From the NCBI GenBank assembly GCA_016795285.1, contig JAEUIC010000019.1, positions 10,442-74,441 on the forward strand: a stretch of 64,000 nt of DNA, given 5' to 3'. Source of the DNA: Planctomycetota bacterium. GTDB taxonomy: Bacteria > Planctomycetota > B15-G4 > SIAN01. Under the pieces are notes generated by a model. The model had not been told where the DNA came from. It made no database searches and saw only the letters and a program-made list of their open reading frames with translations. The position numbers and the translations under genes were made by a program. Positions 1 to 64,000 of this stretch are shown here, in pieces (position 1 is the stretch's first letter; each line of letters begins with the position of its first letter).

Positions 1-444
1 AGCGCGCAGCACCAGCATGCGGGCGTAGTAGGGGTCGTCGCTCTCGGCCGTGAGCCAGAGGTGGCGGATGATCCCGGCGCCGCTGATGCGAGCGATCGTC
101 ACCTCGGCACCGGCCGCGATCGGCAGGTAGTCGAGGTTGCTGTTCACGTCCTGGTGCGAGCTGGTGATGCGGTGGTAGCGCCCCTCGGGCGGGCGGAAGA
201 GGTCGGCGAGGCTCGGGACGGTGGCGCTCGCCGCGGAGGGCCCGCCGCCCGACTGCGCCGCGGCGTTCGGCGCGAGCGCGGCCAGCAGCGCGGCCAGCAG
301 CGCGACCAGCGGCGCGACGGCCAGCGGGTTCACGAGCCGGGCGAACGAGGCCAGCACACGCGCGGCGCGATCACGGAGGCGGCGCGAGCAGCGCGGGCGG
401 CGAAGGAGCGACGCTGCAACTGCGGAACAACGTTTCGTGTCCAT
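1..444 (-). CDS. DUF2961 (GH172-like) family secreted protein, 5' portion only; continues past the window start
   Basis: ATG at 444..442 (alternative GTG at 357) opens a frame with no stop down to position 1. Translation MDTKR...LASFARLVNPLAVAPLVALLAALLAALAPNAAAQSG is signal-peptide-like. The following ...RITSSHQDVNSNLDYLPIAAGAEVTIARISGAGIIRHLWLT resembles the DUF2961 N-terminal motif GPGxIxHIWxT. The provided ORF track does not list it because the ORF runs off the window edge. Confidence 0.55.
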   Translation of the reverse strand, partial: MDTKRCSAVAASLLRRPRCSRRLRDRAARVLASFARLVNPLAVAPLVALLAALLAALAPNAAAQSGGGPSAASATVPSLADLFRPPEGRYHRITSSHQDVNSNLDYLPIAAGAEVTIARISGAGIIRHLWLTAESDDPYYARMLVLRA

Positions 445-635
445 CGTCGTAGAGACTCCTCGAGCCGCGCCGCCCACCTCCCGGTAGGCGCGCGCGGCCC
501 GCTACCATTCGACCCGTCTCGTTCGCTCCGCCGTTCGACCGGCTGATCCACTCCACGTTCGCTCGCACGCGGCGCGCGCAGCACTCCACCCGACGATCCG
601 CCGCGGTGCGAACCTCTTCGAAGAAGGATGCCACG

Positions 636-3600
636 ATGGTGCGCGTTTCGATGGTCGGCACGCTCTTGTTGGTCGGCGCCGTCCTCCCGGTCTTCGCCAC
701 CCACCGCACCGCCGCCGGCACGCCGGCCCGCCGCGGATCGGTCGGCCCGAACGCGGGGCTCGACGGGGCGCCGCTGCTGCCGGCCAACGCGGTCGGCACG
801 TGGCGACTCGACAGCCTGCTCGACGCGGCGACCATCACCGGCATCGACCCGAGCGACGTCGATCCCGCCACCTTCGTCCTCCACGATCTGCGCTTCGACG
901 GCCCTGCCGGCGGAATCGTCCCGGCCGAGCTGCCGTTCGGTAGCGGCAAGGTCGCGACCGTCAACGGCGCCGCCCGCCTGACCGCGACCGGCAAGGCGGC
1001 CGCCTTCAAGATCAAGGTGCCGAAGACCGACGCGAGCGACGTCGGCGCGATCGCCTACAAGCTGCGCTCGAGCGACTGCAGCGAGGTCGCCCTCCTGCGC
1101 GACACGAGCGCGCTCTCGATGTTCGGCGCGAACGGCGGCGGTCCGGGCGGCCCGGGCGGCGGCAACTTCGGCGTCCCGTTCGGCGGCGGCGGCCCGCCGA
1201 TCCCGTTCGCGGGCGGTCGCTTCGGAGCGCCGCAAGGTGGCGGCGCTGGCGGTGGCGCGGGCGGTCCCGCCGGCGGGCGACCGCCGCAGGGCGGGCCCCC
1301 TGGCGGCGCCCCTCCGGCGGGCGGCCCCCCGCAAGGCCCCGGCGGCGCGCCGGGCGGCGGTGGCGCTCCGGCGGGAGTCGGGGCACCGCCTGCCGGTGGC
1401 CCACCGCCGGGTGGCGGGCCGGGGCCGGGCGGTCCGGGCTTCGGCCCCGGCGGCGGTCCTGGCGGCCTCGCCAACATGATCGCTGACATGAACCCGCGCG
1501 ACCTGCTCGGCAACGAGGTGCGCAAGCTCGAAGCCGACGGCGAGTGGCACACGCTCGCGCGGACCAACAAGGCGGGTGGCGGCGGCAACCGCTTCATGGG
1601 GATGCCGCAGCAAGCCGACTCCGGCGCGCCGCTCGAGGAGCTGGCGCTGGTCGTGCTGGTGCCGGCCGACAAGGCGGAGAGCGGGGTCACCGTCGATCTC
1701 GAATTCGTCCACGTGCTCGACTCGAAGGCCGACTACGCGGCGAAGACGGCAGCCCCGTGCACGCTCGAGCGCGCCCGCGTCCTCCACTCCGGCATGCACT
1801 TGAACACGCCGGCGTCGATCACCTGGCGGTTGGTGCCGCCCGCCGACGCGAAGCTGATCGCCGGCCTCACCGCGCTGAACGACGAGCCGTTCCAGCTGCT
1901 GATCCATGCCACCGCCGGCGGCAAGCGCGAGACGCTGCTCGATCGCGTCTGCGAAGGGGGCGACGCCGTCGAGCCGCTCGCGATCGACCTCTCGGCCTTC
2001 GCCGGACAGGAGACCGCGCTCGAGGTCGAGGTGATCGAGGAGGTCGAACCGAACGTCGCCTTCCTGCTGCAGCCGCTGGTCTACGGCGCGCGCCAGGACG
2101 GCGTGCGCAACGTGATGCTCTATTTCTGCGACACGCTGCGCGCCGACGCGCTGTCGAGCTACGGCAACTCGCGGCCGACGACGCCCCACCTCGACGCGCT
2201 CGCCGCCGACGGCATCCGCTTCGAGCGCTGCTTCAGCCAGGGGGCATGGACCTACGTCTCGATGCCCTCGTCGCTCTCCTCGCTCTTCCCGAGCGTGAAC
2301 GGCGTCAAGCTCGGCGGCGAACAGATCGCCGGCTCGGTGACGACCATCGCCGAGGCGTTCCGCGAGGCGGGCTACCTGACGGCCGCCTTCATCCGCAACG
2401 ACTTCGTCGGCCCCACCACCCACACCGAGCAGGGATTCGACTTCTTCTTCCCGGGCGACACGATCGGCGCCGCGGGCGGCGCCGGCTTGCAGCAGGCGAT
2501 CGCCCGCATGTTCGGCCGCAATCCGCTGAATGCCGACGCCGGCCAGGGCGGGATGAACTTCAACAGCGGCTCGTCGCGCGACCTCTTCGTGAAGGCGAAG
2601 CCGTGGCTCGACCAGTACCGCGACGTGCCGTTCGTCCTCTACCTGCACGCCGTCGATCCGCACGACCCGTACGACCCCGACCAGTTCGATCGCTCGAAGT
2701 TCATGAGCGCTGAGGACGACGCGCAGTTCGCGGCGATGCAGACGAAGCTGAACGACTTCCGCGCGAAGCAGCAGCCGCAGTTCGGCGGGCCGGGCGGCGC
2801 CATCGTGGTCCCGGGACCGGGAGGCGGGAACTTCGTGGTCGGGCCGGGCGGCGTCGTGCAGGCACCCGCTGCAACGCCTGCTGCAACGCCTGCTGCAACG
2901 CCTGCTGCAACGCCTGCTGCAACGCCTGCCGCCAACCCCGCTGCGCCGCCTGCGACGGGCGACGCGACGGCGGCGGCGCCTGAGGCGACGCCCGCGGGCG
3001 ACGGCGCTCCCGCCGCGGTGGCCGCTGCGCCGACGCCCGCGGCACCCCCGGCGGGCGGCCGCGTACGCGGCAGCGAGGCGATGGACGAGTACATCGCCGC
3101 CGGCGTCGATCCGCACGAGTTCATGCGGTTGCAGCGGATCATCTACGACGCCGAGCTGCACTACTTCGATCGCCACTACAAGCAGCTGCGCGACTACTTC
3201 GCCGAGCACGGCCTCACGCAGCACTCGATCTTCAGCTTCAACGCCGACCACGGCGAGGAGTTCCTCGACCATGGCGCCACCGGCCACGGCCAGTCGGTCT
3301 ACGCCGAGCTGAACCACGTGCCGTGGATCCTCTCCGCACCCGGCTTGTTGCCGGCCGGCAAGGTGGTCGGCGACAACGTCGCCAACGTCGACCTCGGCCC
3401 GACGCTGCTCGGCCTCGCCGGCGTGACGCCGCCCGACACGATGCAGGGGCGCAACCTCGCCGCCGAGCTGCAGAACGGCGACGAGCTGCCCGCCTTCGCG
3501 ATCTTCACCGAGAAGTGGGAAGGCGGCATGTTCGGCGGCGGCAGCGGCGGCGACGCCAACGGCGAGATCCTCGGCAGCTTCGCGGTGATCGAAGGGCGCT

Positions 3601-3884
3601 GGAAGACGATCGTCCATCGCACGATGGGGCCGGCGGTCGGCGCCGACGGCAAGCCGAGCGGCAAGCAGGAGTTGAAGATCGACTACGAGGTCTACGACCT
3701 GCTCGCCGACATGACCGACTCGCACGATCTCGTCGCCAGCGAGCGGCCGCGCGCCGAAGCGGCGAACCAGCGGCTCGAGCTGTGGGTCGCCGAGATGCGG
3801 AAGCTGAACGCGCGCTACGCCGGCGAGCAGACGGAGAACGACGGCGCGCTCGACATGATGCGGGCGCTCGGCTACGCGCAGTGA
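636..3884 (+). CDS. Secreted sulfatase-like hydrolase/transferase (alkaline-phosphatase superfamily) with low-complexity inserts
   Basis: ORF 606..3884. The ATG at 636 has an AGGA 8 nt upstream and is followed by a classic signal peptide, MVRVSMVGTLLLVGAVLPVFA. The central region NVMLYFCDTLRADALSSYGNSRPTTPHLDALAADGIRFERCF and the C-terminal HGEEFLDHGATGHGQSVY are sulfatase/LTA-synthase-like. There is no canonical C/S-x-P-x-R formylglycine motif. It contains a Gly/Pro-rich linker of about 120 aa and an (AATP)n insert. Confidence 0.7.
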   Translation: MVRVSMVGTLLLVGAVLPVFATHRTAAGTPARRGSVGPNAGLDGAPLLPANAVGTWRLDSLLDAATITGIDPSDVDPATFVLHDLRFDGPAGGIVPAELPFGSGKVATVNGAARLTATGKAAAFKIKVPKTDASDVGAIAYKLRSSDCSEVALLRDTSALSMFGANGGGPGGPGGGNFGVPFGGGGPPIPFAGGRFGAPQGGGAGGGAGGPAGGRPPQGGPPGGAPPAGGPPQGPGGAPGGGGAPAGVGAPPAGGPPPGGGPGPGGPGFGPGGGPGGLANMIADMNPRDLLGNEVRKLEADGEWHTLARTNKAGGGGNRFMGMPQQADSGAPLEELALVVLVPADKAESGVTVDLEFVHVLDSKADYAAKTAAPCTLERARVLHSGMHLNTPASITWRLVPPADAKLIAGLTALNDEPFQLLIHATAGGKRETLLDRVCEGGDAVEPLAIDLSAFAGQETALEVEVIEEVEPNVAFLLQPLVYGARQDGVRNVMLYFCDTLRADALSSYGNSRPTTPHLDALAADGIRFERCFSQGAWTYVSMPSSLSSLFPSVNGVKLGGEQIAGSVTTIAEAFREAGYLTAAFIRNDFVGPTTHTEQGFDFFFPGDTIGAAGGAGLQQAIARMFGRNPLNADAGQGGMNFNSGSSRDLFVKAKPWLDQYRDVPFVLYLHAVDPHDPYDPDQFDRSKFMSAEDDAQFAAMQTKLNDFRAKQQPQFGGPGGAIVVPGPGGGNFVVGPGGVVQAPAATPAATPAATPAATPAATPAANPAAPPATGDATAAAPEATPAGDGAPAAVAAAPTPAAPPAGGRVRGSEAMDEYIAAGVDPHEFMRLQRIIYDAELHYFDRHYKQLRDYFAEHGLTQHSIFSFNADHGEEFLDHGATGHGQSVYAELNHVPWILSAPGLLPAGKVVGDNVANVDLGPTLLGLAGVTPPDTMQGRNLAAELQNGDELPAFAIFTEKWEGGMFGGGSGGDANGEILGSFAVIEGRWKTIVHRTMGPAVGADGKPSGKQELKIDYEVYDLLADMTDSHDLVASERPRAEAANQRLELWVAEMRKLNARYAGEQTENDGALDMMRALGYAQ
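2868..2927 (+). repeat. Perfect 12-bp tandem repeat gctgcaacgcct x5, in-frame, encoding (AATP)5 inside the sulfatase-like CDS
   Basis: Five identical direct copies at 2868-2927, followed by degenerate copies (gccgccaacccc...). Confidence 0.85.
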
Positions 3885-3897
3885 ATGGAGCAGAACC

Positions 3898-4431
3898 GTG
3901 GGTGACCTGCGCGACGCCTTCAAGAAGGCGGGGCTGATCGACGACAAGACCGACCGCCGCTTGAAGCACGAGCAGCGCGTCGAGAAGAAGGAGCTCGGCC
4001 GCGAGGGGCTCGAGGAGCAGCGCCGCCGCGAGGAGGCGGAGCGGGCGCAGCGGGACGCGCAGAAGAAGGCCGACGTGAAGGCGGCGCAGGCGCGGCTCGA
4101 CGCCGACAAGCAGCGCACCGAGCGGCAGAAGAAGCTGCGCGCCGCGCTCGACGAGCAGGCGATCCGCGGGACCGGCGGCCCGCGCCGCTTCCACTGGGTC
4201 GATGCCGAGGGGTACTGCCCCTGGATCGCGCTGGACGACACGACCGGGCGGCGGATCGAAGCGGGCGAGATCGCGTTGGTGCTGCTGCCCGATCGCGGCG
4301 AGACGGCGCTGGTGCCGCGCGCGCTGGCGCTCGAGCTCCACGCGAGCTACCCCCACCTGCTGCTCCACCTCGCGGGCGGCAGCGGTGGCGCGGCGGGCGG
4401 GCCGGCGGGCGGCGAGTCGGCCGGTCGCTGA
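3898..4431 (+). CDS. DUF2058 family protein (YaiL-like)
   Basis: GTG start with GGAG 9 nt upstream. N-terminus MGDLRDAFKKAGLIDDKT..., then a charged K/E/R-rich coiled segment, then ...FHWVDAEGYCPWIALDD. This is the DUF2058 architecture. Starts 13 nt after the sulfatase-like stop. Confidence 0.55.
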   Translation: MGDLRDAFKKAGLIDDKTDRRLKHEQRVEKKELGREGLEEQRRREEAERAQRDAQKKADVKAAQARLDADKQRTERQKKLRAALDEQAIRGTGGPRRFHWVDAEGYCPWIALDDTTGRRIEAGEIALVLLPDRGETALVPRALALELHASYPHLLLHLAGGSGGAAGGPAGGESAGR

Positions 4432-4619
4432 GCGCGCGCCCCACGGGAAACGCCGGTCGTTACGGCAAACGACTTGCGATCGGTCGAGCGGCTCCGGCCG
4501 CGCGGGCGGCGGCGCCGTGCATCGATTGGCTCGCCCTTCGTGCGCCGCGGGAAACGGCGCGGCCGGGCGGGATTCCCCGCGCCGCCTCCTTGGCTGACCC
4601 CGTCGACTCCCCCACCACC

Positions 4620-4859
4620 ATGGCCGACAAGAACCAACGCTTCGAAGACAACGTCGGCGGCCCCTGGTACGTCGACAAGTCGTGCATCCTCTGCTCGCTC
4701 TGCTCCGACCTCGCGCCGAAGAACTTCCGCGAGAGCCAGGACGGCGACCACGACGTCGTCTACAAGCAGCCCGAGACGCCCGAAGAGCTGGCGCAGTCGC
4801 AGCAGGCGAAGCTGCAGTGCCCGGTCGAGGCGATCGGCGACGACGGCGACCCGGCCTGA
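4620..4859 (+). CDS. Small single-cluster [Fe-S] ferredoxin
   Basis: MADKNQRFEDNVGGPWYVDKSCILCSLCSDLAPKNF...LQCPVEAIGDD has a CxxCxxC...CP cluster-binding pattern. An alternative in-frame ATG lies at 4590. Confidence 0.7.
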   Translation: MADKNQRFEDNVGGPWYVDKSCILCSLCSDLAPKNFRESQDGDHDVVYKQPETPEELAQSQQAKLQCPVEAIGDDGDPA

Positions 4860-4906
4860 CGGCGCCACCGGGCTCCGCACCGGGATCCCGCTCCCCGCGC
4901 CGCCGC

Positions 4907-6058
4907 TCAGCGTGACGCGACCGCGACCTGCTCGGCGCTGAGTTCGACGCGCACCACGCACCAGCTGTCGGGATCGCGCCGCGTCGCGTAGCGGGCGTCG
5001 CCGAGATGGACGGTCGCGCCGCCGTCGTTGCGTCGTTCCGACCAGCCCCACGGCAGCCGCGCGAAGGAGCGCATCGCCACCGCCGCGGGCTGCTGCCAGG
5101 CGAGCCGCACCAGCGGATCGTCGGCGCCAGTGGCAAGGCCGTCCGCGGCGTGCGCGCCGCTCGCGTCGACGGCGCCGCGCACCACCTCGCGCCCGACCAG
5201 GTCGAAGGTGCGCCAGCGCACCCGCGTGCCGTCGTCGAACGCGAACGACCAGCGCGTCGGATCGGCCACCGCCGGCGAGCGCATGCGCAACGTCGCGGCG
5301 CGCACGGGATCGGCGCGCACCTGCGCCTCGGCGCGCGCCCCGCAGGCGAGCAGCAGCGCGAGGTAGCCGGCCACCCCCGCCGCGCCGACGGCGACGACGC
5401 GGCCCGGCCGCTCGACACCGAACCGCCCCGCGCGCAGCACGGCGAGCAGCAGCAGCAACGGCGGGAAGGCGAGCTTGACGAACCCTGGTGAACGATCGTG
5501 GAGCAGCAATACGGCGAGCGCCGCGGCGCCGAGCAGCCCCCAGACGACGTGGCCGGCGCGCCACCGCGGTCCCGCCAATGCCGCCGTCGCGCCGAGCAGC
5601 AGCCAGAGCCACGGATCGACGATGAAGACGAGGTCGCCGAAGTGGCGCAGCGTGGAGAACGGCAACCACGGCCGCACGCCGTAGTTGTTGAGGAAGTCGA
5701 GCAGCGGATGGGTCAGCAGGCCGACCGCCGCGGGCAGCAGATGAGCGCTCCACGGCAACGGGGCGCCGTGCAGTGCGCCGTTCGTCGCGCCGCGGCCGCC
5801 GCGCTCGCACCAGCGGATCGCTGCGGCCAACAGCAGCGCCTGCACCGCGAGGCCGAGCATCGCATGGGTGATGCCGCGGTGGTGGACGAGGTAGGCGGCG
5901 CGGCGCGCCATCTCGTCGGCGCCGAACAGCATCACGACGGCGTCGGCATCGGGCAGGTTCGCGCCGAGCAGCAGCGACAGCGGCGCGAGCGGCGAGAGGC
6001 GACCGAGCCGCGTCTTCGCCAGCGCGGCGCCGCAGAGCGTGTGGGTCAGGTTGTCCAA
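4907..6058 (-). CDS. DUF457 (YdjM-like) membrane-bound metal-dependent hydrolase with C-terminal extension
   Basis: Within ORF 4907..6355. Proposed TTG start at 6058 gives (M)DNLTHTLCGAALAKT..., matching the DUF457 N-terminal xxLTHxxxG motif. It has a second ...GITHAMLG motif and multiple TM helices. The upstream portion of the ORF is R/S-rich junk. The start codon is uncertain. Confidence 0.55.
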   Translation of the reverse strand: MDNLTHTLCGAALAKTRLGRLSPLAPLSLLLGANLPDADAVVMLFGADEMARRAAYLVHHRGITHAMLGLAVQALLLAAAIRWCERGGRGATNGALHGAPLPWSAHLLPAAVGLLTHPLLDFLNNYGVRPWLPFSTLRHFGDLVFIVDPWLWLLLGATAALAGPRWRAGHVVWGLLGAAALAVLLLHDRSPGFVKLAFPPLLLLLAVLRAGRFGVERPGRVVAVGAAGVAGYLALLLACGARAEAQVRADPVRAATLRMRSPAVADPTRWSFAFDDGTRVRWRTFDLVGREVVRGAVDASGAHAADGLATGADDPLVRLAWQQPAAVAMRSFARLPWGWSERRNDGGATVHLGDARYATRRDPDSWCVVRVELSAEQVAVASR

Positions 6059-6104
6059 CGCGAGCGCCCCCGGACCGCCAACCGTGGCATCGCTTCCGTC
6101 ACGC

Positions 6105-7358
6105 TCATCCGTTCCGCTCGGGCGGCGCGCGCGGCGGCCGCGGCTTCGGGCCGACGTCGGGACCGGGCGGCGCGCGATCGAGCAGCGAGCCGCGCGTGAC
6201 CACCCCCTCGCCGAACCGGGCGCAGAGCTCGTCGACGGCGCGCGCCACCGCTCGCCCCTGCCGCACCGCCTTCTCCTCGAAGAGCGCCGGCTGCACGGCG
6301 CCGAAATGGGAGAGCGAGACGCCGACCAGGCGGATCGCGCGACGCGTCGTGTCACAGCGCGAGAGCAGCTTCCGGGCGACCGGCAGCAGCGCCTCGGTGG
6401 TGTCGACCGCGCTCTCGAGCGTCGCCGCGCGCGTCACCGTCTCGAAGTCGTCGGTGCGCAGCTTGACCGTCACGGTGCGCCCCGCGAGGCCGTGACGGCG
6501 CAGCCGCGCGGTGAGCTGCTCGACCAGCGCGAGCAGCAGGCGGGCGACCTCGTCGCGATCGGCGACGTCGACCTCGAAGGTGTGCTCGCGGCCGAGCGAC
6601 TTGGCGGCGCGCTCCGGCTCGACGGGGCGATCGTCCATCGCGCGGGCGAGCGCCTGCAAGTGGGCGCCGCCGTCGCCGCCGAAGGCCGCCGCGAGGTGGC
6701 TCGGAGCGAGCGCCGCGACATCGCCGATCGTCCGCGCGCCGAGCTGGTGGAGGCGCGCCGCCGTCTTCGGGCCGGCGCCCCAGAGGCGCTCGAGCGGCAG
6801 CGGCGCGAGGAAGGCGGCGGCGGCGCCGGGCGCGCCGTCGACCACCACGAGACCGGCGGGCTTCCTCAGGTCGCTGGCGATCTTCGCGACGAACTTGCAG
6901 GGGGCGACGCCGACCGAGACCGAGAGGCGCTCCTCGTCGCGCACCGCGCGCTGGATCGCGCGCGCGATGGTCGGGCCGTCGCCATGCAGCCGCTCGCTGC
7001 CCGTGACGTCGAGGAACGCCTCGTCGACCGAGAGCGGCTCGACGAGGTCGGTGAAGCGCTCGAGCAGCGCGAAGAAGCGCTGCGACACCGCGAGGTAGAG
7101 CTCCATGCGCGGCGGCAGGAAGACGGCGTCGGGGCAGAGCGAGTAGGCGCGGCCGATCGGCTGCGCCGAGTGGATGCCGAAGCGGCGCGCCTCGTAGCTC
7201 GCCGCCGAGACGACGCCGCGGCCGCGGCCGCCCTTCGGATCGGCCCCCACCACCACCGGCCGACCGGCGAGCGACGGCTGCTCGCGCACCTCGACCGCCG
7301 CGTAGAAGGCGTCGAGGTCGACGTGGAGGATCGTGCGGGGCGTCGCGGCGGCGGTCAC
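6105..7358 (-). CDS. dinB: DNA polymerase IV (Y-family translesion polymerase)
   Basis: ILHVDLDAFYAAVEVRE...VSAASYEARRFGIHSAQP...LSVDEAFLDVTG is the canonical DinB N-terminus. Full length about 417 aa. Confidence 0.9.
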   Translation of the reverse strand: MTAAATPRTILHVDLDAFYAAVEVREQPSLAGRPVVVGADPKGGRGRGVVSAASYEARRFGIHSAQPIGRAYSLCPDAVFLPPRMELYLAVSQRFFALLERFTDLVEPLSVDEAFLDVTGSERLHGDGPTIARAIQRAVRDEERLSVSVGVAPCKFVAKIASDLRKPAGLVVVDGAPGAAAAFLAPLPLERLWGAGPKTAARLHQLGARTIGDVAALAPSHLAAAFGGDGGAHLQALARAMDDRPVEPERAAKSLGREHTFEVDVADRDEVARLLLALVEQLTARLRRHGLAGRTVTVKLRTDDFETVTRAATLESAVDTTEALLPVARKLLSRCDTTRRAIRLVGVSLSHFGAVQPALFEEKAVRQGRAVARAVDELCARFGEGVVTRGSLLDRAPPGPDVGPKPRPPRAPPERNG

Positions 7359-7403
7359 GGCGCGATCATGCAGCGGCCGCCGCAGAGGCGCGAGCGCCGA
7401 CGA

Positions 7404-8435
7404 TCAGCGCTCGACCATCGGCGGCAGGATGAAGGCGAACCCCTTCGAGAAGAGGAACCCGAGCACGATGCAGACCGGGAAGGTGAGCAGCCACGCGTAG
7501 AGGATCTTCTTGCCGACCTCCCAGCGCACGCGCCGCATCCCCTTCGCGGCGGCGACGCCGGTGATGGAGCCGGTGATCGCGTGGGTGGTGCTGAGCGGGA
7601 TCCCGTGGCTGGTGCAGACGAAGATCGTGGTGGCGGCCCCCATCTCGGCGGCGAACCCTTGGTAGGTCTCGAGGTGGGAGAGGCGGCTGCCCATCGTCTT
7701 GATGACCGACCAACCGCCCACCATCGAGCCGACCCCCATCGCGATCGCGCAGGTGATCCGCACCCAGACCGGCACGTGCCATTCGGCGCCCGCGGCGCCG
7801 CCCGCCATCAGCGCGCCGGTGATGATCCCCATCGCCTTCTGCGCGTCGCCGGTGCCGTGCGAGAAGGCCATGTAGGCCGCCGACACGATCTGCAGCTTCC
7901 CGAAGACCGACGTCACGCGCCGCGGCTTCCAGTTCTTGCAGATCCAGCAGACGGCGGTGACCACGGCCATGCCGAGCAGGAAACCGATGATCGGCGAGGT
8001 GAAGACGCCGATCACGATCTTCTTGATGCCGGCGCCAGCGAGCGCATCGCTGCCCGCCGTCGCGATGACCGCGCCGACCAGCGCCCCCATCAGCGAATGG
8101 GAGCAGCTGATCGGCAGCCCGCGCCAGGTGCAGAGCGTGATCCAGAGCGGCGCCGCGACCAACGCGGCGATGTAGGTGGCGCTGGTCAGCAGCGCCGGGT
8201 CGGCGATCTCCTTGCCGACCGTCTTCGCCACCTCGCCGCTGACCAGCGCGCCGACGAAATTGAAGAAGGCGCCGAACAGCACGGCCGTGACCGGCTTCAG
8301 CACGCGGGTGCAGACGGCGGTGGCGATGGCGTTGGAGGCGTCGTTCCAGCCGTTCGCGAGGTCGAAGAGGATGGCGCCGGCGACGATCAGCCAGCCGACC
8401 CAGCCGAGGTGGTCGATCGCTTCGAGGAAGCTCAT
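7404..8435 (-). CDS. pit: Inorganic phosphate transporter, PiT family
   Basis: GWNDASNAIATAV and ...THAITGSITGVAAA motifs. Polytopic membrane protein. Confidence 0.9.
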   Translation of the reverse strand: MSFLEAIDHLGWVGWLIVAGAILFDLANGWNDASNAIATAVCTRVLKPVTAVLFGAFFNFVGALVSGEVAKTVGKEIADPALLTSATYIAALVAAPLWITLCTWRGLPISCSHSLMGALVGAVIATAGSDALAGAGIKKIVIGVFTSPIIGFLLGMAVVTAVCWICKNWKPRRVTSVFGKLQIVSAAYMAFSHGTGDAQKAMGIITGALMAGGAAGAEWHVPVWVRITCAIAMGVGSMVGGWSVIKTMGSRLSHLETYQGFAAEMGAATTIFVCTSHGIPLSTTHAITGSITGVAAAKGMRRVRWEVGKKILYAWLLTFPVCIVLGFLFSKGFAFILPPMVER

Positions 8436-8448
8436 CGGGGCGCGCCGG

Positions 8449-9072
8449 TCACGAGTGCCGGATCACGATCGACTCGACCACGTTGGCGACGTCCGAGCAG
8501 GAGTCGGTCGCCTTCTCGAGGTCGCCGTAGATGTCCTTCCACTTGATGATGTCGACGGCGTCGAGCTTGTGGTCGAAGAGCGCCGCGAGGCCGTGCTGCT
8601 CGATGCGGTCGCCTTCCGACTCGAGCTGCTGGATCTGCAGGCAGGTGTTGAGGATCACCTGCGGCTTCTTCAGGTTGCGCAGCTGCGGCATCAGCTCGCG
8701 GATCAGCGCGGTCGACTGGCGCAGCACCTTGCCGAGCGCACGCGCATCTTCGGTCGGCTTGTCGACGCGGTAGAGCACCAACCGGCTCGCCGCCTCGTCG
8801 ATGTGGTCGAGCACGTCGTCCATCCGGCAGACGAGCTCGTGGATCTCCTCGCGGTCGAACGGCGCGAGGAACGTGCGGTTCAGCTTCTCGATCGCCTCGC
8901 GCGTCAGGTGGTCCCCGGCGTGCTCGACGTTGTTGATCTGCTTGGCCTTGTTGGCGAGGTCGGTGAAGTCGGTCAGGAAGGCGTCGAGCAGCTGCCCGGA
9001 CTCCTGCAGGTTGTCGGCGGCGCGCTCGAAGAGGTCGAAGAAGCCTTCATCCTGCGGCAGCAATCGGACCAC
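8449..9072 (-). CDS. DUF47 / PhoU-like phosphate transport regulator (TIGR00153-type) paired with pit
   Basis: About 207 aa helical protein (…HAGDHLTREAIEKLNRTFLAPFDREEIHELV…) located 13 nt upstream of pit. This is a conserved pairing. Confidence 0.8.
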   Translation of the reverse strand: MVRLLPQDEGFFDLFERAADNLQESGQLLDAFLTDFTDLANKAKQINNVEHAGDHLTREAIEKLNRTFLAPFDREEIHELVCRMDDVLDHIDEAASRLVLYRVDKPTEDARALGKVLRQSTALIRELMPQLRNLKKPQVILNTCLQIQQLESEGDRIEQHGLAALFDHKLDAVDIIKWKDIYGDLEKATDSCSDVANVVESIVIRHS

Positions 9073-9231
9073 GGGGTGCCCTCTCGTCGGGCGGCGCGCG
9101 GGCAGCCGCCTCTTTACCGTCGCTTCACCTGTTCTTTACAGGGCGGAGGACGGTAGGCGCCGGTCGCGAGCGAAGCAAGCGCGCCGATCGTCGCAGCGGC
9201 GCGCCCCGCCGGGTGGCCGCCGCCGCGGCGC

Positions 9232-11208
<1,977 letters not shown>

Positions 11209-11243
11209 CGCCGCAACATACCGGCCTTCCCTGGAGAGCTGCG

Positions 11244-12356
11244 ATGCGGAGCTGCTGGATCGCGCTGGTGGTGGCGGTCGCGCCGCTCGCGCTCGGACGC
11301 GGCGACGACGACGCGACGACGCGCGCCGAGGCCGGCGCGCCGCGCCGCGAGCCGGAGCTGCGCGCCGCGCTGGCCGACTACCTCGCGCAGTTGCGGCCCG
11401 AGTCGCGCGCGCAGGCGCAGTTCGCCTTCGCCGACCCGCAGCGGCTCGACTGGCACTTCATCCCGCGCGAGCGGCGCGGACTCCCGTTGGCCGCGATGGC
11501 GCTGCCCGAACGGCTGGCCACGGATGCCCTCTTGCGGCAGTTCCTGAACACGCGCGGCTACCTGCGCGTGCAAGGCGTCCTCGAACTCGAGGAGGAGCTG
11601 CGCGAGGCGGAGCAGGCGGCCGGGCGCGACGGCCTCTGGCGCGATCGCGAGCGCTACTTCGTCAGCCTGTTCGGCGATCTCGCCGCGAGCGAACCGTGGG
11701 GCATGCGCTTCGAAGGGCACCACCTGTCGCTGCAGTTCACCGGCGTACCGGGGTCCGGCGTCGCCGTGACGCCGCTCTTCCTCGGGGCCAATCCGGCCCA
11801 GGTGCGACGCGGCGGCCGGGCCGGTTTGACCCTGCTCGGCTCGATCGAGACGGCGGCGCGGGCGCTGCTGCACGCGCTGACGCCGGAGCAGCGCGCGAGC
11901 GCGGTGATCGCGGCGACGGCGCCGGCGGACGTGCTCTTCGGGCCGGGGCAGGCCCCGCCCGACCGCACCGCCGGAGTGGCGCTCGATCGCCTCGGCGACG
12001 TCGCGACGGCGCGCCTCATCGAGCTGATCCTCGAGCTGCCCTTCGCCGATCTCGGAGTCGCGCAACCCGAGCCGCTCGACGATGCGTTGGACCAAGGTGG
12101 GCCCGCGGACGGGCGCTTCGTCTGGGCGGGCGGCGGGGAGGTCGGCGCGCCTCACTACTGGCGGCTCTGGCTCGGAAGCCAGGTCGTCGAGTGGGACGAC
12201 ACGCAGGACGGCGCGAACCACGTCCACCTGCTGGTGCGCGACGTTCGCCACGACTTCGCGTCGGGCTGGCTCGCCGACCACCGCCGGCAGGAGCGTCCCG
12301 CTGGCGCGTCACCTGGGCAGGCGGCGGGTCACGAGCACGACGAATCGTCGCGGTGA
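11244..12356 (+). CDS. DUF3500 family secreted protein
   Basis: Signal peptide MRSCWIALVVAVAPLALG. Central WGMRFEGHHLSLQFT is the hallmark DUF3500 motif. Divergent from the ABC-F gene with only about 35 bp between the starts. Confidence 0.7.
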   Translation: MRSCWIALVVAVAPLALGRGDDDATTRAEAGAPRREPELRAALADYLAQLRPESRAQAQFAFADPQRLDWHFIPRERRGLPLAAMALPERLATDALLRQFLNTRGYLRVQGVLELEEELREAEQAAGRDGLWRDRERYFVSLFGDLAASEPWGMRFEGHHLSLQFTGVPGSGVAVTPLFLGANPAQVRRGGRAGLTLLGSIETAARALLHALTPEQRASAVIAATAPADVLFGPGQAPPDRTAGVALDRLGDVATARLIELILELPFADLGVAQPEPLDDALDQGGPADGRFVWAGGGEVGAPHYWRLWLGSQVVEWDDTQDGANHVHLLVRDVRHDFASGWLADHRRQERPAGASPGQAAGHEHDESSR

Positions 12357-13150
12357 CCGTCCCCCTGCGCGTCGAGCAATCGGGCGCGGCGGATCGTGGT
12401 GGCGCTTTGGTGCAACTTGCCGCAGTCCAGTGCGGCCGAGTCTTCGACGGCACCGACTAATTGTCCAACTTGTACATAGATCGCAGACATGCTCAAACTC
12501 CGGCCTGCCGTAACGAAGTCTCACGAATTCGGCTGACAGGAGATCAGCGCTGCCCGCCGCGGCTGCAAGGAGTGCATGGTGGAGGCGCTGATCGCCCGCT
12601 TGAATGACCGGTGGACACCGGCGGCACGAGAGATGCTTTACCGGAAGTTTTCTAAGGGAACCCCCCGACAACTCGCTGGATCGGTGCTACTTTTTTCGTT
12701 CGTTTCATCGGGCAAGCGTTTGCGCTTCCCTTCGGGGTCGGGAGGAATCGGCTGCGATCGACGCTGCGTCTCGCGACGCATGCGATCGTCGACGAGACTT
12801 CGCGATCGACCTGCGGTTCGAGGAGTGCGCCGATCGGCAGGTCGAAGTGCAGCGATGCCAAGCTGAAGATGCAGCGTTTGCAGCGAGCTGCAGCAAGAAC
12901 AAGAAGTTGCGAAGAGCGAAGTTCACGACGCAGCGGGTGAGATGAAGGAAGTTGAGCGGAAGTGCGACGGTGGAACTGCGAAGTCGGATCGGCACTGCCC
13001 CCGACGGAAGGTTCCACCCGAGCAGACGCAGAGGTTGCACGAAGTTCGTCCGCAGCAAGCAAAGCGCGCCTGACTTCCCCCAAGTCGGCCGCCACGCGAA
13101 GAAGAAGTCGAACCATTTCCTGGTGCCTGAGAGTGAAAAGGAGCGAGTCC

Positions 13151-14647
13151 ATGTTGAAGTCCAGTTCGATCGCACTGCTCGCGCTGTTCGGCGCGGCGCC
13201 GTTCGCGGCGGCCGGGACCCTTTCGGTCCCGTCGCAGTACCCCACCATCCAGGCTGCCATCAATGCGGCCGTCGACGGTGACGTCGTCGACGTCGCCAAT
13301 GGCACCTACACCGAGAACATCAACCTTCTCGGCAAGCAGATCACCGTGAAGGGCAAGGGGATCAACAAGTCGACGATCCTCGGCTCGAACGGCGGCTCGG
13401 CGGTGACGATGGCGTCGGGCGAGACCCCGTCGACGCTGCTCACCGGTTTCTCGATCAAGCTCGGCACCGGCACGCCGATCAGCGGCAAGCTCTACGGCGG
13501 CGGCATCTACATCGCCGGCGGTTCCGATCCTTCGATCCTCAACTGCGCCATCGGCTTCAACACCGCCGACTTCGGCGCCGGCCTCTTCATCGACGTCGGT
13601 TCTGATCCGCTGATCCAGGACTGCCTGGTCGCCAACAACGTCACCGGCGCGACCGGCCTCGGCGGCGGCCTCTACATCGCGGGCAACCCGACCCTCGATG
13701 GCAACCGCATCACCGAGAACACCGCCACCAGCGGGTCCGGCGGCGGCGTCTACGCGGTCAACACGACCACGACCTTCATCAACAACGAGTTCGACAAGAA
13801 CCACGCCTACTACGGCGGCGGTCTCCACGTGAACGGCGGCACGCCGTCGATCACCGACAACCTCTTCGAGGAGAACACGGTCGATCGCGCGCCGGTGAAC
13901 GGCGAGGGCGCGGGCATGGCGATCGTGAACGGCGCGACGCCGTGGGTGTCGAACAACGAGGTGCGGCTCAACAAGGCGCACAGCGGCGCCGGCATCTACG
14001 TCTACGACGCGGCTCCGTCGATCGTGACCAACCTGATCCACGACAACCAGGCCTCGGTCAACTCCACCGGCAGCTTCGGCTACGGCGGCGGCCTGTCGCT
14101 CGGCAAGGGCCGCGGCACGATCGAGCTGAACGAGATCTACCAGAACAGCGGCGCGATGGGCGGCGGCCTCTCGACCCGCAGCTCGACGACCACGCTGCTC
14201 TGCGGCAACCTGATCGACCACAACACGACGGGCAGCGGCATCGGCGGCGGCCTCTACTCGAAGGACTCGACCCCGACGCTCCTCGCCAACACGATCGCCG
14301 CCAACACGGCGTCGAAGGGCGGCGGCCTCTACGTGATCGGCAAGTCGGCCCCGACGGTCGACACCTCGATCATCTACTTCAACACGGCGAGCTCGAACAA
14401 GTCGTTCTTCGATGGCACCGGCAAGCTGACCTTCGGCTTCTCGGACGTCGAGGCGGCTTCGGTCGGCGGCACCAGCATCTCGGTGGATCCGCTGTTCGCG
14501 AACCTCGCGACCCGCGACTTCAGCCTGCTTGCGACGTCGCCGGTCATCGACGCGGGCAACTTCGTCTTCTCGGGCGGCGCGACCGACATCTACGGCAACG
14601 TTCGCGTGAACGGCGGCCGTGTCGACATGGGCGCCGTCGAGAACTGA
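13151..14647 (+). CDS. Secreted right-handed parallel beta-helix repeat protein (pectin-lyase-fold)
   Basis: ATG at 13151 with AGGAG upstream. Signal peptide MLKSSSIALLALFGAAPFAAA. Many repeats of GGGLYI.G / NxxxxNxA(S)xGGG, typical of PbH1 repeats. Confidence 0.7.
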   Translation: MLKSSSIALLALFGAAPFAAAGTLSVPSQYPTIQAAINAAVDGDVVDVANGTYTENINLLGKQITVKGKGINKSTILGSNGGSAVTMASGETPSTLLTGFSIKLGTGTPISGKLYGGGIYIAGGSDPSILNCAIGFNTADFGAGLFIDVGSDPLIQDCLVANNVTGATGLGGGLYIAGNPTLDGNRITENTATSGSGGGVYAVNTTTTFINNEFDKNHAYYGGGLHVNGGTPSITDNLFEENTVDRAPVNGEGAGMAIVNGATPWVSNNEVRLNKAHSGAGIYVYDAAPSIVTNLIHDNQASVNSTGSFGYGGGLSLGKGRGTIELNEIYQNSGAMGGGLSTRSSTTTLLCGNLIDHNTTGSGIGGGLYSKDSTPTLLANTIAANTASKGGGLYVIGKSAPTVDTSIIYFNTASSNKSFFDGTGKLTFGFSDVEAASVGGTSISVDPLFANLATRDFSLLATSPVIDAGNFVFSGGATDIYGNVRVNGGRVDMGAVEN

Positions 14648-14692
14648 ATCGCGAACTGATCTCGACTCGCACGTACTCGTACTGACTTTCGA

Positions 14693-14730
14693 GAGGGGCC
14701 GGCCCACCAGGGTCGGCCCCTCGACTTTTT
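14693..14730 (+). terminator. Rho-independent terminator after the beta-helix gene
   Basis: 9-bp perfect stem gaggggccg / cggcccctc with a 12-nt loop, followed by gacttttt. Located 46 nt after the stop at 14647. Confidence 0.6.
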
Positions 14731-14883
14731 CCATGCGGACTCGGTGATTCCCGCCCGCTCCCCCAGGTTTTCGACCACTGCCGGAGCGCCTTCCGAACCG
14801 CACCGCCCCTTGTCGGCGAGGGGGCGACGTCCATAATCGCGCCCCGTCTCGCGCAGCCGACCTACCCCACTCGGAATCGACCC

Positions 14884-16647
14884 ATGCGCTCGCTGATTTG
14901 GGCGTCTGCTGCCGTCGTCGCCGTGCTCGTTGCACCGGCGGCCCACGCGGGCGCGGGCGGATCGACGTCGCCCGGTCCTTGGGTCGGCGTCGGAGGCCGG
15001 CCGCGCATCGACCGCCACTTGCTCGTGCGCGTCGAACCGGGCGTCCGCCTGCTCGAGGGTGAAGACGCCTCAGGGCGGATGACCACCGGCGTGCCGGAGA
15101 TCGACGCTCTCAACGTCACCTACCACGTGAACGCGGTCTGGCGCGTCCACCAGGATCCGCCGCGCGGCCGTCGCGATCCGGCGCTCTTCCGTTCTCTCGG
15201 GCTCGATCGGATCTACTACCTGCAGTTCGTCCACGGTCGCCCCGACCTCGACGTGATCGCCCAGCAGTACCAAGGGTTGAACTCGGTCGAGCTCGCTTGG
15301 CAGGACCGGATCGTCAGCCACTGCAAGGCGCCGAACGACACCAAGTACTCCTCGCAGTGGAACTACACCTGGGAGGATCTCGACTGCGAGCCGGGCTGGG
15401 ACATCGCCACGAACTCGAACGTGCTGATCTCCGTGATCGACAGCGGCGCCGACCTGAAGCACGCCGATCTCGACGGCAACCTCTGGGTGAACCCGGGCGA
15501 GATCGCCGGCAACAAGAAGGATGACGACGGCAACGGCTACGTCGACGACCTCCACGGCTTCGACTTCTGGAACGCCGACGGCGATCCGAACGACGACTTC
15601 GGACACGGCAGCCACGTCGCCGGGATCATCGGCGCCGAGGGCAACAACGGGCGCGACGTCGCCGGCGTCTGCTGGAGCGCCGACCTGCAGGTCGTGAAGG
15701 TGCTCGACTCGGTCGGCACAGGCACGTGGACGTCGATCTCGCAGGGCATGGTCTACGCCGCCGACAACGGTTCGCTGGTCTCGAACTACAGCCTCGGCGG
15801 CACGAGCTACGACGTGAACGTCGACTCCGCGACCCAGTACGCCGCCGGGCTCGACATCGTGCAGGTCGCCGCGGCCGGCAACCTCGCCTCGAACGCGGCG
15901 TTCTATCCCGCCGCCTACAACGACGTGATCGCGGTGATGGCCTCCGACATCTCGGAGAAGCGCGCCCGCTGGTCCAACTACGGCAGCTGGTGCGACCTCT
16001 GCGCGCCGGGCGACGGCATCACGAGCCTCTGGCAGTCGGGCGGCACCGCCGTCCTCACCGGAACCTCGCAGTCGGCGCCGCACGTGGCCGCGATCGCCGC
16101 GCTGGTCCGGACGCTCAATCCGCAGCTCGATCGCATCGACACCGAGCTCTTGATCGAGTACACCGCGAAGGACCTCGGAGCTCCCGGCCGGGACTCGAAC
16201 TACGAGTGGGGCCTCGCCGATCTGCACCGCGCGCTCGACGCCGCTGCATCGCTGACGCTCTCGACCACCAGCAGCTCGGTCGGGGGCCAGGTCGACCTGC
16301 GCATCCACCGCCCCGACTCGGGCAACGACTTCTTCGTGATCCTCCCCTCGATCTCGGGCCGCACTCCCGGCTACGGCCTCGGCAACGCGTTCACCGGCGA
16401 GAACCGCATCGTTCCGATCAACTGGGACGTGGTCACCGACCTCTCGCTGCTGCTGCCGAACATCGGCGTCTGGAACGGCTTCGCGGGCAACCTCGACATC
16501 AACGGCAACACCACGGCGACGCTGATGATCCCGGGAGGGCGGTTGCTGCTGCACAAGCCGAGCTACTTCAGCGGGATCATCCTGCCAGCCGGCAACCTCT
16601 CGACGGTCACCTGGGTGCTGAACTCGGTGAAGCTCGACGTGCAGTGA
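14884..16647 (+). CDS. Secreted subtilisin-like serine protease (peptidase S8)
   Basis: Signal peptide MRSLIWASAAVVAVLVAPAAHA. The catalytic triad sits in the contexts VIDSGAD (Asp), HGSHVAGIIGA (His) and GTSQSAPHVAAIAALV (Ser). Confidence 0.9.
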   Translation: MRSLIWASAAVVAVLVAPAAHAGAGGSTSPGPWVGVGGRPRIDRHLLVRVEPGVRLLEGEDASGRMTTGVPEIDALNVTYHVNAVWRVHQDPPRGRRDPALFRSLGLDRIYYLQFVHGRPDLDVIAQQYQGLNSVELAWQDRIVSHCKAPNDTKYSSQWNYTWEDLDCEPGWDIATNSNVLISVIDSGADLKHADLDGNLWVNPGEIAGNKKDDDGNGYVDDLHGFDFWNADGDPNDDFGHGSHVAGIIGAEGNNGRDVAGVCWSADLQVVKVLDSVGTGTWTSISQGMVYAADNGSLVSNYSLGGTSYDVNVDSATQYAAGLDIVQVAAAGNLASNAAFYPAAYNDVIAVMASDISEKRARWSNYGSWCDLCAPGDGITSLWQSGGTAVLTGTSQSAPHVAAIAALVRTLNPQLDRIDTELLIEYTAKDLGAPGRDSNYEWGLADLHRALDAAASLTLSTTSSSVGGQVDLRIHRPDSGNDFFVILPSISGRTPGYGLGNAFTGENRIVPINWDVVTDLSLLLPNIGVWNGFAGNLDINGNTTATLMIPGGRLLLHKPSYFSGIILPAGNLSTVTWVLNSVKLDVQ

Positions 16648-16722
16648 CGGCGAGCGGCGCCCGCCGCGCGGGCCGCGCCGCCTCCCCCGCTCGCCGCACC
16701 ACGCCTTGCTGGCTCGCCACGC

Positions 16723-18117
16723 TCAGAGCCCGGGCACCAGCTCCTCGATGCGCACCAGCCGCCGCTCGTCGATGCTCTTGCGGGCGGCGATGCCGGTGAG
16801 GCAGGAGAGCGCGCCGTCGCGCACGCCGGGCAGCGCCAGCCACTCGGGGAGCTCCGGCTTCGCGAAGACCTGCGCGAGCAGCAGCTCGTCGCCGCCGCCG
16901 TGGCCGCCGCTCACCGCTTCGACATCGATCGCCTCCCGCTTCCCGAAGTTGCGGGTGAGCCAGATCTCGGTCGGCCGGTCGGGCGTCCACGGCTGGCGAT
17001 CGTGGTCGCGGATCTCGAGCCGCCCCTCGCTCCCGTTGAACGCGAGGCGGTAGCCCTCGAACGGCATCGCGGCGTTCAGCGAGTAGCTCATCGTCACGTC
17101 GTTCGAGTAGCGGACCGACACGTTCATCGTGTCGAAGATGTCGACGTCCTCGCGGAAGACGCAGCCGTCGCGCTTGTAGCCATCCTCGCTCTCGCACTCG
17201 ACGTAGAGCTCGGCGAGGCCGCGGTCCTTGGTGATGTCCCAGAAGAACGGGCACTTCGCCGCGTGCGGGCAGCCGCGGCACTGCGCGTGGCGGAACGGGC
17301 CGTTGCGTCCGTAGACCTTGAGCCCGCCGTGCGCGAAGACCTCGACCGGCGCCGCCGCGAGCCACCAGTTCATCAGGTCGAAGTGGTGGGTCGACTTGTG
17401 GACCAGCAGGCTGCCGCTGCTGCCGCGCAGCCGATGCCAGCGCCGGAAGTAGTCGGCCCCGTGGTGGATGTCGAGGTACCAGTTGAAGTCGACCGAGGTC
17501 ACCTTCCCGATCGCGCCCGACAGCAGCACCTCCTTGATGCGCTGGTGCTTCTTCGCGAAGCGGTAGTTGAAGCCGACCGTGAGGCGCCGACCGCTGCGCT
17601 TCTCCGCCTCGAGCACCGCGCGGCACTGCGTCTCGTCGGTCACCATCGGCTTCTCGGTGATGACGTCGAGCCCCGCGTCGAGCGCGCGCACGATGTAGCC
17701 CGAGTGGGTCGCATCGACCGTCGTGACGGCGAGCAGCTCGGGCCGAGCCTCCTTCAGCAGCGCCTCGAAATCGGTGAAGGTCGGGCAACTCGCGCCGAGC
17801 CGCCGCTTCACCAGCTCGACGCGCTTGCGATTGACGTCGCAGAGGCCGACCAGCTCGATCGCGTCGCCGTGGCGCGCCAACGCGCTCGCGCTCCACATCG
17901 TGCTGCCGCGGATGCCGGTGCCGACGATCGCGTAGCGACGCTTGGCGGCCGGGCGGCGCGGCGTCGCGGGGAGCGGCGCCGTCGCCGGTGACGCGACCGC
18001 TGCCGCGACCGCCGGCGCGACCACCGCCGGGACCAGCGCCGACGCGAGCACCGAGCCGCTCGCCGCCTTGAGGAACCCGCGCCGCGTCACGGCACCATCT
18101 CGCTGCTGCTCGCGCAT
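16723..18117 (-). CDS. Gfo/Idh/MocA-family oxidoreductase with Tat signal
   Basis: Twin-arginine motif TRRGFLKAA. Rossmann motif YAIVGTGIRGS. Gfo/Idh/MocA C-terminal region. Confidence 0.8.
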   Translation of the reverse strand: MREQQRDGAVTRRGFLKAASGSVLASALVPAVVAPAVAAAVASPATAPLPATPRRPAAKRRYAIVGTGIRGSTMWSASALARHGDAIELVGLCDVNRKRVELVKRRLGASCPTFTDFEALLKEARPELLAVTTVDATHSGYIVRALDAGLDVITEKPMVTDETQCRAVLEAEKRSGRRLTVGFNYRFAKKHQRIKEVLLSGAIGKVTSVDFNWYLDIHHGADYFRRWHRLRGSSGSLLVHKSTHHFDLMNWWLAAAPVEVFAHGGLKVYGRNGPFRHAQCRGCPHAAKCPFFWDITKDRGLAELYVECESEDGYKRDGCVFREDVDIFDTMNVSVRYSNDVTMSYSLNAAMPFEGYRLAFNGSEGRLEIRDHDRQPWTPDRPTEIWLTRNFGKREAIDVEAVSGGHGGGDELLLAQVFAKPELPEWLALPGVRDGALSCLTGIAARKSIDERRLVRIEELVPGL

Positions 18118-18260
18118 GGACTGCTCCTCGCCTGGGTCCCGTCGGCCCCGCGCCGCGCTCCGTCCGGAGCGCCGCCCGGAGTTCCGCTCGGATCGCCGGT
18201 CGGCGCGAGCGTACCCCCGCCCGCGCCAACGCTGTAGCCTCGCGGACCGGAGGGCCTCCC

Positions 18261-21200
18261 GTGCTCGCAGCCACTGCCCGCATCGCGCTTCGCTCGATCG
18301 CCACCGGGATCGCCATCGCCTGGCTCGCCGCCGCCGCCCCGCCCGAAGCGCGCGGCACGAGCCGGAGCCTCCCCGCCGGCGACGATCCGCTCGCGTTCGG
18401 CCGCGCGCGACTCGCCGCTGCCGGCCTCGATCCCGCGCGCGTCACGACCACGATCGACCCGGCGCTCGGCCGCGAGGCGTTCACGCTGCGCAGCGGCGAG
18501 GGCGGCGCCCGCGTCACCGGCGGCGACCCGACCGGCGCGATGTACGGGCTGCTCGAGCTCGCCGAACGGCTGCAGCGCGACGGCGCGCGCGCGACGACCT
18601 CGCTGCGCTTCGACGCCGCCCCCTTCCTCGCGCAGCGCGGCCTGAACGTCTTCCTCACCCTGCCGTTCGACGTCGAGCGCTCGACGACCGACTACGACCC
18701 GGCTGCGCTCGCCGATCCGCAGCGCTGGTGGTTCCACGACGAGTCGTACTGGACGACCCTGCTCGACCAGATGGCGGAGGCGCGCCTCAACTGGCTCGAC
18801 TTGCACGGCATGTGGGACATCCACTCGACCGGCGCGCCGAACCTCTACGCCTACTTCGTCGACAGCGCGGCGCACCCCGAAGTCGGCCTCCCCGCCGACC
18901 TGAAGGCGATCAACCTCGCGCGCTTGAACTGGGTGATCGAGCGGGCGCACGCGCGCGGCGTGCGCGTCAGCGTGATGAGCTACGAAGCGCGGCTCGCCAC
19001 GCCCCATCGCCGCGACCCGCCCTACGGCAACGACGAGGCGACCGCCTACGCCTACACGCGCGCCGTCGTCGAGGCGCTGATCCGCGGCGCGCCGGCGCTC
19101 GACGCCATCGGCTTCCGCATCGGGGAGAGCGGCCGCGGCGGCGACTTCTTCCGCTGCTACGTCGAGGCGGTCGCGGCGAGCGGTCGCGCGATCCCGCTGA
19201 TCACGCGCAGCTGGGTGACGCGCAAGGAGCAGGTCGTGCCGCTCGCGCGCGCCTCCGCCGACTTCACCGTCGAGATCAAGTACGACGGCGAGCAGTGGGC
19301 CGCGCCCTACCCGTTCGCCGGCGGCCGCGTCGCCAACTGGCACAGCTACTCGTACGAGGACTACCTGAGCGACTCGGCCACCCACGATGCGCAGGCGGGC
19401 GCGGGTGCGCCGGCGCCGGCGCGCCTCTGGCCGGGCCACGCGCTTCCCGACGGCGGCCGTTGGCCCGACCAGCCCTACCAGATCGCCTGGCAGGTGCGCG
19501 CCAACGGGACCCATCGCCTCTTCCCGTTCCATGAGCCGCAGTGGGTGCGTCGCTCGATCGAGCCGATGCGGATCGGCACGACCTGCGGCTACACCGTCGA
19601 GCCGCTGAACGCCTACTTCCCCGCCTCGCCGCGCTACTACCTCGCCGATCGCTCCGCGCCGCCGTGCGACTGGATCCACCAGCGCGACGAGCTCTTCCTG
19701 CTCGAGTGGGGTCGCCTCGGCTACGACCCGACCACTCCCGACGCGCTCTTCACGCAGAAGCTGCGCGAGCGGTTCGGCGCGGCCGCGGAGCCGCTCGACG
19801 TGGCGTGGCGCGCCGCGAGCCGCGTGGTGCCGCTCGCGCTGCTGGCGCATGCCTACGGGCCCGACCATCGCGACCACGCTCCCGAGCTCGAATGGGGCGG
19901 GCCGACGCGCGACTGGATCGAGGGCGAAGGGCTCGACACCCACGCCTTCCTGCCGATCCGCGAGGAGATCGCGCTGCGGACCACCGGCGGCAGCGATGGC
20001 CGCATCTCCGCGTTGCGCGTCGCCGCCGAGCTCGACGCGCTGGCCGCGACCCTCGCCGCGGAACGGCCGCGCCTCGCCGCGGCGACCGTCGCCGATCCAG
20101 CGGGCGCCGCGCGCCTCGTCGAGCTGCGCCATGTCCTCGCGCAGCAGGAGAGCCTCGCGCGCTACCACGCCGGCCGGCAGCGCTCCGCGTGGTGGAGCGC
20201 GCTGGCCAACGCCGCGCCGGCGACGCCCTCCGCTCGCGAGCGCGCCGCCGCCGCGATGGAGAGCGCGCTCGCGGCGTGGCGCGAGCTCGCCGACTCGCCG
20301 TCCGGTCGTTGGTACGCCCCGTTCACCGATCGGCTGCGCATGCACACGCACGCCTTCCATTGGCGCGACGAGCTGCCGAAGGTCGAGCGCGAGGCGCAAG
20401 CGCTGCGCGCACTGGTGCCCGCGGCAGCGAAGCTCGCCCGCGCGCCGCAGCCCGATCCCGAGCTCGCCGAGTTCGCCCCGCCGACCGACGTCGCGCTCTC
20501 GTTCGCCGCAGCCGACGACGAAGTGGTCGCGCGGCTCTCGGCGCGCGGCCTCGACCGCGCCTGGCTCCTCCACAAGCCGCTGCCGAGTTCGACCTTCTTC
20601 CACCGCATCGCGATGAGCAAGGAGGGTGCGAGCTTCGTCGCCCGCCTGCCGCGCCTCTCGTGCGGCCACCTGCTCGCCGCCGAGGTCGCGATCGGCGAGC
20701 GGAGCTACCGGCTGCCCGACGCGCTCTCCGCGACTCCTTGGCTCGTCGTGCCGAGCCGCGCCGGCGCGACGCCGCTCTGGTTCTCGAGCGCGACCGCGCT
20801 CGACCACCTCGACCCGGCGCAGATCGATCCGGCGCGCCACGGGCTGCTGGTGGTGGCACCGCGCGCGTGGAGCTTCTTCCGCGACTACGACCCGACGACG
20901 CAGCGGAAGCTGCTCGATGCGGTGGCGCGTGGCAGCACGCTGCTGATCTTGCAGCAGGACTACAGCTCGGGCCGCTATCCGCTCGGCTGGATGCCGAACG
21001 CGCCGCGCGTGGAGAACGCGCGCCTCGACACCTTCGATCCGGGTGAAGCGCTGCGGCTCGACGTCGTGGCGGCGCCCGACATCGTCCTGCAACGCTTCGT
21101 CGCGACGCCCGGCTGGGAGCTCTTCGGCAACGGCGCCGTCGCGCGATCGCGCCACGGCAAGGGCGAGGTGTGGATGGTGCAAGCGCGCCTGATCCAGCAC

Positions 21201-23300
21201 CTCGAGCGCCCGGCGGCCGCGCGCGCGCTGCTCCAGCTGCTGCGCAGCGGCGGCGGCGAGAAGCCGCTGGTGCTGATCGATCCCGGCACCGAGAACAACC
21301 GCTACGGCAGCTCGCTGCTGCCCGATTTCCTGAACGCGCACGCGCTGCCGTTCCTCACGCTCGGCGAGCTGATCGCGGCGCAGCAGGGTGTCGCGGCGGC
21401 AGCGCCCGCTCCGGGGCGGCCGTGGGACGACCTCGTGCTGAACGGCGACGGGCCGGCCCGCCAGCAGCGCTTCATGGACGCGCAGGCAAAGCGCGCCGCC
21501 GCGCAGCCGGCCCCCACCACGCGCGAGCAGCTCGAGGCGTGGCAGCCGGGCCAGGCCACCGCGATCCGCTCGGCGCTCGGCCTCGAACCGCTCCCGCCGC
21601 GCACGCCGTTGAAAGCGCGCGTCACCGGCGTGCTGCAGCGCGACGGCTACCGCATCGAGAAGCTCCTCTACGAGAGCCGCCCCGGCTTCCCGGTCACTGC
21701 GCACCTCTACGTCCCGGCCGGTCCGGGCCCGTTCCCCGTGATCGTCAACCCGCACGGCCACTGGTCGCGGAAGAAGCTCGAGCCGGTCGTGCAGCAGCGC
21801 CTCGTCCAGCAGGTGCGTCGCGGCTACCTCGCGCTGATCGTCGACTCGCCCGGCCACAGCTTCGAGGGCGACGCGCGCATCGAGCGGCGCGAGCTCGGCA
21901 GCCACTTCGACTTCCGGAACCAGCTCGGCAGCTGCTGTGCCGGCGCGGTCTACGTCTGGGACCTCATGCGCGGCCTCGACTACCTCGAGACGCGCGCCGA
22001 GGCCGACATGAGCCGCGTCGGCATCACCGGCGCTTCGGGCGGCGGCCACGCCACGCTCTGGACCTTCGCCGCCGACCCGCGCATCGACGCCGCCGTCCCC
22101 GTGGTCTTCGCGACCAGCCTCGAGATCGAGCCGCACAACGGCTGCCCGTGCAACCACGTCCCCGGCACGCTGCGCCTCGGCGATCGCGCCGACGTGCTCG
22201 CCGCGCGAGCGCCGGCGCCGGTGCTGCTGATCGGCGCGCGCGACGATCGCGAGTTCCCGCCGGCCGGCACCGAGCTCTCCGGCAAGAAGCTCGCGGAGCG
22301 CTGGGCGCTGCTCGGCGTGGCCGAGGCGGTCGACGCGCGCGTCTTCGACGGGCCGCACGACTACAACCTCGCGATGGTCGGCCACATGCTCGGCTTCTTC
22401 GACCGCTGGCTGAAGGGCGAGGGCGACGGCGCACCGCTCACGCTGACCGAGCTGCCGACCGAGCCGCCCGCCGCCGACGAGCCCTTCGTGCTGCAGGAGC
22501 CGATCGCCGGTGCGCGCACCATGCGCGACCTCGCCGTCGAGCGGCTCACCGCGGCGACGCAGCAGCCGCGCGTGCGCGACCCGCAGGCGTGGCTCGCCGC
22601 GAACGGCGGAGTCGCGATCGGCGCGCCGACGCGCGTCGCAGCGCGCGACGAAGCGGGCCGGCCGATCGCCTTCCCGACCACGCCCGAGCAGGCGCTCGCG
22701 CTGGCGGGCCGCTCGCTGGTGGTGACCTTCGAAGCCGAAGCGGGCCTGCCGATCCCGGCGCGCCTCTGGTTGCCCGCGCGTGCGCTGCGCGGCGCGGTCG
22801 TGCTGGTCGGCGACGACGGCAAGGCGAACGCGGCGGCGCGCTGCACGGTCGACAAGCTGCTGCTCGGCGGCTTCGCGTGCTTCGCCGTCGATCCGCGCGG
22901 CTTCGGGGAGCTCGACGGCATCGACCTGCGGCTGCTGCTCTACCGCAACAGCGCGCCCGCGGTCGCCGCCGCCACCGACCTCGCGGCCGCCGTCGCGCTG
23001 CTGGCGCCGCTCACCGCGCGCGTCGCGATCGTCGGCGACGGACCGGCCGGCTCGCTCGCGGCGCTCGCATGCGCGCATGCGCGCCCCGACCTCGCGGCGG
23101 TGATCGGCCGCGGCGGCCTGCGCGACTTCGCCGACGCCTTCGACGAGGCGGTGCCGTTGCTGGCGCTGCAACCGCAGGCCGACCTGCAGCCACCGCTCGC
23201 GGTCCTGCGCGACGCGCTGCCGATGGCGCACCACTTCACCTTCCGCGGCGAGCCGGGCGCCGACCTCTACGCGCTGCTGTTGCGGCTGCTCGAGCTGTGA
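18261..23300 (+). CDS. Very large (1679 aa) secreted multidomain hydrolase: N-terminal TIM-barrel/GH-like region plus two alpha/beta-hydrolase (esterase/S9-like) modules
   Basis: GTG start with GGAGGG 8 nt upstream. Signal peptide MLAATARIALRSIATGIAIAWLAAAA. Normal amino-acid composition along the whole length, whereas the antisense ORF 18087..23234 is R-rich junk. GxSxG nucleophile context VGITGASGGGHATLW with downstream D and H candidates. A second alpha/beta-like module lies at the C-terminus. Exact family not assignable by eye. Confidence 0.65.
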   Translation: MLAATARIALRSIATGIAIAWLAAAAPPEARGTSRSLPAGDDPLAFGRARLAAAGLDPARVTTTIDPALGREAFTLRSGEGGARVTGGDPTGAMYGLLELAERLQRDGARATTSLRFDAAPFLAQRGLNVFLTLPFDVERSTTDYDPAALADPQRWWFHDESYWTTLLDQMAEARLNWLDLHGMWDIHSTGAPNLYAYFVDSAAHPEVGLPADLKAINLARLNWVIERAHARGVRVSVMSYEARLATPHRRDPPYGNDEATAYAYTRAVVEALIRGAPALDAIGFRIGESGRGGDFFRCYVEAVAASGRAIPLITRSWVTRKEQVVPLARASADFTVEIKYDGEQWAAPYPFAGGRVANWHSYSYEDYLSDSATHDAQAGAGAPAPARLWPGHALPDGGRWPDQPYQIAWQVRANGTHRLFPFHEPQWVRRSIEPMRIGTTCGYTVEPLNAYFPASPRYYLADRSAPPCDWIHQRDELFLLEWGRLGYDPTTPDALFTQKLRERFGAAAEPLDVAWRAASRVVPLALLAHAYGPDHRDHAPELEWGGPTRDWIEGEGLDTHAFLPIREEIALRTTGGSDGRISALRVAAELDALAATLAAERPRLAAATVADPAGAARLVELRHVLAQQESLARYHAGRQRSAWWSALANAAPATPSARERAAAAMESALAAWRELADSPSGRWYAPFTDRLRMHTHAFHWRDELPKVEREAQALRALVPAAAKLARAPQPDPELAEFAPPTDVALSFAAADDEVVARLSARGLDRAWLLHKPLPSSTFFHRIAMSKEGASFVARLPRLSCGHLLAAEVAIGERSYRLPDALSATPWLVVPSRAGATPLWFSSATALDHLDPAQIDPARHGLLVVAPRAWSFFRDYDPTTQRKLLDAVARGSTLLILQQDYSSGRYPLGWMPNAPRVENARLDTFDPGEALRLDVVAAPDIVLQRFVATPGWELFGNGAVARSRHGKGEVWMVQARLIQHLERPAAARALLQLLRSGGGEKPLVLIDPGTENNRYGSSLLPDFLNAHALPFLTLGELIAAQQGVAAAAPAPGRPWDDLVLNGDGPARQQRFMDAQAKRAAAQPAPTTREQLEAWQPGQATAIRSALGLEPLPPRTPLKARVTGVLQRDGYRIEKLLYESRPGFPVTAHLYVPAGPGPFPVIVNPHGHWSRKKLEPVVQQRLVQQVRRGYLALIVDSPGHSFEGDARIERRELGSHFDFRNQLGSCCAGAVYVWDLMRGLDYLETRAEADMSRVGITGASGGGHATLWTFAADPRIDAAVPVVFATSLEIEPHNGCPCNHVPGTLRLGDRADVLAARAPAPVLLIGARDDREFPPAGTELSGKKLAERWALLGVAEAVDARVFDGPHDYNLAMVGHMLGFFDRWLKGEGDGAPLTLTELPTEPPAADEPFVLQEPIAGARTMRDLAVERLTAATQQPRVRDPQAWLAANGGVAIGAPTRVAARDEAGRPIAFPTTPEQALALAGRSLVVTFEAEAGLPIPARLWLPARALRGAVVLVGDDGKANAAARCTVDKLLLGGFACFAVDPRGFGELDGIDLRLLLYRNSAPAVAAATDLAAAVALLAPLTARVAIVGDGPAGSLAALACAHARPDLAAVIGRGGLRDFADAFDEAVPLLALQPQADLQPPLAVLRDALPMAHHFTFRGEPGADLYALLLRLLEL

Positions 23301-23337
23301 CCGAGCACCGCACGCCGCGTCACCGCGCGCCGCCCCT

Positions 23338-23850
23338 TCAGCTCCGCTTCTCCAGACGCTGCAGCGACGCGACCCCGAGCGGCTCGGCGAGGATGAACTC
23401 GCTCCACTCGCCGTGGTCGAGCGAGGCGGGCGGGAAGGGGCCCTCCCCTTCGAGCTCGAGGTAACAGGTGATGCTGCTGCCGAGGTGGAGGATGAGCGCG
23501 CCGCCGCGGGGCGGCTCGCCGCGCTCGATCAGCCCGCAGTAGACGCGATCTTCGACGCGCTCGGGCGGCAGTTGCGGCCCCTCGCTCGCCGGGTGGAGGC
23601 GGCAGGAGTAGTGGCCCGGCGCGTCGGCTTGCCGCGACGCCTCGGCGACCCCCGCCAGCACCAGCAGGACCTCGTCGGCCAACGCGAGCGGCGGCGCGTC
23701 GGCGGGCAGCACGATCGGCAGATCGCACCAGCTCCACCAGCGATCGGCGCGGTAGTCGGCGTGGCGGAGCCGGACGATCGCGATGCGGCGGCCCGCGCCG
23801 TCGGTCGAGAGCTGCCGGATGGCGCCGCGCGCCCCATCGCTCGCACGCAT
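23338..23850 (-). CDS. Hypothetical protein
   Basis: Internal ATG (M63 of ORF 23338..24036) chosen because the longer ORF would overlap the tRNA-Gln gene. Plausible composition (MRASDGARGAIRQLSTDG...WWSWCDLPIVLP...) but no recognisable family. Confidence 0.35.
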   Translation of the reverse strand: MRASDGARGAIRQLSTDGAGRRIAIVRLRHADYRADRWWSWCDLPIVLPADAPPLALADEVLLVLAGVAEASRQADAPGHYSCRLHPASEGPQLPPERVEDRVYCGLIERGEPPRGGALILHLGSSITCYLELEGEGPFPPASLDHGEWSEFILAEPLGVASLQRLEKRS

Positions 23851-23960
23851 CGGGAACTCCTCACGCAGCCGGCGCGCATGCGCCCGCCGTTCGCCGCGCA
23901 CGCTGCGTCGCGCCAACGAAAACGGCCGCCGGAGGGGTCTCCGACGGCCGAGATTGCGCG

Positions 23961-24035
23961 TGGCTGCCCGACTAGGACTCGAACCTAGACTTACGGAGTC
24001 AGAGTCCGCTGTCCTACCAATTAGACGATCGGGCA
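23961..24035 (-). tRNA. tRNA-Gln (anticodon CUG)
   Basis: Reverse complement reads UGCCCGAUCGUCUAAUUGGUAGGACAGCGGACUCUGACUCCGUAAGUCUAGGUUCGAGUCCUAGUCGGGCAGCCA. 7-bp acceptor stem, D-loop AAUUGGUAG, anticodon stem GCGGA/UCCGU with loop CU-CUG-AC, T-loop GGUUCGAGUCC, encoded CCA. Confidence 0.85.
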
Positions 24036-24219
24036 ATTCACGAACGAGGACTCGAACGTGGTCGCGAGCTCCGGCAGCGTCGCGCGGACCGCTGCACGGT
24101 TGCCGTCCAGATCGGCCAGCAGCGCTGTCTGACTCCAGCGCTCGGTCCCGGTCCGAAACGGGCGCGGGAGCATAACGGCGTCGCCGGCGGGCGACAACGG
24201 CCCGCGCCGAGGGCTCGAT

Positions 24220-25488
24220 TTACGTGCCGCCGGCCGTCGCTCCCGCGGGCGCGCGCCAGCTCCCGGCCCCCGCGAAGCTCCCCTCCGAGCCGTCGACCTC
24301 GATCCGTTGGCCGGTGAGCGGGCTCGCGTAGACGAAGCGGTCGCCGTGGCGCTCGCGGAGGTAGGGGCCGTCCGCCTGCACCTTCCCGCCGCCGCCCGGC
24401 AGGTCGACCGTGAGGCGCGGGATCGCGAGCCCGCTCACCTTGCCTTGCAGCGAGGCGATCAGCTCGAGCCCGCGCGCGAGGCCGACGCGCAGGTGGCGAA
24501 CGCCGGCGACCGGATCGCACTGGTGGAGGTAGTAGGCGCGCAGCCCCGCCCGCAGCAGCGCGCGCGACAGCGCCAGCAGGTCGTCGGCCGTGTCGTTGAC
24601 GCCGCGCAGCAGCACGCCCTGGTTGCTGACCACGACGCCCGCCGCCGCGAGCCGGCGCACCGCCGCCGCCGCTTCGGCGGTCACCTCGCGCGCGTGGTTG
24701 AAGTGGGTGTTGAGCCAGAGCGGCGCCGCCGGCGCGAGCGCGGCCAGCAGCTCGTCGTCGATCCGCATCGGCAGCGTCACCGGCACCCGGCTGCCGAGCC
24801 GCAGCAGGTCGAGATCGCACCGCTCGCGCAGCGCGCGCACCACCTTGCCGACGTAGCTCGGCGGGAGGTTCAGCGGATCGCCGCCGGAGAGCAGCACGTC
24901 GCGGATCGCGGGACGCGCGGCGATGGCGGCGACGCCGGCGTCGAGCTCCGCGTCGGAGAGGCGCGTGAAGCCCCCCTCCCACTCGCGCCGCCGCATGCAG
25001 TGGCGGCAGAGCGTGCTGCAGAAGTTGGTGAGCAGGAAGAGCGCGCGATCGGGGTAGCGGTTCACCACCCCCTTCGCGATCTCGAGTTCCTCTTCGCGGA
25101 AGGGATCGGGCTGCCCGCTTGCCTGCGCGTCGCTCTGCTGCTCGGCCGGGTCGGGCAGCACCTGCGGCAGGATCGGATCGCGCGGATCGTCGGGGCGCGC
25201 GAGCGCGAGGTAGCACGGCGTGACCGAGACCTCGCTCGCCGCGCCCGCCTTCTCGAGCGCCGCGCGCATCGCCGGCGCGACCGGGAAGTCGGCGCCGAGC
25301 AGCTCGAGCAACGCGGCGACGCTGGTCACGCGATGGGCGAGCTGCCAGCGCCAGTCGTGCCACTCGCCCGACGCGACCGCGCCACCCCACGCGCGCTGCG
25401 CGAAGGGCGGCAGCGGGAGGGTCGAGGGGAGCGAAGCGAGTCGCGGTGGCGAGCGCGGCGACGAGGGGAGCGAAGGGTGGGCGTCCAT
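24220..25488 (-). CDS. KamA-family radical SAM protein (lysine 2,3-aminomutase / EpmB-like)
   Basis: CSTLCRHCMRR is the CxxxCxxC cluster motif in KamA context (...ALFLLTNFCSTLCRHCMRRRE...SGGDPL...). Start taken at MDAHPSL; an upstream in-frame ATG lies at 25557. Confidence 0.8.
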   Translation of the reverse strand: MDAHPSLPSSPRSPPRLASLPSTLPLPPFAQRAWGGAVASGEWHDWRWQLAHRVTSVAALLELLGADFPVAPAMRAALEKAGAASEVSVTPCYLALARPDDPRDPILPQVLPDPAEQQSDAQASGQPDPFREEELEIAKGVVNRYPDRALFLLTNFCSTLCRHCMRRREWEGGFTRLSDAELDAGVAAIAARPAIRDVLLSGGDPLNLPPSYVGKVVRALRERCDLDLLRLGSRVPVTLPMRIDDELLAALAPAAPLWLNTHFNHAREVTAEAAAAVRRLAAAGVVVSNQGVLLRGVNDTADDLLALSRALLRAGLRAYYLHQCDPVAGVRHLRVGLARGLELIASLQGKVSGLAIPRLTVDLPGGGGKVQADGPYLRERHGDRFVYASPLTGQRIEVDGSEGSFAGAGSWRAPAGATAGGT

Positions 25489-25573
25489 GAGCGGGGCGCA
25501 TCGTAGGGAACGAAGTGCTGGCGGCGCAGTCGCCGCTCGCCGCTCGCCGTTCGCCACCGGCTCCCGGCGGTCG

Positions 25574-27496
25574 CTACTTGCCCACGCCGCCGTCCATCGG
25601 GAGGTAGAGCGAGAACTTCACCCACTCCTCGCCGCGGCGCGCGACGAAGGCGAGCCGCCCGTGGTTGCGCGCGCCGAACGCCTGCATCACCTGCGCCACG
25701 CTCGAGGTCAGCGCGCCGGCGTCGGCGGCGATCAGCACATCGCCCGCGAGCGGAGTCGAGAGGTTGAGCTTGGCGAGTTCCGCTTGGATCTGCGGTCCCT
25801 CGTTCATGTCGATTGGACAACCGGGATAGACCACCGACAGGTCGGGGAACGCCGTCGTGAGCGCCGCCGTCGAGCGCGCCGACGGCGCGAAGACGAACTT
25901 GGATCCCCAGTAGAGGAAGAGCGGTGCCCCGGGGCGCGCGGCCGCACGCGCCGCCGCCACGAGATCGACCAGCGCGTCGGGAGTCGCGGCGCGAACGCCG
26001 TCGACGGACGCGCCGAAGGCATCGCGCGTCGGCGGTCGCACCAGGACCTCGATTCGCGAGCCCTTCGCAGGCGGTGCATCGCTTGAGATCTCGATTGGCT
26101 GAGGCACCGCGAAGCCGCGCCCATCGTCCGGCAGCGAGAACCGGATCGGCGCCGCGATCTTGCTGTCGGCCCCCACCACCACCAGCAACGCCACGCCGCC
26201 GCGCGCGATCGCGATCCCGCCGGCCGGCACGCTCGGCAGCTCGATGCCGCTCGCCGTGATCGCGGCGATCAACGCCCGTTCGCCGGCGACCGCGTCCGTC
26301 GCCGCAGTCGCGGCTGCGCCCGTCTCGCTCGTCGCCGCTCCCCCGCCGCTCGACTGCGTCGAGCTCGCCGCACCGCACGCGACGATGGCGAGCAGCAGCG
26401 CGCCCGCCACCGCTCGCGTGAGGCGATCGGTGCGACGCGGCGCTTGCGACGGCGACGCCGCGCGCTCAGCGGGCGTCCGCAGCAGCCGCTCGATCCGCTC
26501 GTGCAACCGCTGCGCGGAGTTCGACAGGGCGACGGCCGGTCGCGGCGCGCGGCGATCGACGGCGTGGGCGGCGACTTCGATCAGGCTCTTCGCGTAGTCC
26601 ATGGCCGGGATGGCTCCTTCGAGGAGGACCGCTTCGTCGACGGCGAGCTCGCGTTCGCGCGCCAGTCGCGCGGCCGCGTGCCAGACGCAGGGATGGAACC
26701 AGAGCAGCGTGCGCGCGAGCGTGGCGAACGCCGCCGTCCACGGATCGCGCCGCCGCAGGTGGAGCAGTTCGTGGACGAGGATGGGCGCGAGGTCGCGCCT
26801 CTCGACGCTCAGCGACTCGACGGGCAGCGCCTCGTGCGGCGCGTCCTGCGGCGCGGCGGGACGCGCGGTGCGCGGCTCGACAAGGCTCGCCGGCAGAAGG
26901 AGGAGCGGCCGAAGGACGCCGATCACGCCCGGCGAGGCGATCGCGTCGACCAGCCGCAGCTGTGGCGGCGTGACGCGCAGTTGCCGCGCCAGCGCTTCGA
27001 CCTGCTGCAGGAGCGCCACTGGGGCGAGTCGACCGCGCCGCGCCAACGCCCGTCGCCGCCACGCACGCCGCGCTTCGACGCCGGCCCACAGCAGCGCCCC
27101 GAGCAGTGCGATCCACCCCGCGAGCGGCGCCGCCGCGGCAATCGTCCGCTCCCACGGCGCGTTCGGCGGTTCACCGCGGTGCAGCGCCGCATCGTGCGCC
27201 GCCTCGTGCGCCAGAGCGGTGGCGTCGTCACGCGATTCGTCCCCACCGTGCGCAGCGCCCCCGAGCGCCACCATCCACCGCGCACGCCACGACTCCGCTT
27301 CGCCGCCGCCGCGCGCAGCGACCCAGCCGACGACGGTCCGCCCGCAGGCCGCGATCGGTGGCACGAACGGCACCAGCAGCACGCCGAGCCAGAGCGCGTG
27401 GCGCAGCGTCGCGCTCCTCTTGCGCAGGAGCCACGCCAGCGCCGTCGCCACCGCCCATGCCGCCGCGACCCGCACGCAGAGATCGAGCGCGCTCAT
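25574..27496 (-). CDS. BlaR1-like M56-family membrane metalloprotease signal transducer with uncharacterised C-terminal sensor domain
   Basis: N-terminal TM helices. Zinc motif HELLHLRRRDPW in M56 context. The C-terminal ~300 aa are not a penicillin-binding (SxxK) domain. Its start overlaps the stop of the upstream repressor by 4 nt. Confidence 0.75.
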   Translation of the reverse strand: MSALDLCVRVAAAWAVATALAWLLRKRSATLRHALWLGVLLVPFVPPIAACGRTVVGWVAARGGGEAESWRARWMVALGGAAHGGDESRDDATALAHEAAHDAALHRGEPPNAPWERTIAAAAPLAGWIALLGALLWAGVEARRAWRRRALARRGRLAPVALLQQVEALARQLRVTPPQLRLVDAIASPGVIGVLRPLLLLPASLVEPRTARPAAPQDAPHEALPVESLSVERRDLAPILVHELLHLRRRDPWTAAFATLARTLLWFHPCVWHAAARLARERELAVDEAVLLEGAIPAMDYAKSLIEVAAHAVDRRAPRPAVALSNSAQRLHERIERLLRTPAERAASPSQAPRRTDRLTRAVAGALLLAIVACGAASSTQSSGGGAATSETGAAATAATDAVAGERALIAAITASGIELPSVPAGGIAIARGGVALLVVVGADSKIAAPIRFSLPDDGRGFAVPQPIEISSDAPPAKGSRIEVLVRPPTRDAFGASVDGVRAATPDALVDLVAAARAAARPGAPLFLYWGSKFVFAPSARSTAALTTAFPDLSVVYPGCPIDMNEGPQIQAELAKLNLSTPLAGDVLIAADAGALTSSVAQVMQAFGARNHGRLAFVARRGEEWVKFSLYLPMDGGVGK

Positions 27497-27873
27497 GGTT
27501 GGCCGCCCCGCTCGAGCAGCGCGCGCAGCTTCGCGACGTCGGCCGCCGAGAGACCGCGCGCGTCGGCGATGTAGCCGACCAGCGGCTCGAGCGAGTCGTC
27601 GAGCACGCGATCGAGGAAGGCGCTGATCGCTCGCGGCGCCAGCTCGTCACGTCGCTTCGCGGCGACGTAGCGGCGCACGCCCGACGCATCGCTCGACCGG
27701 AGCAGCCCCTTGGTCTCCATCCGCTCCAGCAGCGTCTTCACCGTCGTGCGCGCCCAGCCAGTCGCCTTCGCGACCTCGGCGTGGACCTCCCGCACCGTGC
27801 CGCCGCGCAATTGCCACAGCGCGCGCAACAACGTCCATTCGGTGGGACCGAGATCGGGCGGTTTCGGGGCCAT
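27493..27873 (-). CDS. BlaI/MecI/CopY-family winged-helix transcriptional repressor
   Basis: MAPKPPDLGPTEWTLLRALWQLRGGTVREVHAEVAKATGWARTTVKTLLERMETKGLL is a penicillinase-repressor-family fold. ATG at 27873. The longer ORF to 28269 is R-rich and unsupported. Confidence 0.85.
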   Translation of the reverse strand: MAPKPPDLGPTEWTLLRALWQLRGGTVREVHAEVAKATGWARTTVKTLLERMETKGLLRSSDASGVRRYVAAKRRDELAPRAISAFLDRVLDDSLEPLVGYIADARGLSAADVAKLRALLERGGQP

Positions 27874-28064
27874 CGGAAGCTCCGGCGAGGTCGAAGCGGC
27901 GGCGCGCCGAACGCGCGCGAGTCGCGCGATGGGCGCGCCGCTCGCGACACTTTGGCGACAGTTGTAGCCACACCAACGGCGCCGGCAACGGTCGGTTCGC
28001 GGCGGCGCTATCGTCCCGCTCTCTTCCGGAGCCGCGTCTCGCCCCGCCTCACCCGGAGCCGCCC

Positions 28065-31000
28065 ATGCCGCGTCGTTCGCTCGCGCTCGCCATCCCCGCA
28101 CTGCTGCTGCTCGCGCTCGGATTCGCTCTGTGGCGCACGGTCGCCAGCGATGGTCCGAGCGTCGTCGCTCCGGCGACTCCGCCGCCCGTCCCGCTTCCGC
28201 ACGATGCGGAGCGCGCGGCCGTCGGCGCCGCGGCCGACGCCGCGATCGTCCCGGAGCGGGCGCTCGCAACGCCGACCAGCGATCTGCCGACGGTCGAGGT
28301 CGTGCCCGGCCGAGCGCTCCTCCTCGGCTTCATCGCCGATCGCGCCGGCGTGGTCGTCGACACGTCGACCCTCTGGTTCGGCGAGCCTGGCGGCCGGGCC
28401 GATCGCACGCCGGCAACTCGCAGCGCGATCGAAGGCGGCGAGTACGCGCTGCCCTCGCTGCCGGCCGCCATCGTGCCGTTCCGGATCGAGGCCGAGGGGT
28501 TCGCGACGCTCGAGCTCGCGCTCGATCTGCGCGCCGGCGGGGTGCTGCGGCACGACTTCCTGCTCGATCGCCCCGCCTCGCTGACGATCCAACTGGTCCG
28601 CCCGGATGGATCCCCATGGTCGCTCTTCCACGTCCCATCCCCCACGGGCGGGGTTGCTGCGGACGAAGAGGCGCGGCGAGTCGCCTGGTTCGCGAGCGGC
28701 GCCGGCGTCATTGCGACCGAGGCGCTGCCGCCGGCGCGCTACCCGCCGACGTCGGGAAGCCGTGCCGAGCGGCATGGCCTCGGCGAGTTCCGGCGCGCCG
28801 ACGAGCAGGCGCCCCGCGGCGACAAGGTGGCCGCGATCCCGAGCCGCGCCTTCGGCGCCCTCGAGACGCCGCGGCTGCCGGTCGAGGTGAGCCTCCTCTT
28901 CATGCACGAGGTGGTCGCGACGCAGCGGGTGACCAGCGCCGAGGCGCCGGTGCGCTTCGTGATCGATCCGACGCAGCTCGCCCGCCTCTTTGGCGAAGTC
29001 CGCGGACGGGTGATCGACGCGCCGACGGGAGAGCCGCTCTCCGGCGCGGCCGTGATGCTCAACGACTCGCAGAGCTTCCGCCAGGGCGGGAACAGCGGAG
29101 CGGATGGCCGCTTCACGCTCCCGTTCGAGAAACCTGGTTGGAAGACGGCGCAGGTCGAGATGCCCGGTCGCGCACGCTGGCAGCGTTCGGTGCTGGTCGA
29201 AGCGGGCGTCGTGACCGACCTCGGCGACCTCGCCATCGACGTCGGCCTCACGTTGCGCGGCACGCTCGTCGACGATGCCGGGCGGCCGCTCGGCGCGCGC
29301 CTGCATGCGTGGCCGCTCGACGGCCACACGCTCGGCGCCCCGTTCGGCGCGCATCACTACTGGGGCGTCGAAGAGCCGGGCAAGTTCGAGATCTCCGGTC
29401 TCGGCAAGGGGCGCTACGTGATCGGCGCCCAAGGCGACGAAGAACCGACGTTGCAGGCGCGCGCGATCGTCGATCTGACGTCGGGCAGCCCGCCGTCGCT
29501 ACCGCTGGTGATGATGGCGGCGACGCTGGTCGAGTTCGAACCCGGGCTCGCGCCGGGACGCTTCGTCGTCTCCTCGCTGCAGCGCAGCGACGGTGTCCTC
29601 GAGCTGGCATCGCTGTCGCGCACCGACCACCGGTTCCAAGCGCGCCTGCTGCCCGGATCGTGGTGCTGGACGCTCCACGAGGAGGGGCGCGAGCTGCGGC
29701 GCGTCACCTTCCAGGTCGGGAGCAAGCCGCTGCGGATCTCCATCGCCGAAGGGGCTGCCGAAGCGACCATCGCAGAGGTCGACGCGAGCGGGACCGCGAA
29801 CCGCGCGAGCTCTGGCAGCGAGACCGACTTGCCGACGCTGTTGCCGGCCGCCTTCCCCGGACTCGTGCGCGGGATCTTGCTGGTCGGCCGCGTGCAGGAC
29901 GGCGCCGGCGCTCCCGTCGCGGGCGCCAACATCACCGCGACGCCGCTCGACGGGTCGGCGCGCTACGGACGATCGCAAGCTGACGGGACGTTCGCGATCG
30001 CCGGGCTCGCCGCGGACCGCTTCGATCTCCGGGCGCGCGCCACCGGCTGCGTGCCGGCCCTCGCGAAGGTCGATCTCGCCGCCAATCGGGAGCCGCCGGC
30101 CGTCGTGCTGACGCTCGAACGCGCGACGGTGGTCGAGGTCCACCTCGAGGACGAGACCGGCGCGCCGCTCAGCCGCGCGTTCGCCCAACGATTCCCCCAC
30201 TCGCAGCTCGCGCAGGAGGTGCGCGTGATCGCGACCCTCGATGCGCCGGGAGCGACGGTCTCCCGCTCGACGCGCGGCGTCGGACAGTGGCGGCCGAACT
30301 GGCAGGGCGGCCCCGGGACGCTCGAGCTGAGCGTGCCGCCGCCCCTCTTCGTCAGCGCGCTCCATGCGGGTCGCGCGCTGGCGAGCGCCGAGCTCGCCGA
30401 GGGCGAGGCGTCGATCCACCTCCACGTACCGGTCGCCGAACTCGACGCCGCGCGCGCGACGCTGCGCTTCCGCCTGGTCGACGCCGACAGCGGCGCCGTC
30501 GTGATGCGCGCGTTCGCCGGATTGACCGGACTGAACGGCTCGACGCACGGCGATGCGGTCGACCTGCCCGCGGCGAGCGGCGGCGTGATCACGCTGGCTG
30601 ACCAGCAAGCGGGGCGGCGCAACCTCTCGATCGCGCTCGACGGTCAGGTCTTCTTCAACCTCATCGTCGAACTGCCGCCTGGCGAGACCGTCGACCTCGG
30701 CGATCTTCTGGTGCGTTCGCCGACGGCGCTGCGCGGCACTCTCGTCGACGAGCGGGGGGCGCCGCTCGCCGGCGCGCTGCGCCTCGTCCATCTCGGCCTC
30801 GACGGGCAGCCGACGTTGGAGGGCACCTTCCACCAAGTGGAGGCCGATGCCGACGGCCGGTTCGAGTTCTCCACCGCGCTCCCGCGCGTGCGGCTGCAGC
30901 CGTCCACCGGCGAGTACGCGCTCGACCCGACGATCATCGACGTCGCGGCGGCGGAGGCGGCGGGCGGCGAGTTGCAGGTCGTCCTCCGGAGCGGGGTCGC

Positions 31001-31217
31001 CACCGCGCTCCGTCCCGGACGAGTCGATGAGGCGTGCGAGGTGGCCCTGCTTCGCGGCGGCCAGCTGCTGCGCCGGACGCAACTGCAGGCCGGCGACGCG
31101 CTGCGCGTGCGGCTAGTCGCCGGGAGCTACCAGGCGATCGTCGAGTACGACGGGACGCCGCCGATCGAGCAGCGCTTCGAAGTCGGCGCGACGGCGCTGG
31201 AGGTCGCGCTGCCGTAG
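28065..31217 (+). CDS. Large secreted protein (1050 aa) built of multiple carboxypeptidase-regulatory-like (CarboxypepD_reg / Cna-B-like) beta-sandwich repeats
   Basis: Signal peptide MPRRSLALAIPALLLLALGFALW. Recurrent modules such as GRVIDAPTGEPLSGAAVMLNDSQSFRQGGNSGADGRFTLPF, GTLVDDAGRPLGARL, GRVQDGAGAPVAGANITATPLDGSARYGRSQADGTFAIAGL, GTLVDERGAPLAGA...DADGRFEF. Divergent from blaI. Confidence 0.65.
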   Translation: MPRRSLALAIPALLLLALGFALWRTVASDGPSVVAPATPPPVPLPHDAERAAVGAAADAAIVPERALATPTSDLPTVEVVPGRALLLGFIADRAGVVVDTSTLWFGEPGGRADRTPATRSAIEGGEYALPSLPAAIVPFRIEAEGFATLELALDLRAGGVLRHDFLLDRPASLTIQLVRPDGSPWSLFHVPSPTGGVAADEEARRVAWFASGAGVIATEALPPARYPPTSGSRAERHGLGEFRRADEQAPRGDKVAAIPSRAFGALETPRLPVEVSLLFMHEVVATQRVTSAEAPVRFVIDPTQLARLFGEVRGRVIDAPTGEPLSGAAVMLNDSQSFRQGGNSGADGRFTLPFEKPGWKTAQVEMPGRARWQRSVLVEAGVVTDLGDLAIDVGLTLRGTLVDDAGRPLGARLHAWPLDGHTLGAPFGAHHYWGVEEPGKFEISGLGKGRYVIGAQGDEEPTLQARAIVDLTSGSPPSLPLVMMAATLVEFEPGLAPGRFVVSSLQRSDGVLELASLSRTDHRFQARLLPGSWCWTLHEEGRELRRVTFQVGSKPLRISIAEGAAEATIAEVDASGTANRASSGSETDLPTLLPAAFPGLVRGILLVGRVQDGAGAPVAGANITATPLDGSARYGRSQADGTFAIAGLAADRFDLRARATGCVPALAKVDLAANREPPAVVLTLERATVVEVHLEDETGAPLSRAFAQRFPHSQLAQEVRVIATLDAPGATVSRSTRGVGQWRPNWQGGPGTLELSVPPPLFVSALHAGRALASAELAEGEASIHLHVPVAELDAARATLRFRLVDADSGAVVMRAFAGLTGLNGSTHGDAVDLPAASGGVITLADQQAGRRNLSIALDGQVFFNLIVELPPGETVDLGDLLVRSPTALRGTLVDERGAPLAGALRLVHLGLDGQPTLEGTFHQVEADADGRFEFSTALPRVRLQPSTGEYALDPTIIDVAAAEAAGGELQVVLRSGVATALRPGRVDEACEVALLRGGQLLRRTQLQAGDALRVRLVAGSYQAIVEYDGTPPIEQRFEVGATALEVALP

Positions 31218-31309
31218 CTCGCTGCTCGCAGCTCCGCGCGCTACGCTCCCGCCCCCTTCGCCGCGCGCGCGACGCCGCCGGCTCACATCGTCCCCCTTCG
31301 AGCACCGCC

Positions 31310-32311
31310 ATGACCGCTGCCACGACTCCCTACGGCTACCTCGACCTGCCGCCCGAGCAGCGCGACTACGCGACGGCGCGGATCGCGGTGCTGCCCTGCC
31401 CGTTCGACGGCACGTCGACGTATGGCAAGGGAGCTGACCAGGGGCCGGCGAAGCTGATCGAGGCGTCGGGGCAGGTCGAGTTCTTCGACCTCGAGCTGCG
31501 CCGCAAGGTGTGCGAGCGCGGCATCGTGACGCTGCCGGCGGTCGAGTTCGTCGACGAAGATCCGGCGAAGGCGGTGGCGGCGATCGAGGCGGCGGCGCTG
31601 CCGGCGGTGCGCGACGGCAAGTTCCTGCTCGGGCTCGGCGGCGAGCACTCGGTCTCGATCGGCCTCACGCGCGCCGTGCGGGCGGTGCATGGCCGCTTCT
31701 CGCTGCTGCACGTCGACGCGCACGCCGACCTGCGCGCGGAGTGGCACGGCTCGCCCTACAACCACGCCTGCGCGATCCACGCGATCGCCGAGGACGACCG
31801 CGAGGCGACCATCGTCTCGATCGGCATCCGGGCGGTCGGCGAGGACGAGCTCGTCTACGCGAAGGAGCGCGGGGTCCACCTCTTCCCGGGCCACACGCTG
31901 CGCCATCGCAAGGACTGGATCCGCGAGGCGGTCGCGCTGCTCGAGGACCCGGTCTACGTGACGATCGACCTCGACGGGCTCGATCCGACCGTGATGCCGT
32001 CGACCGGGACGCCGGTGCCGGGCGGGCTCGACTGGTGGCAGGTGGTCGACCTCGTGAAGGAGATCGGCGCGAAGAAGCGGGTGATCGCCTGCGACGTGAA
32101 CGAGTTGAAGCCCGACGGCGTCAACCACCACAGCGAGTTCCTCGCCGCGCAGCTCTCCTACAAGATGCTGAACTGCTTCGTCGACCCGCCGCGCCCCGCG
32201 AAGGCGCGTGCCGCCGCGAGCCGCGGCGCGACGAAGGCGGCGAAGAAGCCAGCGACCAAGGCCGCGACGAAGCCTGCGACGACACGTTCGAGGAAGCGCG
32301 CCGGTCGCTGA
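31310..32311 (+). CDS. speB: Agmatinase/arginase-family ureohydrolase with lysine/alanine-rich basic C-terminal tail
   Basis: Mn-binding motifs GGEHSVS, DAHADL and DLDGLDP. Tail ...AKARAAASRGATKAAKKPATKAATKPATTRSRKRAGR. Confidence 0.85.
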   Translation: MTAATTPYGYLDLPPEQRDYATARIAVLPCPFDGTSTYGKGADQGPAKLIEASGQVEFFDLELRRKVCERGIVTLPAVEFVDEDPAKAVAAIEAAALPAVRDGKFLLGLGGEHSVSIGLTRAVRAVHGRFSLLHVDAHADLRAEWHGSPYNHACAIHAIAEDDREATIVSIGIRAVGEDELVYAKERGVHLFPGHTLRHRKDWIREAVALLEDPVYVTIDLDGLDPTVMPSTGTPVPGGLDWWQVVDLVKEIGAKKRVIACDVNELKPDGVNHHSEFLAAQLSYKMLNCFVDPPRPAKARAAASRGATKAAKKPATKAATKPATTRSRKRAGR

Positions 32312-32338
32312 GCCCCCGCCCGCTGGCGCGGTGGCGGG

Positions 32339-32509
32339 GTTGATTCTTCCACCCGGTGGCGGGGTGGATTCTTCCGCCGACCGTCGCGCCGCTCCGTTCG
32401 GTCCACGGCAGCGCGTCCTCGCGAGCACTCCGCCGCCGGGCCGGTCGGAAGAATCAACCCCGCCACCACGGTCCGCCGCCGGGCCGGTCGGAAGAATCAA
32501 CCCCGCCAC
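32339..32509. repeat. Nested inverted-repeat element: four copies of a ~21-26 bp motif (GGTGGCGGGGTTGATTCTTCC...), two forward and two reverse, around a ~48 bp centre
   Basis: Forward copies at 32339-32359 and 32365-32393 (one mismatch plus a 3-nt insertion). Reverse copies CGGTCGGAAGAATCAACCCCGCCACC at 32442-32467 and 32484-32509. The last two lie within a 42-bp perfect direct duplication (32429-32470 / 32471-32512). Sits in the convergent intergenic gap between speB and the ABC genes. The listed ORFs 32158..32469 and 32208..33536 here are translations of the repeat. Confidence 0.8.
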
Positions 32510-33318
32510 CACGATCGGTGGGTCAGACGAGGTAGGCCTTGCGGCGGAACTTGAGGAGCGCGAGGGCCAGCGCGATGGCGCCGACCCAGGCGAGGACCTG
32601 GAGCGAATCGGCGGCGGGCAGCAGCTCGAGCTCGTAAGGGCGCGCCAGCGTCGTGTAGCGCTCGTCGCCGGAGAGGCGGGCGAGCAGCGTGTAGACGTGG
32701 TGGAGCAGCGTGTAGCGCGCCATGGTGCCGGGCATCGACGCCGCGAACGGCTCCCAGACGAAGAGCAGCACGAGGCCGACCAGCAGCGGCCACTTGATCA
32801 CCACCGACAGCAGCACGAAGACCGCGCTGTACGCCACCATCGAGAGCGCCATCCCGGCCAGCGCCGTGCCGAGCAGCGGCAGGTCGACCCACAGCGCCTC
32901 GCCGCCCATCTGCCCCACCGTCGCCAGGTAGAGCACCGCGTAGGCCGCGCCGAGCAGCAGCGACGACGTCACCACCGCGGTGAGCCAGCGACCGAGCAGC
33001 AGCGCGCTGCGCGGCACCGGCCGCGTCAGCAGGTAGGGCAGCGTCTTGCCCTCGATCTCCTCGCCGATCGCCCCGCACCCGACGAAGAGCGCCACGATCA
33101 GGTTGATGGCGGGGAAGCAGAGGTTGGTCAGCACCGCGATGAAGCCGACGCCTCCCTTGTAGCCCGCCCCCTCGCGCCAGAGCTCGAGCCCCGGCGCGAT
33201 CAGCGGCAAGAGGCAGAGCAGCGCCAGCGTGGCGCCGCGCCGCCCGCGCAGCAGCGCGAGCCCCGAGACGCGCACCGTCACGGCGATGCCGTCGAGCAGC
33301 CCGCGCCGCGGCGGCCGC

Positions 33319-34322
<1,004 letters not shown>

Positions 34323-34326
<4 letters not shown>

Positions 34327-35305
34327 CGGGTGCCCGCCTCGACGACCACGTCCTGCCGGCGCAGCACCGAGACGATCACCAGCAGCGACGCGCCGCACCA
34401 GCAGAGCACCGAGGTGGCCGCCTGCAGCGGCGTCGACGACGCGAAGATCTTCACCGCCTCGAAGACTCCCTCGAGGTTGCCGCGCACCGCGCCGTCCGCC
34501 TCGCTGGTCGCCTTCTCGAAGAGGCCACCGATGTCGTAGAGGTGGTAGCCGAGCGAGAAGAGCGCGTCGTTGATGGAGACGGCCGCCAACGCCGAGACGC
34601 CGCGATGGCTGCCCGCCATCGAGGTGAACGACGGCAGCAGGATCACCAGCGAGAACCAGATCAGCCCGGCGAACATCGGCCGCCGGCAGATCGAGGAGAC
34701 CGCGAGGATGGTGAGCGAGTAGACCAGCACCACCGCGCCGTTCTGCACGATGATCGGCACCAAGTGGGGCAACGCGGCGGTGAACGCCCCGTCGGCCGGA
34801 TCGGAAAGGACCCCCATCAGCCAGAGCAGCAGGTTCGGCACCAGCGTGAACATCGCCATGAACCAGCCGATGATCCCGAGCTTGCCGAGCACGTAGTCGC
34901 CGAGCGTGAGCGGCCGCGACAGGTAGAGCGGCAGCGCACCGCTCGCGCGATCGCGGGCGATCAGCCCCGAGCCGAAGATCACCGCGTAGACCATCAGGAA
35001 CATCGAGTTCAACCGCGTCAGCGCCGGGTACTGGATCACCCGATAGGGCGCGAGCTGGTCGAAGATCGCGAAGGTCTCGACCGGCAGGAAGTTGGGCCGG
35101 AAGTAGAAGAGGTAGTTGAGCAGGAAGAGCAGCGCCGTCGGGACGCAGCTCGCCGCCATGAAGCCGCGCAACGAGAGCGTGAGCAGCCAGCCGCCCTTGG
35201 TGGCGAGCGCGTTCTTCACCCCCATCGCGACGATCGGCGCGGCGCGGAACGCGCGACGCTTCAGCGTGCCGTCCCAGCGGCGGTAGGAGCGGTCGTAGAC
35301 CGGCA

Positions 35306-35306
<1 letters not shown>
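34323..35306 (-). CDS. ABC-2 type transporter permease
   Basis: Real start MPVYDRSYRRWDG... at 35306 (ATGA overlap with the upstream ATPase stop). The 5' part of listed ORF 34323..36431 is the out-of-frame shadow of the ATPase gene. Confidence 0.7.
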
Positions 35307-36313
<1,007 letters not shown>

Positions 36314-36485
36314 GCGCGTCTCGCAGGCGACGAGGCTTCGGGAGGCGGCGCATGATAGGTCGCAGCCGACGCCGCCGAGCGCGGCGCGCTTCGGCGCGCC
36401 CCGAAACCGGCCGGGCGCCGCCGCGGTTCACCGGCCGCGCCGACCGCTCCCGCGCGCGGTGGTCGAGCCGTGGCGTCCGCCGCGG

Positions 36486-37640
36486 TCAACTCGACGCGGC
36501 GGGCGCCGCGACCTTGTCGAAGTCGCCGCCGTCGGCGCTGCGATTGACGAGGTAGCAGCTCTTGCAGGCGCCGTAGGGATCGTCGGAGTGGACGCGCCGG
36601 CGCATCTCGCGGTACTTCGGCCCGTTCCACTCGGTGAAGAAGTCCGACTCCTTCACGTTGCCGTTCACGTGGATGCCGGCGAGGCAGCACGGCACGACGT
36701 CGCCGAACGGCCCGACGTACATGCGCTGCCAGAGGAACCAGCAGCGGATCGGCGGCGGCCGCGGCGGCGGCGCCGCCCCATCGCTCGCGGCCACCGCGAA
36801 CGGCGGCGGCAGGTTGACCGACAACCCGAGCTTCCGCGCCACCTCGGCGGCCCGCAGCAGCATCTCGTTGGTGCGCTGCTTCGACTCGAGCGAGCCGTCG
36901 AGCATCTCCTCCTGCACCGCCGGATCGGCGACCATCCGCACGAGGTGGGAGACGGTGACGTGGTCGCCGCCGAGCTCCTTCGCCAGCTCGAGGAACGCCG
37001 GCAGCTCGGGCAGCGTCCGTCTCATCAAGATCGTGTTGAAGTGGAGCGGCGCGCGCTGCGCGGCCGGCAGCGCCGCGCGCGCCTTGCCGTAGGCGCGCAC
37101 GTTGGCGACCACCTCGTCGAAGCGCGCGCCGATGCGCAACGAGTCGTAGGTCGCCGCGGTGGCGCCGTCGATCGAGACGGTCAGCAGCCCCATGATCCCG
37201 GCCATCCGCTCGAGGAGCCGCTCGCCCTTCATGAGGGTGGCGTTGGTCACCATCTCGAGCTTCACGCCGAAGCGGTCCATGTCGTCGAACTTCTCGGCGA
37301 GGCGCGGCGTCATCATCGGCTCGCCGAACGCCGAGAGCTGGACGATCTCCGCGGCCGGATAGAGCTCCTCGAGCACCCGCTTGTAGACCGGCTCCTCCAT
37401 CCGCCAGTCGATCCCCTTGCCGTACGCCTGCGGGCAGAAGCTGCAGGAGAGGTTGCAGACGGTGGAGTTGGTCGTGTTGATCCAGGTCGGCAGCGAGTCG
37501 CACACCTCGGCGTCGCGCGCCTCCGCTTCCTGCGCCCGCCGGCGGTTCTCCGCCTTCAGCGCGGCGAGCTCCTCGCGCGACGGCACGGCGCCGGCGCGCA
37601 CCCGGGCGGTCACCTCGCGGAGTCGGTCGAGGAAGTCCAT
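36486..37640 (-). CDS. Radical SAM enzyme with C-terminal SPASM-type auxiliary cluster domain
   Basis: ATG at 37640 (MDFLDRLREV...). The N-terminal ~45 aa are a charged helix. CNLSCSFCPQ is the CxxxCxxC radical SAM motif. The C-terminal ...CWFLWQRMYVGPFGDVVPCCLAGIH...GACKSCYL is a SPASM/twitch-like Cys cluster. The long upstream part of ORF 36486..38261 is R-rich junk. Confidence 0.8.
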   Translation of the reverse strand: MDFLDRLREVTARVRAGAVPSREELAALKAENRRRAQEAEARDAEVCDSLPTWINTTNSTVCNLSCSFCPQAYGKGIDWRMEEPVYKRVLEELYPAAEIVQLSAFGEPMMTPRLAEKFDDMDRFGVKLEMVTNATLMKGERLLERMAGIMGLLTVSIDGATAATYDSLRIGARFDEVVANVRAYGKARAALPAAQRAPLHFNTILMRRTLPELPAFLELAKELGGDHVTVSHLVRMVADPAVQEEMLDGSLESKQRTNEMLLRAAEVARKLGLSVNLPPPFAVAASDGAAPPPRPPPIRCWFLWQRMYVGPFGDVVPCCLAGIHVNGNVKESDFFTEWNGPKYREMRRRVHSDDPYGACKSCYLVNRSADGGDFDKVAAPAASS

Positions 37641-37656
37641 GCGTCCCTTCGCTGGG

Positions 37657-39438
37657 TCAGCGCGCCGCGAGCGCGAGCGGCTCGTCGTGGCCGGTGAGGA
37701 AGTCGTGCCGCCAGAGCGTCCCTTCGGGCGCGCGCAGGTAGTAGAGATAGCGCCCGCCGGCGCCGAAGGCGGGCGGCGTGTCGAGCCGCACCGCCGCGCC
37801 GATGCGCCGCGGCGCCGCGGCCGCGTCGGCGGCGAGCGCCACGAAGGTCGCGAAGGCGAGCCCGCGCGCGCTGCCGGGCGCGCTCGCCGGCGTGGCGAAC
37901 AGGAGGCCGTTGCTGCCCGGGATCGGCAGCGGCTCGAACGCGCCACCCCAGACCAGCGCGGGCCGCTCGCCCTGCAGCGGCGCGAGGCGCACCACCTGGT
38001 GGCGCGGCGCTCCGTCGTCGCCGTGCGGCGGCGGCGACTCGCAGAAGAGCAGCAGCTCGACGCCGTCGGCGGCCGGCTGCACCGCCGAGACGTGCAGCGG
38101 CAGCTCGATGCGCCACGGCGAACGACCGTCGCGCGCGCAGAACTGCAGCTGCGTGCCGGTCGCGGTGTCGACCAGCGCGCACCACAGGTAAGGAAGCGCC
38201 AGCACGGCGCGACAGCTGCCGCGCGCGCACGGCAGCACCGCCTCCGCGACGCCGGACGCATCGATGCACTCGGCGCGACCGTCGACGCGCGCCCGCACCA
38301 GGAGCCCGTCCCCTTCGACGAAGGCGACCCGGCGCAGCCCGTCGACGCGGCGCGCCACGGTGCGCGGCCCCGCGAGGTCGTGGAGGCGCTGCACGTAGGT
38401 GCCCGGCGCGCGCTGCACCGCCTCCAGCACGAGGCCGCTCGCCGACGAGACGGAGAGTTCGCCGACCAGCCGCCGCCGCGTGCCCGTGGCGAGCTCGAGC
38501 AGCACGAACTCGTCGGGCCGCTCGGTCGCGACCACCACCACCGCGCCGCCGGCCGCGAAGGCGACCGCGCGCGGCTCGTCGTCGAGGTCGTGCCAGCGCG
38601 CGCGGCTCGCCGAGTCGCCGTCGTCGTCGCCGTCGCCCGCGGCGGCGAGCGGCAGGAGCAGCACGCCCGCCGAAGCGCTCCGCGTGCGGCGCGTCGCGAT
38701 GGCCAACGTGCCGCTCGCTTCGTCGAGCGCGAAGGAGCAGGCGGGCGGCCGCGACGACGGCGGTGACGCCACGGCGCCGGCGAACGCCTCGCGCGGCGTC
38801 GTCGACGCCAGCGGCGGGTAGCGATCGAGCAGGCGCGCGCCGCGGCCGCTCGCCGTCGCGCCGAGCTTGAAGGCGCCGTCGTTCGCGCGATCGGCCGACT
38901 CGAGTGGCTCGAGCGCGAGCCCCGGTGCCACCTCTGCGACCGCCAGGTCGGGCGTCGCGCCGACCACCAGAAGCGACTCGATCCGCCCCAACCAGAGCGT
39001 CCCGTCGCCCCGCCGCCGCAGCGGCAAGCGGAAGTCGAGTTCGAACGGCCCCGAACGGAGCGCCGTCCCGGCGCCGAGGAGGCGTTCCTCGGCCGAGCGC
39101 GCGATCCAGTCGGCGAACGGATCGTGCGTCTCGCCGAGCGCGACGCCGCCGAGCGTCGCCCGTTCCACCACCACGTCGAGCGGCGCGAGGAAGGCGACTT
39201 GTCGCGCCCCCTCCGGCAGCTCGAGCGTGCCGCGCCACGAACCGACCAGTTCGAACGGGTCGTCGTGGCCGGCGAGCGCGAGCGTCGCGCCGACGAGCCG
39301 CTGGCCGGCGAGGTGTTCCGCCGCGAGCTCCGCGCCGGTGCGGTCCGCCTCGAAGGGCGCCGTCTGCGCGAGCCGCCACGCCGCGCCGAGCAGCGCCGCC
39401 GCGCCGAGCCACCCGAGCGCGACGGAGCTGCGCTTCAC
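37657..39438 (-). CDS. Hypothetical secreted protein (593 aa), no recognisable family
   Basis: GTG at 39438 overlaps the stop of the upstream PfkB gene (GTGA). Signal-peptide-like VKRSSVALGWLGAAALLGAAWRLAQTAP. Balanced composition thereafter. The 5' part of listed ORF 37657..40329 is R-rich junk. Ends 16 nt before the rSAM start. Confidence 0.5.
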   Translation of the reverse strand: MKRSSVALGWLGAAALLGAAWRLAQTAPFEADRTGAELAAEHLAGQRLVGATLALAGHDDPFELVGSWRGTLELPEGARQVAFLAPLDVVVERATLGGVALGETHDPFADWIARSAEERLLGAGTALRSGPFELDFRLPLRRRGDGTLWLGRIESLLVVGATPDLAVAEVAPGLALEPLESADRANDGAFKLGATASGRGARLLDRYPPLASTTPREAFAGAVASPPSSRPPACSFALDEASGTLAIATRRTRSASAGVLLLPLAAAGDGDDDGDSASRARWHDLDDEPRAVAFAAGGAVVVVATERPDEFVLLELATGTRRRLVGELSVSSASGLVLEAVQRAPGTYVQRLHDLAGPRTVARRVDGLRRVAFVEGDGLLVRARVDGRAECIDASGVAEAVLPCARGSCRAVLALPYLWCALVDTATGTQLQFCARDGRSPWRIELPLHVSAVQPAADGVELLLFCESPPPHGDDGAPRHQVVRLAPLQGERPALVWGGAFEPLPIPGSNGLLFATPASAPGSARGLAFATFVALAADAAAAPRRIGAAVRLDTPPAFGAGGRYLYYLRAPEGTLWRHDFLTGHDEPLALAAR

Positions 39439-40355
39439 GACGCGCTCCGCACGACCACCTGCGCGGCGAGCTCGGCGCAGCGGACCGCCTCGAACTCGCA
39501 GACGAGCAGCTGCTCGGCGTTGGCGGCGCCGGCCGCCGCGCCCGCGCGCAACGCCGCCTCGAGCGGCTCTCCGCGATCGAGCGCCAGCGCGAAGGCGCCG
39601 GTGAGCGCATCGCCCGAGCCGACCCCGTTCACCTCGCGGATCGGCGGCGGCGTCGCGACCAGATGCGACGCGGCGGTGACGCAGTGGAGCGCGTGCGGAC
39701 CGTCGGAGACGACCACGCCGTCGGCGCCGAGTTCGCGGCGCAGCTGCGGCAGCGCGGCGGCATCGGCGAGCCCGTAGGTCGAGCGCAGCTCGTCGAGGTT
39801 GGCGCGCACCCAGTGCGGCGGCACGCGCGCGGCGGCGTGCGCGGCGGCGCCATAGGCGTCGAGCACCACCCGCTTGCCGGCGGCGCGCGCGGCGGCGACG
39901 AACTCGCGCGGGAGCTCGTGGAAGGCGCCGTCCGGCGTGCTGCCGTTCACGGTGACGGTCGAGACGCGCGGCAGCAGGGCGGCGAAGCGGGTGCGCAACT
40001 GATCGGCCTCGACGGCGTCGCCGCCGCGCCCCTCCTCGAGGAACTCGCGGAAGCGCAGGTTCGTGGCGTCGTAGAGGCAGGTGGAGAGGCGGGTCGGCGC
40101 CGCCACCGCGACGAGCTCCGCCTCGACCCGCTCGCGCGCGAGGCAGTCGCGCAGCATCGCGCCGGTCGGGCCGCTCGCGGTCGAGAGCGCCACCGCCTGC
40201 CCGCCGAGCCGCACGATCACGCGCGCCGCGTTCAGCCCCTTGCCGCCCGAGCTCGAACGCTCCTTCACGCCGCGCACGACGGTCCGCGGCGGCGCCTCCT
40301 CGCGGAAGACGAGGTAGCGATGGACGCACGGATTGAGCGTCACCGTGAGGATCAT
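39435..40355 (-). CDS. PfkB-family carbohydrate kinase (1-phosphofructokinase/tagatose-6-P kinase-like)
   Basis: MILTVTLNPCVHRYL is a FruK/LacC-type N-terminus. ...NGVGSGDALTGAFA is the PfkB C-terminal ATP-binding signature. ATG at 40355 overlaps the kinase-gene stop (ATGA). Confidence 0.8.
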   Translation of the reverse strand: MILTVTLNPCVHRYLVFREEAPPRTVVRGVKERSSSGGKGLNAARVIVRLGGQAVALSTASGPTGAMLRDCLARERVEAELVAVAAPTRLSTCLYDATNLRFREFLEEGRGGDAVEADQLRTRFAALLPRVSTVTVNGSTPDGAFHELPREFVAAARAAGKRVVLDAYGAAAHAAARVPPHWVRANLDELRSTYGLADAAALPQLRRELGADGVVVSDGPHALHCVTAASHLVATPPPIREVNGVGSGDALTGAFALALDRGEPLEAALRAGAAAGAANAEQLLVCEFEAVRCAELAAQVVVRSAS

Positions 40356-43300
40356 CGGCGTCGCTCCTCCCCGTGGATCGCGCGCAGCAACGGATCGCGC
40401 TCGCTCATGCGCGTGCGCACCGCCGGCGACGCGACGCCGAGCAGGCGCCGCTCGGTGCGCCGGCGCGCCTCCTCGAGCGACTTCGCCGCCGCCTCGGAGT
40501 GGCCCAACTCGCCCGCGATCAAGCCGTGCACCCAGTAGATCTCCGCCGCGCGCCGCCGCTCGATGCCGGCGGCCGACCCTTCGCGCAGCGCCTTGCGCGC
40601 GATCGCCAGCGCCCACGAGCCGCGCTTCATGTCGCGGTAGCAGAGCGCGAGCGCCGCCAGTCCGCGCGCTTCGAGGCGGCCGACGGCGAGCGAGTGGGCG
40701 CGCGCGATGGCGCGCCGCGCGCAGCGGATGGCGCGGTCGATCGAGTGGCCCGAGAAGCGCTCCCAGCGGTAGAGCAGGCTCAGCGAGCCGAGCGCGCTCA
40801 CCGCGAGGTAGCCGTCGTCGACGCGCAGCGCGAGGCGCAGCGACCGGACGTAGGGCTTGAAGGCGGCATCGGGATCGCCCGAGCGCGCCTCGATGTCGGC
40901 GCGCACGTACTCCGCCTGCGCGAGGTGGCGCAGGTCGAGGTCGGAGGCGGCCGACTTGCGCGCCACCTCGCACGCGCGGCGCGCCTTGTCCCAGTCGCAC
41001 AGCTCGCGCAGGAGGCGGGCGCTGCCGAGCACCAGCGCGCGATGGAGCGGCCGGAGCGCCGGCCCGCGCACGATCGAGCGCCCTTGTGAGAAGGCCTGCT
41101 CCGCTTCGTCGAACCGCTCGAGCTCGAGCAGCAGGTTGCCGCGCTCCTTGAAGTAGCGGCCGATCGACGCGACCGGCGCGCCGGCGTCGATCACCTGCTC
41201 GGCCTGCTCGAGCGCCTGCGCGGCGCGCTCCTCGTCGCCGCTCCAGAGCAGCACCTCGGCGAGGTCGAGCAGGATGAACGCGCGCTCCGCTCCTTGGCCG
41301 CGCGCGGACCGTTGCGCCGCTTCGTCGGCGGTGCGCAGGTAGGACTCGGCAGCGAGGAAGCGGCCGGTCCGCGAGGCGAGTCGGCCGAGGCCGTGGAAGG
41401 CGTGCGAGCGGACGCCGGCGTCATCGAGCTGCGCCGAGAGCTTGGCCGCCTCGGTCCAGGTGGCGCGCTCCTCCTCGCGCCGGCCGAGGCGATGGGCGAG
41501 CCCGCCGCGCAGCACGAGCGCCTGCGCCAGCAGCCGCTCGTCGGGCGGCGCCACGCGCGCGGCGGCGACCGCCGAGGCGACCAGCCGCCACGCCCGCTCG
41601 GGCGACCCTTCGAGTTCGAGCACGCGCGTCGCGCCGCGCAGCGTCGCCGCCAGGATCGTCCGCTCGCCGCCGAGGTCGGCATGCCACGCCGCCTTCAGCG
41701 CGGCGCGCGGCGGCGGCGACGGCTGCGCGAGCTCGCGCTGGTAGTAGCGGGCGGCGAGGCGATGGGTCTGCTGGCGCCGCTCGAGCGCGGTGGCGTGCAG
41801 CACGTGGCGCTGGAAGAGCGGCTCGCGGAAGCGGAGCTCGCCGGCGATGCGCTGCAGCGGACCGCCCTCGGCCAGCAGCGGCGCGAGGCGCAGGTCGAAC
41901 TCGGCCGCCGGCAGCGCGAGCATGTCGCGCAGCACCTGTTCGCGCACGTCGGCGCCGAGCACCGCGGTCGTCTCGAGCAGCTCGCGCTCGACGCTGCCGA
42001 GGCGCGCGAGCCGCTGCGCGTAGCGCTCGGCCAGGAGCGGCGGCAGCGAGCGGATCGCCGTCTTCTTGGCGGCGAGCGTGTCGAGCTTGCCGCGCGAGCG
42101 CAGCCACGAGGCGAGCTCGACGGCGTTGCCGGCGCTGCCCGCGGCGACCTCGTGGAGGCGCGCCGCGACCCGCTCGACGTGCGCTTCGTCGAAGCCGAGG
42201 TCGTGCGCCAGCGTGGTGAACGCCTCGCGCGGCGGATCGACCAGCGCGAGGCGCATGCTCCCCTTCGCCAGCGAGGCGTGCAGCGCGGCGAGCGTCCGCT
42301 CGGTCGGCAGCTCGTGCGCACGGGTGATCACCAGCAGGATCGGCGCGCGCTGCGCTTCCGCCACCAGCGCGTCGAGCGTGCGCAGCGTCTCGCCGTCAGC
42401 GTGCTCGGCGGCATCGAGCACCAGCAGCAGCGGCGCCTGCCGGGTGATGGCGACGAACAGCTCGACCAGCGCGGCGCGCAACGGCGCGAGCTGGCGCGCC
42501 GCCTTGCCGGCCCCTTCGCGCAGGAAGGCGCGCAGGAGCTGCTGCGCCTCGGGCCGCTCGGGCAGCAGTTCGCGCAGCTGCTGCTCGGCGCGCGCGTCGA
42601 CCGCGGCCGGGCCGGCGGCGGCCGCCTCGGAGAGCCCGCACGCGTCGGCCAGCAGCTCGCGCAATGGCTCGAGCGGCTGACCCGACTCGCGACCGCTCGC
42701 GACCAGGAAGAAGCCCTGCGGCCCGACCCGCTCGAGGCGATCGGCGAGCGCATCGACGAGGCGCGTCTTGCCGACGCCGGGCTCCCCCTCGAGCACGACG
42801 CGACGCAGGCTGCCCGCGAAGGCCGCGCGCGCCTCGTCGACCAGCAGCGCCAGTTCGTGCTGGCGACCGAGCAGGCGGGTGGCGCGCCGCACCGCGAGGC
42901 GACGGCGGCCGGCCGAGACCTGCAGCGAGACCGGCGCGGTGGCGGTGCGCCAGAAGTCGGAGCGCTCGGCGCCGACGAACGCCGCGGCGGCCTGTTCGGC
43001 GCTGGCGAGGCGGGCCGCCGGGTCGCGCTCGAGGAGCGCCTGCACGATTCGCTCCAGGAAGTAGCTCAGCTCGGGGCGCAGCTCGGTGAGCGGGGTCGGG
43101 TCGCGCGTCTGGAGCGCGGCGACGTAGGCGTCGTAGCCGAGGTCGCGCTCGCGCGCCCACGGATGGTGGCCGGCCGCCATCTCGTAGAGGACGACGCCGA
43201 GCGCGAAGAGGTCGCTCTGCGGCGTCGCGGGGGCGCCGGCGAGCTGCTCGGGCGCGGCGTAGGCGACGGTCCCGAGGAAACGGCCCGACGAGGTGGCGCC

Positions 43301-43891
43301 CGAGGACGGCGGCGGCGTCGGATGGGCGCCCGCCTCGGGGGGCAGCGGCTCCTCGGCGGTGATCAGGCGGGCGAGGCCGAAGTCGACCAACTTCACCTGG
43401 CCGCGCTCGTCGAGGAAGAGGTTGGCCGGCTTCAGGTCGCGGTGGACGATGTTGCGCCCGTGGACGAAGGCGAGCGTCTCGGCGACTTGGCGGCCGACCT
43501 CGCGCACCACCGGTTCGGGCTGCGGCCCCTCGAGCTCGAGGCGGCTCTGCAGGCTGCCGCCGGTGAGGAGTTCCTGCACGATGTAGTGGACCCGGCGATC
43601 GCCGCCGAGGCGCAAGCTGCCGATCTCGTAGACGCGGGCGATCCCGGCGTGGCCAGCCCCGAGCCCGACCCCCGCCTCGCGCTTGAAGCGGCGCACGATC
43701 TGGGCGTCGGGGGCGAAGCTCGGGTCGAGGACCTTGAGCGCGACCTCGTCGCCCGAGCGCAGGCCGCGGCGTCGCCCGACGACCGTGGCGCGGTAGACGG
43801 CGCCCATCGCGCCGGCCCCGAGGAGGCCGCGGATGCGGTAGCCGCGGAGCTCCTCCGGAAGGGCGAGAAAACGGGTGGCGGGGCTTGGCAT
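40352..43891 (-). CDS. Ser/Thr protein kinase fused to a P-loop ATPase domain and a long TPR-like C-terminal region
   Basis: Kinase subdomains: GLLGAGAMGAVY...ALKVL...HRDLKPANLFL...DFGLA...APE. Downstream Walker A GEPGVGKTRLVD. About 500 aa of Ala/Leu-rich helical repeats. ATG at 43891; a GTG at 43933 is also possible. Confidence 0.85.
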   Translation of the reverse strand: MPSPATRFLALPEELRGYRIRGLLGAGAMGAVYRATVVGRRRGLRSGDEVALKVLDPSFAPDAQIVRRFKREAGVGLGAGHAGIARVYEIGSLRLGGDRRVHYIVQELLTGGSLQSRLELEGPQPEPVVREVGRQVAETLAFVHGRNIVHRDLKPANLFLDERGQVKLVDFGLARLITAEEPLPPEAGAHPTPPPSSGATSSGRFLGTVAYAAPEQLAGAPATPQSDLFALGVVLYEMAAGHHPWARERDLGYDAYVAALQTRDPTPLTELRPELSYFLERIVQALLERDPAARLASAEQAAAAFVGAERSDFWRTATAPVSLQVSAGRRRLAVRRATRLLGRQHELALLVDEARAAFAGSLRRVVLEGEPGVGKTRLVDALADRLERVGPQGFFLVASGRESGQPLEPLRELLADACGLSEAAAAGPAAVDARAEQQLRELLPERPEAQQLLRAFLREGAGKAARQLAPLRAALVELFVAITRQAPLLLVLDAAEHADGETLRTLDALVAEAQRAPILLVITRAHELPTERTLAALHASLAKGSMRLALVDPPREAFTTLAHDLGFDEAHVERVAARLHEVAAGSAGNAVELASWLRSRGKLDTLAAKKTAIRSLPPLLAERYAQRLARLGSVERELLETTAVLGADVREQVLRDMLALPAAEFDLRLAPLLAEGGPLQRIAGELRFREPLFQRHVLHATALERRQQTHRLAARYYQRELAQPSPPPRAALKAAWHADLGGERTILAATLRGATRVLELEGSPERAWRLVASAVAAARVAPPDERLLAQALVLRGGLAHRLGRREEERATWTEAAKLSAQLDDAGVRSHAFHGLGRLASRTGRFLAAESYLRTADEAAQRSARGQGAERAFILLDLAEVLLWSGDEERAAQALEQAEQVIDAGAPVASIGRYFKERGNLLLELERFDEAEQAFSQGRSIVRGPALRPLHRALVLGSARLLRELCDWDKARRACEVARKSAASDLDLRHLAQAEYVRADIEARSGDPDAAFKPYVRSLRLALRVDDGYLAVSALGSLSLLYRWERFSGHSIDRAIRCARRAIARAHSLAVGRLEARGLAALALCYRDMKRGSWALAIARKALREGSAAGIERRRAAEIYWVHGLIAGELGHSEAAAKSLEEARRRTERRLLGVASPAVRTRMSERDPLLRAIHGEERRR

Positions 43892-44031
43892 CACGCTCGA
43901 GCCAGGGTGGCGGTCGCCTTGACTCGACCGCACGGCTCCTAGAGACTACCGCGCCCTTTCTCGGGCACTAAGGAACAGCTCGACCGTCCTCGACCATCCG
44001 CTCGGTCCGGTCACCGGTCGGTCGCGACGCC

Positions 44032-45504
44032 ATGGCGATCCGCTTCCACAACACGCTCACGCGCCGCGTCGAGGAGTTCGTGCCCGGTCGACCGGGCGAG
44101 GTCCGCATGTACCACTGCGGCCCGACGGTCTACTCGACGCCGCACATCGGCAATTACCGGACCTTCCTGCTCGGCGACCTGCTGCGCCGCTTCCTCGAAT
44201 GGAAGGGGCTGCGGGTGCTCCAGGTGATGAACCTCACCGACGTCGGCCACCTGCTCGACGACGCGGAGGAGGGCGAGGACAAGCTCGAGGCGGCGGCGAA
44301 GAAGGCCAAGAAGACCGCCTGGGAGATCGCCGAGCACTACACGCAGGAGTTCTTCGAGGGGCTCGACTACCTCGGCTTCAAGCGCGCCCACCACTACCCG
44401 AAGGCGACCACCCACGTCGCCGAGATGATCGCGATGATCGAAGTGCTCGAGCAGAAGGGGCTCGCCTACAAGGTCCCTTCGGGCAACGTCTACTTCGAGA
44501 TCGCCAAGTTCCCCGCCTACGGCCGCCTGTCGGGCAACACCGCCGAGGAGCTCGAGGCGGGCGCCCGCATCGAGGTGAACCCGGAGAAGCGCGACCCGCG
44601 CGACTTCGCGCTCTGGAAGATCGACGCCCACCACCAGATGCAGTGGGACTCGCCGTGGGGACGCGGCTTTCCCGGCTGGCACATCGAGTGCTCGGCCATG
44701 TCGAAGAAGTACCTCGGCGAGAGCTTCGACCTCCACACCGGCGGCGAGGACAACGTCTTCCCCCACCACGAATGCGAGATCGCCCAGTCGGAAGGGGCGA
44801 GCGGCAAGCCGTTCGTCCGCCACTGGATGCACGCCCGCCACCTGCTGGTCGACGCCACGAAGATGAGCAAGCGGCTCGGCAACGTGCACACGGCGCAGAG
44901 CCTGCGCGCGAAGGGTTACAGCGGCGAAGCGCTGCGCGTCGCCCTGCAGAAGGCGCACTACCGCGAGCCGCTCAACTTCACGCTCGCCGGCCTCGACGAG
45001 GCGGAGAAGAAGGTCGCGCGCTACCGCGACGTCGCCGAGCGGCTCGCCAGCGCGGCGGCTCCGGGCGCCGCGACCGGCACGGCCGCCGCTGCCCCGAGCA
45101 GCGCCATGGCGACCCTCCTCTCCGACCTGCGCGGGCGGTTCGAGGCGGCGCTCGACGACGACCTGAACGTCTCGGTCGCCTTCGCCGTCCTCGACGAGGC
45201 GGTCGGCGAGGCGAACCGGCGCGCCCCGCAAGGCGCCGACGCAGCCGCCCACCTCGCCCTCTTGCGCGAGTTGTGGAGCGTGTTCGGATTGGTCGAGAAG
45301 TCGCTTGAATCGGCCGCCCTCGCCGATGCGCAAGTGCAGGCGCTGATCGACGAGCGCGAGGCGGCGCGCAAGCGGCGCGACTTCAAGCGGGCGGACGAAA
45401 TCCGCGTGCTGCTGAAGGAGCGCGGCATCGAGCTGCTCGACGGGAAGGACGGCGTCCGCTTCAAGCGGAGCAGCGACCGGCCCGGCGGCGACGCGAAGAG
45501 CTGA
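44032..45504 (+). CDS. cysS: Cysteine--tRNA ligase
   Basis: HIGNYRT (HIGH) and KMSKRLGN (KMSKS) motifs, in the contexts ...MYHCGPTVYSTPHIGNYRT... and ...KMSKRLGN.... Confidence 0.95.
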   Translation: MAIRFHNTLTRRVEEFVPGRPGEVRMYHCGPTVYSTPHIGNYRTFLLGDLLRRFLEWKGLRVLQVMNLTDVGHLLDDAEEGEDKLEAAAKKAKKTAWEIAEHYTQEFFEGLDYLGFKRAHHYPKATTHVAEMIAMIEVLEQKGLAYKVPSGNVYFEIAKFPAYGRLSGNTAEELEAGARIEVNPEKRDPRDFALWKIDAHHQMQWDSPWGRGFPGWHIECSAMSKKYLGESFDLHTGGEDNVFPHHECEIAQSEGASGKPFVRHWMHARHLLVDATKMSKRLGNVHTAQSLRAKGYSGEALRVALQKAHYREPLNFTLAGLDEAEKKVARYRDVAERLASAAAPGAATGTAAAAPSSAMATLLSDLRGRFEAALDDDLNVSVAFAVLDEAVGEANRRAPQGADAAAHLALLRELWSVFGLVEKSLESAALADAQVQALIDEREAARKRRDFKRADEIRVLLKERGIELLDGKDGVRFKRSSDRPGGDAKS

Positions 45505-45570
45505 GAGCCGAGAGCTGTACGGCAACCGAGCGGCCCCGCGCCGCTCGAACTGGATCCTGGGAGAAGAGTG

Positions 45571-46785
45571 ATGAAGCTGGCCCCGACGCTGCTGGTGCTC
45601 GCCGCTTTCGGCGTGCTGCTCTGGGTGAGCACGAAGAAGCCGGCCGATGCGGACGACGGCGCCACGCCGCACGCCGCCGCACCGCACACCGATGCGCACG
45701 GTGGCGCCCCGGAAGCGCACGGCACGGCCCCCGCGACCGACTCGGGGCATGGCACGACGGCGTCGAGCGAGCTGGTGAAGTCGATCCCGGCCACCCCGGT
45801 GCTGCCGCCGCCGCCGCGCAACCCCAACAGCATCGTGGTGACGGTGCGCGATCCGGCCGGCCGCGGCCAGCCGCAGATCCACGTCTCGCTGCTCGATGGC
45901 GCCGGCAAGCCGGTCGCGAAGAAGAGCAGCGACGCCGCCGGTCGCGTCGCCTTCGACGGCGTCGCGCCGGGCAGCTACCGCGTGGTCGCCTACGACCCGG
46001 ACTACCTCTACACGGCGCGCGGCGAAGCGAGCCTCGTCGCCAAGGCGAACGAGTTCCAGGAGACCGAGCTGCGCGTCGAGCGCGGCAGCTGCGGCCTGCG
46101 CGGCAGCGTGGTCGACGGCAGCGGCCGGCCGCTGGTCGAGCGCAAGGTGCTGCTCACCGCGGGCGGCGCCGAGTTCGCGGTCAACACCGATGCCAAGGGG
46201 CGCTTCCTGGTGAACGGCCTCGTCGCCGGCAACTGGACGGTCGCCGCCGACGGCTTCCCCGATCGCAAGCAGGCGATCACCCTCGCCCATGGCGCGACCG
46301 GCGAAGTCGCGCTCCTGCTGGCCAGCACGAGCTCGATCGAAGTCGAGCTCTCCGGCTCGCATCTCCACCCGGCGCACTTCGTCGGCGGCGAGCAGGCGCT
46401 GCTGCGGCCGGCGGCGGGCGGCGAGCCGCTCGTCCGCAAGATGGAACTGCTCACCGACGGCAGCCACGAGCACGCCAACGTCGCGCGCGCCCGCTTCGAC
46501 GGCCTCGCGCCGGGCGCGTGGAAGCTCGAGGTGGTCGACGCCAAGGGGGCGAGCCTGATCGGCCATGAAGCGGCGTGGAAGCGGCCGGTGCCGCTCGACC
46601 TCGCCGAGGGCAGCCACCGCGTGGTGCCGCTGAAGACGATCGCCTCCGCGCGCGGCGCCGGCGTCGAGGTGCCGACGCTCGCCATCGTCTTCATGGTCGT
46701 GGTGATCGGCGGGCTGATCGTGGCGACGCCGATCCTCTTCCCGCCGCCGCTGGTCGCCAAGCGGCCGCTCGGCGTGCAGCGCTGA
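45571..46785 (+). CDS. Membrane-anchored protein with CarboxypepD_reg-like beta-sandwich repeats
   Basis: N-terminal anchor MKLAPTLLVLAAFGVLLWV. Modules GRVAFDGVAPGSYRVVAYD and GSVVDGSGRPL...DAKGRFLVNGLVAGNWTV. C-terminal TM LAIVFMVVVIGGLIVATPILF. Confidence 0.6.
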   Translation: MKLAPTLLVLAAFGVLLWVSTKKPADADDGATPHAAAPHTDAHGGAPEAHGTAPATDSGHGTTASSELVKSIPATPVLPPPPRNPNSIVVTVRDPAGRGQPQIHVSLLDGAGKPVAKKSSDAAGRVAFDGVAPGSYRVVAYDPDYLYTARGEASLVAKANEFQETELRVERGSCGLRGSVVDGSGRPLVERKVLLTAGGAEFAVNTDAKGRFLVNGLVAGNWTVAADGFPDRKQAITLAHGATGEVALLLASTSSIEVELSGSHLHPAHFVGGEQALLRPAAGGEPLVRKMELLTDGSHEHANVARARFDGLAPGAWKLEVVDAKGASLIGHEAAWKRPVPLDLAEGSHRVVPLKTIASARGAGVEVPTLAIVFMVVVIGGLIVATPILFPPPLVAKRPLGVQR

Positions 46786-46940
46786 GACCGACGGCGGCGC
46801 AACCCGACCCGCGGCTGCGATCGAGCGGCGGCTCGGCGGCTGCGGCGCGACTGCGGGTCGCCGGCACTGCACCGTCGATTTCACGCCGCTGACCAGCCGC
46901 GGCTCTCTCACCGTGCCCTTGGCGCGAGTGGGAGAAGCGC

Positions 46941-48158
46941 TTGTCCGCGAACGACGCGATCGCCTGCCCCCCTGAGCTTCCGGATGAGCTTCCGGACGCG
47001 GACCGCCCGAGGCGGCCGCTCCGCCGACCGCACCGCTACGTCGCCGCACGCGCCGTCGCGGCGGCGGCCGCGGCGCTCGCCGTGCTCCTGGGCGCACCGC
47101 CCTCCCTGCCGGCGAGCGGCGGGCTGCACGGCACCGAGCGCTCCTTCGCGATGGGCTTCACGCCGTTCCCCCACGACGGCGGCGCGGCGGGGCTCTTCGA
47201 TGCACTCGCCACGATCGAGCAGGAAGGCGACCTCACCGTCTTCCACTACGACGACGGCGTGCCGTGGAACGAGGCGCTCGCCGGCCTCCCCCATCCCGAC
47301 CGCGCCACGCTGAGCTGGCTGCGCTCGCTGGTACCGAGCGGCCAGCACATCTACCTGGCGGTCACGCCGATCGCCCTCTCGCGCGACCGCCTCGCGCCCT
47401 GCTGGCCGAACCTCCCGCTGACGCCGCCGTGGGACACGCTGCCGTTCGACGACCCCGCGGTGGTGACGGCGTTCACGAACCACTGCGAGGAGATGCTCGC
47501 GCTCTTCCAGCCCGATTACTTCGCGCTGTCGATCGAAGCGAACCTCGTCCACACGCTGGCGCCCGCGAAGTGGAGTGCTTGGCTCTCGCTAGCGCAGCAG
47601 GTCGCCACGGCGCTGCGCGCGAGCCATCCCGGCCTGCCGCTGTTCGCCACGCTGCAGGCCGACGAGTTCTGGCTGCGCCTCGCCGATCCGCCCGACCCGA
47701 CCACCGGCCTCACGCAGGCGCAGGCGGCGCGGCAGGTGGTGGCGCTCTCCGACTGCGTCGCGATCAGCAGCTACCCCGCCATGCTCACGTATCGGGGCCG
47801 CGTCGCCGAGCTGCCGCCCGGCTACTTCGAGGCGCTGCGGCGGCTCGATCCCACGAAGCCGTTCGCCATCGCCGAGACCGGCTGGCCGGGCGAGCTGCTC
47901 GATGCGCCGTGGCCCTGGAAGCTGGGCACCAGCGCGCTCGACCAGCGCGACTGGGTCGAGGCGCTGCTCGGCGCCGCCGATCGCCACCACGCGCTCTTCG
48001 TCAACTGGTACCTCACGCGCGACTACGACGCGCTGTGGAGCTCGGGCTCGATCGCGCAGGATGCGCTGAACCGCTACTTCCGCGACATGGGGCTGAAGGA
48101 CGGGCTCGGTCGCACGCGACCCGGCTTGCTCTCCTGGCGGCGCTGGCTCGCGCGCTGA
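46941..48158 (+). CDS. Putative clan GH-A-like TIM-barrel glycoside hydrolase (uncharacterised family)
   Basis: Candidate acid/base ...FALSIEANLV and nucleophile ...PFAIAETGWPG (compare the GH17 (V/I)SE(S/T)GWP motif). Start uncertain: a possible signal peptide begins near VAARAVAAAAAALAVLLGA. Confidence 0.45.
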   Translation: MSANDAIACPPELPDELPDADRPRRPLRRPHRYVAARAVAAAAAALAVLLGAPPSLPASGGLHGTERSFAMGFTPFPHDGGAAGLFDALATIEQEGDLTVFHYDDGVPWNEALAGLPHPDRATLSWLRSLVPSGQHIYLAVTPIALSRDRLAPCWPNLPLTPPWDTLPFDDPAVVTAFTNHCEEMLALFQPDYFALSIEANLVHTLAPAKWSAWLSLAQQVATALRASHPGLPLFATLQADEFWLRLADPPDPTTGLTQAQAARQVVALSDCVAISSYPAMLTYRGRVAELPPGYFEALRRLDPTKPFAIAETGWPGELLDAPWPWKLGTSALDQRDWVEALLGAADRHHALFVNWYLTRDYDALWSSGSIAQDALNRYFRDMGLKDGLGRTRPGLLSWRRWLAR

Positions 48159-48204
48159 GCGACGCGCACGGCAGAGGTGACGGGAAGCGCTTCGCCTCCC
48201 CCGC

Positions 48205-48855
48205 TCAGCGGCGGCGCGGCGCCTTGCGAGCGGCCGGCTTCTTCCCGCGCAACTTGCGCATCGGGCGCACCTTCTTGCGCGCTGGAGCGGCCGCCTCGGG
48301 AGGCGCCTCCTCGGCGGGAGCCGCTTCGTCGGCCGCCGCCTCCTCGTCGTCGCCCTCGTCGTCGCCCTCGTCGTCGCCATCGTCGGCCGCAGCGTCGTCG
48401 GCCGCGCCGGTCATGCCCTCGCCTGCGGGCGCCGCGCTGCTGCCAGCGGGATCGCCGGCGACCGCGCCCTCCGTGAGCGGCTGGCCATCCTCGCCGAGCA
48501 CCGGATCGCCCCGCTCGTCGCGCAGCTTGTGGAGGAGGTCGCCCATCTTGATGGCGCCCTCGACCGACTCGTCGTACTCGAAGGAGAGCTGCGGCGCCGT
48601 GCGCGTGCGCAGCCCCTCGGCGACGCGCCGCTGCACGTAGAGCTTCGAGCTCTCGAGCGCGTGGCGCGTCTTGCTGCGGTCGCCCTCGCTGCCGAAGACC
48701 GACCAGAAGATCACGCAGCTGGTGAAGTCGGGCGCGAGCTTGACCCGCGTGATGGTCACGAACCCCATGCGCGGGTCCTTCAGCTCGAACAGGATCACGT
48801 GCGCCGCTCGCTGGCGGATCTGCTCGGCAATGCGGAGGTTCACGCGGCTTGACAT
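48205..48855 (-). CDS. rbfA: Ribosome-binding factor A with ~100-aa acidic/basic low-complexity C-terminal extension
   Basis: MSSRVNLRIAEQIRQRAAHVILFELKDPRMGFVTITRVKLAPDFTSCVIFWSVFG is the RbfA KH-like fold. Then ...DDGDDEGDDEGDDEE...KKVRPMRKLRGKKPAARKAPRRR. The DDEG run is encoded by a 12-bp tandem repeat at about 48340-48380. Confidence 0.8.
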   Translation of the reverse strand: MSSRVNLRIAEQIRQRAAHVILFELKDPRMGFVTITRVKLAPDFTSCVIFWSVFGSEGDRSKTRHALESSKLYVQRRVAEGLRTRTAPQLSFEYDESVEGAIKMGDLLHKLRDERGDPVLGEDGQPLTEGAVAGDPAGSSAAPAGEGMTGAADDAAADDGDDEGDDEGDDEEAAADEAAPAEEAPPEAAAPARKKVRPMRKLRGKKPAARKAPRRR

Positions 48856-49133
48856 CGGCACGACCCATCGGGGCGGCGGCACCGGAAGACGGCGCCGCCA
48901 GGAGCGGGAAGGGCGTTCAGTTGAGCGGGCCGGGCCGCCGCCGCAAGGGGCGCGCGGCCGCGCCCGGCTGCGTCGCTCGCTGGGCCGCTCGCTGGGCCGC
49001 TCGCGGCGCGGGTCGCGGCGGCGGCTCGCGGCGGCCCGACGCGGCGCTCGCGACGCTGCGCACGCCGTCTACGATCGCCCGCGACGGCCTGCGCCTGCGC
49101 CCGGCAGCGCCACGCCGGCGAGGAGCTCCCGCG

Positions 49134-49418
49134 ATGATGGAAGTCGGCATCCTGCAGTTCACCGTGCTGCTGCGCGGCTGCCACTCGCTGAAGGAGAAGC
49201 GCCACGTCCTGAAGTCGATCAAGGACAAGCTGCACGCGCAGTTCAACGTCTCGGTGGCCGAGGTCGACGACCACGACCTCTGGCAGAAGGGGACGATCGG
49301 CGTGGTGACCTGCAGCAACGACGCCACCCGCGTCCGCTCGCTGCTCGACAAGATCGTGATGATGGTGCGGCTCCACCCGACCGCCGAGCTGCTCGACCAC
49401 CAGGTCGAGGTGCTGTGA
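49134..49418 (+). CDS. DUF503 (YlxP-like) protein, encoded on the strand opposite to infB and rbfA
   Basis: MMEVGILQFTVLLRGCHSLKEKRHVLKSIKDKLHAQFNVSVAEVDDHDLWQKGTIGVVTCSNDATRVRSLLDKIV aligns along its whole length with YlxP-family proteins. AGGAG 8 nt upstream of the ATG. Confidence 0.8.
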   Translation: MMEVGILQFTVLLRGCHSLKEKRHVLKSIKDKLHAQFNVSVAEVDDHDLWQKGTIGVVTCSNDATRVRSLLDKIVMMVRLHPTAELLDHQVEVL

Positions 49419-49548
49419 GCGCCGCGAGGGGAGGCCGCTGCCACGGGAGGCCGCCCCGCCGCACCTGCTGAACGGGGCGGGCGGCCGCGGCCGTAGAGGG
49501 CGCTCGCGCGGCGAGACGTCTCGGGAGTGGCCGCTGCAGGAGTCCACC

Positions 49549-49728
49549 GTGCCGATCGCACCGAACACCAGCTACGTCGCCGGTTGGGGCACGCTCGCCC
49601 TCATCAATGCCGGGCTCGCGCAAGGCAAGCGGCGCAGCGGCCTCAACTGGTTCCTCGCCTCGCTCCTGCTCGGCCCGCTGGCCACCTTCCTGCTGGTCGC
49701 CTTCTGCGACGAAGGCAAGCGGGGCTGA
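49549..49728 (+). CDS. Candidate small membrane protein (59 aa), not in the ORF track
   Basis: GTG with AGGAG 7 nt upstream. VPIAPNTSYVAGWGTLALINAGLAQGKRRSGLNWFLASLLLGPLATFLLVAFCDEGKRG has two hydrophobic helices. Confidence 0.3.
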   Translation: MPIAPNTSYVAGWGTLALINAGLAQGKRRSGLNWFLASLLLGPLATFLLVAFCDEGKRG

Positions 49729-49882
49729 CCCAGCTCGCGAGCCGCGCGGCCGCTTGCACGCGGGCGCGGCCCGCGGCGCCGGCCGTTCCGCGCCGCCTCC
49801 CCCGACAGCACCGCGGCGGCCCCGGTTCCCCGGAGCCGCCGCGGCGTCGTTCGGATCGACTTCCCGTTCGCGAGGCGCCAGC

Positions 49883-52768
<2,886 letters not shown>

Positions 52769-52831
52769 GCGACGACTCCTCGGACGATCAGCTCAGATTT
52801 TCGTTCGAAACGACCTAGTCCACGCCGCGAC

Positions 52832-53941
52832 TCACGACGAGGCGCTGCTCTCGTCGGCCGCAGGCGCCTCGGGGGGCGTCGCGGGCGTTCCGGCCGAGGG
52901 TTCCGCGGAGGACTCCGCCGCAGGTTCGGCGGGAGCCGCCGCGCGCGGAGCGGCGGCCGCCGGCATCCCGGGCGCTCCCGCTTCGCCGGGCCCCACCAGC
53001 GATCCGTCGGCGCGGATCGCCTGCAGGTTGATCTCCCAGCCGGTCAGCCGGCTGGCGAGACGGACGTTCTGGCCGCGCCGCCCGATCGCCAGCGAGAGCT
53101 GGTCCTCGGTGACGCGGACGGTCGCGACGTTCTTCGCGGGGTCGAGCTTGATGTCGGCGATCTCGGCCGGTCGCAGCGCATTCAGGATCAGCGCCTCGAC
53201 CGACTCGTTCCAGCGGATGATGTCGATCTTCTCGCCGTTCAGCTCTTCGGTGATCGACTTGATGCGCGTGCCGCGGATGCCGACGCAGGCGCCGATGCAG
53301 TCGACGCGCATGTCGGCCGAGGCGACCGCGATCTTGGTGCGGTAGCCCGGTTCGCGCGCGACGCGCTTGATCTCGATCACGCCGTCGGCGATCTCGGGGA
53401 CCTCGATCTCGAAGAGGCGGCGCACGAGGTCGGGATTGGTGCGCGACAGGATGATGCGGACGCGCAGGCCGACCTTCTTCACCTCGGTGATCAGCGCCTT
53501 CACGCGATCGCCGACGGCGTAGTTCTCGCTGCGGACGATCTCGGAGCGCGGCAGGATCCCCTCGCACTTGCCGAGGTTCACGATGTAGTTGCCCGCCTCG
53601 ACGCGCTGCACCGTGCCGGTCACGAGCTGGCCCATCTTCTCGGCGTACTGGCCGAGCACGACGTCCTGCTCCGCCTCGCGGTGGCGCTGGATCATCACTT
53701 GCTTGGCGACCTGCGCGCCGATGCGGCCGAGATCGACGAGCTCGACCTTCTGATCGCCCTTGAACGCCTCGACCTTGCCGGTGCGACGATCGATGTGGAC
53801 CTGCAGCTCCTCGCCGACCTCGAGCTTCTTGCGCGCGGCGCTGGCCAGCGCAAACTCGAGCGACTGGAACAGGTACTCCTTGTCGATGTCCTTGTCCCGA
53901 TGGAGGGCGTCGATGATCCGAAGAATCTCTGCGCCGTCCAT
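52832..53941 (-). CDS. nusA: Transcription termination/antitermination factor NusA (short form without C-terminal AR repeats)
   Basis: N-terminal MDGAEILRIIDALHRDKDIDKEYLFQSLEFAL, S1 and tandem KH regions. 63 nt upstream of infB. Confidence 0.95.
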   Translation of the reverse strand: MDGAEILRIIDALHRDKDIDKEYLFQSLEFALASAARKKLEVGEELQVHIDRRTGKVEAFKGDQKVELVDLGRIGAQVAKQVMIQRHREAEQDVVLGQYAEKMGQLVTGTVQRVEAGNYIVNLGKCEGILPRSEIVRSENYAVGDRVKALITEVKKVGLRVRIILSRTNPDLVRRLFEIEVPEIADGVIEIKRVAREPGYRTKIAVASADMRVDCIGACVGIRGTRIKSITEELNGEKIDIIRWNESVEALILNALRPAEIADIKLDPAKNVATVRVTEDQLSLAIGRRGQNVRLASRLTGWEINLQAIRADGSLVGPGEAGAPGMPAAAAPRAAAPAEPAAESSAEPSAGTPATPPEAPAADESSASS

Positions 53942-54076
53942 GAAAGGACCCCCCGTGCACCGGAGCCTCTTTGCAGCGCGCCGGTCTCCGGGCCGAGGCG
54001 CACCGCGCTCCTCCCCAAACGCCTACGTCTCCGACCCTCTCGCCGCCGCGGTCGCGGTGACGAGCTGGACGGAGAC

Positions 54077-54104
54077 GAAAAAAAGTGGGCAGGGCCCACT
54101 TCTT
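54077..54104 (-). terminator. Intrinsic-terminator-like hairpin in the nusA leader (candidate autoregulatory attenuator)
   Basis: Minus-strand 5'-AAAGAA-GTGGGC-CCT-GCCCAC-TTTTTTT-3', located about 135 nt upstream of the nusA start codon. Confidence 0.45.
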
Positions 54105-54218
54105 TGCGCGGCGCCAGGAAAAAGCGGGGGGATCGTAACGAGGGGGACCGACCCGGGTCAACCGAGCGCTTTCAGATCAGCCGTCGCAAACTGGCCTCGG
54201 CGAACGGGTTGGAGCCAT

Positions 54219-56177
54219 CTGCGCCAAGCCGTCGTAGGGCTCCTCCTGGCCCTCTCGGGGGGCCACGAGGCGACGGCGCAGGGCGAGTCCGCCGAATTGC
54301 ATCCGCTGCTCGAGCTCGGGAAGGAGTGGCTGCTCGCCGCGCCGGAGCAGTCTGGATCGCTTTCCGATCAGCTGGAGCGCGCCCTCGCGACGGCGCTCGA
54401 GCTGCCCGATGGGGTCGCCCTCGAGGCGCTGCGCCGTCTGCCGTTCGTGAGCGCCCGCACCACCGGCGACGAGCCGGGCGTGGAGGCGGCCGCCATCGCG
54501 CTCGACGGCGACCGCCTGCGCGACCGCCTCTGGGTCGAGCGAGCGGCCAGTGAACCGCTGCCGCGCGCGCGGACGCTGCTCGCCGCCGCCGACGCTCGCG
54601 CGACTGCCGGCGAACTCTCCTCGGCCACCGCCTCGCTGGTGCGCTGGTGGTACGCGCGCACGGCGCCGTTCGAAGCGGCGCGCCCGCTCTTCGAGCAGAG
54701 CCTCGCGCCGACCTTCGAGCGGGCGAGCGACGCGCGCGACGCCTTCACCCGCCTCGTCACCGCCGGGTTGCGTCAAGGGCGGGCGCACGAGGTGGCCGCG
54801 CTCCAGTCGGAGCTCGCCGTCGCCCATCCCGAGCAGCCGGCAGTGCGCCTCGAGGCGGCGGCGAGCTGGCTCCTGGCGAGCGTGCAGGGCCACGGCGCGA
54901 TCGACGCGCACGCGCTCGCTGCCGCACGCACCGAGCTGGCGGCGGTGCGCGCGGCCGTCGACGGTCGGCTCGACACGGCAGCGCTCGAGCAGCGCGGCAG
55001 CGCCGAGCTCGGCGTCGCTTGGCTCGCGCTCCTCACTGGCGACTCGAGCGCCGCACATGGCGCGCTCGAGCGGGCCGCCCGGCCGCCGCGCCCGCTGCTG
55101 GCGCAGGAGGACGCGCTCCACGCGCAGCAGCTGCGCGTCGCGATGGTCGCCGCCTTCGTCCGGAGCGGTGACGGAGCCGCCGCGACGGACGCCCAGGAAC
55201 GCTTCGCAGCGGCGCTCGCCGCAGCGCCGGTCGACCAGACCCGCTCGATCGCCAACGACGCCTGGTTCGGGTCGTTCGGGCCGCTCTTCGGGCGGGAGTT
55301 GCTGCTCCTCGCGGGCCGCGCGGCGGAGTGGTGCGCGGTCGGCCACGAACTGCAGGACGCTCTCGAGGCGAGCCACGGTCGCCACGGCCACGGGCTGCTC
55401 GCGCGCAGCAGTGCCGACGACGAGGCGACCGCCGCGCGCCCCGCCGCGTGGTGCTTCCTCGGCGTCGCCGAGGGGCTGCTCGTTGGCTGCGGCGACCCCG
55501 CCGCGGCGGCCGCGCTGCTGGCGCCGCGCCTCGCGCCGCTCGAAGCGAGTTCCGACTGGAGCTTGCGCGAGCTCGCCGGCGAGACCGAGCTCCTGCGCGC
55601 CCGCATCGAGCTGCAGCGCGGCGACCCCACGGCCGCGCTGGCGGCCTGCGACACCGCGCTGCGCATCGCTCGCGAGATCCACTCCGGGTTGGTGGCGGAC
55701 CATTGGCAGCGCCAGGCGCAAGGCGAGGTCCCGCCGCCCCCCGCCGCCCAGCGGATCGGCCGCAGCGAGCTGCCCTCCGCGAACCTCGTGGTCCGCGCGC
55801 TGGTGACCCGCTCCGGCGTGAAAGCGACGCTGCTCGGCGATGCGATCGGCGCCGCGCACGACCTCTTCGAGGCGGGGAGCGCGTGGCCGTGGGATGGCGA
55901 TCGCTGGCTGCGTTGCGCCACCGACTTCGCGCGCCGTGGCCGCCTCGCGGAGGCGCGCGCCTGCCTCCTGCGCGTCGACCCGACCGTCGACCGCGCCTAC
56001 GACCTCGCCTGCTTCCACGCGTGGTGCGGCGAGACCGACGCCGCGTTGGCGCAGCTCGAGCGCCACCTCGGCTGGGCAGGCCGCACGCCGGCGACGCGCG
56101 CGCAGGAAGTGCGCTACGCTGCTCGCGACCACGACCTCGCCGCGCTGCGCGATCACCCGCGCTTCCCGCGCTCCTGA
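54219..56177 (+). CDS. Ala/Leu-rich helical-repeat (TPR-like) protein; start codon unresolved
   Basis: Plus frame 53760..56177 has sensible composition from about 54220 onward (LRQAVVGLLLALSGGHEATAQG... then Ala-rich helical repeats). It ends 50 nt before thiS. No in-frame ATG/GTG near the hydrophobic N-terminus; the nearest candidates are CTG at 54219 or TTG at 54297. The opposing ORF 54177..56828 is S/R-rich junk. Confidence 0.4.
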   Translation: MRQAVVGLLLALSGGHEATAQGESAELHPLLELGKEWLLAAPEQSGSLSDQLERALATALELPDGVALEALRRLPFVSARTTGDEPGVEAAAIALDGDRLRDRLWVERAASEPLPRARTLLAAADARATAGELSSATASLVRWWYARTAPFEAARPLFEQSLAPTFERASDARDAFTRLVTAGLRQGRAHEVAALQSELAVAHPEQPAVRLEAAASWLLASVQGHGAIDAHALAAARTELAAVRAAVDGRLDTAALEQRGSAELGVAWLALLTGDSSAAHGALERAARPPRPLLAQEDALHAQQLRVAMVAAFVRSGDGAAATDAQERFAAALAAAPVDQTRSIANDAWFGSFGPLFGRELLLLAGRAAEWCAVGHELQDALEASHGRHGHGLLARSSADDEATAARPAAWCFLGVAEGLLVGCGDPAAAAALLAPRLAPLEASSDWSLRELAGETELLRARIELQRGDPTAALAACDTALRIAREIHSGLVADHWQRQAQGEVPPPPAAQRIGRSELPSANLVVRALVTRSGVKATLLGDAIGAAHDLFEAGSAWPWDGDRWLRCATDFARRGRLAEARACLLRVDPTVDRAYDLACFHAWCGETDAALAQLERHLGWAGRTPATRAQEVRYAARDHDLAALRDHPRFPRS

Positions 56178-56226
56178 CCGGCGCGCGCGGCGTCGCCCGA
56201 ACTTCGCACCGAAGATCGCACCGAAG

Positions 56227-56436
56227 ATGCCGTCCCCCATCACCATCGAGTTGAACGGCGAACCGCGCTCGCTGCCGGCGCCGCTCACCGTGCGCGAGCT
56301 GCTGGAGCTGCTGGCGCTGCCGGCGCCGCGGCTCGCGGTCGAGTTGAACCGCGAGCTGCTGCCGCGCGCCGACTTCGAGCGGCGGCTCGCGGACGGGGAT
56401 CGGCTGGAGATCGTCACCTTCGTCGGAGGCGGCTGA
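56227..56436 (+). CDS. thiS: Sulfur carrier protein ThiS
   Basis: 69 aa, MPSPITIELNGEPRSL...DGDRLEIVTFVGGG with the C-terminal Gly-Gly. Immediately followed by thiG. Confidence 0.85.
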   Translation: MPSPITIELNGEPRSLPAPLTVRELLELLALPAPRLAVELNRELLPRADFERRLADGDRLEIVTFVGGG

Positions 56437-57291
56437 ATGGACCCCCTGCGCACCCCATCCCCGAATGCACCGCCCGCGGGCCGCTCGGCCGCGATCGATC
56501 CGCTGCTCGCCGACGAGCCGCTCTGCATCGGTCGCCACGCCTTCCGCTCGCGACTGCTGCTCGGCACCGGCAAGTACCCGAGCCACGACGTCATGCGCGC
56601 CTGCCACGAGGCGTCGGGCACCGAGTGCGTCACCGTCGCGGTGCGGCGCGTCGACCTCTCCGGCCGCGAGAAGAGCCTGCTCGACTGGATCGACCGCGAC
56701 CGCATCACCCTGCTGCCCAACACCGCCGGCTGCTTCACCGTCGACGACGCGCTGCGCACGGCGCGGCTCGGCCGCGAGGCGGGACTCTCGGAGCTCGTCA
56801 AGCTCGAGGTGCTGGCCGATCCCGGCACGCTGCTGCCCGATCCGGTGGCGACGCTCGAGGCGACCCGCGTGCTGGTGAAGGAGGGGTTCGTGGTGCTCGC
56901 CTACTGCAGCGACGACCCGATCCTCGCGCGCCGTCTCGAGGAGGCGGGCGCCGCCGCGGTGATGCCGCTCGGTTCGCCGATCGGCTCCGGCCAGGGGATC
57001 AACAACCCGCGCAACATCCGCCTCATCAAGGCGTCGCTGCGCGTGCCGGTGCTGGTCGACGCTGGCGTCGGCACCCCGTCCGACGTGACGCTCGCCTTCG
57101 AGATGGGCGTCGACGGCGTGCTGCTCAACACGGCGGTGGCGCTGGCGCGCGAGCCGGCGCGCATGGCCGCCGCGATGAAGCACGCCTACCTCGCCGGCCG
57201 CATCGGCTTCCTCGCCGGCCGGATCGCGGTCACGGAGCACGGCCAAGCGAGCAGCCCCGAACACGGCAAGATCGCGGCGGCCCCCCGATGA
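56437..57291 (+). CDS. thiG: Thiazole synthase
   Basis: …LLLGTGKY…LLPNTAGC… and [13 protein letters not shown]... are ThiG hallmarks. Confidence 0.95.
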
Positions 57292-58190
57292 GCACGGCGC
57301 GGCCACGCCGCGTCGAACCCGCGTTGCTCGCCGAGCAGCGCCTCGCCAGCACGCTGGCCGCGATCGACTTCGCCGCCGTCTGGGCCGCCGCCGCCGAGCG
57401 GCCGCTCTCGCAGTCGCGCGGCGGCCCCTGCCGCATCTGCAGCGGCCGCTTCGGGCCGGTCATCGACACGACGGAGCTCTTCCGCGGCACCTGCTTCCTC
57501 ACCGCGCACGGCTTGCGCGGCGAGTCGCTGGTGCTGAAGCAAGTGACCAGCACGAAGCACCGCGAGGACTTGGACAGCGTCCCGCCGATGGACGCGATCA
57601 CCGTCTTCGAGGCGCTCGCGCGCGCTGAGTCGTTCCTCGCGACGGGCGGCGACGAGCGCTTCCCCGAGACGTCGCCCGGCCGGCGCGGCCACGTCTCGAT
57701 CGCCAAGCGCCACCACGACGGCGGCCACGGCACGCAATCGCTCACGCTGCACGCCACGCCGCCGAAGTGGCTGCTGCGCGAGCGCGAGTTCGTCGCGCGC
57801 CACGGCGCCGGCCTCCCCTCCTTCCTCGAGACGCGCACGCCGGCCGACCTGCTGGTCGGCGAGTTCCGCGGCGGCCTCGCGGCGGCGGTCGCGGCCGCGC
57901 CGCAGCGCGCGTTCGAGCTCTACATCTGGTGCCGGCCGGGCGCGACCGGCGCGCTCTCCGACTTGAGCGGCAACCAGCGCTGGGGGCTCGCGCAGGCGAT
58001 CCGCGAGCTGACCGGCGCGCTGCGCCTCGAGCTCGCGGTGCGCGGGCTGCCCGCCGACTACGGCTGGCGGCTGGTCGCGGGCGCCGGCATCGAGCCGTAC
58101 GTGCGGCTGGTGACGCCGCGCACGCTGCAGGTCGCCGACGGCCCGCGCGACTGGGTCGAGAAGTTGCGCTCCCACATCGGCGTCGAGTGA
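57288..58190 (+). CDS. Hypothetical protein (300 aa) start-coupled to thiG
   Basis: ATG at 57288 overlaps the thiG stop (ATGA). [17 protein letters not shown]...[27 protein letters not shown]...[14 protein letters not shown].... No GxGxxG, so not ThiF/ThiO. No family recognised. Confidence 0.5.
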
Positions 58191-58236
58191 CGCGCCGCGC
58201 CCGGACGACGCGTCGCAAGCCGTCGACGGATCGATT

Positions 58237-59376
58237 TCAGTCGACGCGCCACGCCGGCAGGTAGGTCGCGCCCTCGAACTCGAAGCCGCGCGCCGCGAGC
58301 TTCGTCGCGAAGTCGGGCAGGTGCGCCGCGCCGTAGAAGAGCGCGAGCCAGCGCCCCGCCGCCCCTTCCGCGAGCTCCTCGTCCAGCACGCGCAGCGCGG
58401 CGTCGTTGCGCCAGTCGAGCAGCACCTCGGAGAGCCCCTTCATCTGCAGCGCCATCATCGAGTCGGCCATCGCCAGCGCCGCGGCGACCTGCCGCTTCAG
58501 CATGGCGCGCATGCGCGGATCGACGCCCGCTTGCGCGAGATCGAGGCCGCCGAGCACCATCTTCAAGAGCCCCTGCACCAGCGGGCTGTCGGTCGGCAGC
58601 GCGACGCCGCGCGCATCAAGCTCGCCGGTGAGCGACCCGAAGTCGACGTCGGCGTTGCGCCAGAAGCGGCGCTGGTAGTCGAGGCCGTCCTTCTGGAAGG
58701 TGAGGCCGAGCGCGGCGTTCAGCCGCAGCTGCAGCTCGAAGAGCGCGTCCATGCGCGCGATCTGCTCGTCGCTCGGCGGCGCATCGCCCGCCTTCGGGCC
58801 GACCCCCTCGAAGAGCACGACGTCGCACGAATCGAGCACGTCCTGCAGCGCGTCGTAGTAGGAGCGATCGGCGATGTGCACCGCGCCGACCAGGAAGAGC
58901 GTGGTGCGCGTCGGCGCATGGAAGAAGCGGCCGACGCCGATCTCGAGCGCGCCGGGCGCATCGCCGCGCGGCGCCGTGAAGCGGGTCCAGCTCTTCGGCG
59001 GCGCCCCGTCCGGCTCGTCGAGCCAGAGCGGCCGGAAGAGATCGGGCGGTGCGTCGCCGACCACGAGGCTGCGCACGAGCGTCCGCGGCAGCTCGAGCTC
59101 GCCGCGCTCGCGATCGCGGAAGCGGACGTGGTGGCCGCCCGCGCCGGGCCGCAGGTCGACGCGCGCCTCGAGCAGCTCGCCGACGAGTTCGCGCCCGCTC
59201 TTCAGCACCACGCGATCCTCGCTGCGCGGCGCGGTCGCCGGCTGCGGCGCAGCGGGCGCGGCGCTCGACCCACCCGCCGCCGCGAACGCCAAGCCCGCCA
59301 GGCCCGCGAGCCGCAGCACGACGCTGCCGAGGACGGAGCCGACGACGGAACGGAGGGCGAAGGGGCGATCGATCAC
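58237..59376 (-). CDS. TraB/GumN-family protein (secreted)
   Basis: Signal peptide. ...TLFLVGAVHIADRSYYD...CDVVLFEGV...LALFYGAAHL motifs of the TraB/PrgY/GumN family. Confidence 0.65.
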   Translation of the reverse strand: MIDRPFALRSVVGSVLGSVVLRLAGLAGLAFAAAGGSSAAPAAPQPATAPRSEDRVVLKSGRELVGELLEARVDLRPGAGGHHVRFRDRERGELELPRTLVRSLVVGDAPPDLFRPLWLDEPDGAPPKSWTRFTAPRGDAPGALEIGVGRFFHAPTRTTLFLVGAVHIADRSYYDALQDVLDSCDVVLFEGVGPKAGDAPPSDEQIARMDALFELQLRLNAALGLTFQKDGLDYQRRFWRNADVDFGSLTGELDARGVALPTDSPLVQGLLKMVLGGLDLAQAGVDPRMRAMLKRQVAAALAMADSMMALQMKGLSEVLLDWRNDAALRVLDEELAEGAAGRWLALFYGAAHLPDFATKLAARGFEFEGATYLPAWRVD

Positions 59377-59406
59377 GGCGCTGCTCCTAGGGGGCCGGTG
59401 GGCACG

Positions 59407-60044
59407 CTACCGCCGCGCGCGCGGGAAGCGGCCGTCGCGCAGGAAAGCGACCACATGGGCATGCACGGCGCGATCGCGCAGCACGCCGGTGTGGGTCGAG
59501 AGGAGGCGGACGTGGTCGCACTCGCCGACGAGGTGGGTGCTCGCCTCGGGGACGAGGTGGTCGAGCCGCGCCGCGATGATCCCGACCTCGACGCCGGGCA
59601 GCGCGGCGAGCTGCCGCACGCGGCTGTCGGCGTGGTCGGAGAGCTCGCGCAACGCCGGCAGCAGCCCGCCGAGCAGCGGCGCGAGCCAGCGCGCCACCGG
59701 CGAGCCGCGATTGGGCGGCACCAGCATCACCACGCGCCCGAGCGTCGCCGGCCGCGCCAGCGCCAACGCGGCGCGCGCGACCACGTTGCCCATGCTGTGG
59801 CCGACGACATGGAGGCGCGCTCCGCCCGCCGTCGCCTCCAGGCGGGCGAGTTCCGCCGCGAAGGCGCGCGCATGGCCATCGAGCGAGCCGCGCACGCTCG
59901 GATAGCCGAAGCGACAGGTGGCGAAGCCGTCGCGTTCGAGCGACCGCGCCAGCGAGCCGAGCGAGCGCGGCGTGCGCAGCAAGCCGTGCACGAGCACGAC
60001 GAGTTCGCGCGGCGGCGGTGGCGATCGCTTCGGTGGCGTGACCA
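59407..60044 (-). CDS. Alpha/beta-hydrolase (lipase/esterase-like)
   Basis: VVLVHGLL..., nucleophile elbow VVGHSMGN. ATG at 60044 (MVTPPKRS). Confidence 0.7.
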
Positions 60045-60108
60045 TGGTGCTCCCGGGCCGAAAGACTAGTCTGCCGCCCCGCTGCACCGAGCCCGGTCGG
60101 GAGATCTC

Positions 60109-61260
60109 ATGGCCTCGTCGCTGCTGGCCGCGCTGGCCGCTTCGCTCTGCACCTCCCTCGCGCCGCGCCCGCCGCTACCGCCGGCAGCCGCTCCGCAGCA
60201 GACGCCCCCCGTCGCCGATCCGACCCCGGCGCAATGCGACGAGGCGCTCGAGACCTTCGCCAACTCGCTCGCCGACGTGCAGGCCGCCACGCTCGCCGAT
60301 CTCGCCGCGACGCTCGACGCGCTGCCGGCCGGCCCCTTGCGCAAGCAGCGCGAGCGCGCCGCGAAGGGGCTCACCGTCGTCCCGGCGATCGGACCACCGC
60401 CCTTCTTCTCGCCGCAGGAGTTCACCCCCGGCGAGGCGGCGCGCGGCCGCGTCGTGCGCGCGCCGGTGACGCCGGAGAGCGAGGATGCCGCTGCGCAGCG
60501 CGGCCGCTTCCGTCCGTGGGAGAACGACCCGCCCTTCTTCGGCGTGGTCGAGTGGGACTGGGCGGGCGATCGGGCGGTGCGCCGGCAGGAGGCGCCGATC
60601 GACGGCTACGGCCAGCTCTGGAATGCGCTGAACGGCTACGACCGCGACAGCGACCTGCTGGTGGCGTCCCTCCTCGCGCGCTTCGACTTCGAGGAGAAGC
60701 TCGACGCGAAGGCCGACTACTTCGCGCACTCCTACTGCGACCTCGCCGGCCACGTCTATCCCGAGATCACGCTCCACGACGCCTGGTCGTCGGGCACCGG
60801 CATGGACATGCCCGACGTCGACACCATCGCGTGGGCGCGCCGGATCATGAACGACAAGTCGTACGTCGCGCCGCTGCCGGCCGACGCGCGCCGGCAGAAG
60901 CTCTACGACTCGCTCAGCGCCGGCTTCCTCGAGTGGTTCCGCTACTGGGTCTGGATCGAGGGGGCGGCGCAGATCTGGGTCAACCCCGACGCGCCGCTGC
61001 GCGACGCGCACGAGCCGATGCGCCGCCGCCTGCTCCACCTCTTCGCGACCTGCGACGGCGACGTCGACAAGATCGCCAAGCGGCTGAAGGCGCTGGCGAC
61101 GCGCGACCAGTTCATCGAGGCGATGGACGCGGAGATCGCGGCCGACGCGCGGGCCGATGCGGCCATCGCGAAGTTCGTCGCCAAGCGCAGCGAGGAGCGC
61201 TGGGCGGTGGCGCGCGCCGCCTACGCAGTGCTGCGTCGGCACGGGCTGCTCGACGGCTGA
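60109..61260 (+). CDS. Hypothetical secreted protein
   Basis: Signal peptide MASSLLAALAASLCTSLA. W/Y/F/D-containing normal composition (…WENDPPFFGVVEWDWAGD…YFAHSYCDLAGHVYPEI…). Confidence 0.5.
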   Translation: MASSLLAALAASLCTSLAPRPPLPPAAAPQQTPPVADPTPAQCDEALETFANSLADVQAATLADLAATLDALPAGPLRKQRERAAKGLTVVPAIGPPPFFSPQEFTPGEAARGRVVRAPVTPESEDAAAQRGRFRPWENDPPFFGVVEWDWAGDRAVRRQEAPIDGYGQLWNALNGYDRDSDLLVASLLARFDFEEKLDAKADYFAHSYCDLAGHVYPEITLHDAWSSGTGMDMPDVDTIAWARRIMNDKSYVAPLPADARRQKLYDSLSAGFLEWFRYWVWIEGAAQIWVNPDAPLRDAHEPMRRRLLHLFATCDGDVDKIAKRLKALATRDQFIEAMDAEIAADARADAAIAKFVAKRSEERWAVARAAYAVLRRHGLLDG

Positions 61261-61307
61261 GCGCGCGGCGACGCGGGGCGAGGGGCAGCCGCGTATTGTC
61301 GGGGCGA

Positions 61308-62203
61308 TGAGCGCCACGCCGAACGACCCCGCCCTCCTGCCGCTGCTGCGCGAGCTGCCGCCTCCCGCCGCGCCGGAGGCCGTCGCGCCGAGCGCCGCGC
61401 AGCGCGCGCGCCTGCACGCTGCCCTCGACGCGCTCGGGAGCGTGGCGGTCGCCTTCTCGGGCGGCATCGACTCGACGCTGCTGCTCAAGGTGGCGCACGA
61501 CCGGCTCGGCGCGCGCGCCGTCGGCGTGATCGGCCGCTCGGCGTCGCTGCCGCCCGGCGAGCTCGACGACGCGCGGTCGCTCGCCGCGGCGATCGGCGCG
61601 CGCCTCGTCGAGATCGACACCGACGAGCTCGCCGACCCGAACTACGCCGCGAATCCCGTGAACCGCTGCTACTTCTGCAAGAGCGAGCTCTACCGCCACG
61701 TCCTGCCGTGGGCGCGCGCGCACGGCTTCGCGCACGTCGCGGACGGCATGAACGCCGACGACGTCGCCGACGACCGGCCGGGCACGCGCGCGGCCGACGA
61801 GGCGGGAGTGCGCCACCCGCTGCTCGACGCGGGCTTCGGCAAAGCGGCGATCCGCGGCCTCGCGCGCGAGCTTCGCCTCGCGAACTGGGACAAGCCGGCG
61901 CTCGCCTGCCTCTCCTCGCGCGTGCCGCACGGCACCGCGATCGCGCCGGCGATGCTCGACCAGATCGGCCACGCCGAGCTCCTGATCCGGCGGCAGGGCT
62001 TCCCGTCGGTGCGCGTCCGCTGGCACGGCGACGTCGCGCGGATCGAGGTGCCGCCGGACGACGTCGAGCGGCTCTTCGCCGCCCGCGAGCGCGTGGTGGC
62101 TGACGTCCTCTCGACCGGCTTCCGCTTCGTCGCGCTCGACCTCGAGGGCTATCGCAGTGGCTCGCTCCACCGCGCGAGCGGCGCCGGCGCGCCGCCGCGC
62201 TGA
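61308..62203 (+). CDS. PP-loop ATP pyrophosphatase, LarE / TIGR00268-like (sacrificial sulfur transferase family)
   Basis: PP-loop VAFSGGIDSTLLL. Cys-containing CYFCKSELY... and ...LACLSSRVPHG motifs. ATG at 61308. Confidence 0.75.
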
Positions 62204-62309
62204 GGAGCCGCTCGCTGAGCGGTTCTCCGCGCCGAGAGGATCCGCCAGCGAGCCGTCGTCGCGCGGCGCAAGCCGCGCCGCGCGACGACGGATCCCGCGA
62301 ACGGCTCGC

Positions 62310-64000
62310 TCAGCTGCCCGTCGGGCGCCGGAACGGGATCGCGATGGTGTCGAGGTTCGGCAGCAGGAGCGACGTCTTGCTGCCGGTCAGCGTGGCGCGG
62401 AAGGCGATGTTGCCCTTCGTGTCGGCGACATCGACCGAGGTGGAGAAGCCGGTGCCGGTCGCCCCCTTGGTGTTCACCGCCCCCTCGAACTCGAGCACGA
62501 CCGAGGTGCCCACCGGCTGCGACGAGAGCGGCGGGTAGACGATCGCCGGGAAGTAGTCGGGCAGCGCCGTGTTCGACGGGTAGACGCGGACGTAGGGCGA
62601 GGTGATCCGCGACGTGGTCTTCACGTAGTCGAAGACGGCGAGGTAGCGCGAGTTGTCGCCGGGGACGGGCGCGGTCGAGGTGGTGTTGCCCTTCGCGCAG
62701 CGCGCCGCCGGCTGGTTCAAGTTGTCGGGATTGAGCCTCGTGGTGGGCGAGCCCTGCGATCCGACGCGCCAGCGAGGGCTGCCGTTGAAGTCGATCAAGC
62801 AGCCGATGACGAAGGAGAAGCCGTTCTGCCCGGTGACGGTGGTCGTCTGCGGCCGGACGCGCACCTCGAAGAGGAGGCTGTCGCCGCCGAGGTTGCCGTT
62901 GTTCGAGGTCCGGTAGTCGCCCCACTCCTCGCCGCAGGTGTTGTAGGAGCTGTTCACCGACTTGCGCAGGTCGATCTCCGCCTGCGGGAGGTCGCCGTTG
63001 TTGTACTGGAACGGCACCGAGAAGACCGGCCACGGGTGCCACGCGTTGCCGTCGCCCGGCGGCGTGAAGACGTTCGGCTGGGTCACGCGGTACTGCGTGC
63101 CCGGCTGCACCACCGTGACCAGCGTGTCCCAGTGGTTCGGCGCGTGGTCGCTGCCGCAGCCCGCGCCCGGGCAGGGATTCGTGCCGCCGTCGATGAGGTC
63201 GATGAACGTCGCGTAGTCGAACGGGATGCTCATGCCGCTCGACGGGTAGGAGGCGCCGCCGGTGTTGTTCTGCGAGATCGGGCGGATCGGCGCGTGGGCG
63301 CAGTGGATCGAGATGTTGTCGTAGACGTCGGTCGAGACGTTGCCGCCGATCGGCGCCCAGCTCACCTGGTAGAGATCGAGCAGCGTGCCGGCCAGCGCAG
63401 CGCTGTTCGGCGAGCAGTCGAAGTCGCGCCACACCGTCTGGAAGCGCGCGCCGTCGTGCGGCTGGTTCTGGGCCGTCACGTTCGAGGTGAGCGGCTCGGG
63501 CAGGCCGGTGAAGAGCTTCGAGAACTGCCCCTCGGGCGGGAAGAACTCGTCGTGGATCTTGGTGACGTAGACGACCGGCGAGCCGGCGAGGATGCCGTTC
63601 GACTGCAGGTTCACGTCGGGGATCGGCCGGTAGTAGTTCGGCTGGTCGCGGTAGCCGACGCCCGGCAGCCCGGTGGCCGGATCGATGCCCGTCACCGGGC
63701 GCCCGCGCATGCGATGGACGATCACGCCCCAGCTCTCGACCAGCGGCGGGAACGGCTGGGTGATCGCCGCTTCGGTCGCCGTGAACGTGGTGGAGTAGCG
63801 AATCGCCGGGTTGGCCGGATCGAAGCGCGAATCGGGGAAGCCGAGCGGCTGCCCGCCGAGGTCGACCACGCCGAGCACGCCATCGTCGAGGAACGTCGTG
63901 TAGGCGCTCGAGCCGAGCTTCTGCTGCAGGTAGCTCGCACGCGGGACGGTCGTGATGTTGAGCTGCAGGTTCTTCGACGACTTGCCCCAGCCGACCAGCT
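62310..64000 (-). CDS. Hypothetical secreted protein rich in Asn/Thr/Gly/Pro/aromatics, 3' part only; 5' end beyond the window
   Basis: Frame of ORF 62310..63878 stays open upstream of its first Met to the window end (...LVGWGKSSKNLQLNITTVPRASYLQQKLGSSAYTTFLDDGV-LGVVDLGG...). The composition is typical of extracellular beta-rich proteins. The alternative ORF 62149..63432 is R-rich junk. Confidence 0.55.
   Translation of the reverse strand, partial: LVGWGKSSKNLQLNITTVPRASYLQQKLGSSAYTTFLDDGVLGVVDLGGQPLGFPDSRFDPANPAIRYSTTFTATEAAITQPFPPLVESWGVIVHRMRGRPVTGIDPATGLPGVGYRDQPNYYRPIPDVNLQSNGILAGSPVVYVTKIHDEFFPPEGQFSKLFTGLPEPLTSNVTAQNQPHDGARFQTVWRDFDCSPNSAALAGTLLDLYQVSWAPIGGNVSTDVYDNISIHCAHAPIRPISQNNTGGASYPSSGMSIPFDYATFIDLIDGGTNPCPGAGCGSDHAPNHWDTLVTVVQPGTQYRVTQPNVFTPPGDGNAWHPWPVFSVPFQYNNGDLPQAEIDLRKSVNSSYNTCGEEWGDYRTSNNGNLGGDSLLFEVRVRPQTTTVTGQNGFSFVIGCLIDFNGSPRWRVGSQGSPTTRLNPDNLNQPAARCAKGNTTSTAPVPGDNSRYLAVFDYVKTTSRITSPYVRVYPSNTALPDYFPAIVYPPLSSQPVGTSVVLEFEGAVNTKGATGTGFSTSVDVADTKGNIAFRATLTGSKTSLLLPNLDTIAIPFRRPTGS

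Follow-up and report, generated by a model that had tools for sequence, protein, structure and literature searches.

What does a radical SAM enzyme act on when no precursor-peptide gene can be recognised beside it? This question is raised by a gene at positions 36486..37640 (minus strand) of the window, the whole stretch of 64,000 nucleotides that was analysed. A sequence-only reading had taken the gene product for a peptide- or protein-modifying enzyme and the secreted protein encoded next to it for a candidate substrate, and we have followed up both proposals with domain, structure and gene-neighbourhood comparisons.

The enzyme and its C-terminal domain

The open reading frame, whose span includes the stop codon, encodes a protein of 384 aa that begins with MDFLDRL and is 100% identical to the public protein MBL8841728.1. 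Since public MAGs contain identical or near-identical proteins, the homologues number 226, and an alignment of 75 sequences has 26 invariant columns, we judge the gene to be real: it is a genuine but uncharacterised gene, one of many uncharacterised radical SAM subfamilies and an ordinary member of a known superfamily. The protein matches the Pfam families Radical_SAM (PF04055, 43.2 bits, cutoff 29.5) and SPASM (PF13186, 46.7 bits, cutoff 21.5). Its cluster motif reads C62-N-L-S-C66-S-F-C69-P-Q, and the CX3CX2C cysteines (C62, C66, C69; 37434..37457, minus strand) are invariant in 75 homologues, so that both hallmarks of the superfamily are present, the motif and a PF04055 match above the gathering score. 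With these Pfam matches and invariant cysteines, the earlier identification of a radical SAM protein with CNLSCSFCPQ and a SPASM-related C-terminal Fe-S domain was correct. A conserved GEP motif, which is GGE-like, is found at residues 106-108. The AlphaFold2 model of the enzyme has a pLDDT of 92 and begins with a two-helix hairpin (residues ~1-45; 37506..37640, minus strand) that carries the conserved sequence ELAxLKAxNxR and whose helices, 2-15 and 22-41, are modelled with a pLDDT of 94-98.

The C-terminal domain (36555..36743, minus strand) has the pattern C300-x12-G313-x4-C318-C319 ... C359-x2-C362. The first half of the SPASM pattern, CX9-15GX4C, is thus present as C300-x12-G313-x4-C318. 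The second half, which consists of CX2CX5CX3C, a gap, and a last Cys and brings the total to seven or eight cysteines, is absent; there is C359-x2-C362 alone, and the last 22 residues after C362 contain no further Cys in either the protein or its relatives. Beyond the SAM cluster, the only conserved cysteines among the 75 homologues are C300, C318, C359 and C362, which are invariant, and C319, which is conserved in at least 90%. In a family profile alignment, C300/C318/C359/C362 pair one-to-one with C169/C187/C232/C235 of BtrN, the ligands of the BtrN auxiliary cluster; the C-terminal domain alone gave no match when compared with the PDB, and the family profile was needed for this alignment. 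Judged from the cysteine pattern, the domain is a truncated SPASM, that is a twitch form resembling BtrN, with a site for one auxiliary cluster only.

No PqqD/RRE family of Pfam matches the protein, and its N-terminus consists of only the two helices in the AlphaFold2 model, so an RRE is lacking. Among solved structures, the single sequence matched BlsE (1.5e-5) and BtrN (~1e-3), and the family profile matched PqqE (3.9e-14), BtrN (4e-13), BlsE (5e-12) and DesII (2e-11). Foldseek placed SkfB first and SuiB and CteB also high, with TM-scores of 0.5-0.6 for all top matches. The proposal that the motif combination marks a peptide- or protein-modifying enzyme could therefore not be upheld, as the domain has the twitch form, an RRE is missing, and BtrN, BlsE and DesII, which act on sugars or cyclitols, are among the best matches besides PqqE. 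That an enzyme has a SPASM/twitch domain and lacks a precursor gene is by itself no evidence of a protein substrate. There is no NCBIfam equivalog for the protein, whose best NCBIfam matches, TIGR04311, TIGR04317 and NF033640, reach 76.3 bits (cutoff 400), 76.1 bits (cutoff 380) and 71.1 bits (cutoff 170). A check of Pfam and NCBIfam assignments, which had been suggested with the first reading, placed the enzyme in no named cofactor-biosynthesis family.

Spacer, operon and upstream orphan

Downstream of the enzyme gene lie two pairs of an ABC ATPase and an ABC-2 permease (32523..36313, minus strand; individual genes at 35306-36313, 34323-35306, 33319-34398 and 32523-33395, all on the minus strand), which were assigned by Pfam (ABC_tran, DrrA1-3_C, ABC2_membrane_2), are DrrA/GldA-like in NCBIfam with scores under the cutoffs, and are syntenic only in relatives whose identity is at least 73%. 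The spacer between the enzyme gene and the first ABC ATPase gene (36314..36485, 172 bp) had been described as GC-rich and non-coding in all frames. At 73% GC, however, stop codons are infrequent, so that several of its frames are open, and the case for a non-coding spacer therefore lies in the lack of conservation and not in stop codons: the only ORFs that it contains are artefacts of the GC content, rich in arginine, and neither there nor near the enzyme gene is any small ORF conserved among relatives. The spacer also has no match in Rfam and no unusual RNA structure (z = +0.85), so that no riboswitch or other structured RNA was found, and no promoter- or terminator-like site was found in it. 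In relatives, 500-900 bp are found at the position of the spacer, with an opposite-strand gene for a small secreted helical protein that is missing from the window. The whole gene block from 31 to 45.5 kb has only three intergenic gaps, of ~98, 172 and 211 bp, which leave little space for a precursor gene.

These observations bear on the possibility that the enzyme matures a RiPP from a short, unannotated or distant precursor gene. SPASM/twitch enzymes are frequently RiPP maturases, three of them (SkfB, SuiB, CteB) are among the top fold matches, and the genes downstream encode ABC exporters. However, neither an RRE nor a conserved precursor gene was found in the enzyme or around its 47 loci, and the ABC genes accompany only the close relatives. 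The absence of a recognisable precursor-peptide gene, which had been noted before, is thus borne out by the small-ORF conservation check in the window and in relatives, and maturation of a RiPP is very improbable.

Upstream of the enzyme gene lies an orphan gene for a protein of 593 aa (37657..39438, minus strand). The earlier description of this neighbour was accurate, as the ORF is real, encodes a hydrophobic N-terminal helix, and ends 16 nt before the ATG of the enzyme gene; these 16 nt contain the Shine-Dalgarno-like sequence GAAGGGA. The helix, a signal or membrane anchor, is followed by an all-beta region. Searches of Pfam and NCBIfam matched no family to the orphan, only 3 matches were found among 5.8 billion proteins, and the AlphaFold2 model, based on three sequences, is poor (pLDDT 48). 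The family alignment shows a conserved C-terminal motif, GRYLYYLRA...DFLTG..EPL, and contains no invariant Cys. Further upstream follow a PfkB-family sugar kinase of 306 aa (39435..40355, minus strand; Pfam PfkB, 1.6e-29; 163 bits for an NCBIfam hexose kinase subfamily, under the cutoff of 216) and a protein of 1193 aa (40352..43933, minus strand) with Ser/Thr protein kinase, AAA_16 and TPR regions, as assigned by Pfam in its orthologues at loci L006, L007 and L090. The stop codon of the Ser/Thr kinase gene overlaps the PfkB start (ATGA), and the PfkB stop overlaps the orphan start (GTGA).

Distribution and gene neighbourhoods

At 40-90% identity, the enzyme family occupies ~47 non-redundant loci, and this core clade is restricted to uncultured Planctomycetota. 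Over the 47 loci, no neighbour is conserved on either side of the gene, and neither a downstream partner nor any precursor or RRE protein recurs. The family thus behaves as a lone, strongly conserved gene.

The orphan is found only where the identity of the enzyme is at least 66%, and always directly upstream of it (window, L007, L090/L091, L011, L012, L006, L013, L014, L001). L008, where the enzyme is 66% identical, lacks it, as do L016, L018, L002 and all ~35 loci of the ~45% clade. Profile comparison revealed no hidden orphan homologue among the upstream genes of orphan-less loci (hhalign probability 0.5%). As possible analogues of the orphan, we considered the same-strand genes for 500-700 aa that lie upstream of the enzyme in many of the loci in the ~45% clade. 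They are heterogeneous and unrelated to the orphan: 9 loci have SBP_bac_5, and a sulfatase, a B12-dependent radical SAM protein, a cytochrome/HEAT protein and a TPR protein that is probably a glycosyltransferase occur once each.

How, then, is the pairing in the window to be understood? The enzyme could modify the secreted or anchored orphan post-translationally before export, as anSME or QhpD modify their substrates. The genes are tightly coupled, as seen from the overlapping codons and the short distance within the operon, the orphan has its strongly conserved C-terminal motif, and the pair is still adjacent in L001 although the PfkB and ABC genes are lost there and the flanks have changed on both sides. 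On the other hand, the loci with an orphan all come from a single syntenic lineage and so do not count as independent, conservation of the enzyme reaches far past the range of the orphan, and the orphan evolves much faster, with identities of 57%, 37% and 32% where the enzyme has 90%, 79% and 74%. The lack of an invariant Cys and the one auxiliary cluster site, compared with two in anSME, also argue against the orphan as a substrate. The constant adjacency of the two genes speaks for the earlier substrate proposal, and the narrow range, the fast divergence and the cysteines speak against it. Because orphan and enzyme are adjacent in every orphan-bearing genome, we keep the idea at low weight and regard such a modification as improbable. 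The more specific proposal that, within a kinase-PfkB-orphan-enzyme operon, the beta-rich and fast-evolving orphan has become the lineage-specific protein partner that the enzyme modifies is quite improbable; if true, it would make the orphan a third kind of whole-protein substrate after the sulfatases (anSME) and QhpC (QhpD). The comparative data make the orphan a poor first candidate for the substrate. On our preferred explanation, given below, the enzyme would be no RiPP maturase, and the orphan would more probably be a neighbour in the operon, specific to this lineage, than a substrate.

A lone gene would also fit an enzyme that acts in trans as the maturase of a protein or metalloenzyme encoded elsewhere, such as a sulfatase-type or a tungsten/molybdenum enzyme. 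The top NCBIfam similarities, TIGR04311 and TIGR04317, are named putative metalloenzyme maturases (76 bits for the enzyme, 135-145 bits for its 332-aa relatives described below), and Cys-type sulfatase genes adjoin the enzyme gene or lie near it in L048/L051, L016 and L047. However, the scores are far under the family cutoffs of 380-400 bits, and the maturase names of the two families are themselves based only on context. Sulfatases are abundant in Planctomycetota, and their adjacency to the enzyme is sporadic, for which reason we rejected a sulfatase partnership. The family profile matches anSME in the core only (residues 52-155, E = 3e-4), and the three-cluster architecture of anSME is impossible here. 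In the window, the sole sulfatase-superfamily gene (606..3884, plus strand), ~33 kb away, lacks the FGly motif, just as had been stated: it has S-M-P-S-S at the expected C/S-x-P-x-R site. The rejection of anSME in the sequence-only reading also agrees with our data, as the anSME family model is not among the best 25 of 32 NCBIfam matches, and as there is a single auxiliary site. Altogether, we consider a maturase acting in trans unlikely.

Membrane lipids are a further candidate substrate, on which the enzyme would act like Gms, Tes or Grs. Gms belongs to the SPASM/twitch subfamily of radical SAM enzymes, and homologues have been reported in 71 Planctomycetes (PMC11214058). The N-terminal hairpin looks amphipathic and could provide membrane association, one relative with 32% identity (P0134) is encoded beside a CarS-like gene and another radical SAM gene, and B12-dependent radical SAM genes adjoin the enzyme gene in L016 and L038. 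However, bacterial gms genes are reported to be clustered with tes or mss (PMC11214058), and such a neighbour is present in 0 of the 47 loci. Gms is described with two auxiliary clusters (PMC13459092), and the present enzyme has one site, so that an identity with Gms was rejected on gene context and auxiliary cluster number, as described for Gms. The enzyme resembles the Tes/GDGT-MAS structure only weakly (profile E = 1e-4, TM-score 0.43). The two B12-dependent radical SAM neighbours are not orthologous (21% identity), and a partnership with them was likewise rejected. A lipid-modifying role thus seems hardly probable. Finally, QueC is encoded immediately downstream of the enzyme gene in L045 and L052, which might suggest a QueE-like role; as only these two loci show it, we treat the adjacency as chance and discarded that role.

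Wider relatives, a candidate substrate and known enzymes

Relatives beyond the core clade, at 27-38% identity, have the identical C-x12-G-x4-CC...CxxC and W..Y..R signature, and the wider group is sizeable, as ~190 cluster representatives (clusters at 50% identity) give matches with E < 1e-30. Relatives are found in glycan gene clusters: over 35 loci, GT2 is adjacent in 31, a carbamoyltransferase in 23, a GT9 heptosyltransferase in 19, HldE in 9 and GmhB in 7. In two relatives (P0136, P0199) GT4 is fused to the radical SAM protein, and in P0137 a GT4 gene overlaps the start of the radical SAM gene. P0143 and P0167 consist of two tandem radical SAM domains fused to a class III aminotransferase, which is in line with BtrN and BtrS, where oxidation is known to precede transamination. 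Other contexts in the wider family are mixed, with a PALP enzyme (P0142), housekeeping genes (P0139), or the CarS-like gene of P0134. Our literature search found nothing on the enzyme family or on a cluster of GT2, heptosyltransferase, carbamoyltransferase and radical SAM genes.

Judging by sequence kinship, the relatives suggest that the substrate is a small molecule, a sugar or another, and not the neighbouring secreted protein. Our best explanation, which we hold tentatively and at less than even confidence, is that of a BtrN-like twitch enzyme whose substrate is a carbohydrate-type small molecule or a glycan. The twitch anatomy, the solved relatives, the lack of RiPP features, the lone gene and the glycan-linked relatives support this explanation. 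Hints from the core clade are few (PfkB near the enzyme in 7 loci, UDPGP in 1): PfkB belongs to the same tightly coupled operon in the window and is directly upstream of the enzyme gene in L018, and in L002 the genes for UDPGP, Ddl and DapB lie upstream and an AlgX/SGNH-like gene downstream. Against a carbohydrate substrate, it must be said that the link is drawn from relatives at ~30-35% identity, a distance at which the specificity of radical SAM enzymes shifts easily, and that twitch enzymes can act on peptides, SkfB being the top Foldseek match. The few sugar-related neighbours of the core clade possibly reflect neutral synteny, the contexts of the wider family are mixed, and the best NCBIfam matches, far under cutoff as they are, carry the names of maturases.

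In the case of a carbohydrate substrate, the CX3CX2C cluster would cleave SAM to yield a 5'-deoxyadenosyl radical, which would take a hydrogen atom from a sugar phosphate, a nucleotide sugar, a cyclitol or a glycan unit. The auxiliary [4Fe-4S] cluster, fully ligated by Cys, would accept an electron as in BtrN, and a secondary alcohol would be oxidised, or a related reaction, an epimerisation or a rearrangement, would take place. The product would then enter a pathway for the envelope or for glycoconjugates whose genes lie at another place in the genome. If this holds, the core clade and its glycosyltransferase-linked relatives would carry BtrN-type radical chemistry beyond antibiotic pathways into the biosynthesis of the cell envelope or of glycoconjugates, in Planctomycetota and several other phyla.

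Of the known systems, the protein-modifying enzymes anSME (TM-score ~0.55-0.59) and QhpD share the superfamily fold with the enzyme and, like it, have no RRE. anSME has a full SPASM domain with two auxiliary clusters, whereas the present enzyme has one possible site, and the window contains no client sulfatase with C/S-x-P-x-R. The context of QhpD is not found either, as qhpA and qhpC are absent from the adjacent genes, which are those for the kinase, PfkB, the orphan and the ABC proteins, and as no gene for a small Cys-rich subunit of the QhpD type lies near the enzyme gene. BlsE (cytosylglucuronate decarboxylase) and DesII (TDP-sugar deaminase/dehydrogenase), whose substrates are nucleotide-linked sugars, rank first or nearly first among solved structures by sequence, profile and fold; this similarity lies mainly within the radical SAM core (residues ~53-218), and TIGR04466 and TIGR04426 score 25-28 bits, far under their cutoffs of 400-450.

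The 332-aa radical SAM/twitch family, itself uncharacterised, is found in Nitrospira (for example N. moscoviensis, locus L058), cyanobacteria, Chloroflexota, Acidobacteriota and some Planctomycetota. It is 29-34% identical to the enzyme over nearly the whole core and twitch domain, has the identical Cys signature and, outside the cluster motifs, shares the invariant residues N133, S156-x-D158-G159, R169, M206, E212, W304, Y308, W338 and R347. In contrast to the enzyme, it lacks the N-terminal hairpin, and it has a fixed glycan-gene context that is missing in the Planctomycetota core clade. BtrN (2-deoxy-scyllo-inosamine dehydrogenase; PDB 4M7T/4M7S) resembles the enzyme at profile level only (52 bits) and is shorter, with 250 aa compared with 384 aa, the enzyme having the additional hairpin, a longer core and the extra, near-invariant C319; unlike in the case of BtrN, butirosin or aminoglycoside genes are absent near the enzyme gene. 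Both proteins are without an RRE and a peptide partner, both have the same CX3CX2C core and one C-terminal auxiliary cluster site, and they also align at the G-x4-C, W and F/Y..R positions.

Anatomy of the enzyme and the downstream spacer

The open reading frame at positions 36486–37640 of the minus strand encodes a 384-residue protein with the N-terminus MDFLDRL, which is identical to the GenBank entry MBL8841728.1, 'radical SAM protein [Planctomycetes bacterium]'. The sequence-only reading had recognized a radical SAM/SPASM gene here, and this was borne out, as the protein contains the motif C62-N-L-S-C66-S-F-C69-P-Q and exceeds the Pfam gathering scores for Radical_SAM (43.2 bits) and SPASM (46.7 bits). 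In alignments of first 19 and then 75 homologues, the SAM-cluster cysteines C62, C66, and C69 are invariant, as are the C-terminal cysteines C300, C318, C359, and C362, and the conservation of C319 is 90% or higher. Together, the C-terminal residues form the pattern C-x12-G-x4-C-C...C-x2-C; no cysteine follows C359-x2-C362, and the chain stops 22 residues later. Judged by this pattern, the C-terminus is the first half of a SPASM domain plus a CxxC, that is, the truncated 'twitch' form with room for one auxiliary cluster. In the AlphaFold model (pLDDT 92), the N-terminus is predicted as a two-helix hairpin (residues 2–15 and 22–41) and not as a winged-helix RRE, the PqqD-like RiPP recognition domain, and no PqqD/RRE Pfam match was obtained. 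The enzyme consists of a radical SAM core and a BtrN-type single auxiliary-cluster domain, and an RRE, a precursor gene, and a conserved partner are all absent.

The 172-bp spacer downstream of the gene (36314–36485) had been described as non-coding in all frames. It is regarded as non-coding also by us, but several frames are open owing to the scarcity of stop codons at such a G+C content (about 73% in the window), and the non-coding status therefore rests on missing conservation and not on stops: the small-ORF check revealed no conserved ORF in the spacer, which also contains no Rfam element and no unusual structure. The sole Rfam match within the 64-kb window is a tRNA gene (23964–24035, minus strand). 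That the enzyme is a RiPP maturase with a hidden precursor is highly improbable.

Close relatives carry a gene for a small signal-peptide protein between the rSAM and ABC genes, on the opposite strand (L006 11230–11499, L007 11251–11544, and L090 10921–11457, minus strand; equivalents in L010 and L011). These proteins are helical, proline-rich, and poorly conserved, with 89–178 residues and more. The gene is missing from the window, which has only the 172 bp at that place.

The upstream orphan and its operon

As described before, a 593-aa ORF (37657–39438, minus strand), here called the orphan, adjoins the enzyme gene upstream. The gap measures 16 nt, and the product, which carries a hydrophobic helix at its N-terminus, matches nothing in Pfam or NCBIfam. 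A search of 5.8 billion proteins yielded just three relatives, and additional homologues were recovered solely by their position in related loci; without exception, the orphan homologues sit immediately upstream of the rSAM gene. Orphan identity is 57%, 37%, and 32% at loci whose enzymes are 90%, 79%, and 74% identical. Its family alignment contains no invariant cysteine, and the conserved part is the C-terminal GRYLYYLRA...DFLTG..EPL inside an all-beta region. The genes of a Ser/Thr kinase (Pkinase + AAA_16 + TPR) and of PfkB (together 39435–43933, minus strand) and the orphan are connected by overlapping stop/start codons (ATGA, GTGA), which implies a single translationally coupled kinase–PfkB–orphan–rSAM transcript with the rSAM gene last.

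The orphan had been proposed as a protein substrate, and its constant position directly upstream, together with operon junctions that suggest translational coupling, is in line with this proposal. However, all orphan-bearing loci belong to one syntenic lineage and thus count as roughly one observation, and the enzyme greatly exceeds the orphan in age and in breadth of distribution. The orphan therefore is not the general substrate of the enzyme family and is at most a lineage-specific one. On this comparative evidence, we consider modification of the orphan by the enzyme quite unlikely.

Gene neighbourhoods in the core clade

Homologues above 40% identity, the core clade, occur only in uncultured Planctomycetota MAGs and metagenomes; in an exhaustive search, about a dozen representatives of 50%-identity clusters belonged to this clade, and 192 such representatives were found overall at E < 1e-30. 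Among 47 non-redundant core-clade loci, the gene order of the window (CysRS / Ser-Thr kinase–PfkB–orphan–rSAM–four ABC genes / arginase) is preserved in L006, L007, L011, and L090, whose rSAM proteins are 74–90% identical. L013 and L014 (73–74%) keep the upstream part, and their DNA stops just past the rSAM gene. In L001 (66%), kinase, orphan, and rSAM are retained and the PfkB and ABC genes are gone, and L008 (66%) shares nothing with the window neighbourhood. The orphan is absent from L016, L018, and L002 (59–63%); PfkB directly precedes the rSAM gene in L018, and L002 has UDPGP, Ddl, and DapB genes upstream and an AlgX/SGNH-like gene downstream.

In the more distant part of the clade (about 45% identity), the neighbours differ from locus to locus, and no clade-wide gene family emerged when all flanking ORFs were clustered de novo. 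Many of these loci have a same-strand gene for 500–700 residues upstream of the rSAM gene, encoding SBP_bac_5 solute-binding proteins in nine loci and, in single cases, a sulfatase, a probable glycosyltransferase with TPR, a cytochrome/HEAT protein, and a B12-rSAM. As orphan analogues these were rejected, being a mixed set that profile comparison does not link to the orphan (hhalign probability 0.5%). One MAG (JAUILN01, isolate Co_bin.47) encodes two core-clade paralogues in different contexts (L033 and L038; 44–45% identical to the query), one of them following a B12-binding radical SAM gene. In the 40–41% branch, a QueC-like (7-cyano-7-deazaguanine synthase) gene immediately follows the rSAM gene in L045 and L052, which is probably local synteny.

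Two further genes of the window were inspected. The sulfatase-superfamily gene at 606–3884 (plus strand) encodes 1092 residues, an N-terminal region of about 500 residues followed by a Sulfatase-family domain, and it indeed lacks C/S-x-P-x-R: S-M-P-S-S occupies the expected formylglycine position, and the protein is therefore probably no FGly sulfatase. From its sequence, it is probably another alkaline-phosphatase-superfamily enzyme and possibly LtaS/EptA-like. The second radical SAM gene (24220–25557, minus strand; Radical_SAM + LAM_C) is of the KamA/lysine-2,3-aminomutase (EpmB-like) type and is kept near the arginase gene in L001 and L006 with 64–68% identity; a paper on EF-P evolution (PMC11388002) mentions both Planctomycetota and radical SAM.

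Wider family, proposed chemistry, and likeness to BtrN

Relatives at 27–38% identity have the same cysteine signature and W..Y..R positions as the core clade, and the invariant residues common to both include, outside the clusters, N133, R169, M206, E212, W304, Y308, W338, and R347. In 35 glycan-cluster loci from Nitrospira, cyanobacteria, Chloroflexota, Acidobacteriota, and others, a GT2 gene directly precedes the rSAM gene in 31, accompanied by genes for a NodU-type carbamoyltransferase (23), a GT9 heptosyltransferase (19), HldE (9), and GmhB (7). This association of the twitch clade with glycosyltransferases is a usable lead. A conserved cluster of MftF-like GT2, a 332-aa rSAM/twitch enzyme, NodU-type carbamoyltransferase, GT9 heptosyltransferase, HldE, and GmhB occurs in the same four groups and some Planctomycetota (L055–L088; for example L066 7253–11020, and L058, Nitrospira moscoviensis NZ_CP011801.1 2690488–2711486). 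It apparently has not been described yet, and its composition points to a glycoconjugate that contains heptose and undergoes modification by radical chemistry.

The wider family also contains GT4–rSAM/twitch fusions (two representatives, P0136 and P0199), a separate GT4 gene overlapping the rSAM start by 4 nt (P0137), tandem rSAM/twitch proteins (P0140, P0176, P0215, and P0235), and a TPR protein with tandem rSAM (P0269); the multi-domain fusions comprise 775–1481 residues. Further contexts are a PALP enzyme, housekeeping genes, and a CarS-like gene next to another rSAM. No wider-family context examined looks like a RiPP or protein-maturation cassette, and a trans-acting maturase of a protein or metalloenzyme appears unlikely to us.

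Our preferred, still tentative reading is BtrN-like chemistry: the substrate would be a small molecule of carbohydrate type or a unit of a glycan, from which the enzyme would abstract a hydrogen atom, handing the electron to the auxiliary cluster. The outcome would be a dehydrogenation or else an epimerisation or rearrangement related to it, and the enzyme may act as a stand-alone step in an envelope or glycoconjugate pathway. That it would instead carry out a Gms-like lipid modification is rather improbable, and the remaining probability falls to readings outside these five.

The proposed HMM assignment placed the enzyme in no named NCBIfam family (best TIGR04311 and TIGR04317, 76 bits versus cutoffs of 400 and 380). 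Judged by the criteria of the families themselves, the enzyme does not classify as BtrN, BlsE, DesII, anSME, QhpD, PqqE, MftC, or a member of any NCBIfam family; it is an uncharacterised radical SAM twitch/SPASM enzyme of known superfamily and nameless subfamily. Such subfamilies are numerous, and the enzyme runs against no expectation. Foldseek returned SkfB, DesII, BlsE, SuiB, CteB, anSME, viperin, and PqqE, all with TM-scores of 0.5–0.6, and such equal scores resolve the fold class only. Solved structures ranked BlsE before BtrN with the single sequence, and PqqE before BtrN, BlsE, and DesII with the family profile, which matched anSME over the core only (E = 3e-4). In the profile comparison with PDB sequences, the four C-terminal cysteines pair with BtrN C169, C187, C232, and C235, which are the auxiliary-cluster ligands in the BtrN crystal structure, and nearby G-x4-C, W, and aromatic..R positions are also aligned. 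The nearest known likeness is to BtrN-class twitch enzymes. The fusion proteins of the wider family may disclose the chemistry of the twitch clade. In P0143 and P0167, two tandem rSAM/twitch domains are fused to a class III aminotransferase, an arrangement that recalls the logic of BtrN and BtrS, in which oxidation comes first and transamination second.
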